In this document: piece after piece, positions 1 to 7,531 of the stretch
How positions within the stretch are numbered: position 1 is the first letter of the stretch
Layout: every line of letters begins with the position of its first letter
From: a virus
Lineage: Duplodnaviria; Heunggongvirae; Uroviricota; Caudoviricetes
IMG/VR virus record: IMGVR_UViG_2529292715_000018
Length of the DNA stretch: 7,531 nucleotides
Direction: 5' to 3' (one strand)
Notes under the pieces: model-generated
Database searches by the model: none
What the model saw: the letters and a program-made list of their open reading frames with translations, nothing else
Told to the model about the DNA's origin: nothing
Translations under genes and position numbers: made by a program

Positions 1-303
1 TTAACGCGTATTTTTCAGCGACTCCTGTGCAAAATACGCTGTTGCTTTTTTTAATATATCTCGCTCAAGGCGAGCTTCATTTAACGCCTTACGCAGCTGC
101 AGAATTTCAGATTCCAGTTCAGCCAGCGTGCGGGAACCAGGAGTACCGAGCCCTTTTCTGGCGGCGGTAACCCATTGTCCTAAAGTGCCTTCAGGAAGAG
201 ATAATCGGGAAGCGCCTTCACTGATCGAAAGTTGATTTTCAAGAACCGTTCTGACAGCTTCGGCTTTGAACTCTTTAGAGTAACGTTGGGTTTTTCTGCT
301 CAT
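1..303 (-). CDS. IS3-family transposase OrfA (IS600-like), 100 aa, HTH plus leucine-zipper
   Basis: ORF MSRKTQRYSKEFKAEAVRTVLENQLSISEGASRLS...LQLRKALNEARLERDILKKATAYF, typical IS3-family OrfA architecture. Strong SD (AGAAGGAG) 7 nt upstream of ATG on minus strand. Stop codon at 1-3. Confidence 0.85.
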   Translation of the reverse strand: MSRKTQRYSKEFKAEAVRTVLENQLSISEGASRLSLPEGTLGQWVTAARKGLGTPGSRTLAELESEILQLRKALNEARLERDILKKATAYFAQESLKNTR

Positions 304-367
304 TATTAGCTCCTTCTGATGCCATTCTATTTCAGGAAGGAGCGTCCGTTAAACTCAGGCTACCTCA
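1..367 (-). mobile_element. IS3-family insertion sequence, IS600-like, partial (one terminus at ~367; element continues beyond window start)
   Basis: Complete OrfA on minus strand (1-303). The reverse complement of 345-367 reads TGAGGTAGCCTGAGTTTAACGG, a TG-initiated IS3-family terminus. OrfB would lie left of the window. IS600 assignment is from memory of the OrfA sequence, not a search. Confidence 0.7.
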
Positions 368-714
368 CTTATTCTAAGCAACCGGGTAGCATCATACGGG
401 GCAATTATGGCCGCATTACCATACATGCAACTGTACATAGCTGATTATCTGGCTGACACCATGCATTTGTCAGCAGAGGAGCACGGCGCGTATTTGTTGC
501 TGATGTTCAATTACTGGCAAACAGGAAAGCCAATACCCAAAAACAGGTTGGCAAAAATTGCCCGTCTGACTAACGAGCGATGGGTTGATGTTGAACCATC
601 CTTGCGGGAGTTTTTTTGTGATAACGGCGACGAATGGATGCATCTTCGGATTGAGGAAGATCTGGCATCTGTCAGAGAAAAATTAACCAAAAAATCAGCC
701 GCAGGAAAAGCATC

Positions 715-813
715 TGTTCAGGCCAGAAGAAGCAGAAAGGAAGCAGATGTTCAAACAAAACAAGAGAGAAATTTAACAGGTGTTCAAACAGATGTTGGAG
801 TGGTGTTCGAACA
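715..813. repeat. Iteron-like repeats (TGTTCA core; TGTTCAAACA x2, palindromic TGTTCGAACA x1), putative phage origin
   Basis: TGTTCA at 715, 749, 781 and TGTTCG at 804, spaced 34/32/23 bp, inside the initiator coding sequence immediately upstream of the IS2 insertion point. Confidence 0.4.
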
Positions 814-814
814 T

Positions 815-819
815 GATGC
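815..819. repeat. IS2 target-site duplication, left copy (GATGC)
   Basis: GATGC directly abuts the IS2 terminus at 820 and recurs at 2073-2077 directly after the other terminus. IS2 is known to make 5-bp duplications. Confidence 0.8.
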
Positions 820-830
820 TGGATTTGCCC

Positions 831-1655
831 CTATATTTCCAGACATCTGTTATCACTTAACCCATTACAAGCCCGCTGCCGCAGATATTCCCGTGGCGAG
901 CGATAACCCAGCGCACTATGCGGATGCCATTCGTTATAATGCTCGAACGCCTCTGCAAGGTTCTTTGCTGCCGTTAACCCGTCTGGTTTGGGCATGATAC
1001 TGATGTAGTCACGCTTTATCGTTTTCACGAAGCTCTCTGCTATTCCGTTACTCTCCGGACTCCGCACCGCCGTGTTCTTCGGTTCAAGTCCCAACATCCG
1101 GGCGAACTGGCGTGTTTCATTAGCCCGGTAGCATGAACCATTATCCGTCAGCCACTCCACTGGAGACGACGGAAGATCGTTGCCGAAGCGGCGTTCCACC
1201 GCTCCCAGCATGACGTCCTGTACTGTTTCACTGTTGAAGCCGCCGGTAGTCACCGCCCAGTGCAGTGCCTCACGATCACAGCAGTCCAGCGCGAACGTGA
1301 CACGCAGTCTCTCTCCGTTATCACAGCAGAACTCGAACCCGTCAGAGCACCATCGCTGATTGCTTTCTTTCACGGCCACTCTGCCTGTATGTGCCCGTTT
1401 CGATGGCGGTACAGCAGGTTTTCGCTCAAGCAACAGCGCATTCTGGCGCATGATCCGGTAAACACGTTTGGCATTGATCGCAGGCATACCATCAAGTTCT
1501 GCCTGTCTGCGAAGCAGCGCCCATACCCGACGATAACCATACGTGGGCAGCTCTCCGATAACATGGTGTATACGGAGAAGCACATCCGTATCATCAGTGT
1601 GACGACTGCGGCGGCCATCCATCCAGTCATCGGTTCGTCTGAGAATGACGTGCAA
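831..1655 (-). CDS. insD: IS2 transposase InsD (OrfB) catalytic region, N-terminally truncated (begins at [11 protein letters not shown]; no ATG)
   Basis: Translation [18 protein letters not shown]...[34 protein letters not shown] matches InsD from about residue 27 onward. The reported M is a TTG codon. An in-frame TGA lies 10 codons upstream. Confidence 0.85.
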
Positions 1656-1981
1656 CTGCGCACGCGACCCCCGGATTCAACGGCTTCTTTGAGGAGTTCA
1701 TTTTCCATCGTTTTCTTGCCGAGCAGGCGCTGGAGTTCTTTAATCTGCTTCATGGCGGCAGCAAGTTCAGAGGCAGGAACAACCTGTTCTCCGGCGGCCA
1801 CAGCAGTAAGACTTCCTTCCTGGTATTGCTTACGCCAGAGAAATAACTGGCTGGCTGCTACACCATGTTGCCGGGCAACGAGGGAGACCGTCATCCCCGG
1901 TTCAAAGCTCTGCTGAACAATTGCGATCTTTTCCTGTGTGGTACGCCGTCTGCGTTTCTCCGGCCCTAAGACATCAATCAT
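1370..1981 (-). CDS. insC: IS2 InsC (OrfA) with aberrant C-terminal extension; native C-terminus and frameshift window deleted
   Basis: [40 protein letters not shown]...[14 protein letters not shown] matches InsC. After EAVE the frame runs on out of frame through the InsD region to a stop at 1370, instead of ending after about 121 aa. Confidence 0.8.
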
Positions 1982-2072
1982 CTGTTCTCCAATGACTAGT
2001 CTAAAAACTAGTATTAAGGCTATCACTTAAATAAGTGATACTGGTTGTCTGGAGATTCAGGGGGCCAGTCTA

Positions 2073-2077
2073 GATGC
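2073..2077. repeat. IS2 target-site duplication, right copy (GATGC)
   Basis: Identical pentamer flanking the opposite IS2 terminus. Confidence 0.8.
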
Positions 2078-2813
2078 CAACACAAAGGCAACTAATAAAG
2101 ATACAGATAAAGATCTAAAAACAGATCTAACCCATCCCAAACCCTTCCCTTCCGGAAGGGAGTTTCGGGATTTTGTGGCTGGAGTGCTTGAGGGGAGATT
2201 ATCTGGCGGTACTGCAGCGGAATTTTGTAATTCTGCGGTGGTTGCGTTGCAGGCTGCTGGCCTGGATGTCTGTCGTGAGTATCCGGTGCCAGAGCGTGGT
2301 GACGGTTGCGGAGGGCGGATTGATATCGTCGTGACTGACAGGAACGGTGTCCGGTGTGGGATCGAGCTTGACCGAAATTCTCCGCGACAGAAATCACTGC
2401 TCAAAATCGGTGCTGTTGAAACCGGGATATGTGTCTTGCGGCGCAGTGATATCGCAAGGCACACCGAGCAGGGAATTCTGGTTATCGGTGGGGCTGTTCG
2501 CCAGAAAAAATTTGACCCGTTGTCAGTTGATCTGCCCGACTGGTTGCCAGATACACTCTGGCATGAGTGGGTCCAGTTCAGGCAGGCATTGCGAAAACCG
2601 ATTCGAACGGAGCTGGGCGCTAACGGGGCGATACGGGAACTGGAAAAATTCCGTCAGCAGGGTTTTACACCTGAGCAGGTGATTCGACACAGCATCGCCA
2701 ATGAATACCAGGGTCTGTTCGCGCCGAAAGGTGTTCGGCCTGAGACGTTGCTCCGACAGGTTAACACCGTCTCGTTGCCGGACAGTGCGATCCCGCCAGG
2801 CTTCAGGGGGTAA
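2078..2813 (+). pseudogene. Phage replication initiator, C-terminal fragment (continues 407-819 in frame once IS2 and one GATGC copy are removed)
   Basis: Frame is open from 2079 with no stop. Removing 820-2077 joins it in frame to 407-819, giving a 382-aa ORF. Stop TAA at 2811-2813 lies 6 nt before the DnaC-like start. Confidence 0.7.
2079..2135. other. A-rich tract with short repeats (AAAGAT / ACAGAT), candidate DNA-unwinding element of the putative origin
   Basis: Sequence aacacaaaggcaactaataaagatacagataaagatctaaaaacagatctaac lies directly downstream of the iteron-like repeats in the pre-insertion arrangement. Confidence 0.3.
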
Positions 2814-2819
2814 CAGACC

Positions 2820-3566
2820 ATGAAAAATATTGCGACAGGAGGCGTTCTGGAGCGTATCCGCAGACTGACCCCACCACATGTAACCGCCCCATTCAGAACG
2901 GTTGCGGAGTGGCGCGAGTGGCAACTTGCTGAAGGCCAGAAACGTTGCGAGGAGATCAACCGCCTGAATCGTCAGTTGCGGGTGGAAAAAATTCTGAACC
3001 GCTCCGGCATCCAGCCGTTGCACCGGAAGTGTTCGTTTGCGAATTACCGGGCGCAGAACGACGGTCAGCGACATGCACTGAGTCAGGCGAAATCCATAGC
3101 TGACGAACTGATGACAGGCTGTACGAATTTTGTGTTCAGCGGTAAGCCCGGCACCGGAAAAAATCATCTTGCAGCCGCGATTGGCAACCGGCTGATGGCG
3201 AAGGGGCGTAGCGTGATTATCGTCACCGTGTCCGATGTCATGAGCGTGTTGCATGAGAGCTACGACAACGGCAAATCCGGTGAAAAATTTTTACAGGAGC
3301 TTTGTGGTGTTGACCTGCTGGTCCTGGATGAAATTGGCATGCAGCGGGATACGAAAAACGAGCAGGTGGTACTGAACCAGATTGTTGATCGCCGGACGGC
3401 ATCGTTACGCGGTGTGGGGATGCTGACAAATATTAACCATGCAGCGATGAATACACTTCTCGGCGAGCGGGTGATGGATCGCATGGTCATGAACGGCGGG
3501 CGCTGGGTGAATTTTAACTGGGAGAGCTGGCGTCCGAATGTTAGCCATTCGAGGGTTGTTAAGTAG
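2820..3566 (+). CDS. DnaC-like helicase loader / phage replication protein (AAA+ ATPase, IstB/DnaC family)
   Basis: Walker A FSGKPGTGKNHLAAAIG and Walker B DLLVLDEIG. SD AGGGGG upstream. Sits immediately downstream of the initiator gene, the usual phage O/P-like pairing. Confidence 0.9.
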   Translation: MKNIATGGVLERIRRLTPPHVTAPFRTVAEWREWQLAEGQKRCEEINRLNRQLRVEKILNRSGIQPLHRKCSFANYRAQNDGQRHALSQAKSIADELMTGCTNFVFSGKPGTGKNHLAAAIGNRLMAKGRSVIIVTVSDVMSVLHESYDNGKSGEKFLQELCGVDLLVLDEIGMQRDTKNEQVVLNQIVDRRTASLRGVGMLTNINHAAMNTLLGERVMDRMVMNGGRWVNFNWESWRPNVSHSRVVK

Positions 3567-3580
3567 TTTCAGGAGGATTT

Positions 3581-4003
3581 ATGGCGAAACCTTTTACTCC
3601 CGAACAGCGGGAAGAACTGAAGACGCGAATTGTGGAACTCGTGCATCAGGACGGTCGGGTCACGATTCGGCAGTTGTCAGATGAAACAGGTATCAGTCGT
3701 GCGTCTGTCGGTCGCTTATGCATGGAACTGGTCGCAAGTGGTGATGTATATAATTCTGGCTACGGGGTATTTCCCTCTGAACAGGCTCATAAAGACTGGC
3801 AAAACGCCCGCAAAAAGCTATCGAGGGTAAAGGTGAAGAAACCGGTTGTGGTTGATCCTGACCTTATCTGGTCATTACCAGACGGAGAAATACGCCGCTA
3901 CGACAGGCGCCTGAATATAATCTGTCGCGAGTGCCGGAAGAGCGAAGCTATGCAGCGCGTGCTGGCGTTTTATCAGGGGAAATTTCAGGAGGCGGTACTG
4001 TGA
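3581..4003 (+). CDS. Ren-like protein (winged-HTH N-terminus; C-terminus resembles lambda Ren)
   Basis: Strong SD (CAGGAGG) 6 nt upstream. C-terminal ICRECRKSEAMQRVLAFYQGK resembles lambda Ren VFKECRQSAAMKRVLAVYGVK as recalled. Position directly after the P-like gene matches lambda ren. Confidence 0.75.
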   Translation: MAKPFTPEQREELKTRIVELVHQDGRVTIRQLSDETGISRASVGRLCMELVASGDVYNSGYGVFPSEQAHKDWQNARKKLSRVKVKKPVVVDPDLIWSLPDGEIRRYDRRLNIICRECRKSEAMQRVLAFYQGKFQEAVL

Positions 4004-4060
4004 GTAAAATTAGCTATCAGGCTTCAATTACCGCTGGTATTCGCATCAAAGGAGAGGAGC

Positions 4061-4417
4061 ATGGAAATAAAACCAGAAGATGAGTTAAGCAATATCGTTT
4101 TATTTCCGGTAAAAGAGGATGACCCACGTAATCAGGTTAATTTTCTTTATGAACCATCGGAAAGACCATATTGCCATCACGCCTCTGTCCGGGTTGACGA
4201 AAAAGAGCGTCAGGTCCGCTGTAAAATCTGCGGTGCGGTTGTGGAGCCGTTTGACTGGATGCTCTCTGTGGCAAAAAGAGAAACCAGACTGGCAGATGAT
4301 GTAAGGCTATTGCGCCAGGAGGAACAGGAAAGGCGGAGAAATATAGAAAAGCTGATACAGATTGAGCGTAACGCGAAAGCGCGGATACGCAGGGCGACAA
4401 AATCCAGAACTGAATAA
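4061..4417 (+). CDS. Hypothetical phage protein, putative zinc-ribbon (CHH...CxxC) with basic coiled-coil C-terminus
   Basis: SD AAAGGAGAGGAG upstream of ATG. Motif YCHHASVRVDEKERQVRCKICGAV. C-terminal region rich in R/E/Q. No family recognised. Confidence 0.7.
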   Translation: MEIKPEDELSNIVLFPVKEDDPRNQVNFLYEPSERPYCHHASVRVDEKERQVRCKICGAVVEPFDWMLSVAKRETRLADDVRLLRQEEQERRRNIEKLIQIERNAKARIRRATKSRTE

Positions 4418-4509
4418 TTAAATTTAGCACTGTTAAAAATTTAATCCTTAACCGGAGGGATTTCTGCACCCTCAAATCATCAGGAGACCGCCCGAAAGGG
4501 CGGTAATGA

Positions 4510-4728
4510 ATGGTTACATTATTTAGAAAAAAATATCCGCGAAAGAGTAGAACAACAGAATTCCTGTTTCTCATTCTGTTTATCGTGTTGATGACACCGA
4601 TATCCCCGCTAATTTTTGTCTGGATAATCGGAAAAATAATTGAGCCAGTTATTGAATTGTATAACGACGTGGTATGGGCGTCATTCAACACACTGCACAA
4701 TAAAATTAATCCGTATAAGGAAAGCTGA
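4510..4728 (+). CDS. Putative small membrane protein (72 aa, one predicted TM helix) in an AT-rich islet
   Basis: Basic N-terminus (RKKYPRKSR) followed by hydrophobic FLFLILFIVLMTPISPLIFVWIIGKII. Local GC clearly lower than flanks. Putative SD AAGGG sits inside a hairpin. Could be a non-coding spacer instead. Confidence 0.4.
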   Translation: MVTLFRKKYPRKSRTTEFLFLILFIVLMTPISPLIFVWIIGKIIEPVIELYNDVVWASFNTLHNKINPYKES

Positions 4729-4729
4729 T

Positions 4730-5164
4730 ATGGCACTGACGAAAAAACAACGTGCAGAACTGCGCATGAAGTTCGGTGGTCGCTGCGCTTATTGCGGCTG
4801 CGAACTTGGCGAAAAGTGGCATGCAGACCATGTAAAACCGGTCATTCGTTTTGATGGAAATATGCTTCACCAGGAACGTGACGATATATCCAACATGGTA
4901 CCAGAATGCCACCCATGCAATCTGCACAAGCATTGCAGTAGCCTAGAAGATTATCGACGAATTATCAGTGATGGTCGTCGTGAATTCCTTGCGTCCGGGA
5001 AAGGCAAAGCGCTGGTTCGTATGGGATTGGTTGAAATGAAATCTGACCCGGTTGTGTTCTGGTTTGAAAAATATCAAGAAGGGGCTACGGCATGGCCACT
5101 ATTACCAAAGAGCGACTGCAATGGCTGGCTAACATTTCTGGCCGCGATGATATTGACGATATAG
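4730..5164 (+). CDS. HNH endonuclease
   Basis: Motifs CAYCGCEL, HADHVKPV and PECHPCNLHK fit the HNH pattern. SD AAGGAAA upstream of ATG at 4730; the ORF track start at 4640 is probably an over-extension. The 3' end overlaps the next gene by 73 nt in another frame. Confidence 0.85.
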   Translation: MALTKKQRAELRMKFGGRCAYCGCELGEKWHADHVKPVIRFDGNMLHQERDDISNMVPECHPCNLHKHCSSLEDYRRIISDGRREFLASGKGKALVRMGLVEMKSDPVVFWFEKYQEGATAWPLLPKSDCNGWLTFLAAMILTI

Positions 5165-5757
5165 ACGGCGGTGAAATTCGTGAACTGGCGCTTATCGCTC
5201 TGGCATCACTGGAAGCAGAGCCTGTAGCGGAATGCATTGTTGAAGATGGGGGCATGTGTATTGACGGGTTCGGTGAGTATGTGGGTCACTCGCTGCCTGA
5301 TGGAATGCATGAGCTTTATGCTGCCCCGCGAATGCGACAACCTGATGGATGGAAAGCCGTAGCTGTAGCGTGGAAGGTGACGTTTACTCAAGTTGACCAG
5401 GAATCTAATACGTTCACTGCTATATATTTTGACAAAGCGGAAGTTGAGCGTTGGGTACGACTGCATAAAGCATGTGATTTTCGGGCAGATATAACACCGC
5501 TTTACGCAGCGCCGGCAGTGCCGGTTGCAGTAAACGACGACATGGCTTACGCATTCCATCACGCACTGTCAGATTCATCGCTTGGCTCTGGTGAAATCGA
5601 AGAAATTAAAACCGGTTTGCGTGCTGCCTTTGCCAACGTCACTATCCAACCAGAGCCGATAGTGCCGGATGAAATCGGGCCAAACGATAGTAATACGTTT
5701 GATTATGTTGATGGCTGGAACGCCTGCCGCGCTGCCATGCTTAAGGGAGATAAATAA
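5092..5757 (+). CDS. Hypothetical phage accessory protein (221 aa), acidic N-terminus, internal LYAAP repeat
   Basis: SD AAGAAGGGG 7 nt upstream of ATG. Stop overlaps the start of the next gene (TAATG). No confident family assignment. Confidence 0.7.
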   Translation: MATITKERLQWLANISGRDDIDDIDGGEIRELALIALASLEAEPVAECIVEDGGMCIDGFGEYVGHSLPDGMHELYAAPRMRQPDGWKAVAVAWKVTFTQVDQESNTFTAIYFDKAEVERWVRLHKACDFRADITPLYAAPAVPVAVNDDMAYAFHHALSDSSLGSGEIEEIKTGLRAAFANVTIQPEPIVPDEIGPNDSNTFDYVDGWNACRAAMLKGDK

Positions 5758-6122
5758 TGATTAATCGAACCAAACTGGAGCACATTCTCGAATATGCCAG
5801 GCAGCAGAAATGTATTGGGCAACTTTGTAAAATTCCACCAGGAGATATGGTTGAAATCGTGGAAATGGCCATGCGTAAGGCTGGCAACTCTCCGGTAACT
5901 CTGGCTGGCTGGATAAGCTGTAGTGATGCAGTTCCTGCTGAATATTGCGATGTGATTCTTCTCGATGATCTCGGGAATGTATTCCCCGGTTCCTGGGATA
6001 AGGTTTTTTGCCCCACTCGTGGCGGGAATAAGATGGCTTTTGTGGACAAAGACGGCGTTGAAGTAGAGAGCTCAACTCACTGGATGCCGCTACCGGAACC
6101 ACCGCAGGAGGTGAATCAATGA
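5757..6122 (+). CDS. DUF551-domain phage protein
   Basis: C-terminal THWMPLPEPP and GWISCSDAVPAEYCDVILL match the DUF551 pattern as recalled. Translationally coupled to the upstream gene. Confidence 0.8.
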   Translation: MINRTKLEHILEYARQQKCIGQLCKIPPGDMVEIVEMAMRKAGNSPVTLAGWISCSDAVPAEYCDVILLDDLGNVFPGSWDKVFCPTRGGNKMAFVDKDGVEVESSTHWMPLPEPPQEVNQ

Positions 6123-6202
6123 CCTGGCCTGAGGCATTCACCACGGTAGGAATTGCGATGGCGGTGGCGCTGGTGGTGTATTCGATTTGCCGTTGGGGTT
6201 AA
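6119..6202 (+). CDS. Small hydrophobic peptide (27 aa, MTWPEAFTTVGIAMAVALVVYSICRWG), putative single-TM membrane peptide
   Basis: ATG overlaps the upstream stop (ATGA). Strong SD AGGAGG 8 nt upstream. Followed within 10 nt by an intrinsic terminator. Below the ORF-track length cutoff. Confidence 0.4.
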   Translation: MTWPEAFTTVGIAMAVALVVYSICRWG

Positions 6203-6209
6203 CAAACAA

Positions 6210-6240
6210 AAACCCCGGATTGATGGTCCGGGGTTTTTGA
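6210..6240 (+). terminator. Rho-independent terminator
   Basis: Hairpin AACCCCGGA...TCCGGGGTT followed by TTTTT. Confidence 0.75.
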
Positions 6241-6408
6241 AGGAAACAAAACAGAAACAGCAATTGCCGTTACCTGTTGTTACCATGGCAAGTAAACGTA
6301 TCTCAGGCGAGCGCATTGCGCCGTTCTGACGCAGATAAATTAGCCTGGATAGAAGGTGCTGGCAATAAAAAATAGCGTTTTCTTATCGGTATCGGTAAGA
6401 TTGCTGCG

Positions 6409-6420
6409 GGTGCTTGAGGC
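6409..6420 (+). promoter_or_regulatory. Putative 5' end of hok mRNA (tac-like element GGTGCTTGAGGC)
   Basis: Resembles the 5' end of plasmid R1 hok mRNA (GGCGCUUGAGGC) as recalled. Complementary to a 3' element at 6782-6793. A possible -10 (TAAGAT) lies at 6396-6401. Confidence 0.5.
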
Positions 6421-6454
6421 TGTCTGCCTCGGGCATGCCACTGTAAGGCAGACA

Positions 6455-6550
6455 GAGAAAAGCCCCAGTTAACATTACGCGTCCTGCAAGACGCTTAACA
6501 TTAATCTGAGGCCCAATCTATGTCTCACAAATGTAGGTTAGCCTCTTACG
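6455..6550 (-). ncRNA. Sok-like antisense RNA, putative; boundaries approximate
   Basis: By analogy with hok/sok loci the antisense RNA is encoded opposite the mok start and leader. An inverted repeat GCGTC...GACGC (6479-6494) and a T-rich stretch on the minus strand could form its 3' end. Promoter not confidently identified. Confidence 0.35.
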
Positions 6551-6732
6551 TGCCGAAAGGCAAGGAGAAGCAGGCTATGAAGCAGCAAAAGGCGATGTTA
6601 ATCGCCCTGATCGTCATCTGTTTAACCGTCATAGTGACGGCACTGGTAACGAGGAAAGACCTCTGCGAGGTACGAATCCGAACCGGCCAGACGGAGGTCG
6701 CTGTCTTCACAGCTTACGAACCTGAGGAGTAA
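6520..6732 (+). CDS. Mok-like reading frame (70 aa) containing hok in frame
   Basis: ATG at 6520 opens a frame running into and through hok, the arrangement recalled for chromosomal mokC/hokC. Confidence 0.55.
   Translation: MSHKCRLASYVPKGKEKQAMKQQKAMLIALIVICLTVIVTALVTRKDLCEVRIRTGQTEVAVFTAYEPEE
6577..6732 (+). CDS. hokD: Hok/Gef-family type I toxin (51 aa), HokD/RelF-like
   Basis: MKQQKAMLIALIVICLTVIVTALVTRKDLCEVRIRTGQTEVAVFTAYEPEE: single TM helix plus conserved RKxLCE...GQTEVA motif. Matches HokD (RelF) as recalled from memory. SD AAGGAG upstream. Confidence 0.85.
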   Translation: MKQQKAMLIALIVICLTVIVTALVTRKDLCEVRIRTGQTEVAVFTAYEPEE

Positions 6733-6781
6733 GAGACCAGGCGGGGGAGAAATCCCTCGCCACCTCTCATGTGTCAGGCAT

Positions 6782-6793
6782 CCTCAACGCACC
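6782..6793 (+). promoter_or_regulatory. fbi-like 3' element of hok mRNA (CCTCAACGCACC)
   Basis: Reverse complement GGTGCGTTGAGG pairs with 6409-6419 with a single-nucleotide bulge. Confidence 0.5.
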
Positions 6794-6799
6794 CGCACT

Positions 6800-6823
6800 A
6801 AACCCGCTTCGGCGGGTTTTTTG
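6800..6823 (+). terminator. Rho-independent terminator of hok transcript
   Basis: Hairpin AACCCGC-TTCG-GCGGGTT followed by TTTTTT. Confidence 0.75.
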
Positions 6824-7007
6824 TTGCGTGCTGAATACGCAGGGTGAAAAATAACCATATATTTGATTATATACACAACAAAAAATAAAAGTCATTGTAC
6901 TTGCACATTAAACAATCAAATATACGGCGTGAAATAAATATTTTTCAGATTAATATTTTTGTCTCTATGTGGATATAACCGTTTGTACTTATAAACCTGG
7001 AGGCATC

Positions 7008-7220
7008 GTGGAGAAAATAAAGAAACTATTTAGTAGCAAATACGCAGTCATACGTCGTGATGACCTGTCAGTTATAGTCGAAATGGATTACTTCCCTGAA
7101 ACCCCAAAATCAATAATGTATCGTAATGGTCGAAAGGCAATTTTTTTACCGATGAGGGTAAGTGACATTATGGGAAATGATAAACTGCTGGATGAATTGC
7201 GAGTCAGAGCATCCTGTTAG
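7008..7220 (+). CDS. Hypothetical small protein (70 aa from GTG 7008; 83 aa if GTG 6969 is used)
   Basis: SD GGAGG 4 nt before GTG at 7008. Preceded by an AT-rich promoter-like region (6840-6990). Stop at 7218-7220, 2 nt before the IS1 terminus. Function unknown. Confidence 0.45.
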   Translation: MEKIKKLFSSKYAVIRRDDLSVIVEMDYFPETPKSIMYRNGRKAIFLPMRVSDIMGNDKLLDELRVRASC

Positions 7221-7222
7221 TA

Positions 7223-7531
7223 GGTAATGACTCCAACTTACTGATAGTGTTTTATGTTCAGATAATGCCCGATGACCTTGTCATGCAGCTCCACCGATTT
7301 TGAGAACGACAGTGACTTCCGTCCCAGCCTTGCCAGATGTTGTCTCAGATTCAGATTATGTCGCTCAATGCGCTGAGTGTAACGCTTGCTGATAACGTGC
7401 AGCTTTCCCTTCAGGCGTGATTCATACAGCGGCCAGCCATCCGTCATCCATACCATGACCTCAAAGGCCGACAGCAGGCTCAGAAGACGCTCCAGTGTGG
7501 CCAGAGTGCGTTCACCGAAGACGTGCGCCAC
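7223..7531 (-). mobile_element. IS1 element, partial (terminus at 7223; continues beyond window end)
   Basis: Terminus GGTAATGACTCCAACTTACTGATAGTGTTTTATGTTCAGATAATGCCCGATGAC matches the IS1 inverted repeat as recalled. InsB C-terminus is encoded on the minus strand. Confidence 0.9.
7238..7531 (-). CDS. insB: IS1 transposase InsB, C-terminal part (partial at window edge)
   Basis: [94 protein letters not shown] matches InsB with a few substitutions relative to the K-12 isoform as recalled. Confidence 0.9.

Follow-up and report, generated by a model that had tools for sequence, protein, structure and literature searches.

A putative replication origin lies inside the initiator gene of a Rac-type lambdoid prophage. 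In the 7,531-nucleotide stretch of viral DNA analysed here (the window), we judge it likely, with a probability of about 0.72, that positions 716-819 joined to 2078-2135 form this origin, within the linker-coding part of the prophage's own initiator, a ydaU homologue. The anatomy of the element, selection on its DNA, an 11-nt periodicity, domain homologies and co-inheritance of the DNA-binding domain, the repeats and an A-rich tract were all observed, and every computational prediction of an origin within the initiator gene held. A previous sequence-only reading had proposed a layout like that of the lambda origin within the initiator gene, and gene position, DNA-level conservation and inheritance as a block now argue for it.

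The initiator gene is interrupted by IS2. Removing IS2 together with one copy of its target-site duplication yields an open 1149-nt frame, a YdaU-family gene of 382 amino acids. This gene and its downstream neighbour comprise the following features.

407-819, plus strand: 5' part of the initiator gene (YdaU family), codons 1-138 of the in-frame reconstruction
419-667, plus strand: DUF1376 domain, amino acids 5-87 of the initiator, a predicted winged helix and presumed origin-binding domain
2127-2504, plus strand: optional cassette of ~125 amino acids with no function assigned, just 3' of the A-rich tract and absent from K-12 YdaU
2532-2813, plus strand: DnaT-C-terminal-like domain, amino acids 290-382 of the initiator, ending IPPGFRG (PDB 2ru8_A, E 1.6e-4)
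2820-3566, plus strand: ydaV-like DnaC-type helicase loader with IstB_IS21 and Bac_DnaA domains, 49% identical to K-12 DnaC (E 2e-89)

The initiator gene is related to ydaU of the Rac prophage. Its N-terminal module (N-module) is ~95% identical to nt 1-456 of K-12 Rac ydaU, including the three strong repeat sites and the tract described below, and its 5' part is 99.7% identical to the intact FDAARGOS_944 allele. Window ydaU and ydaV are ~95% identical to their K-12 Rac counterparts, which places them in a Rac-type prophage replication region. Pfam recognized DUF1376 alone in the initiator and did not assign it to the lambda O family (Phage_rep_O); PHROG returned 'primosomal protein', and 'replication initiation O-like' matched the C-terminal part only. 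The predicted winged-helix fold of DUF1376 resembles the winged-helix domains of initiators. The C-terminal domain aligns with K-12 DnaT (BLASTP E 1e-9); its presumed roles are single-stranded DNA binding and loader recruitment. The sole match of the optional cassette was phrog_1347 (unknown function).

Two insertion elements have struck this region.

1-367, minus strand: end of IS600 (orfA 1-303), 98% identical to IS600 copies, with an HTH_Tnp_1 domain
820-2072, minus strand: IS2 lacking 78 bp internally (IS2A nt 398-475); aligned globally with MG1655 IS2A, it shows 8 mismatches and one 78-bp gap
815-819 (left copy) and 2073-2077 (right copy), no strand: 5-bp IS2 target-site duplication GATGC, flanking IS2

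IS2 sits at 820-2072 between the repeats and the A-rich tract, as had been proposed, bordered by the GATGC duplication. Apart from its internal deletion, it has the identity and ends of IS2, and a full-length IS2 occupies the identical insertion site in S. flexneri SFBU1023 and E. coli ECMA0423. The earlier suggestion that IS2 inactivates both initiator and putative origin agrees with this arrangement: because IS2 truncates the initiator at codon 138 and places 1.25 kb between the sites and the unwinding tract, the origin element in the window is predicted to be dead. Rac homology begins at 368, and IS600 replaces everything upstream of the initiator gene, that is, ydaS, ydaT and the promoter. 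Hit by both IS600, which removed the upstream operon, and IS2, the replication module of this prophage as a whole would be dead.

The repeats form an array at gene nt 310-430 (sites 310-412), between the DUF1376 and DnaT-like domains.

716-819, plus strand: 11-bp phased repeat array (putative iterons), with units starting at 716 (weak), 749, 782, 793 (degenerate) and 804
2078-2094, plus strand: last degenerate units of the array (CAACACAAAGGCAACTA), in the 11-nt register, with CAAC/AAC positions kept in homologues
572-598, plus strand: possible outlying binding site or sites (AACGAGCGATGGGTTGATGTTGAACC), a candidate within the winged-helix coding region that resembles the repeat unit

The array core is GTTCAAAC, and the Rac array sites read TGTTCAAACA. 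TGTTC[AG] occurs at 715, 748, 781 and 804, with a fifth copy at 504. Strong 10-mers of the form TGTTCRAACA lie at 748-757, 781-790 and 804-813, the sole matches with at most 1 mismatch in the 7.5-kb window (6 strand-hits versus 1.05 expected; 6 or more in 1 of 200 shuffles), and K-12 Rac carries TGTTCRAACA at the same three sites. The 715 copy is weak because its match is confined to the 6-nt core. Four TGTTCA/TGTTCG repeats had been listed at 715, 749, 781 and 804; three of these positions stand and the second is truly 748, but the four are not equal iterons, the array consisting of three strong sites, one weak site and several degenerate 11-bp units. The perfect palindrome reported among them is present at 804-813 (TGTTCGAACA, 10 bp), though it is restricted to the window allele, K-12 carrying TGTTTGAACA there. 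The 11-bp unit is roughly one helical turn, so this spacing would set the sites on one DNA face. Taken alone, the window array has self-similarity values of 0.41 (lag 11) and 0.45 (lag 33). Positions 2078-2094 also make up the right arm of an imperfect 34-bp palindrome with TTCGAA at its centre, and synonymous variation shows a secondary dip at the outlying candidate, 572-598 (0.44, alignment columns 56-71). Between 2078 and 7237, we found no other short-range direct-repeat family.

With IS2 removed, the A-rich tract follows the repeats directly in the reconstructed frame, just as had been claimed.

2090-2135, plus strand: A-rich tract, putative DNA-unwinding element, ACTAATAAAGAT then ACAGAT/AAAGAT hexamers, with the least stable 40-mer and low synonymous variation

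The segment at 2078-2135 (gene nt 414-470) is 53% A and 69% A+T, and the tract core at 2090-2130 reaches 78% A+T and 59% A in a window of 49% GC. This core is the least stable 40-mer both in the ydaU-ydaV module (dG -42.9 versus a mean of -56.1) and in any coding sequence of the window. Hexamers of the form [AC][AC]AGAT start at 2097, 2103, 2109 and 2121, GATC sites lie at 2112 and 2124, and hexamer copy number differs among homologues. A search for homologous proteins returned mostly short or truncated proteins, many with the hexamer tract, translated in another frame (IQIQ, YRYR), at their end; these truncations would be compatible with frameshift-prone repeats.

Whether the repeats and tract are conserved beyond codon constraint had been named as a check on an origin, and homologues indicate that they are. 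Across 33 representatives at <93% nucleotide identity, drawn from Escherichia, Citrobacter, Enterobacter, Kluyvera, Rahnella, Pantoea, Klebsiella and viral contigs, which are related and recombining and enter the statistics without phylogenetic correction, the observed/expected ratio of synonymous differences was 0.77 in the DUF1376 domain versus 0.37 in the repeat block and 0.11 in the A-rich tract. Columns below 0.05 made up 17 of 35 in the repeat and A-rich blocks versus 2 of 107 upstream (Mann-Whitney p 5e-9). In the tract, AAT, AAA, GAT and CTA codons are invariant across genera, and codon choice stays constant where the amino acid differs (for example, CGT/TGT and ACA/CCA). Judged by these patterns, selection acts on the DNA itself, beyond coding need.

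The same DNA words recur across clades. GTTCAAC keeps a constant spacing to ACTAATAAAGAT in 32 of the 33 representatives, the presumed sites of Rahnella and Enterobacter initiators are CGTTCAACGG, and core variants YAACA and YAACG track protein clades. Self-similarity across homologues peaks at lags 11 (0.48) and 22 (0.38) over a background of ~0.25, with a flat domain control. Among the 29 unique alleles of the Rac-type clade, polymorphism in the array is at least as high as in the domain (15/73 sites versus 32/300), a point against the origin reading in a clade too shallow to reveal extra constraint; the fourth site varies there between C and T.

The N-module, in which domain, repeats and tract travel together, is found with three loader systems. 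It accompanies DnaC-like loaders in the window, K-12, L013, L014 and L019, lambda-P-like loaders in L005, L018, L020 and L024, and helicase and primase genes in L341. In this last relative, the adjoining gene is a stand-alone 160-amino-acid DUF1376 gene, whose 3' end carries 6.5 copies of TCAACGGACGT followed directly by 4.5 copies of ATACAG. Conversely, Sakai Sp10 combines the same C-terminal module and ydaV with a different N-module that has its own repeats and purine-rich tract in the equivalent position; relatives of the Sp10-type N-module from the viral-contig scan were all at least 93% identical. These comparisons indicate that DNA-binding domain, repeats and A-rich tract are inherited as one block and swapped between helicase-loader systems, as expected of a specificity module in which a binding domain moves with its sites. 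The element is widespread: 1506 of 5426 complete E. coli genomes (about a quarter) match the initiator gene, and it is also present in many Enterobacterales prophages. The 14 plasmid records with the module are mostly megaplasmids that probably carry prophages, and none is a clear replicon relying on the module alone.

From this layout, we infer initiator binding, DNA melting and origin firing as follows. The DUF1376 winged helix would bind the 11-bp unit array through the core or the palindrome TGTTCRAACA; the resulting nucleoprotein complex would melt the adjoining A-rich (ACAGAT/AAAGAT)n tract with its GATC sites; and the DnaT-like C-terminal domain would then engage the single strand and recruit the DnaC-like loader YdaV with host DnaB. 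Origin binding is thereby put forward as a putative role for YdaU DUF1376, still listed in RefSeq as a domain of unknown function. Because the element is compact, an 11-bp phased array plus a hexamer tract, it could easily be mutated and could serve as a simple model of a winged-helix initiator opening DNA for a DnaC-type loader. More speculatively, DUF1376, the array and the (ACAGAT)n/GATC tract might constitute a portable origin cassette for at least three helicase-delivery systems (DnaC-like, lambda-P-like, or own helicase and primase), in which hexamer copy number might tune firing. The same tentative proposal would make ydaU-ydaV the phage counterpart of enterobacterial dnaT-dnaC, and would derive DnaT from a phage initiator that kept its loader-recruiting half and lost the half binding the origin, with a bearing on the phage ancestry of DnaT and DnaC.

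Other readings of the repeats and tract were weighed against these data. That the repeats merely encode a repetitive low-complexity linker (xVQT, TDTD...) or are chance matches is very improbable. The copies at 715, 748 and 781 do share one frame (SVQ, DVQ and GVQ), and K, D and T abound in the linker peptide. However, the 804 copy is in another frame, GTTCAAC reads V-Q in the window and R-S-T in other clades, and three Rahnella CGACCGTTCAACG copies are read in two frames; the self-similarity peaks at 11 and 22 are not multiples of three; and codons are invariant where amino acids vary. The linker contains 23 direct 9-mer pairs (at most 1 mismatch), a count reached in 0 of 2000 synonymous-codon resamplings (2.4 +/- 2.3, maximum 17). 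Frame, periodicity and codon resampling thus contradict a peptide or chance origin, and the possibility raised at the outset that the repeats simply encode a repeated peptide motif falls away. An unlikely alternative holds that the conserved tract and its flanks are module-boundary sequence, kept by homologous recombination among mosaic lambdoid phages, with no origin. Homology between alleles does break off at gene nt 444-456, within the tract or immediately beyond it. This is also where the optional cassette and the various C-terminal modules attach, and within-clade polymorphism is concentrated at nt 451-468. This leaves unexplained the 11-nt phased array upstream, the 6.5-copy array of L341 and the tract's standing as the module's thermodynamic minimum. 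Both readings could hold at once, because the lambda origin is itself a recombination boundary between O domains, and conservation of the tract could be partly due to recombination rather than origin function.

Equally doubtful is the view that the repeats are operators for autoregulation of the initiator's own operon, or act in transcription pausing, with the true origin elsewhere, such as within ydaV or past it. In its favour, autoregulation is common among the winged-helix initiators of iteron plasmids, and the primers said to frame the Rac origin oriJ (PMC3945230), the only published oriJ coordinates we found, map inside ydaV, ~0.7 kb downstream of the element. In ydaV itself, however, we detected no core motif, repeat family or low-stability segment, and the N-module occurs without ydaV, beside P-like loaders or helicase and primase genes, in phages that an origin within ydaV could not serve. 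The usual place of operators is a promoter, not 300 nt inside a coding sequence beside an unwinding tract, and a promoter scan of the intact initiator gene returned no promoter-like site. Rfam gave no match in the origin region, its only hit being sok, far off.

With an origin in the initiator gene as the preferred reading, the element can be set beside known systems. Rac is reported to carry an active origin, oriJ (PMC3945230), and the element described here is probably its sequence basis, a concrete candidate sequence for a long-known origin. Our literature searches on oriJ, ydaU and DUF1376 retrieved no nucleotide-level definition of oriJ, and neither the MG1655 RefSeq nor the phage Rac-SA53 record annotates it. 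Compared with K-12 Rac, the window copy differs in its interruption by IS2 and in having the extra 125-amino-acid cassette. Similarity to iteron plasmids with a winged-helix Rep (pSK41 RepA type, PDB 4pta) is generic to the fold, at 8-16% identity, and plasmid iterons are usually 17-22 bp versus 11-bp units here. The array may resemble the type I iterons of phage P4 (TGTTCACC), a likeness left out of the argument.

The tract's bottom strand, GATCTGTTTTTA GATCTTTATCTG TATCTTTATTAG, bears an approximate resemblance to the 13-mers of E. coli oriC (GATCTATTTATTT, GATCTGTTCTATT and GATCTCTTATTAG), and both would be used with a DnaC-type loader. Their period differs, however, at 12 nt here versus ~15-16 in oriC, and the ydaU-ydaV module has no DnaA box (TTATNCACA, at most 1 mismatch). 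The host dnaT-dnaC operon shares its gene order with ydaU-ydaV, YdaV is 49% identical to DnaC, and the YdaU C-terminus aligns with DnaT residues 93-179, both proteins ending IPPGFRG. DnaT lacks the DUF1376 domain, the embedded repeat array and the A-rich tract, and acts in replication restart, not at an origin.

The closest parallel is lambda, where iterons are followed by an A-rich region inside gene O, as stated in a passage of PMC5509034 citing Tsurimoto and Matsubara 1981. In both systems, repeats lie in the coding sequence between an N-terminal DNA-binding and a C-terminal loader-recruiting domain, at similar gene positions (O nt 349-433 for the lambda iterons, nt 310-412 for the sites here). 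An easily melted AT-rich tract follows directly 3' of the repeats, with the A-rich strand as the coding strand; a helicase-loader gene lies immediately downstream; and N-domain and sites are exchanged as a unit. Unlike lambda, the initiator here joins a DUF1376 winged helix to a DnaT-like C-terminus rather than belonging to Phage_rep_O, the loader is DnaC-like rather than lambda P, and the unwinding tract is a variable-copy hexamer repeat with GATC sites. In place of lambda's four 18-bp iterons (~18-19 bp with internal dyad symmetry), the array has 11-bp helix-phased units with 10-bp palindromic cores, of which three are strong (one perfect palindrome and two near-palindromes); these short units (10-11 bp) and few strong copies were counted against the origin reading. 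The lambda-style layout is already known, and this locus is a fresh example of it rather than a new principle.

The window is the decayed replication region of a Rac-type prophage, and its initiator gene is interrupted by an IS2 element.

Features of the window
1-367: IS600 end
407 (ATG): start of the initiator gene, DUF1376 domain at aa 5-87 (E 6.6e-25)
815-819 and 2073-2077: GATGC duplications beside IS2
820-2072: IS2, interrupting the initiator gene
2820-3566: DnaC/IstB-like gene, 3' of the initiator gene
3' of the DnaC/IstB-like gene: DUF977 gene, small phage genes, hok/sok locus, IS1
6408-6582: sok of the hok/sok locus (Rfam, 118 bits)

The hok/sok-type toxin-antitoxin locus spans 6408-6732, with a Hok-like ORF ending at 6732. 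Excising IS2 in silico yielded a 1149-nt open frame of 382 aa, in line with the sequence-only reading that IS2 splits the initiator gene. Relative to MG1655 IS2A, the window copy has 8 mismatches and a 78-bp internal deletion; because this gap (IS2A nt 398-475) lies in the insC/insD overlap, the copy is probably defective. Full-length IS2 occupies the identical site in Shigella flexneri SFBU1023 and E. coli ECMA0423, together with the same IS600. The IS600 end at ~367 is 39 bp 5' of the initiator ATG, and ydaS, ydaT and the repressor/promoter region, present in all intact relatives, are absent from the window.

The rebuilt gene is a YdaU-family member: its nt 1-456 and 841-1149 are ~95% identical to K-12 Rac ydaU, and FDAARGOS_944 carries an intact allele (99.7%). 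At the K-12 locus (L001 2950-3000), the annotated ydaU start lies 51 nt 5' of the MAALPYMQLY start, which opens the frame in all 21 translated species-genome homologues and 33 alignment representatives; the start annotated in K-12 is probably too far 5'. Initiator aa 290-382 are homologous to the DnaT C-terminal domain (PDB 2ru8_A, E 1.6e-4; K-12 DnaT, E 1e-9), aligning with DnaT 93-179 and ending in an identical IPPGFRG. Other types of C-module, the 3' part of the gene, match Pfam DnaT. YdaV is 49% identical to DnaC, and ydaU-ydaV (window 2532-3566) mirrors the host dnaT-dnaC operon (L344).

Within the initiator gene, TGTTC[AG] occurs at 715, 748, 781 and 804, with a further copy at 504. Four such repeats had been proposed; the cores at 715, 781 and 804 were found, the second lies at 748 rather than 749, and the 715 copy is weak. 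Across the window, TGTTCRAACA with at most 1 mismatch matches only at 748, 781 and 804 (6 strand-hits versus 1.05 expected), and these three sites are also found in K-12 Rac. IS2 inserted six bases past the last strong repeat, where it interrupts a 34-bp imperfect palindrome (centre TTCGAA) in the right arm. With IS2 removed, the repeats run directly into an A-rich tract (2078-2135, 53% A), so IS2 does separate the two as predicted, and both the composition and the short repeats of the tract agree with its earlier description. The tract's core (2090-2130) is 78% A+T, holds four [AC][AC]AGAT hexamers plus a pair of GATC sites spaced by 12 bp, and is the least stable 40-mer in the ydaU-ydaV module and among all coding sequences of the window. 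The repeats and tract together, probably the replication origin of the prophage, are inactivated in the window by IS2 and IS600. Synonymous variation is also low at 572-598, within the winged-helix coding region; the sequence there is similar to the repeat unit (AACGACCGTTGG..GCCGTTGAA in most clades), so this patch may be an outlying binding site.

To measure constraint, N-modules (DUF1376 domain, repeats and A-rich tract) were gathered from species genomes and viral contigs and thinned to 33 representatives (<93% nucleotide identity), and synonymous differences at same-amino-acid columns were compared with codon-usage expectation.

Synonymous differences, observed/expected
DUF1376 domain: 0.77
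Next 30 codons: 0.80
Repeat block: 0.37
A-rich tract: 0.11

Conservation beyond codon need, anticipated for the repeats and tract, was thus evident (0.37 and 0.11 versus 0.77), with 17/35 columns below 0.05 in the two segments versus 2/107 upstream (p 5e-9). Codon choice in the tract is invariant for Asn (AAT), Lys (AAA) and Asp (GAT), and nearly so for Leu (the rare CTA); the amino acids themselves vary (T/P, K/T/I), as does the hexamer count (~2 to 7 among homologues). Against an origin stand the presence of only three strong sites in the window and the finding of no added constraint within the shallow Rac-type clade.

That the repeats merely encode a peptide motif or arose by chance is contradicted by frame, periodicity and the codon tests. 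In 32/33 representatives GTTCAAC keeps a constant distance from ACTAATAAAGAT, and in about half it is followed by an inverted CCGTTKGAACAG; owing to a 1-nt offset, it encodes V-Q in the window and R-S-T in most clades, and Rahnella has three CGACCGTTCAACG copies in two reading frames. Core variants track protein clades (TGTTCAA(A)CA in Rac-type and Citrobacter braakii, CGTTCAACGG in most others). Linker self-similarity peaks at lags 11 (0.48) and 22 (0.38), with ~0.25 elsewhere and a flat domain control, and in the window alone at lags 11 (0.41) and 33 (0.45); an 11-nt period is no codon multiple and is near one helical turn. Direct 9-mer pairs number 23, versus 2.4 +/- 2.3 in peptide-preserving synonymous resamplings (0/2000 reach 23). 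In L341, a diverged relative (domain 58% identical), the array found by Tandem Repeats Finder is TCAACGGACGT x6.5 and then directly (ATACAG)x4.5; the DUF1376 protein encoded there, stand-alone and 160 aa long, ends at a stop codon just 3' of these repeats.

The tract could plausibly be a module-boundary (recombination) sequence, and breakpoints do fall there. In AR_0085 the N-module is fused to another C-terminal domain, and a lambda-P-type gene comes next. The C-module and ydaV are retained in Sakai Sp10 and strain 86-24, but there the N-module is a different one, with GTTAC/GTAAC repeats and a purine-rich tract of its own at the corresponding position. In diverged homologues the gene 3' of the N-module gene is DnaC-like or lambda-P-like, and in the metagenomic L341 helicase and then primase follow. 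Loaders and C-modules vary; therefore no DNA except the repeat-plus-tract segment accompanies the DUF1376 domain throughout. A boundary role leaves the phased array unexplained, and would be compatible with an origin, as in lambda. Rac reportedly carries an active origin, oriJ (PMC3945230). Its sequence was found nowhere in the literature or annotations searched, and neither MG1655 RefSeq, which labels YdaU a DUF1376 protein, nor the phage Rac-SA53 record has an oriJ feature. Primers called 'framing oriJ' map within ydaV and are the only pointer to an origin elsewhere; ydaV, however, has no core motif, repeat or unstable segment, and many N-module carriers lack ydaV.

In Sakai Sp10 (L003 2330-2470), a GGTAACGCTGCCAGCGTTACA palindrome and GTTACAAA copies precede the purine-rich tract at the equivalent gene position. 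Just 3' of the tract, the window, FDAARGOS_944 and STEC306 carry a ~125-aa cassette (window 2127-2504, in frame; LTHPKPF...GGAVRQ), which stands in for 12 K-12 YdaU residues and accompanies either type of N-module. Its sole match is phrog_1347 (unknown function), its GRIDIVVTD...IELD motif looks nuclease-like, and PGAP splits the gene of intact carriers into two pseudogene pieces. L028 (Phytobacter) and L029 (Kosakonia) have a T5orf172/GIY-YIG-like domain inserted between DUF1376 and the tract; the inserted coding DNA is rich in CTACGGTAG/GTAGCTACG repeats, which may be another set of binding sites. The database proteins P0020, P0025, P0028 and P0055, members of this family, end in IQIQIQ or YRYRYR, the ACAGAT hexamer tract in other frames, which suggests frameshift-prone assemblies or real slippage there.

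At the putative origin, the initiator would bind the phased sites via the predicted winged helix of its DUF1376 domain, distort the DNA and open the adjacent A-rich tract; the DnaT-like domain and DnaC-like loader would then place DnaB. For lambdoid phages, an initiator gene that contains the origin is a textbook arrangement. In lambda, O binds four iterons that are followed by an A-rich region, and P delivers DnaB (PMC5509034); the proposed scheme is the same, and the lambda-like layout originally suggested is supported by a nearly equal relative position in the gene. Read on the bottom strand, the tract (GATCTGTTTTTA GATCTTTATCTG TATCTTTATTAG) resembles the oriC 13-mers, and the ydaU-ydaV module has no DnaA box. 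This kind of element is thus already known; its initiator family, 11-bp unit (18 in ori-lambda) and putative unwinding tract of hexamer repeats set it apart from ori-lambda.

Follow-up and report, generated by a model that had tools for sequence, protein, structure and literature searches.

The window analysed here, a stretch of 7,531 nucleotides, is a multiply hit Rac-like prophage remnant of Shigella flexneri in which a ydaU-family gene, the putative replication initiator gene of the prophage, is interrupted by IS2. We consider it very probable that the interruption arose by a plain insertion of IS2 into a formerly intact gene. The features on which the following account draws are listed below, in the order of their positions in the window.

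1-367, minus strand: end of an IS600 with orfA at 1-303, recognised by the HTH_Tnp_1 match of a 100-aa ORF; the boundary with prophage DNA lies at 367/368.
407-819, plus strand: 5′ part of the ydaU-family gene (codons 1-137 and 2 nt), encoding the DUF1376 domain (PF07120) and the linker.
747-757, 780-790 and 803-813, no strand: three palindromic iteron-like repeats, TGTTCRAACA, inside the gene, from a motif scan.
815-819, no strand: left copy of the target-site duplication GATGC, from a repeat scan and comparison with the empty site.
820-2072, transposase genes on the minus strand: IS2 with a 78-bp internal deletion, 1253 bp, from alignment to IS2.
831-1655, minus strand: insD remnant (DDE/rve domain), with rve, rve_3 and HTH_21 matches.
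1370-1981, minus strand: N-terminal part of insC, running out of frame into the insD region as an aberrant 203-aa ORF, with an HTH_Tnp_1 match over residues 8-87 only.
1674-1675, no strand: junction of the 78-bp deletion (IS2 alignment columns 856-933), from alignment to IS2 and to a sister locus.
2073-2077, no strand: right copy of the target-site duplication GATGC, from a repeat scan.
2078-2813, plus strand: 3′ part of the ydaU-family gene (1 nt, codons 139-382 and stop), from alignments.
2078-2137, no strand: AT-rich block (67% AT) directly after the insertion site, a candidate unwinding element, from comparison of E. coli and Salmonella DNA.
2127-2498, plus strand: in-frame 124-aa domain of predicted PD-(D/E)xK nuclease fold (residues 155-278 of the rebuilt protein), not in K-12-type YdaU.
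2499-2810, plus strand: C-terminal domain like those of DnaT/lambda-O-like initiators (PDB 2ru8, phrog_678).
2820-3566, plus strand: ydaV, an intact DnaC-like AAA+ helicase-loader gene starting 6 nt past the ydaU stop (IstB_IS21, Bac_DnaA, PRK12377).

The sequence-only reading had named the element IS2 and had pointed to a perfect GATGC repeat at its two ends, lying in target DNA rather than in the element, and all of this was borne out. Assignment to IS2 was made at a threshold of at least 95% nucleotide identity to the reference over the full length. Positions 820-2072 match thousands of E. coli loci annotated 'IS3-like element IS2 family transposase' end to end at 99.5% identity, in two alignment pieces that span the whole query. 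The termini, TGGATTTGCCCC at the start and GGGGGCCAGTCTA at the end, are identical to those of the reference copy, and the imperfect terminal inverted repeats are both intact (arms 828-859 and 2032-2063, 78% complementary). Since the ends of the element match the reference termini exactly, the GATGC pentamers at 815-819 and 2073-2077 lie outside IS2, in the flanking DNA. They measure exactly 5 bp, with no extension on either side. A matching flanking pentamer would arise by chance with a probability of about 1/1024, the boundaries being fixed independently by the IS2 alignment. The copy in the window is like other copies of IS2 (IS3 family, IS2 group, from E. coli and Shigella) in its termini, its imperfect inverted repeats, its 5-bp target duplication and its HTH_Tnp_1 and rve (DDE) domains. 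However, it is 1253 bp long instead of the canonical 1331 bp, and it is without the insC/insD overlap and the A6G frameshift site.

Removal of IS2 together with one copy of the repeat had been expected to restore a 382-aa reading frame. Indeed, joining 407-819 to 2078-2813 in silico yields 1149 nt (0 mod 3) that encode 382 aa with a terminal stop only. A search of 5,426 complete E. coli genomes with this excised gene found it uninterrupted and in one piece, at 99.6-99.7% identity, in two of them, FDAARGOS_944 and VL40. Both carry the predicted empty site, which reads ...GAACATGATGCCAACAC... with a single GATGC, and in both the ORF is open, differing from the rebuilt gene by 4 or 5 nt and by 3 or 4 aa. 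Given that the empty sites hold one copy of the pentamer, the repeat in the window is a target-site duplication. Homology to the two genomes extends over 368-7222 of the window, except for extra segments of their own (a copy of ISEc52 in FDAARGOS_944 and additional genes in VL40). In addition, the rebuilt protein is colinear across the insertion point with intact DUF1376/YdaU proteins. It aligns with K-12-type YdaU (285 aa) at 92% identity outside a 124-aa insert, without a break at the IS2 target (...VVFEHDANTKATNKDTDK...); for an intact Salmonella 'YdaU family protein' of 392 aa, aligned over its length with the insert included, the identity is 72%. Empty site, colinearity and restored ORF all argue for a simple insertion into an intact gene, as the sequence-only reading had proposed.

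That reading had also called the insertion relatively recent, a description that needs to be qualified by its distribution. The filled junction (window 720-920) is present in none of the 5,426 complete E. coli genomes, and the records that do show the filled site all bear the name Shigella flexneri. At this site the annotated ORF 407-997 runs 59 codons into IS2, and its 196-aa product consists of 137 YdaU residues followed by 59 read from the element. This chimeric ORF is possible only at the filled site. Its product is found on 25 contigs under the NCBI name Shigella flexneri, and a further 196-aa protein from its 90%-identity cluster is found on 68 more contigs; the remaining members of the cluster are fragments at the ends of contigs, broken off at the IS in short-read assembly. 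The same insertion occurs in at least eight S. flexneri assemblies, and the eight loci fetched agree in both junctions, in a full 1331-bp IS2 and in their IS600 and IS1 neighbours. Seven of them have an open rebuilt ORF, with 0-3 nt differences; the eighth, in which it is not open, comes from an assembly with many frameshifted genes. Since the insertion is common to all S. flexneri strains examined, it is not recent in the sense of being specific to one strain, and 'recent' stands only in the sense that the two halves of the gene are undecayed. Short-read assembly breaks at the IS2 junction that these genomes have in common, and this junction could be used as a marker.

The interrupted gene belongs to a family whose role can be approached through its domains and its neighbours. 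Its DUF1376 domain scores 87.8 bits against PF07120 (gathering cut-off 30.1) over residues 5-87. The last ~90 residues match the C-terminal domain of DnaT (PDB 2ru8, E 1.6e-4) and phrog_678, 'replication initiation O-like' (2.4e-22); this C-terminal domain is presumed to be the partner of the helicase loader. The rebuilt protein also matches PHROG 6451 ('primosomal protein') in two stretches, and NCBIfam returned no family for it or for K-12-type YdaU. The DnaC-like partner downstream had been described as intact, and ydaV is in fact full length, with 506.9 bits against a cut-off of 389 for NCBIfam PRK12377 and a match over positions 1-248 of 248. In intact prophages the ydaU-family gene lies between the repressor/cro/ydaT genes and the DnaC-like gene, directly 5′ of the latter in the early-right operon, and the ydaU-ydaV pair stands where lambda has O and P. 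In phage records, members of the family go by the name 'DNA replication protein O' or 'primosomal protein I'. A search of the literature on YdaU and DUF1376 turned up no work on the function of YdaU. That YdaU proteins are replication initiators is suggested by synteny, by annotation and by the C-terminal domain that they have in common with DnaT and lambda O.

Compared with YdaU and YdaV of the Rac prophage of E. coli K-12, the window has the same DUF1376 domain, linker, C-terminal domain, ydaU-ydaV order and neighbouring prophage genes. In contrast to the K-12 gene, the gene in the window carries an extra 124-aa domain between linker and C-terminal domain, is interrupted by IS2, and appears to be separated from ydaS/ydaT by IS600. 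The resemblance to the lambda O/P module is one of plan: in both, a two-part initiator, with a DNA-binding N-terminal and a loader-recruiting C-terminal part, is followed by a helicase-loader gene. However, the N-terminal domain is DUF1376 here and not Phage_rep_O, and the loader is DnaC-like and not lambda P. The insertion parts the DUF1376 domain, retained in the 196-aa chimeric ORF, from the middle and C-terminal domains. With the domains of the initiator split by IS2, a complete initiator cannot be made, and the replication function of the prophage has presumably been lost.

The extra middle domain has a confident predicted structure (pLDDT 88.9) with the alpha-beta core of the PD-(D/E)xK, restriction-endonuclease-like fold. 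It matches phrog_1347. In the window protein the domain has no match in Pfam, and among its relatives there are weak matches to the Pfam families MTES_1575, Mrr_cat, BamHI, Hjc and NucS_C (best E 3e-5). The domain recurs in 296 representative clusters of a library of 1.84 billion proteins, either within a longer protein or standing alone at ~100-140 aa. Among 52 relatives E234, D236, R241, S244 and K247 (rebuilt-protein numbering) are invariant and D220 is nearly so; D220, E234, D236 and K247 might be the catalytic acidic residues and lysine of the fold. The module formed by the middle and C-terminal domains is joined to three types of N-terminal domain: DUF1376, a phrog_2509 type (376-aa proteins on hundreds of E. 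coli and Salmonella contigs) and Phage_rep_O (424-426 aa, for example in Leclercia). In all three initiator families the middle domain always lies just 3′ of the linker that bears the candidate iterons. What sets it apart from the BamHI, Mrr and AF1548-like PD-(D/E)xK nucleases is that here a minimal predicted domain of ~100 aa sits inside a replication initiator. Tentatively, and going by fold and conserved residues, the domain might be an undescribed functional module of lambdoid initiators, one that could for instance nick or process origin DNA.

Two other histories of the locus have to be weighed against a plain insertion. The two halves of the gene might have been brought together by recombination between two separate copies of IS2, or the match of the pentamers might be mere chance. 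Shigella genomes are rich in IS-mediated rearrangements, and the IS600 at the left of the window does mark a rearrangement or deletion boundary, with two different left contexts found among the loci. However, at the empty sites the two halves are contiguous with exactly one GATGC, which excludes both a chance repeat and the IS-mediated joining of unrelated fragments; moreover, the repeat has the length typical of IS2, and the junctions are identical in all eight S. flexneri loci. We regard this history as refuted, with a negligible probability. It could also be argued that the gene was a pseudogene before IS2 arrived, a K-12-type ydaU broken by ~370 bp of foreign DNA. The segment is missing from K-12-type YdaU, and the long form of the gene, with the middle domain, is found in none of 50,697 phage isolate records. 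PGAP, too, annotates the gene of the empty-site genomes as two partial YdaU pseudogenes, called 'incomplete' (locus L002, 5950-6462 and 6862-7149). This call on an intact gene we attribute to the extra in-frame domain being read as a break, the NCBI pipeline thus splitting an intact 382-aa initiator into two 'pseudogenes' over an inserted domain that it does not recognise. A history of earlier decay is very improbable given that the segment is in frame and without a stop, that it is confidently predicted to adopt the PD-(D/E)xK fold, that its acidic and basic residues are invariant over the 52 relatives, that the domain recurs in the 296 clusters, and that, on hundreds of contigs, it occurs at an unchanged position in initiators whose N-terminal domains are of three types.

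Unlike its sister copies, the IS2 in the window is short of 78 bp, in which insC ends, insD begins and the A6G slippery site lies. The slippery-site motif (CCACTTTTTTGCC as read on this strand) is present in seven of the eight sister copies and missing here. Given the 1331 bp of its sister copies at this site, the window IS2 is a deletion derivative and not a different element. In IS2 a programmed -1 frameshift joins orfA and orfB to yield the DDE transposase; with the slippery site and the insC/insD overlap lost, the insD remnant cannot be fused to insC, and the copy is unable to make transposase. The copy is non-autonomous; both its ends being intact, it could be mobilised, but only by transposase that another IS2 provides in trans. 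Among the loci compared, only the window has the deletion, which is likely a strain-specific event. Slipped mispairing between two copies of CAACGGCT was considered as its cause and rejected, the junction (CCCGGA joined to TTCAACGG) being a misfit with only 1 nt of microhomology. It is less likely, in our view, that the deletion is a sequencing or assembly artefact and that the true locus carries a full IS2, and we hold this to be rather improbable. Such an artefact would agree with the 1331-bp IS2 of all eight sister loci, with the small distance to the closest locus, GCA_903995685.1 (8 SNPs besides the deletion), and with the database search, in which no identical product was on record for the aberrant 203-aa insC-derived ORF with either of two start choices. 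However, the junction is clean, the deletion is a single block free of further errors nearby, and against GCA_903995685.1 no indel noise is seen elsewhere in the window.

Returning to the plain insertion, its course may be pictured as follows. One copy of IS2, an element of the IS3 family, would have transposed into the linker-coding part of an intact ydaU-family gene, and the 5-bp target GATGC would have been duplicated in the process. The event would date to the ancestor common to the S. flexneri strains examined. In the strain of the window, the IS2 copy would subsequently have lost the 78 bp that include the programmed-frameshift site.

The surroundings of the gene have been altered as well. 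Positions 1-368 match a feature of VL40 annotated 'IS3-like element IS600 family transposase' at 98.9%; homology to prophage DNA starts at 368, and the IS600 boundary lies 38 bp 5′ of the ATG of the ydaU-family gene. Beyond IS600, six of the eight S. flexneri loci continue directly with chromosomal genes (a LysR-type regulator, dienelactone-hydrolase-like, tpx-like and pspF-like genes), and no integrase, recombination or repressor genes were called there; the other two continue with late genes from a different prophage. The prophage seems to have had its left half lost or rearranged, and the initiator operon appears to have been cut from ydaS/ydaT, which precede ydaU in intact prophages. At the other side, an IS1 insertion lies at 7223. 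The prophage was crippled independently of IS2, whose insertion is one among several causes that keep this remnant from acting as a phage. The IS2 event is a case of ordinary IS-driven gene loss, and the same locus is already known, many public S. flexneri genomes containing it in annotated form. What is modestly novel, and would concern the field of phage replication if confirmed experimentally, is the nuclease-fold domain in initiators and a candidate origin inside ydaU.

The origin of lambda lies in the linker-coding part of O. A comparable arrangement may exist in the ydaU-family gene, in which dyad-symmetric repeats in linker-coding DNA are likewise followed by an AT-rich stretch, together forming a candidate origin. 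Matches to TGTTCRAACA with at most one mismatch number 4 against 0.27 expected, and 4 were reached in none of 200 shuffles; at two mismatches, the 7 matches across the window against 4.1 expected are not significant. K-12-type ydaU holds four to five copies at a spacing of ~33 bp. The AT-rich block is the GC minimum of the gene and is nearly invariant in DNA between the E. coli and Salmonella genes. As IS2 stands between the candidate iterons and this block, the insertion may have split a putative prophage origin along with the gene. An active origin, oriJ, has been reported for the Rac prophage (PMC3945230), and we found nothing in the literature on oriJ that places it in ydaU. Relatives with a true lambda-O N-terminal domain carry the middle and C-terminal module of the window together with lambda-like iterons in the corresponding place; one of them (L016) has four such iterons, ATCCCTGAAAACAGGGAT, at the same relative position.

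The IS2 copy in the initiator gene (window 820-2072) carries a 78-bp internal deletion, with its junction at window 1674-1675, that has removed the insC/insD overlap together with the A6G frameshift site. A full 1331-bp IS2 occupies the same site in all eight of the S. flexneri sister loci. Directly before the IS2 target lie three palindromic TGTTCRAACA repeats (window 747-813), and directly after it lies a conserved AT block (67% AT, window 2078-2137). By analogy with lambda, the repeats and the AT block form a candidate origin inside the initiator gene. If this origin is real, IS2 would separate the repeats from the AT block.

Within the initiator, an in-frame PD-(D/E)xK nuclease-fold domain of 124 aa is encoded at window 2127-2498, whereas YdaU of the E. 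coli K-12 Rac prophage lacks it. This domain is shared among initiators whose N-terminal domains are of three different kinds, and it is also found as a small stand-alone protein. It is because of the domain inside it that NCBI's pipeline calls the intact initiator gene two pseudogene fragments. The same pipeline places the ydaU start 51 nt upstream (MLFVLILSNRAASYGAI...; window 356-406 versus 5950-6000 in L002, an empty-site E. coli locus), a start lost in the window through the IS600 boundary. Counted from a start at 407, the match to DUF1376 sets in at residue 5, which makes 407 the more plausible true start of ydaU.

At the left edge, an IS600 end (window 1-367) adjoins prophage DNA, and only 38 bp separate this boundary from the ydaU start that lies downstream. 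Beyond IS600, most S. flexneri loci carry chromosomal genes (a ycjZ-like LysR regulator, tpx and pspF), and two carry late genes of another prophage, which indicates that the left half of the prophage was deleted or rearranged via IS600. At the right edge, an IS1 end (window 7223-7531; InsB fragment, DDE_Tnp_IS1) is inserted directly 3' of the stop codon that closes a small hypothetical ORF at 6969-7220; past IS1, the prophage goes on in S. flexneri loci with a DUF1367 gene.

SNPs between two groups of S. flexneri loci are concentrated at window 3679-4189, where the DUF977 gene ends and the ORF after it lies, with about 30 of the 44 differences falling within this 0.5 kb. Such clustering suggests that this tract recombined with another Rac-like prophage. 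Further downstream, a Hok/Gef toxin ORF (window 6520-6732), which includes an overlapping mok-like reading frame, and a plus-strand match to the Rfam 'sok' family (RF01794, window 6408-6582, 118 bits) together look like an intact hok/sok-type toxin-antitoxin locus (6408-6732) in the prophage remnant.

Follow-up and report, generated by a model that had tools for sequence, protein, structure and literature searches.

An IS2 copy interrupts a prophage gene in the IMG/VR virus record IMGVR_UViG_2529292715_000018, a stretch of 7,531 nucleotides whose full length we call the window, and this copy is shorter than the canonical element. The locus raises three questions: exactly what the element has lost, whether the loss occurred where the element now sits, and what the shortened copy can still be expected to do.

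The 7.5-kb window is part of a Rac-like cryptic prophage, a decayed one, in a Shigella flexneri-like chromosome. From left to right it contains a ydaU-like gene (DUF1376), a ydaV-like gene for an IstB/DnaC-type ATPase, genes for DUF977, DUF4014, an HNH endonuclease and DUF551, and a hok/sok module. Three insertion sequences interrupt it: an IS600 end (1-367), the IS2 copy (820-2072, minus strand), and an IS1 end (from ~7223). The IS2 copy divides the ydaU-like gene into a 5′ part at 407-819 (plus strand; Pfam DUF1376) and a 3′ part at 2078-2813 (plus strand), whose counterpart in E. coli FDAARGOS_944 (L002) is labeled a “YdaU family protein”. When 407-819 is joined to 2078-2813, with IS2 and one GATGC removed, a single 382-amino-acid YdaU-like ORF is obtained. 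The 5-mer GATGC flanks the element as a target-site duplication, with one copy at 815-819 and the other at 2073-2077. In FDAARGOS_944 the same prophage segment is found without IS2; the two flanks abut, and GATGC occurs once.

The element is an IS2 copy with a single internal gap

As a reference we used the RefSeq-annotated IS2 at L001:101-1431, which is 1331 bp long and has a coding sequence marked “programmed frameshift”. A MAFFT alignment of window positions 800-2092 (minus strand) with this reference is colinear throughout save for one gap of 78 columns, and the copy at 820-2072 measures 1253 bp. A megablast search of 820-2072 against 5,426 complete E. coli genomes returned thousands of IS2 matches. 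In all of the top-listed records, annotated “IS3-like element IS2 family transposase”, the 1253-base query aligns in two pieces over a span of 1331 bases. Four mismatches to the reference lie outside the gap (~99.7% identity; the megablast figure is 99.5%), namely AA to TT at IS2 positions 42-43, T to C at 54, and T to G at 482.

The termini of the element read TAGACTGG...CAAATCCA, and both ends agree with the reference except for a common AA/TT allele at positions 42-43. The lengths of the inverted repeats are taken from the IS2 literature (Lewis et al.). With these lengths, the left inverted repeat (IRL; IS2 positions 1-42) lies at 2031-2072 on the minus strand and is identical to the reference save at its innermost position, 42. 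The right inverted repeat (IRR; the last 41 bp) lies at 820-860 on the same strand and is intact, position 482 being the only mismatch in the whole right arm. The copy thus has near-identical IS2 DNA, IS2 termini with their inverted repeats, a 5-bp target duplication, and a DDE (rve) domain in orfB. What it does not have is the overlapping arrangement of orfA and orfB in frames 0 and -1 around an A6G slippery window. Judged by its sequence, the window copy is IS2 by descent, but a defective derivative and not an intact functional member.

Two of the differences lie near the left end. An 18-bp palindrome, ATCACTTA-NN-TAAGTGAT, spans window positions 2022-2039 at the inner edge of IRL. Its central dinucleotide (window 2030-2031; IS2 42-43) is TT in the window and AA in the reference, with position 43 (window 2030) falling just internal to IRL. 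The orthologous insertions themselves are divided between the two alleles (AA in L007, TT in the other orthologues), as are unrelated IS2 copies, and this dimorphism looks like a flip of the palindrome loop or conversion between copies. At window position 2019 (IS2 54), between IRL and the start of orfA, the C is private to the window copy; the reference and all 13 orthologous loci described below have T.

The junction lies in register with a direct repeat

Base-by-base comparison places IS2 1-398 in the left arm and IS2 476-1331 in the right arm. One T is common to both edges, and the missing segment can accordingly be written as IS2 399-476 or as 398-475. The junction, which joins IS2 397/398 to 476/477, lies at window positions 1674-1676 and reads ...AAGCCGTTGAAT/CCGGGGGTCGC... 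on the minus strand; the parental sequence reads ...AAGCCGTTGAAT[ATGG...78 bp...GTTGTCT]CCGGGGGTCGC.... The only AAAAAAG of IS2 (409-415) falls within the gap, and no AAAAAAG is left in the window element.

Intact IS2 contains the 8-mer AGCCGTTG twice, at 388-395 and at 466-473, with a spacing of exactly 78 bp. A single copy remains in the window (1678-1685, minus strand). As repeat spacing and gap length are equal, deletion and repeat are in register. The crossover itself lies 3 nt 3′ of the perfect repeat, and the AA that follows the left copy has been retained. The window junction, which we call AA-type, reads GCCGTTGAAT|CC, as against GCCGTTG|TCTCC for the simple product of the perfect repeat (TC-type). 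If the three additional bases are included, the sequences aligned at the window junction are the imperfect 11-mers AGCCGTTGAAT and AGCCGTTGTCT, which match at 9 of 11 positions, the 3′ T among them.

Much of this had been anticipated by a first-pass annotation made from the letters of the window. It had put the element at 1253 bp against 1331 bp, with about 78 bp missing, which the alignment, with its one 78-column gap, bears out. It had read the junction as GTTGAAT/CCGGGGGTCGC, and this is the sequence found on the minus strand at 1674-1676. Its claim that the A6G slippery site had been removed agrees with the position of the sole AAAAAAG inside the gap. The short repeat GCCGTTG, given there as lying at both deletion boundaries in canonical IS2, is indeed present at both, 78 bp apart, as part of the longer 8-mer. 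All of this follows deterministically from the alignment, and chance plays no part in it.

The deletion separates the DNA-binding and catalytic parts of the transposase

The coding consequences can be read directly from the frames. Since 78 bp is 3 × 26 bp, orfA continues across the junction in frame 0 and orfB stays in frame -1. The deletion takes the A6G heptamer, the last 19 codons of orfA with its stop codon, and the first 21 codons of orfB including its start. What results upstream is a chimeric orfA of 203 amino acids at 1370-1981 (minus strand). Its first part (1676-1981) encodes residues 1-102 of InsC, with the helix-turn-helix (HTH) and coiled coil, out of the 121 residues of the native protein; the remainder (1370-1675) encodes a tail of 101 residues, followed by a stop, in a frame that is native to neither orfA nor orfB. 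Pfam HTH_Tnp_1 matches the chimera at residues 8-87 only.

Downstream, a remnant of orfB (InsD) extends over 831-1655 (minus strand), with matches to Pfam HTH_21, rve, and rve_3. Its DDE/rve core is intact; it has no native start and is unlinked to orfA. In the -1 frame a TGA stands exactly at the junction (GTTGAAT), and the frame is open from window position 1676 only. The first start in the orfB frame is a TTG at window position 1655, which would give 274 amino acids versus the native 301. This 274-residue product is identical to the matching stretch of intact IS2 copies, and the deletion is therefore the only lesion. An exact look-up of the remnant returned normal IS2 copies only, in which annotators had chosen the TTG start, and it is uninformative on the deletion.

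With the two frames kept apart and a TGA at the junction, no InsCD (OrfAB) fusion can be encoded. OrfAB is the functional transposase of IS2 and is made at low frequency by slippage at A6G (PMC3219604). Its domain map places H+HTH at residues 13-60, a leucine zipper (LZ)-like motif at 70-103 (coiled coil, 73-100), a middle interval at 104-206, and the catalytic site at 236-398 (PMC3219604). The 26 OrfAB residues removed by the gap, 103-128, straddle the boundary between the LZ-like motif and the middle interval. Given this map and the retention of residues 1-102, the chimera keeps the DNA-binding and dimerization parts of InsC. No protein predicted from the window copy can connect this InsC part to the catalytic domain, and the copy can reasonably be regarded as non-autonomous.

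Here, too, the first-pass annotation holds up in the main. It had InsC losing its native C terminus and gaining an out-of-frame tail of more than 100 residues, and we find 102 native residues followed by 101 foreign ones. For InsD it had given a loss of about 26 N-terminal residues: the truncation is real and the figure approximate, with ~21 codons deleted and 27 residues lost when the TTG start is used. The frame analysis supports its view that the fusion transposase cannot be made and that the copy is probably non-autonomous.

Comparison with two described forms of IS2 helps to define what kind of element this is. Canonical IS2, a 1331-bp member of the IS2 subgroup of the IS3 family, has orfA (insC), orfB (insD), and an OrfAB that arises through -1 frameshifting at A6G; its termini, 5-bp duplication, orfA residues 1-102, and DDE-coding body of orfB are the same as those of the window copy. 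The window copy differs from it in the absence of IS2 399-476, with the A6G window, the orfA C terminus and stop, and the orfB start, and in encoding no OrfAB. The second form is the frame-fused A7G IS2, engineered for OrfAB overproduction (Hu et al. 1996; Lewis & Grindley 1997, both as cited in PMC3219604). As A7G IS2 is described in PMC3219604, both it and the window copy have an altered frameshift window in which programmed frameshifting is abolished. The outcomes are opposite: A7G adds one base and, by that account, fuses orfA to orfB in frame with high transposase production, whereas the deletion in the window keeps the frames apart and should give none. Both intact ends and the absence of an encodable OrfAB are found in the window copy, whose function would thereby be lost, and it is best described as a defective, potentially trans-mobilizable deletion derivative.

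A run of five G residues follows the junction, and we considered it as a candidate for a new frameshift site. The sequence C GGG GGT does not fit the heptamer pattern X XXY YYZ, and the intact parental copy has this G5 run as well; we rejected the candidate.

The deletion arose in a resident copy

Insertion of IS2 into the ydaU-like gene created a 196-amino-acid ydaU::IS2 read-through ORF (window 407-997), which we used as a site-specific probe for orthologous insertions. An exact look-up found this ORF on 24 contigs, from which 13 distinct loci were returned. All 13 have the flanks, insertion point, orientation, and 5-bp duplication of the window. IS2 is 1331 bp long in 12 of them and 1329 bp in the remaining one (L015), which has scattered 1-nt indels. 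The window junction is absent from all 13 loci. A second look-up of this 196-amino-acid ORF, made with short flanks, contributed three orthologues to the set, all of full length.

Four of the orthologous records are named as S. flexneri in papers: LR861785 and LR861788 (serotype 3a1), CP024473 (serotype 7b (7a+)), and LR213452. Since the same insertion is found in several S. flexneri lineages, the IS2 insertion is older than their split. S. flexneri lineages have about a third of their IS sites in common (PMC7373316), a report with which an insertion predating the lineage split is in agreement. The serotype 3a group stands nearest to the window, from which L008 differs by 8 single-nucleotide polymorphisms over 7.5 kb. 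The T482G substitution, 6 nt from the junction, is common to the window and to L008, L013, L015, and L030. G482 is otherwise uncommon: among the listed matches only the two best E. coli and the two best plasmid records have it, and the listed S. flexneri pINV copies have T.

Because IS2 is essentially full length at the 13 orthologous sites and the parental sequence is known, the deletion arose in the resident copy, within one sublineage. As a matter of sequence comparison, it is the sole structural change from a known parent.

The same segment has been lost more than once

A homology search with the chimeric protein retrieved P0001, also of 203 amino acids and 95% identical, which reads ...EAVVSGCRVRSC.... 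The contigs that encode it (L017 and L018, from GCA_052955855.1 and GCA_052955995.1) contain an IS2 variant, ~96% identical to the reference and 1253 bp long, on a Rep3 plasmid-like contig. Their junction has the perfect-repeat form GCCGTTG|TCTCCGG. A pattern scan of JGI metagenomes gave one TC-type match, L019 (SKEV01000552.1), in which canonical IS2 has the same 78-bp deletion with the perfect-repeat junction. These forms and the window copy are alike in having lost 78 bp between the same AGCCGTTG repeats, and the orfA chimera of L017/L018 is likewise of 203 amino acids. They are unlike it in their TC-type junction, as opposed to the AA-type of the window, and in their backbones and locations. 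As backbone, location, junction, or several of these differ, the three 78-bp deletions are independent events. In BLAST searches of E. coli genomes with the TC-type junction, two-piece matches to intact IS2 tie with one-piece matches at 100%/100%.

The AA-type junction had no second occurrence in the 5,426 complete E. coli genomes, PLSDB plasmids, GTDB representatives, JGI metagenomes, or IMG/VR. Neither version of the chimeric orfA product, with an ATG (203 amino acids) or a GTG (218 amino acids) start, had an exact-protein record. The deleted form is likely to be single copy and not to have propagated.

Other matches of the chimeric protein are IS2 copies with different internal deletions, in which the frameshift window is likewise missing. 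In the S. sonnei contig FUBF01000081.1 (L020:2410-3029), IS2 has lost 261 bp between GCCGCCG repeats (IS2 275-281 and 536-542), a loss that takes the frameshift window with it and gives a 142-amino-acid orfA chimera (P0011). This copy resembles that of the window in the short repeat at its junction, in the loss of the frameshift window, and in the passage of orfA into the same alternative frame; it differs in the repeat pair used (GCCGCCG) and in size (261 bp). Four more proteins (P0002, P0007, P0009, and P0010) indicate further internal deletions of IS2 in which the same alternative frame is read.

Probable slippage between short repeats and its alternatives

In our view, short-repeat slippage in place very probably produced this non-autonomous IS2 copy with intact ends, as a case of ordinary IS decay. 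IS2 first inserted into the ydaU-like replication gene of the Rac-like prophage, in an ancestor from which several S. flexneri lineages descend, and duplicated GATGC. Much later, in the lineage of the window, the resident copy lost 78 bp in place. The two AGCCGTTG copies that flank the frameshift window most likely took part in slipped-strand mispairing or in some other short-homology event that does not need RecA. The nascent strand may have copied three bases beyond the left repeat before it re-paired with the right copy (AGCCGTTGAAT on AGCCGTTGTCT). Realignment 3 nt beyond the perfect repeat would explain the AA that the junction shares with the left copy, as might repair of a slipped heteroduplex in favor of that copy. 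With its inverted repeats and DDE-coding part intact, the copy might be mobilized by the OrfAB of other IS2 copies, and it could serve as a substrate for homologous recombination.

How much the match between repeat spacing and deletion length is worth can be gauged by enumeration. IS2 allows 215,571 different deletions of 20-200 bp, and only 197 of them (0.09%) have at the junction an exact repeat of at least 7 bp that is in register. This low frequency, together with the two independent recurrences of the 78-bp deletion and the repeat-bounded 261-bp deletion, strengthens the idea of slippage. What speaks against a simple slip is that the junction differs from the perfect-repeat product, two of its bases (AA) coming from the left copy. 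The first-pass suggestion of slippage or short-homology deletion gains from the in-register repeat and the two recurrences, and it needs amendment for the 3-nt offset of the junction from the perfect repeat. Taken together, the refinements to that account, as read from sequence alignments, are that the repeat is 8 bp long, that the junction is offset by 3 nt, and that the deletion arose in place. The same offset is what might favor a repeat-independent break-and-join through the single T of microhomology, the only nucleotide common to both breakpoints, with the agreement with AGCCGTTG spacing being accidental. Such an accident would be expected about 9 times in 10,000, as the deletion length equals the repeat spacing exactly, and two independent 78-bp deletions use the same pair of repeats; we consider break-and-join unlikely.

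Two other explanations concern the gap itself and the place where it formed. The strain could have a normal 1331-bp IS2, with the gap introduced in assembly or polishing of a multicopy repeat. IS2 is indeed multicopy in Shigella (PMC7373316), the 13 orthologous loci are all of full length (one with small indel errors), and the exact junction of the window was matched nowhere else in the databases searched. Yet the rest of the copy is free of errors and agrees with its closest orthologue, including the rare G482 beside the junction; repeats of 8 bp are not normally collapsed by assemblers, and the deletion is biologically plausible, since two unrelated data sets show the same loss of 78 bp. An artefact is thus highly improbable. 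The deletion might instead have arisen in a different copy: an IS2 that had already lost the segment could have transposed into this site by means of OrfAB acting in trans, or a deleted IS2 of the same genome could have been the donor in a gene conversion. Trans-mobilization is possible in principle for a copy with intact ends, and Shigella genomes have many IS2 copies capable of recombination (PMC7373316). Against import stand the site, the orientation, and the GATGC duplication, which are the same as in the 13 essentially full-length orthologues, so that a deleted copy is very unlikely to have inserted independently at exactly this base, as well as G482, 6 nt from the junction, which the window copy has kept in common with the orthologous copy of its closest relatives. 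We accordingly find an origin elsewhere highly unlikely.

A more speculative reading concerns function. The 1253-bp form could be a recurrent “regulator-only” allele that damps transposition of other IS2 copies, with the repeat-flanked frameshift window as a built-in deletion hot spot; we hold this to be most improbable. If it were true, the only InsC-like protein made would consist of residues 1-102 (H+HTH and the whole coiled coil, 73-100) and a junk tail, and such a protein could still bind IS2 ends or the promoter in IS-laden Shigella genomes. Still less likely is weak -1 slippage on the CCGGGGGT run just past the junction, which would give OrfAB minus 26 residues.

Structure-assisted slippage was also considered. 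Single-stranded DNA folding of the deleted segment revealed no significant hairpin joining the repeats (z = -1.0), and this variant is unsupported.

Significance for IS annotation

IS decay by small deletions between short direct repeats is ordinary. Shigella genomes are rich in IS copies, and IS2 is multicopy there, with copies able to recombine (PMC7373316). A literature search found no paper on this 78-bp IS2 allele. It is no new kind of element or mechanism. In annotation, the IS2 of the window should be entered as a pseudogene or defective element with no active transposase, and it should not be counted among the autonomous elements when IS copies in Shigella are tallied. The site offers a dated and polarized example of IS decay, with a full-length ancestor in sister lineages and the deletion as the sole lesion. 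The IS2 frameshift window lies between 8-bp repeats and has suffered the same 78-bp loss independently at least three times, which makes it a small deletion hot spot to expect when variants are classified by length or ORFs. The 78-bp difference in size also provides a simple PCR marker for the carrier lineage. Beyond correct annotation the importance of the copy is slight; what is worth recording is that ancestor and descendant can be told apart cleanly here, and that the repeat-flanked frameshift window has been lost repeatedly.

Other features of the prophage

The remaining insertion sequences lie at the two ends of the window. The IS600 end (1-367; orfA at 1-303, minus strand) adjoins the ydaU-like gene. 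To the left of IS600, the closest S. flexneri 3a relatives (L008, L013, L015, and L030) have a lambdoid holin/antiterminator region, and other S. flexneri lineages (L007, L009-L012, L014, and L016) have a ycjZ-like LysR gene beside tyrR-tpx. This difference in the left-hand DNA suggests an IS600-mediated rearrangement in the 3a group. The IS1 end (insB, minus strand; 7223-7531) directly follows an 83-amino-acid ORF at 6969-7220. Homology with E. coli FDAARGOS_944 ends at 7222, beyond which that genome has phage DUF1367/DUF1364 genes, and IS1 thus marks another break in the prophage.

The hok/sok-type toxin-antitoxin module is complete and occupies 6408-6732. Rfam sok (RF01794) matches at 6408-6582 (plus strand) with 118 bits, versus a gathering score of 59. 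The hok ORF (6577-6732) encodes 51 amino acids beginning MKQQKAMLIAL, and a mok-like ORF with a start at 6520 overlaps it. Just past the DUF551 gene and a short ORF at 6120-6200, a G+C-rich hairpin followed by a T run (AAAAACCCCGGATTGATGGTCCGGGGTTTTT; 6205-6240) resembles an intrinsic terminator. The genome with the empty IS2 site, E. coli FDAARGOS_944, has a frameshifted ISEc52 (L002:5392-6642) between the DUF977 gene and the next ORF, at a point corresponding to window positions 4014-4017; the same prophage backbone has thus been struck by different IS elements in different lineages.

Follow-up and report, generated by a model that had tools for sequence, protein, structure and literature searches.

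A 72-residue DUF4014 accessory gene of a lambdoid prophage and the widespread hairpin junction element before it, probably a natural split ribosome-binding site

What does a short AT-rich segment between two small genes of a prophage encode, and what might be the role of the stable hairpin that stands just upstream of its reading frame? This question was raised by IMG/VR virus record IMGVR_UViG_2529292715_000018, a stretch of 7,531 nt that was analyzed here as a whole (the window), in which positions 4418-4729 had been interpreted as a horizontally acquired moron with a small membrane-protein ORF and a hairpin that hides the SD sequence of this ORF. The window represents part of the early-right, nin-type region of an E. 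coli or Shigella prophage of the lambdoid (Rac/Qin-like) type. On its + strand, it contains a YdaU-like replication gene that is interrupted by an insertion sequence, and genes for a DnaC/IstB-like ATPase (2820-3566), DUF977 (3581-4003), a 118-aa zinc-ribbon protein of PHROG 1621 (4061-4417), a 72-aa DUF4014 protein (4510-4728), an HNH endonuclease (4730-5101; 23.2 bits for Pfam HNH, whose cut-off is 21.4, and E=1.6e-55 for PHROG 2118), a 221-aa ORF (5092-5757) and DUF551 (5757-6122). We found that the segment between the zinc-ribbon and HNH genes holds an ordinary early-operon accessory gene (DUF4014, 72 aa) of a lambdoid prophage, and that the hairpin is a widespread prophage junction element and, by analogy with phage T4, probably a natural split ribosome-binding site.

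The family of the ORF could be assigned by profile analysis. Its score for Pfam DUF4014 (PF13198) was 90 bits, well above the cut-off of 23.2 (E=1.3e-25; residues 1-71 on positions 1-71 of the 72-position model), it also matched PHROG 1832 (E=1.5e-44), and the same ORF in E. coli FDAARGOS_944, which carries a near-identical stretch (99.8%), is already annotated as 'DUF4014 family protein' in RefSeq. Because DUF4014 has already been catalogued, the ORF by itself adds nothing new. A search among 5.8 billion proteins revealed 127 homologs, nearly all of which were 72 aa in length and belonged to Escherichia, Shigella and Salmonella. When 1.84 billion representatives were searched with a profile, 22 matches were obtained, all of the same family; with just 22 representatives among so many proteins, DUF4014 is a narrow family. 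Phage members include L0067 of 933W, VT2-Sakai and many other Stx phages, as well as g341c gene 23, epsilon34 gene 27, ES18 gp39, HK225 and D6, and the homologous gp46 of epsilon15 (NP_848254) shared 51% identity with our ORF (E=7e-20). On the other hand, we found no relative at E<=1 in a PDB sequence search and no match in NCBIfam. No paper on 'DUF4014' or 'PF13198' was found in the literature search, searching by accession and locus tag gave unrelated matches only, and the homolog is undiscussed in the epsilon34 paper.

Evolutionary analysis agreed with the original prediction that this ORF is a gene. Among 36 distinct coding sequences, dN/dS was low (median 0.17, pooled 0.20), and variable sites numbered 18, 13 and 36 at the first, second and third codon positions, respectively, third-position variation being dominant. 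The DUF4014 ORF is a genuine protein-coding gene under purifying selection, and it is conserved as a protein, contrary to the outcome that the original prediction had named as its refutation. In a 24-member alignment, residues P33, W38, G41, E45, E49, Y51, D53, F59, L62, H63, N64, K65, N67, P68, Y69 and K70 were invariant, and the best-conserved part of the protein was the C-terminal W..F..LHNKINPYKE.

With regard to topology, the net charge of the product was +6 in residues 1-16 and -1 at the C-terminus, and hydropathy analysis revealed one hydrophobic stretch at approximately residues 17-41 (peak Kyte-Doolittle value 2.68), which matches the basic N-terminus and single hydrophobic helix that had been anticipated. 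An AF2 model (pLDDT 82.7) showed two helices, at residues 14-28 and 32-66, with a kink at P30-P33. The DUF4014 protein is predicted to be a single-pass inner-membrane protein with a proline-kinked TM helix. By the positive-inside rule, its basic N-terminus should be cytoplasmic and its conserved C-terminal helix and tail (LHNKINPYKE) periplasmic, and the conservation of this tail suggests that it may contact something on the periplasmic side.

Two functional labels for this family are in circulation. The label 'O-polysaccharide acetyltransferase inhibitor' came from an old annotation of epsilon15 gp46 and was copied into g341c, HK225 and others; according to a 2022 review, the proposed epsilon15 inhibitors have not been investigated (PMC9558356), and the label of gp46 is a proposal. 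For the PHROG label 'released from the phage upon host infection', no source paper was found in our literature search. Both labels are unverified, and we advise against passing them on. Phages with DUF4014 mostly have hosts other than Salmonella group E1, which makes a more general target likely. Phages are now known to encode small proteins that modify O-antigen (Gnarl1-3; PMC12373910), and we found no DUF4014 motif, name or accession in the supplementary files of that study. As a working guess, which is the weakest step of our proposal, the DUF4014 protein might bind a host envelope protein early in lytic growth via its conserved C-terminal segment. For the superinfection-exclusion or toxin-like role that had been suggested originally, neither a PADLOC match nor an Rfam antitoxin was detected at this locus. 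A toxin of a type I toxin-antitoxin (hok/sok-like) system was also considered and rejected: PADLOC had no match for the ORF, Rfam gave nothing at E<=1 within 4400-4750, and the real hok/sok locus of the window is elsewhere on the + strand (6408-6732; Rfam sok, 118 bits). Antisense promoter-like matches were at chance level (2 found, 2.0 expected).

We then considered the origin of the gene. The segment 4418-4729 is indeed low in GC (0.375 compared with 0.492 for the whole window), a value as low being observed in just 3% of 312-nt windows, although the lowest-GC windows of this size were located at approximately 6844-7155 and not here. The original prediction took the low GC as evidence of horizontal acquisition. 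However, comparison with the flanking genes revealed the same composition at silent sites: GC3 was 0.425 for the 72-aa ORF and 0.437, 0.427, 0.428 and 0.459 for the zinc-ribbon, HNH, 221-aa and DUF551 genes, respectively. The deficit of the ORF was confined to GC1 (0.342) and GC2 (0.301), because F, I, L, K, N and Y are abundant in the encoded protein. Thus, the low GC is no sign of foreign origin, and a foreign origin based on composition was rejected.

The organization of the locus did not support the proposed moron either. Scanning the + strand of 3900-5200 revealed neither promoter-like nor terminator-like sites. At the 3' junction (4717-4732, + strand), the TGA stop codon of the DUF4014 gene (4726-4728) is separated by 1 nt from the HNH start codon at 4730, and of 81 related loci, 80 have the next ORF beginning 1 nt past the DUF4014 stop. 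The AAGGA at 4717-4721, which lies inside the last DUF4014 codons, is likely the SD of the HNH gene. The ORF that follows DUF4014 differs among these 81 loci, with at least five different N-termini, and the DUF4014 gene itself was found in different genomic positions and with different neighbours across lambdoid phages. It behaves like a mobile accessory cassette and is an accessory cassette within the early operon, not a classic moron.

The start region of the gene is more unusual. The AT-rich intergenic leader (4418-4480, + strand; GC 0.333) contains an 8-bp A/T inverted repeat (4418-4425 with 4437-4444), a UCCU that is complementary to the SD (4446-4449) and a weak 5-bp hairpin, GAGGG/CCCTC (4455-4459 with 4469-4473). 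Further downstream on the same strand, an AGGAG (4482-4486) abuts the 5' side of the hairpin ACCGCCC-GAAA-GGGCGGT (4487-4504), which consists of a 7-bp G+C-rich stem and a GAAA tetraloop, and a 5-nt spacer without an SD-like triplet, AATGA (4505-4509), connects the hairpin to the start codon at 4510. An out-of-frame ATG within the spacer (4506-4508) starts an ORF of 6 codons. The hairpin was confirmed at exactly the position originally given, with a predicted dG of -14.1 kcal/mol and stem pair probabilities of 0.96-1.0, and so was the lack of a U-tract after it, no terminator-like site being found. Hairpins as strong as this one are uncommon, with four in the window compared with an expectation of 0.57 when sequences of matched dinucleotide content were simulated; two of the three others precede T-runs and are terminator-like.

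A different picture from the original one emerged for the SD. The loop and 3' arm of the hairpin had been regarded as holding the only SD-like sequence of the ORF, whereas the AGGAG at 4482-4486 lies outside the stem, forms an anti-SD duplex of -7.4 kcal/mol and is mostly unpaired in the predicted fold (unpaired probability 0.83-0.98 for its last four bases and 0.13 for its first A). The SD-like stretch of the 3' arm (AGGGCGGU) forms a duplex of -7.8 kcal/mol with a bulge, begins and ends within 6-12 nt of the AUG and is essentially always paired. In the window's own context, the AUG was also predicted to be largely paired (unpaired probabilities 0.47, 0.07 and 0.01), and the predicted folds of some contexts pair the SD with an upstream UCCU or the AUG with upstream A/U-rich sequence. 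Thus, accessibility depends on context.

To characterize the hairpin across related loci, we used DUF4014 loci that were gathered via the protein, independently of the hairpin, and that fell into two classes, with and without it. The hairpin-bearing loci contained the unit TC(A/G)GGAG-N-CCGCCC-GAAA-GGGCGG-T followed by 5 nt and ATG, which occurred in two unrelated upstream contexts. The hairpinless alleles, including those of Stx phages, had AAGGAG or GGGAG, then 6 nt (typically AGTGAT), then ATG or GTG, and the DUF4014 genes of epsilon15 and g341c were likewise without the hairpin and had a similar SD. The SD of the hairpinless alleles aligns with the upstream AGGAG and not with the 3' arm. 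Since these alleles consist of an SD plus a 6-nt spacer, the hairpin resembles an insert of 18 nt that separates an otherwise normal SD from an otherwise normal spacer.

The unit was not restricted to DUF4014. In the viral contigs searched, the AGGAG-hairpin unit (~28 nt) preceded at least five unrelated gene groups, with a spacer after the stem of 5 nt before DUF4014, 6 nt before DUF7167, 8 nt before two Ea22-like groups and 8 nt before the MQEIK protein, none of which had an SD of its own, and of 10 nt before a Q-antiterminator homolog, which had its own GGAG after the hairpin. In most related loci, the hairpin element is carried in the 3' intergenic region of the zinc-ribbon gene. Some phages have two copies of the unit approximately 1064 bp apart, flanking cassettes; in one locus (L162), one copy was located before DUF4014 and the other after the zinc-ribbon gene and before DUF7167. 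Among 5426 complete E. coli genomes, 2470 contained the 34-nt core region, with 4211 places in total and up to 6 per genome, and no annotated feature was present under any of the 40 matches listed. The element was absent from the divergent zinc-ribbon homologs of Kluyvera, Erwinia and Pantoea and is therefore lineage-specific. The unit is a conserved junction where different accessory genes are joined in E. coli and Shigella prophages, and it is probably also a short homology patch for cassette exchange.

Conservation of the unit was strong at the level of sequence. In the protein-selected sample, the GGAG core was invariant in 31 haplotypes, and the diversity of the stem core was 0.01-0.03, compared with 0.118 at third codon positions. 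Across 15 distinct hairpin variants, 97.1% of cells were paired and 3 cells were unpaired; among the same variants, we observed 0 double changes and 3 one-sided wobble-compatible changes, that is, no compensatory changes. Therefore, what is conserved could be the DNA sequence (for example, through recombination or gene conversion) and not the RNA structure. In addition, a search of 1.6 Mb of related loci for SD-hairpin-AUG arrangements of differing sequence revealed no credible case.

Our preferred reading, to which we give roughly an even chance and which is drawn by analogy, is that the start region is a split ribosome-binding site of the T4 gene 38 type. DUF4014 would be translated from the AGGAG, the hairpin, the 5-nt spacer and the AUG together, and folding of the hairpin would cut the effective SD-AUG spacing from 23 nt to 5 nt. 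With a folded spacing of 5 nt, the hairpin would permit rather than block translation. In linear form, the gap of 23 nt between AGGAG and ATG is beyond the ~15 nt that is taken as too long for initiation, whereas a bridged geometry is predicted in silico, with 5 nt left past the stem, a mostly accessible SD and a functional range of 5-11 nt. The split ribosome-binding site is further supported by the spacers of 5-8 nt without an SD-like triplet in four gene groups, by the fact that the longer, 10-nt spacer is accompanied by its own SD, by the hairpinless alleles, which keep the same SD and spacer, and by the invariant GGAG core and low stem-core diversity of the protein-selected sample. A precedent is known in T4, in which structure shortens the spacing from 22 to 5 nt for gene 38 and from 27 to 11 nt for gene 25, and translation drops when mutations destabilise it (Nivinskas et al. 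1999 and Malys and Nivinskas 2009, summarised in PMC3014915).

Against this reading, the hairpin variants show no compensatory changes and the predicted accessibility varies with context. Moreover, the hairpin persists before the Q-like gene despite the SD of that gene, and hence it is not needed in every start region.

Other readings of the hairpin have to be weighed against the split ribosome-binding site. The original prediction held that the hairpin hides the SD (GAAAGGG/GGGCGG) and that the ORF remains off until the structure opens. This appears quite unlikely to us, even though the 3' arm can pair with the anti-SD from a suitable distance, is fully sequestered and is followed by an AUG that is itself predicted to be largely paired in the window, because a better and accessible AGGAG adjoins the stem and a stem of -14.1 kcal/mol would lead to near silence, which would be odd for hairpin-bearing alleles that are under purifying selection. 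Moreover, the same element precedes unrelated, non-membrane genes, so an occluding device specific to this ORF is not what the distribution suggests, the hairpinless alleles use AGGAG plus 6 nt in alignment with the upstream AGGAG, and the upstream stop codon is ~70 nt away from the hairpin, leaving no obvious means of unfolding it. A possible, though less likely, explanation is that the hairpin is a recombination linker or a tolerated palindromic insert, i.e., a DNA-level patch or selfish insertion that is neutral for translation, is tolerated because it loops out and is not selected for any role in RNA. Several observations are in line with this: the joining of at least two upstream contexts to at least five downstream gene groups by the same ~28-nt unit, the paired copies that flank cassettes, the divergence of sequence directly past GGGCGG in two genome loci (L205 and L207), the presence of another start-region sequence (ATTCGCATCAAAGGAGAG) both at the zinc-ribbon gene here and at DUF4014 in a further locus (L043), and the lack of covariation, even the loop being conserved. 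Lambda Red and Rad52-like proteins are documented to perform relaxed recombination where homology is short or diverged (PMC2327257 and PMC3945230). However, a linker leaves unexplained both the stem-start distance of 5-8 nt in families without their own SD and the AGGAG that always abuts the stem. It is also compatible with the split ribosome-binding site and does not exclude it.

The remaining explanations received lower weight. A role of the GNRA hairpin as an mRNA stabiliser, an RNase processing site or an operator for an RNA- or DNA-binding phage regulator of the accessory genes as a group (e.g., the zinc-ribbon protein encoded just upstream) would agree with the conservation of the loop, with the intercistronic position in a long early operon and with the frequent location of the element directly after the zinc-ribbon gene; we consider it very unlikely, as Rfam had no match here even at E<=1, in a second context (B) the element is preceded by another gene and has no zinc-ribbon gene next to it, and the divergent zinc-ribbon homologs mentioned above are without it. 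The nin-type region of lambdoid phages carries terminators that are overridden by antitermination, and a G+C-rich stem in such a region might suggest a transcription terminator or attenuator. Nevertheless, this is extremely improbable given that no U-tract was present on either strand in any context seen, the scan of 3900-5200 gave 0 sites and a start codon was located within 5-10 nt of the hairpin in every instance. Finally, the unit might be a dedicated portable 'cassette adaptor' of E. coli and Shigella lambdoid prophages, in which a structure-bridged ribosome-binding site also serves as a preferred crossover point for accessory-gene exchange and is possibly recognised by a phage factor, e.g., the adjacent zinc-ribbon protein. 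We regard this combination as unlikely; if true, it would represent an integron-like logic for early accessory genes in nearly half of E. coli genomes.

A lambda-type nut site (boxB) was a further candidate that we rejected. In the nut consensus, boxA is followed within a few nt by a 5-bp stem that carries a GNRA-like pentaloop, and the site comes directly after the early promoters. By inspection, the hairpin here has a tetraloop on a 7-bp stem, no adjacent boxA-like sequence and a position deep in the operon, and a genome can have as many as 6 copies of the element, located before various genes.

If confirmed, the split ribosome-binding site would be a natural example outside T-even phages that is reused by several genes. 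Since its SD is located 23 nt from the AUG, finders of ribosome-binding sites would mis-score a common prophage start region, as happened in the original prediction. In addition, the element marks a recurrent mosaic joint and helps to trace the shuffling of accessory genes among Stx-type and Rac-type prophages, and DUF4014 represents a narrowly distributed but strongly conserved, predicted membrane protein of medically relevant prophages.

Comparison with known systems places the gene and its start region as follows. The ORF has the same length (72 aa) and the same layout of basic N-terminus, TM segment and conserved tail as the other members of DUF4014/PHROG 1832, with a full-length HMM match, and is found in the same place, the early accessory (ea/nin-type) arrays of enterobacterial temperate phages; we observed no substantive difference, and the ORF is a member of the family. 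Similar to phage morons, the DUF4014 gene is a small accessory gene with a GC content below that of its surroundings and a mosaic position, but unlike them it showed neither its own promoter nor its own terminator, directly adjoins the following gene and has the GC3 of its neighbours. The Iap proteins of D3 and epsilon15 and Gnarl1-3 are also small (40-90 aa) accessory phage proteins, which act on envelope biosynthesis, and epsilon15 gp46 was once proposed for the same functional class; however, DUF4014 has no sequence relationship to them.

As for the start region, the inhibitory hairpins of T4 e, soc, 49 and I-TevI (PMC3014915) likewise combine a stable hairpin at the start with an SD-like sequence buried in one arm, whereas here a stronger SD is accessible outside the hairpin and neither an alternative transcript nor an opening trigger is evident. 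The geometry appears closer to that of T4 genes 38 and 25: the linear SD-AUG distance is 23 nt here and 22 and 27 nt in T4, and the bridged distance would be 5 nt here compared with 5 and 11 nt. In contrast to the T4 elements, the one described here is located in a temperate lambdoid prophage, has a different sequence and shows no covariation, and it is a portable unit common to several unrelated genes.

On its 3' side, the DUF4014 gene ends in a conserved junction of its own. At 4717-4732, an AAGGA motif lies inside the last codons (Y-K-E) and is followed by the stop codon TGA, a single nucleotide and the next ATG, and in 80 of the 81 related loci the next ORF likewise starts exactly 1 nt past the DUF4014 stop. 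Despite this fixed spacing, at least five different genes were found downstream of DUF4014 among these loci. Since the 1-nt spacing is kept before such different genes and AAGGA is embedded in the last codons, the Shine-Dalgarno (SD) sequence of the downstream gene or the recombination joint may account for part of the strong conservation seen at the C-terminal NPYKE. The gene that directly follows DUF4014 in the window encodes a free-standing HNH endonuclease (4730-5101), and the same arrangement was observed in 34 of the 81 related loci as well as in HK225 and BIS08P22.

Shared joints were also found at the start of genes. The start region of the zinc-ribbon gene (4039-4056, ATTCGCATCAAAGGAGAG) occurs again immediately 5' of DUF4014, which there has a GTG start, in loci of the type represented by the related locus L043. 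ATTCGCATCAAAGGAGAG is a second shared start-region joint, and its recurrence in front of DUF4014 points to SD-containing sequences as general sites of cassette exchange. In two further related loci, from Shigella flexneri SFBU1023 (L205) and E. coli ECMA0423 (L207), the identity with the window just past the zinc-ribbon gene ends at the GGGCGG of the 3' arm of the hairpin upstream of DUF4014, beyond which the sequences diverge completely (GGAGCAGTCACACATC...), so that the breakpoint falls exactly at the hairpin edge. The intergenic leader (4418-4480) co-travels with the zinc-ribbon gene; it contains an 8-bp inverted repeat composed entirely of A/T (4418-4425 with 4437-4444), a UCCU (4446-4449) that is paired with the SD in some predicted folds, and a weak GAGGG/CCCTC hairpin (4455-4459 with 4469-4473).

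Two features close to the DUF4014 start were also considered. An out-of-frame ATG (4506-4508), located 4 nt upstream of the true start, opens a 6-codon ORF (MNGYII*); it is unlikely to be of consequence, because it is restricted to alleles with the spacer AATGA, the other alleles having AAGAA or AATAA. Within the gene, a run of seven A residues (4527-4533) covers codons 6-8 (AGA AAA AAA) and could be a slippage hotspot. At least one related locus (L064) lacks one A of this run and is frameshifted, and in the proteins P0110 and P0113 the N-terminal part is aberrant in a way that would fit frameshifts.

With regard to the wider window, we take three segments, all on the minus strand, to be insertion-sequence fragments or copies, based on ORF reading: 1-303, 831-2026, with presumed IS3-family orfA/orfB-like ORFs, and 7238-7531 at the right end, which is presumably IS1 InsB-like. 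The second of these splits a YdaU-like replication gene into two parts (407 to approximately 830 and 2175-2813). Insertion sequences at such a density point to a defective prophage whose host is Shigella-like or an IS-rich E. coli.

The original prediction had judged the DUF4014 segment to look like a moron, possibly for a small membrane effector, for instance a superinfection-exclusion or toxin-like peptide. It is a complete hok/sok-type toxin-antitoxin locus (6408-6732) that supplies the window's genuine small membrane toxin; this locus comprises an Rfam sok match (118 bits versus a gathering score of 59) and a Hok-family ORF ending at 6732. The GC minimum of the window lies at 6801-7220 (0.32-0.34 over 6801-7100), where a terminator-like hairpin (6801-6818) is followed by a T-run and directly thereafter by the lowest-GC part. 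This part precedes an 83-aa ORF (6969-7220; GC3 0.357), which had no match in PADLOC, the one library used to scan it. It is this region, 6801-7220, that resembles a moron more than the DUF4014 segment does.

Follow-up and report, generated by a model that had tools for sequence, protein, structure and literature searches.

A 27-codon frame conserved with its Shine-Dalgarno sequence and ATGA overlap in lambdoid prophages is probably an overlooked small membrane-protein gene

The stretch of DNA analysed here (7,531 nt, called the window below) contains a 27-codon open reading frame (ORF; 6119..6202, + strand, ATG to TAA) which is very probably a small membrane-protein gene systematically overlooked by annotation. 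Comparison among related loci shows that the frame is conserved together with its Shine-Dalgarno sequence and its ATGA overlap with the upstream gene, and that it appears to be under purifying selection. On sequence grounds, it is highly likely that the ORF is a real translated gene and likely that the reading as a whole holds, namely a genuine protein-coding micro-gene, translationally coupled and with a membrane product. That the peptide is inserted into the membrane is, taken by itself, a fairly likely proposition, and any specific role assigned to it downstream of that would be doubtful at best.

The ORF and its genomic context

The ORF encodes MTWPEAFTTVGIAMAVALVVYSICRWG, a peptide with a single predicted transmembrane helix. 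Its ATG overlaps the stop codon of the upstream gene in the sequence ATGA (6119..6122, + strand; the TGA occupies 6120-6122), a translational coupling signal, and a Shine-Dalgarno sequence AGGAGG can be read at 6106..6111 (+ strand) inside the last codons of that gene, its last G being separated from the ATG by 7 nt. Both the overlap with the DUF551 stop and the strong AGGAGG had been pointed out in the initial annotation and are indeed present, as is the terminator described there directly after the ORF. The latter is a hairpin at 6207..6239 (not assigned to a strand) with 15 pairs, a free energy of -23 kcal/mol, an A tract on its 5′ side and a U tract on its 3′ side, located about 4-5 nt past the ORF stop. 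Its folding is well beyond that of shuffled sequences (z -4.3; 0 of 200 shuffles fold equally well). A simple terminator scanner called it on the minus strand only. The A tract before it and the U tract after it make the hairpin look bidirectional, and it is probably an intrinsic terminator serving both directions.

The RNA of the ORF itself shows no excess of structure compared to shuffles (z -0.8) and no alternative pairing was found. A promoter scan of 5700-6800, which takes in some 420 nt ahead of the ORF, detected no promoter-like site, and no Rfam family reaches threshold over 6100-6250. The Pas sRNAs (PasA/PasC) were considered as another identity for the ORF together with its terminator and rejected on genomic position, as these adjoin a holin/lysozyme operon with RusA, TerB and DUF1627.

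The upstream gene (5757..6122, + strand) encodes a 121-aa DUF551 protein (Pfam PF04448, E 3.4e-19) and is the last sizeable gene of an early accessory operon; it is annotated by PGAP in a near-identical locus, L001. Further upstream of the ORF, Pfam matches identify a DnaC/IstB-like ATPase (2820-3566), DUF977 (3581-4003), a Zn-ribbon protein (4061-4417), DUF4014 (4510-4728) and an HNH endonuclease (4730-5164), followed by a 221-aa protein without a Pfam match (5092-5757). IS elements occupy 1-303, 831-2026 and 7238-7531, breaking up the prophage. The genes upstream of the ORF belong to the accessory region that comes after the replication genes in a lambdoid prophage, and the term nin-type region used initially is a fair description of it. 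Downstream of the terminator lie a hok mRNA leader/sok region (6408-6582, + strand; Rfam sok RF01794, 118 bits, E 7e-28) and the hok coding sequence (6577-6732, + strand; Pfam HOK_GEF, E 3e-23). This hok/sok locus (6408..6732) is an adjacent type I toxin-antitoxin module, separate from the 27-codon ORF.

Conservation of the frame

Related loci were gathered by BLAST from complete E. coli genomes, phages and plasmids and by a scan of IMG/VR contigs using a pattern that covers the first seven codons with degenerate third positions, the most divergent matches being fetched one by one. Of the 134 enterobacterial copies retrieved, 126 are exactly 27 codons long, and another is cut off by the end of its contig. 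Length variants number four (25, 24, 38 and 40 aa) and clearly broken copies three: one frameshift (locus L093) and two copies in which codon 3 changes from TGG to TAG (a W3-amber; strain 2014C-3338 and phage POCJ13, two lineages related to each other). Conservation of the frame in homologous regions had been set as the test of the initial proposal; frame and length are kept and frameshifts or stops are rare. Intact copies fall into 63 distinct nucleotide versions, which encode 39 distinct peptides, and the 27 residues are retained at nucleotide identities of 73-86%, for example in MSWPDAIVTLGVVFAAAFVVFSICRWG, MNWPEAFTAVGVAIAVAFILYSLFRWG and MTWPDAFAIVGVAMSIALIVFAICRWG.

The substitution pattern is specific to the frame. 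Calculated by the Nei-Gojobori method over codons 8-27, pN/pS is 0.35-0.36 in the ORF frame; the two remaining sense frames give 1.02 and 1.40. With 13 representatives differing by at least 10 nt, the values are 0.48 compared to 0.73 and 1.34. The analysis was restricted to codons 8-27 because most copies had been ascertained with their first seven codons fixed, and copies found by BLAST were added; some ascertainment bias may remain in the sample despite both measures. The signal is moderate in size and was obtained by pooling pairwise counts over sequences that are related and recombine. A lone short ORF of this kind can occur by chance; the present one exceeds chance since its length is fixed in the great majority of copies and its non-synonymous deficit is confined to one sense frame. 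A 66-aa antisense ORF (6116-6316) was rejected as coding (pN/pS 1.28 in its frame). One antisense mirror frame gives a ratio of 0.30, similar to that of the ORF frame, which is a mirror artefact due to the wobble positions it has in common with the sense frame. The ratio in itself excludes nothing, and this frame was rejected as coding because it has no start within the segment, forms no consistent ORF and extends into the upstream gene.

At the protein level, residues M1, W3, P4, A6 and W26 are invariant, and G11, A15, A17, S22 and the YSICRWG tail are nearly so. Replacements in the core exchange one hydrophobic residue for another, the mean Kyte-Doolittle value of residues 8-24 ranging from 1.27 to 2.80 across the 39 variants. 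In keeping with the initial description of the product as essentially one transmembrane helix, residues 8-24 are hydrophobic in every variant. Of 137 related loci, 135 have a Shine-Dalgarno-like purine run at -16..-5. Together with the lack of RNA structure, the substitution pattern is that expected of a coding segment rather than of a structural or purely DNA-level element.

An independent cassette

The ORF had been described as coupled to the DUF551 gene. The ATGA overlap is present, as noted above, but the coupling is not specific to DUF551, since several unrelated genes occupy the upstream position. These include several kinds of DUF551 protein, a fusion of dATP/dGTP-PPHyd (pyrophosphohydrolase) and DUF551, and three further partners which all lack a Pfam match: proteins of the 933W L0139 type, a family ending in ..NGLISAEDVLR, and a 220-aa protein of the Vequintavirinae phage Av-05. 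The ATGA overlap occurs in every one of these contexts, whether the preceding protein ends in ..PLPEPPQEVNQ, ..DLKNIEQEVNR or ..NGLISAEDVLR or is that of Av-05. In alignments of loci with unlike upstream genes, homology begins about 0-15 nt before the ATG, which implies that the Shine-Dalgarno sequence travels with the ORF.

The downstream side is equally variable. Of 73 non-redundant contexts, 34 (~47%) have a hok locus no more than 700 nt downstream; in 22 of these 34 it is found at a fixed distance of +45 nt, without a terminator and behind differing upstream genes, as in 933W. This adjacency is frequent and precisely spaced but obligatory in neither direction. At least eight different terminator-like hairpins are found just past the stop in other contexts, and in many contexts such a hairpin lies about 5-25 nt from it. 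In further contexts the next gene begins 2-6 nt past the stop; this is either DUF4222, followed by xis/int, or a 77-aa gene which starts 2 nt past the ORF stop on phage-plasmids of about 95 kb. The terminator of the window and the ~190 bp that follow it are missing from 933W-type loci (933W, 606R7), where the ORF is kept. Several annotated phage operons with closely packed genes leave a single stretch unannotated, the ~84 nt of the ORF.

Since it persists without the terminator and behind genes other than DUF551, the ORF is an independent cassette and not a piece of terminator or Shine-Dalgarno context. The proposal of a real, overlooked gene is borne out in this respect, and by the concentration of variation at synonymous sites.

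Distribution and annotation

BLAST locates the segment in 1,706 of 5,426 complete E. coli genomes; one genome may have up to seven copies, and the matches add up to 3,064 places. It is also carried by 94 phage records, including 933W, VT2-Sakai, VT1-Sakai, BP-4795, ArgO145, Min27 and Av-05, and by 226 plasmids; most of these are ~95-kb non-mobilizable replicons of Escherichia and Salmonella. Judged from the searches of phages, plasmids and proteins, its taxonomic range takes in Escherichia, Shigella and Salmonella, with two weak matches to Klebsiella plasmids. A broad scan of genome contigs with an over-degenerate pattern gave 120 matches, mostly chance occurrences in unrelated taxa, and six true copies. 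No copy was found in a check of three K-12 prophages, CPS-53 (ypdJ), Qin and Rac; the silence of K-12 small-protein screens on the peptide is consistent with this result.

The ORF is unannotated in every annotated record opened, whether processed by PGAP or by the depositor and including RefSeq loci. In 933W and Sakai Sp5 it falls, without annotation, between L0139/ECs_1246 and sokW-mokW/ECs_1245; the Sp5 copy occupies about 1305785-1305868 of NC_002695.2 on the minus strand, its ATG being at about 1305868. Protein databases contain the exact peptide on 79 contigs. Protein-level searches, including one with a 40-aa in-frame translation, gave 71 related clusters, which go by the names 'hypothetical protein', 'bacteriophage protein' and 'prophage protein'. 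Some database entries carry spurious N-terminal extensions and some which consist of the peptide only are labelled 'DUF551 domain-containing protein, partial'. The peptide does not match the DUF551 profile (PF04448), to which the upstream protein does match, and these labels are mislabels. No model in Pfam, NCBIfam, PHROG or PADLOC covers the peptide, sub-threshold matches being limited to hydrophobic segments. A literature search found the peptide string in none of the papers searched, and it is absent from the supplements of Hucker 2017 and of 'The Cryptic Bacterial Microproteome'; the Ribo-seq survey of Sakai considered only ORFs of at least 30 aa (Hucker 2017). As far as sequence searches can tell, the peptide is very probably a small hydrophobic phage/bacterial microprotein without a described family.

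Relationship to known small membrane proteins

Of the features expected of a small single-span membrane protein, a start codon with its ribosome-binding site, a hydrophobic segment long enough to span the membrane and apparent purifying selection on a conserved frame are found here. AcrZ, MgtS, CydX and KdpF, inner-membrane proteins of E. coli of up to 50 aa which were reportedly found in Storz-type small-protein screens, resemble the 27-mer in size, in their single hydrophobic helix and interfacial aromatic residues, in a basic residue on one side, in a start dependent on a Shine-Dalgarno sequence and in their omission by annotation pipelines. By analogy, the peptide may act as AcrZ-type proteins do, its helix packing on a larger membrane protein. 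There is no sequence relationship with these proteins, the best match being a sub-threshold one to KdpF (E 0.024). In contrast to them, the 27-mer is prophage-borne, coupled through ATGA and absent from the three K-12 prophages examined.

The Hok/Gef, Ldr, Ibs, ShoB, DinQ and TisB toxins are also small hydrophobic membrane peptides, and the hok/sok adjacency brings one of them close to the ORF. The 27-mer differs from type I toxins in the lack of homology, of an antisense RNA, of its own promoter and of a translation-blocking leader, and in its coupling to an upstream gene. Moreover, hok without the 27-mer (K-12 hokD) and the 27-mer without hok both occur. In genomic terms the closest parallel is with the nin/ea accessory genes of lambdoid phages (moron-like cassettes), with which the ORF shares a delayed-early position, mosaic edges and a presence in many differing phages. 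Compared to the named nin/ea genes it is much shorter, hydrophobic and without a promoter/terminator pair of its own, and it borrows the translation of the preceding gene. The best match among the family models is to phrog_4612, a PHROG family without assigned function and a profile of 57 positions; the whole 27-mer aligns to its C-terminal positions 33-57 at sub-threshold scores (E 0.015-0.09). This profile could represent a related family, or else the same ORF called with too long an N-terminus.

Scans of IMG/VR revealed further micro-ORFs in which an initial MTWPEAF is followed by a hydrophobic segment and then a basic tail, on unrelated contigs of 45-71% GC. Most of these overlap the stop of an upstream ORF (L016/L078, L043/L265, L054, L088, L120, L263). 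The L263 candidate (MTWPEAFTTVGLAFAALGAL...) is identical to the E. coli peptide at 13 of the first 16 residues, and that of L265/L043 reads MTWPEAFCSVGWAAALAST.WALAWWAKR. A scan of the whole collection with G/C at the wobble positions gave only seven matches, three of them clearly due to chance. A search for high-GC homologs with WPEAFxxVG and no start codon was discarded, as it recovered mostly an internal motif of an unrelated large protein. It is conceivable, although distinctly unlikely, that the 27-mer is the enterobacterial branch of a wider family of coupled phage microproteins composed of MTWPEAF(xxVG) and one transmembrane helix and having a specific membrane target. Such a family would act, for example, by modulating the neighbouring Hok or by blocking the entry of a superinfecting phage.

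Alternative explanations

If the 84 nt were kept as DNA, as a recombination linker between modules of the lambdoid mosaic in which the frame is incidental, homology between loci would be expected to begin abruptly at or just before the ATG and the modules to change right past the stop, as they do, and standard pipelines would have reason not to call the ORF. Conservation at the DNA level, however, would not concentrate change at the synonymous sites of one frame (0.36 vs 1.0-1.4) and leaves unexplained the exact length of 27 codons held down to 73% identity, the ATG and Shine-Dalgarno sequence kept at 135 of 137 loci and the hydrophobic core preserved through 39 peptide variants; a non-coding junction is thus very unlikely. 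Translation could alternatively matter where the peptide does not, the ORF serving in cis to keep the mRNA occupied by ribosomes as far as the terminator or the hok promoter and so preventing Rho-dependent polarity or modulating hairpin formation. The distance of ~4-5 nt between the stop and the hairpin, which would put the 5′ side of the stem under a ribosome terminating there, and the frequent occurrence of hairpins at ~5-25 nt elsewhere are in keeping with this. Yet the ORF is kept without a terminator, both in 933W-type loci and inside operons where the following gene starts 2-6 nt further on, and the constraint on its amino acids (W3, P4, A6, W26 and the YSICRWG tail) would be needless for a pure cis function, which we consider highly improbable. 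A leader peptide or attenuator was rejected, given the persistence of the ORF without any terminator, the lack of alternative pairing and the constrained peptide sequence.

Two further possibilities accept that the peptide is made. The ORF lies in the -1 frame relative to DUF551, in a frame which is open for 19 codons upstream (from 6062), and peptide-only database entries bear the label 'DUF551 ... partial', so that programmed -1 ribosomal frameshifting might add the helix to the upstream protein as a C-terminal membrane anchor. This is extremely improbable: a slippery heptamer is absent from 6062-6118, a conserved ATG and Shine-Dalgarno sequence would be unnecessary, the upstream genes are mutually unrelated with an in-frame stretch which is short or absent at other loci, and the labels look like annotation artefacts. 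An unlikely but more serious candidate is a small membrane toxin, type-I-toxin-like or holin-like, that would damage or depolarise the inner membrane upon expression of the early operon, perhaps together with Hok. Toxins of the Ibs, Sho, DinQ and Ldr class are of similar size and hydrophobicity and have a small-residue face, and the 27-mer appears to resemble them in all three; hok is often close by, in many cases at its fixed spacing behind varied upstream genes, and there are weak sub-threshold matches to a glycine-zipper domain and to a holin PHROG. Against this, the ORF has no promoter of its own, structured leader or antisense RNA match over it (the sok match of Rfam starts only at 6408, beyond the ORF), its Shine-Dalgarno sequence is strong and exposed and its coupling direct, no match to HOK_GEF or another toxin family was obtained from Pfam, NCBIfam, PHROGs or PADLOC, and it lies outside any lysis cassette, with hok missing from more than half of its contexts. 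A type-I-toxin-like identity therefore fails on regulatory features and on homology, while toxicity as such is a possible property of the peptide.

Proposed role

The most likely role of the ORF, as suggested by its sequence features, is to provide a single-pass inner-membrane microprotein through translational coupling. Ribosomes that finish the upstream gene, whichever it is, would stop at the TGA and reinitiate at the overlapping ATG with the help of the Shine-Dalgarno sequence, so that the peptide would be made whenever the early accessory (nin/ea-type) operon of the prophage is translated. The product would be essentially one transmembrane helix with residues 8-24 as its hydrophobic part. 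Small residues at positions 11, 13, 15 and 17 (G11-x-A13-x-A15-x-A17) may favour packing of this helix against a partner or against itself, and the aromatic residues W3/F7 and Y21/W26 would form two belts about one bilayer apart (23 residues, ~34 Å as a helix). By the positive-inside rule, the placement of E5 (N-terminal) and R25 (close to the C-terminus) suggests that the peptide would sit N-out/C-in in the inner membrane.

The weakest step of the microprotein model is its action, which would consist in packing against another membrane protein or against itself. Such packing might modulate a host or phage membrane protein or contribute to superinfection exclusion; it might also affect membrane integrity together with the often adjacent Hok toxin, although we know of nothing in the hok/sok mechanism that requires such a peptide.

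Significance

The case is a clean example of how comparative genomics can rescue an ORF lying just below the usual cutoffs of 30 codons. Its existence is conceptually unsurprising, and its recognition is useful for annotation and for work on the accessory region of Stx phages or on hokW-sokW. With 27 residues and a strong Shine-Dalgarno sequence, it is a tractable target that is easily tagged or synthesised. The hokW-sokW locus, which the ORF immediately precedes in 933W and Sakai Sp5, is reported to affect phage release in a study which does not mention the upstream ORF (PMC8621323). Deletions or constructs around hokW-sokW may therefore remove or retain an unrecognised membrane peptide. If the ORF is translated, a conserved gene would be missing from the annotation of about one third of complete E. 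coli genomes and would likewise be unannotated in the medically important Shiga-toxin phages 933W, VT2-Sakai, VT1-Sakai and BP-4795.

Coding content around the small ORF

The 66-aa ORF on the opposite strand (6116-6316, minus strand), which covers both the small ORF and the terminator, was considered as a possible gene and rejected: the pN/pS value in its frame is 1.28 and it is therefore not coding.

A segment of about 190 bp (6203-6395), within which the terminator lies, separates the small ORF from the hok promoter region. It is found in window-type loci and is cleanly missing from loci of the 933W/606R7 type, where the stop codon of the small ORF is directly abutted by the hok -35 region. 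The segment is an indel module. Further downstream, the 70-aa "mok-like" ORF (6520-6732, plus strand) is not an overlapping ORF of another frame but is in frame with hok: it forms an N-terminal extension of hok, shares its stop codon and has the same arrangement as that annotated for mokW/hokW in 933W. Just 3′ of hok is a segment (6741-6822, plus strand) that matches the Rfam family isrK below threshold, scoring 30.6 bits where the gathering score is 50 (E 2e-4), and whose end is a GC-rich hairpin with a U-tract. This isrK-like segment may be either the terminator of hok or an element resembling an sRNA.

Variation and loss of the small ORF

In two copies of the small ORF, from E. coli 2014C-3338 (L129:2518) and Shigella phage POCJ13 (L260:601), codon 3 is changed from TGG to TAG, and in the former the frame beyond this codon is otherwise intact. 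Because both occur in a common 933W-like right-arm context and follow an upstream gene with the tail ..KEVRQ, they look like a pseudogenised sub-lineage. Other deposited variants are longer, P0066 (35 aa) and P0073 (33 aa): in both, the hexanucleotide GCGATG is expanded in frame, giving (Ala-Met)n repeats and so a longer hydrophobic helix. At the yfdT/ypdJ locus (L256:11874-12235) in the CPS-53 prophage of E. coli K-12, the tail of yfdT, ..QQEVK*, resembles the ..QEVNQ* tails found ahead of the small ORF elsewhere; no small ORF follows yfdT here, and the gene overlapping its 3′ end, ypdJ, is unrelated to the peptide.

Database labels and prophage context

Protein clustering places the 27-aa peptide under a 121-aa DUF551 representative, and several entries which contain the peptide alone are named "DUF551 domain-containing protein, partial". 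This name is a propagated mislabel. A 431-bp contig attributed to Xanthomonas pisi DSM 18956 (L186, NZ_JPLE01000323.1) includes the small ORF in its 933W form, together with the beginning of the promoter region of hok; contamination of that assembly by E. coli phage DNA is the almost certain explanation.

The prophage itself is interrupted by three IS-derived segments (1-303, 831-2026 and 7238-7531), all on the minus strand. These are, in that order, an IS3-family orfA, an IS3-like ISEc52-type transposase and an IS1 InsB-like ORF; the ISEc52-type transposase carries a frameshift annotation in the near-identical locus L001. The second segment (831-2026) appears to truncate a replication-region ORF (407-997). 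Shigella, or an E. coli resembling it, is the probable host.

Similar micro-ORFs in other viral contigs

Viral contigs of 45-71% GC that are unrelated (L263, minus strand near 5174; L265; L043:9777; L054; L088; L016:7444/L078; L120) contain micro-ORFs, 27-50 aa long, that begin with an identical heptapeptide, MTWPEAF. The heptapeptide is followed by a hydrophobic helix and then a basic tail, and most of these micro-ORFs overlap the stop codon of the upstream ORF. That of L263 (MTWPEAFTTVGLAFAALGAL...) shares 13 of 16 N-terminal residues with the E. coli peptide. The micro-ORFs could represent a far wider family or could, in part, reflect chance.

Follow-up and report, generated by a model that had tools for sequence, protein, structure and literature searches.

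A structurally complete hok/mok/sok-type toxin-antitoxin locus of the hokD/hokW subgroup in a Rac-like lambdoid prophage remnant

Layout of the locus and its genomic setting

The window analyzed here is a 7,531-nt stretch of viral DNA (IMGVR_UViG_2529292715_000018), and its region 6408–6825 carries a toxin gene, an overlapping upstream reading frame, a putative antisense RNA gene, and the cis-acting elements of a hok mRNA. These were defined by profile matches, by minimum free energy (MFE) and constrained folds, and by comparison with a set of 22 diverse loci, alignment A1, from Escherichia, Kluyvera, Pseudocitrobacter, Photorhabdus, Pantoea, and plasmid R1 (sources: one-genome-per-species contigs, plasmid R1, and hokC). 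The features are as follows.

6373–6378, + strand: poor hok −35, TAGCGT, with an A-tract at 6364–6374
6396–6401, + strand: putative hok promoter −10, TAAGAT, read from the sequence, 7 nt 5′ of the inferred mRNA start
6408–6419, + strand: tac (translational activator) element, GGGUGCUUGAGG; inferred hok mRNA 5′ end and start of the RF01794 match; nearly invariant in the 22 diverse loci
6420–6455, + strand: 5′ leader hairpin (MFE folds)
6458–6528, − strand: putative Sok antisense RNA gene, ~71 nt, with a 5′ tail, a long hairpin, and a CUUUUC run
6460–6468, + strand: ucb/anti-SD (AAGCCCCAG), pairing with the mok SD (closed form) or tac (open form) in the full-length MFE, the Rfam consensus, and constrained folds
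6508–6511, + strand: mok Shine-Dalgarno (SD) GAGG, 8 nt 5′ of the mok ATG; invariant in A1, ucb-paired in the full-length MFE
6520–6732, + strand: mok ORF, 70 codons, in the hok frame; PHROG 251 “MokW-like host killing”, 113 bits
6535–6563, − strand: putative Sok promoter, −35 TTGCCT (6563 to 6558), 17-nt spacer, −10 TAACCT (6540 to 6535)
6541–6545, + strand: dcb (GCCUC), pairing with the mok SD in the open, translatable form (Rfam consensus, constrained fold); invariant in A1
6562–6567, + strand: hok SD (AAGGAG)
6577–6732, + strand: hok toxin CDS, 51 aa; Pfam PF01848 HOK_GEF, 82.9 bits (cut-off 22)
6715–6718, + strand: UACG motif at Tyr47-Glu48, a TadA A-to-I editing site (Tyr to Cys recoding); invariant in 22/22 A1 sequences
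6740–6761, + strand: stable 3′-UTR hairpin (MFE; conserved in A1)
6782–6794, + strand: fbi (fold-back inhibition) element, CCUCAA-C-GCACCC (duplex energies and MFE)
6800–6825, + strand: intrinsic terminator of the hok mRNA (terminator scan), an 8-bp stem (6800–6819) with 5 G-C pairs and a T run

The automated annotation marks the hok CDS alone (“hokD”), gives “none” for the leader features, and leaves mok, Sok, tac, and fbi unmarked. An earlier note made from the sequence had described a complete-looking hok/mok/sok locus at this place, with a Hok ORF matching HokD/RelF, an in-frame mok-like ORF, a leader resembling R1 hok mRNA, a clean terminator right after the 3′ element, and both ends intact. 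All of this is borne out. The hok CDS has zero nucleotide differences from K-12 hokD and its product is identical to K-12 HokD, the mok ORF at 6520–6732 shares the hok frame, the leader at 6408–6582 matches Rfam RF01794 over the whole model length with 118.1 bits (gathering score 59; E = 3e-27), and every cis element is present from the leader start at 6408 through fbi and the terminator, whose stem and T run follow fbi and end at 6825.

The surrounding window is a Rac-like lambdoid prophage remnant, syntenic with Rac-like prophages, with genes that include a DnaC-like ATPase, DUF977, an HNH endonuclease, and DUF551. Over 5877–7429 the identity is 99.74% both with Shigella flexneri SFBU1023 (CP182556) and with “E. 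coli” ECMA0423; zero differences fall within the hok locus, and positions 6400–6830 are matched base by base in a S. flexneri chromosome. The window contains three IS elements: an IS3-family orfA at the left edge (1–303), IS2 (~818–2073), and IS1 (7223–7531). The start of IS1 at 7223 is given by its transposase Pfam match and by the homology of an IS-free relative, which ends at 7222; it lies ~400 bp past the terminator, the distance that the earlier note had assigned to the nearest IS.

Several further observations concern the rest of the window. IS2 interrupts an O-like replication gene (ORF 407–997), IS1 is inserted 2 bp past the stop of a phrog_1813 ORF (6969–7220, also given as 6969–7217), and the IS load is typical of Shigella. 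The ORF at 6969–7217 was considered as a candidate for Rem, the gene downstream of K-12 hokD, and was rejected, as BLASTP showed no similarity and the ORF belongs to phrog_1813. A 27-codon hydrophobic ORF at 6119–6202 (MTWPEAFTTVGIAMAVALVVYSICRWG) overlaps the stop of the DUF551 gene by ATGA and has no match in Pfam or PHROG; a 13-bp bidirectional terminator lies downstream of it (6207–6239). Because homology to the prophage of E. coli AVS0790 (L001) starts exactly at 6119, we take this position as a mosaic-module boundary.

The toxin and the mok reading frame

The Pfam match and the identity to K-12 HokD place the 51-residue product in the Hok/Gef family, with its length of ~50 aa, N-terminal transmembrane helix, and conserved Cys. 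The identical protein is encoded by 80 IMG/VR loci. The layout of mok, overlapping hok and preceded by its own SD, is the same as that of the annotated mokW and mokC. In all three mok lies in the hok frame, whereas in R1 it lies in the +1 frame relative to hok, and as a consequence translation of mok here would yield an N-terminally extended Hok.

Among 72 unique hokD-type sequences the hok CDS is nearly invariant at the nucleotide level, synonymous sites included (minority fraction ~0.003), and the UTRs vary by 5–10%; the near invariance suggests either RNA-level constraint or gene conversion within the CDS. The local fold around the UACG motif at 6715–6718 is weak (−7.1 kcal/mol). This motif has been described (bioRxiv 10.1101/2025.08.07.668861), and editing of hokD mRNA has been reported at 6% (PMC12214031).

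Leader, 3′ UTR, and promoter of the hok mRNA

The RF01794 model is named “sok antitoxin” but matches the sense strand: it represents the leader of the hok mRNA in the open form (tac/ucb and SD/dcb pairings), not the Sok RNA, and it ends at the hok AUG. In the MFE folds the 5′ half of the leader hairpin (~6425–6436) is able to pair with tac instead, which would give a metastable nascent-transcript hairpin at 6410–6436. Within the 5′ hairpin the pair G6422-C6453 of this lineage replaces the A-U of most relatives, a compensatory change. At the other end of the mRNA, the stable hairpin at 6740–6761 is likely, by analogy with R1 (PMC9841398), the stop point for 3′ exonucleolytic processing. A sub-threshold Rfam match to isrK, an Hfq-binding sRNA of Salmonella prophages, spans the 3′-UTR hairpin, fbi, and the terminator (6741–6822; 30.6 bits, gathering score 50) and is probably a generic hairpin-plus-terminator resemblance.

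The hok promoter differs from that of most relatives. About 90% of hokD-type loci have a TAGAAT −10 with a TTGCGG or TTGGCG −35; the TAAGAT variant is common to L001, L047, L084, and L089, and the sequence upstream of it is unrelated to that of the majority. Region 6364–6401 is a lineage-specific replacement, with a recombination junction just upstream of the −10, and is found in five records. A sigma-70 consensus promoter scan passed neither the hok promoter nor the Sok promoter.

Pairing of the mRNA ends

The earlier note had drawn attention to the complementarity of GGTGCTTGAGG (6409–6419) and CCTCAACGCACC (6782–6793) and had proposed a folding calculation for the long-range 5′/3′ pairing. 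The complementarity is confirmed and gains an extra G-C pair (6408/6794), so that the 5′ element GGGTGCTTGAGG (6408–6419) pairs with CCTCAA-C-GCACCC (6782–6794) over 12 bp with one bulged C (6788). The fold, run on 6408–6823, likewise returned the tac/fbi duplex. Specifically, the MFE is −176 kcal/mol (z = −7.25; 0/100 dinucleotide shuffles as stable), and the first 12 nt pair exactly with 6782–6794, while GCCCCAG at 6462–6468 takes up the mok SD. The duplex of tac with the 3′ UTR has an energy of −21.1 kcal/mol, compared with −12.9 ± 2.0 in shuffled 3′ UTRs, and is equalled by only 0.05% of 2000 shuffles.

An 11–12 bp duplex between the start of the leader and a site 45–65 nt past the stop codon is kept in all 22 diverse loci, as seen from duplexes computed for each A1 sequence separately because MAFFT placed the 3′-end bulge inconsistently. 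Two positions show compensatory changes: at position 4, Escherichia and Kluyvera have U-A where Photorhabdus and Pantoea have C-G, and at position 12, G-C is found in hokD, hokC, and Pantoea loci, with A-U taking its place in Photorhabdus and in several loci of Kluyvera type. Wobble intermediates also occur among the 22, and the bulge is movable. Within the hokD prophage group no covariation of tac and fbi is visible, since the elements are too conserved there, and the distant genera were needed. For many relatives at a greater distance (hokC-type, Kluyvera, and others), the BLAST alignment with the window stops at 6794, the last base of fbi. A second tac-complementary segment just upstream of fbi, UCAGGCAUCC (6773–6782; 10 bp, 2 G-U), looked conserved in Escherichia hokD and hokC and was rejected: across the 22 family members it was no better than shuffles (fraction at least as good, 0.04–0.98).

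Energetics of the proposed conformational switch

In constrained folds of the full-length RNA, the closed form (tac/fbi plus ucb/SD, −176.0 kcal/mol) is favored over the open form (tac/ucb plus SD/dcb, −163.0 kcal/mol) by 13 kcal/mol. Without fbi (3′ end at 6779) the two are isoenergetic (closed −147.3, open −146.9), and for an RNA with its 3′ end at 6764 the MFE itself has the tac/ucb stem. When the RNA ending at 6779 is folded unconstrained, its MFE contains the metastable-type hairpin at the 5′ end and stays closed, keeping ucb/SD by 0.4 kcal/mol, and for this reason the switch is permitted by thermodynamics rather than predicted. The modeled RNA thus has alternative closed and open pairings that are exchanged on loss of fbi, the Rfam consensus being the open form. 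This energetic switch, as reproduced in silico, agrees with the mechanism described for the hok mRNA of R1 (PMC9841398).

The putative Sok antisense RNA and its target

The putative Sok gene coincides with sokW of phage 933W, which is annotated as a misc_RNA (L138 659–729) and has been detected by Northern blot (PMC8621323). The hairpin of the putative Sok has a fold energy of −30.7 kcal/mol. The start site read from the sequence is 6528, 7 nt downstream of the −10. The promoter sequence is the same as that of 933W; hexamers, start site, hairpin, and U-run are all identical between the two, and the hexamers fall below the consensus-scan threshold. The architecture is shared with R1, which has TTGCGC, a 17-nt spacer, and TATCCT (L136). 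The Sok-target loop corresponds to mok codons 2–4 and contains a YUNR motif, CUCA, at 6524–6527.

Among the 72 unique hokD-type transcripts, all with identical Hok, variability peaks at 6511–6535, the one hypervariable stretch, which lies at mok codons 2–5 and hence at the Sok 5′ tail and target loop, where there are at least 14 alleles. Three copies in S. flexneri SFBU1023 (L087, L089, L093) have three different alleles of this segment, with 6–8 mismatches in 17 nt, and three copies in ECMA0423 (L084, L085, L092) also have three different ones.

Comparison with named hok systems

The closest named systems are mokW/hokW/sokW of the Stx2 phages 933W and VT2-Sakai (Sp5), which are 92.8% identical in nucleotide sequence over window positions 6400–6799. 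They have the same layout and boundaries, with a Sok gene (putative here) of 71 nt, a mok of 70 codons in the hok frame, and a hok of 51 codons. The sequences of tac, ucb, both SDs, dcb, fbi, and the putative Sok promoter agree as well, and these systems too reside in lambdoid prophages. The differences are in the Hok C-terminus (…FTAYEPEE here, …FVDYESEK in HokW, with five residues differing at positions 45–51), in the allele of mok codons 2–4 and the Sok 5′ tail (MSHKC here, MLNTC in mokW), in the hok promoter region and the terminator past 6799, which are unrelated, and in the position within the phage genome. A 93%-identical ortholog of the present locus is already annotated and experimentally tested, hokW-sokW having been shown to be a toxin-antitoxin system of type I (PMC8621323). 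Overall, the locus shows 92–99% identity to hokD/hokW loci and, with its residence in a lambdoid prophage, belongs to the hokD/hokW prophage subgroup.

The hokD (relF) gene of the E. coli K-12 Qin prophage is 98.5% identical over 6563–6821, which covers the hok SD, CDS, 3′ UTR, fbi, and terminator. The earlier note had stated that K-12 hokD sits downstream of relBE without a 5′ regulatory region of its own, and this is correct: the alignment runs from 6563 onward only, and everything upstream (hok promoter, tac, ucb, the Sok gene and its promoter, and the mok start) is missing from K-12, with relBE in its place. The window holds the ancestral complete form of K-12 hokD.

The hok/mok/sok (parB) system of plasmid R1 has the same set of elements, the same predicted switch, and the same Rfam model, with a tac/fbi duplex of −15.8 kcal/mol compared with −19.8 kcal/mol here. 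R1 Hok is a distant homolog; HokW, the close relative of the present Hok, is 44% identical to it (PMC8621323). The R1 system also differs in the lengths of the leader hairpin and of the Sok hairpin, and it resides on a plasmid, where its post-segregational killing is proven. Chromosomal hokC/mokC/sokC (gef) is ~75% identical in nucleotide sequence from tac to fbi (6400–6794), with mok in frame, the same tac, and an fbi that differs by one wobble pair; it has a shorter leader and is a core-chromosome locus adjoining dnaJ/nhaA. In K-12, hokC is severed from fbi by IS186A, which ends 19 bp past the stop codon, and its match to the window reaches only 6756; the IS position is in line with the earlier note's statement that other chromosomal hok loci have IS elements close downstream. 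The conclusions of Pedersen and Gerdes (1999) are confirmed in secondary sources (PMC7232551, PMC12214031).

Proposed mechanism

Based on the features and folds given above, we consider, with a probability of about 0.88, that 6408–6825 holds a type I toxin-antitoxin locus of the hok/mok/sok family (hokD/hokW subgroup) that is both canonical and structurally complete, and that this locus has the replication module on one side and the late-regulation module on the other, within a Rac-like lambdoid prophage remnant of a chromosome of Shigella flexneri type. It is an ordinary copy of the well-known “host-killing” module of hok/sok toxin and antisense-RNA antidote, whose hokD/hokW type is found on lambda-like prophages in the majority of E. 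coli and Shigella genomes: real, canonical, and already known.

The mechanism that we put forward for this locus takes each of its steps by homology from R1 hok/sok and hokW-sokW. Transcription would start at 6408 and end at the terminator near 6825, giving a hok mRNA of ~416 nt, and in the nascent transcript a metastable hairpin would tie up tac locally. Once the RNA is full-length, tac (6408–6419) would pair with fbi (6782–6794) and ucb (6462–6468) would sequester the mok SD (6508–6511), a closed form that would be neither translated nor bound by Sok. Slow trimming of the 3′ end toward the 6740–6761 hairpin would then remove fbi, upon which tac would pair with ucb and the mok SD would enter the SD/dcb hairpin, whose loop is the presumed Sok target. 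As long as Sok is present (6528 to 6458 on the minus strand, an unstable RNA from its own promoter), it would pair with this target and RNase III would cut the duplex. Once Sok has decayed, mok would be translated, leading to Hok or an in-frame Mok-Hok product and to depolarization of the inner membrane. By analogy with hokW-sokW, such a locus likely aids lysis when the prophage is induced, stabilizes the prophage, or does both.

Is this copy functional?

We have high confidence that the locus is complete and built for canonical function, and moderate confidence, as far as its sequence can indicate, that it is active in vivo. The earlier note's suggestion that this copy may be functional agrees with the undamaged state of the conserved regulatory elements but has to be set against a hok promoter that is non-consensus in this lineage. 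Relative to the 72 unique hokD-type sequences the locus has zero private substitutions; the minority bases that it does carry all lie outside tac, ucb, the two SDs, dcb, and fbi.

A less probable alternative, though one to be taken seriously, is that the locus looks intact and is phenotypically silent, with hok mRNA very low or absent from a weak promoter or, as in other intact chromosomal hok loci, with no killing when Sok is lost; the prophage module would in that case carry it along as a conserved passenger without effect on the cell. The variant −10 and poor −35, unlike those of ~90% of hokD-type loci, and the negative consensus scan speak for such silence, but the variant promoter retains the critical −10 A2 and T6 and the correct 7-nt distance to the start, and it recurs in at least five independent records and in E. 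coli genomes whose leader is 100% identical. Under normal conditions, growth was unaffected by deletion of hokW-sokW (PMC8621323), and intact chromosomal hokA, hokB, and hokC gave neither post-segregational killing nor activation by rifampicin, according to the account of Pedersen and Gerdes (1999) relayed in bioRxiv 10.1101/2025.08.07.668861; yet a single chromosomal copy of R1 hok, driven by the weak promoter native to it, was lethal without Sok (PMC9841398). Also on the side of silence, the prophage is riddled with IS elements (IS2, IS1, and the IS3-family element), and because of this degradation the role of hokW-sokW in phage release may no longer apply. Nevertheless, all of the post-transcriptional elements are preserved without private mutations, which is hard to explain without selection on the mRNA, and we prefer the reading of a locus built for canonical function.

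It is improbable that only Sok matters, that is, that the locus is kept in order to neutralize hok mRNAs from other prophages or plasmids, whether resident or incoming, as a form of immunity or cross-talk, the toxin being irrelevant. In favor of this, the S. flexneri genome with this locus has at least two further hokD-type copies (L087, L093) and such leaders number two per genome in the median and up to eight. However, no part of the transcript varies more than the Sok 5′ tail and target, and the alleles of copies in the same genome differ by 6 and 8 of 17 nt, which argues against cross-neutralization. Moreover, the resident Sok RNAs of K-12 gave no protection against R1 hok (PMC9841398), and the hok CDS is perfectly conserved. 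That the 5′/3′ complementarity is a chance match, with the hok mRNA regulated only locally via Sok and mok, is effectively refuted already: the helix is short (12 bp with a bulge) and one other site in the 7.5-kb window has a similar duplex energy (minus strand, ~2170–2205), but the energy is rarely reached in shuffled 3′ UTRs (the 0.05% above), the pairing is present in an MFE with z = −7.25, it is conserved across genera with compensatory changes, and for R1 it is experimentally established (PMC9841398).

Returning to a canonical toxin-antitoxin locus, we tentatively suggest, as a less probable reading, that the hypervariability of 6511–6535 may reflect diversifying selection for orthogonal Sok/hok recognition specificities. 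If so, several prophage-borne hok copies could coexist without cross-neutralization, this window carrying one allele, or the Sok of incoming phages could fail to disarm a resident hok.

Distribution and significance of the intact module

The earlier note had implied that an intact hokD is rare, which is not supported. The part of the leader that is absent from K-12 (6408–6562) is present at ≥80% coverage in 4262 of 5426 complete E. coli genomes (median 2 copies, maximum 8), and the full leader is found in ~75 of the 80 IMG/VR prophage contigs that encode the identical Hok, the truncated K-12 form in 3. Hence the intact hokD-type module is the common form in prophages and E. coli genomes and truncated K-12 hokD is the exception. 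A recent survey likewise found hok to be enriched in prophages (bioRxiv 10.1101/2025.08.07.668861).

The importance of the locus is slight beyond its correct annotation. It does provide useful context where K-12 serves as the reference, the complete module being the usual form in prophages. If active in Shigella, the locus could contribute to retention of the prophage remnant, stress-induced membrane depolarization, or phage exclusion, but in none of these cases would the biology be of a new kind.

Near-identical E. coli-type hokD loci also occur under unexpected host labels, namely Acinetobacter idrijaensis and Xanthomonas pisi (L097 and L102, both short contigs) and “Actinobacillus phage vB_Apl-pPE4” (H124, 97.4% identity), and these labels probably reflect contamination or mislabeling. 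In some loci of Enterobacteriaceae and Photorhabdus (L108, L116, L125), two tandem hok loci lie within 1.5 kb.
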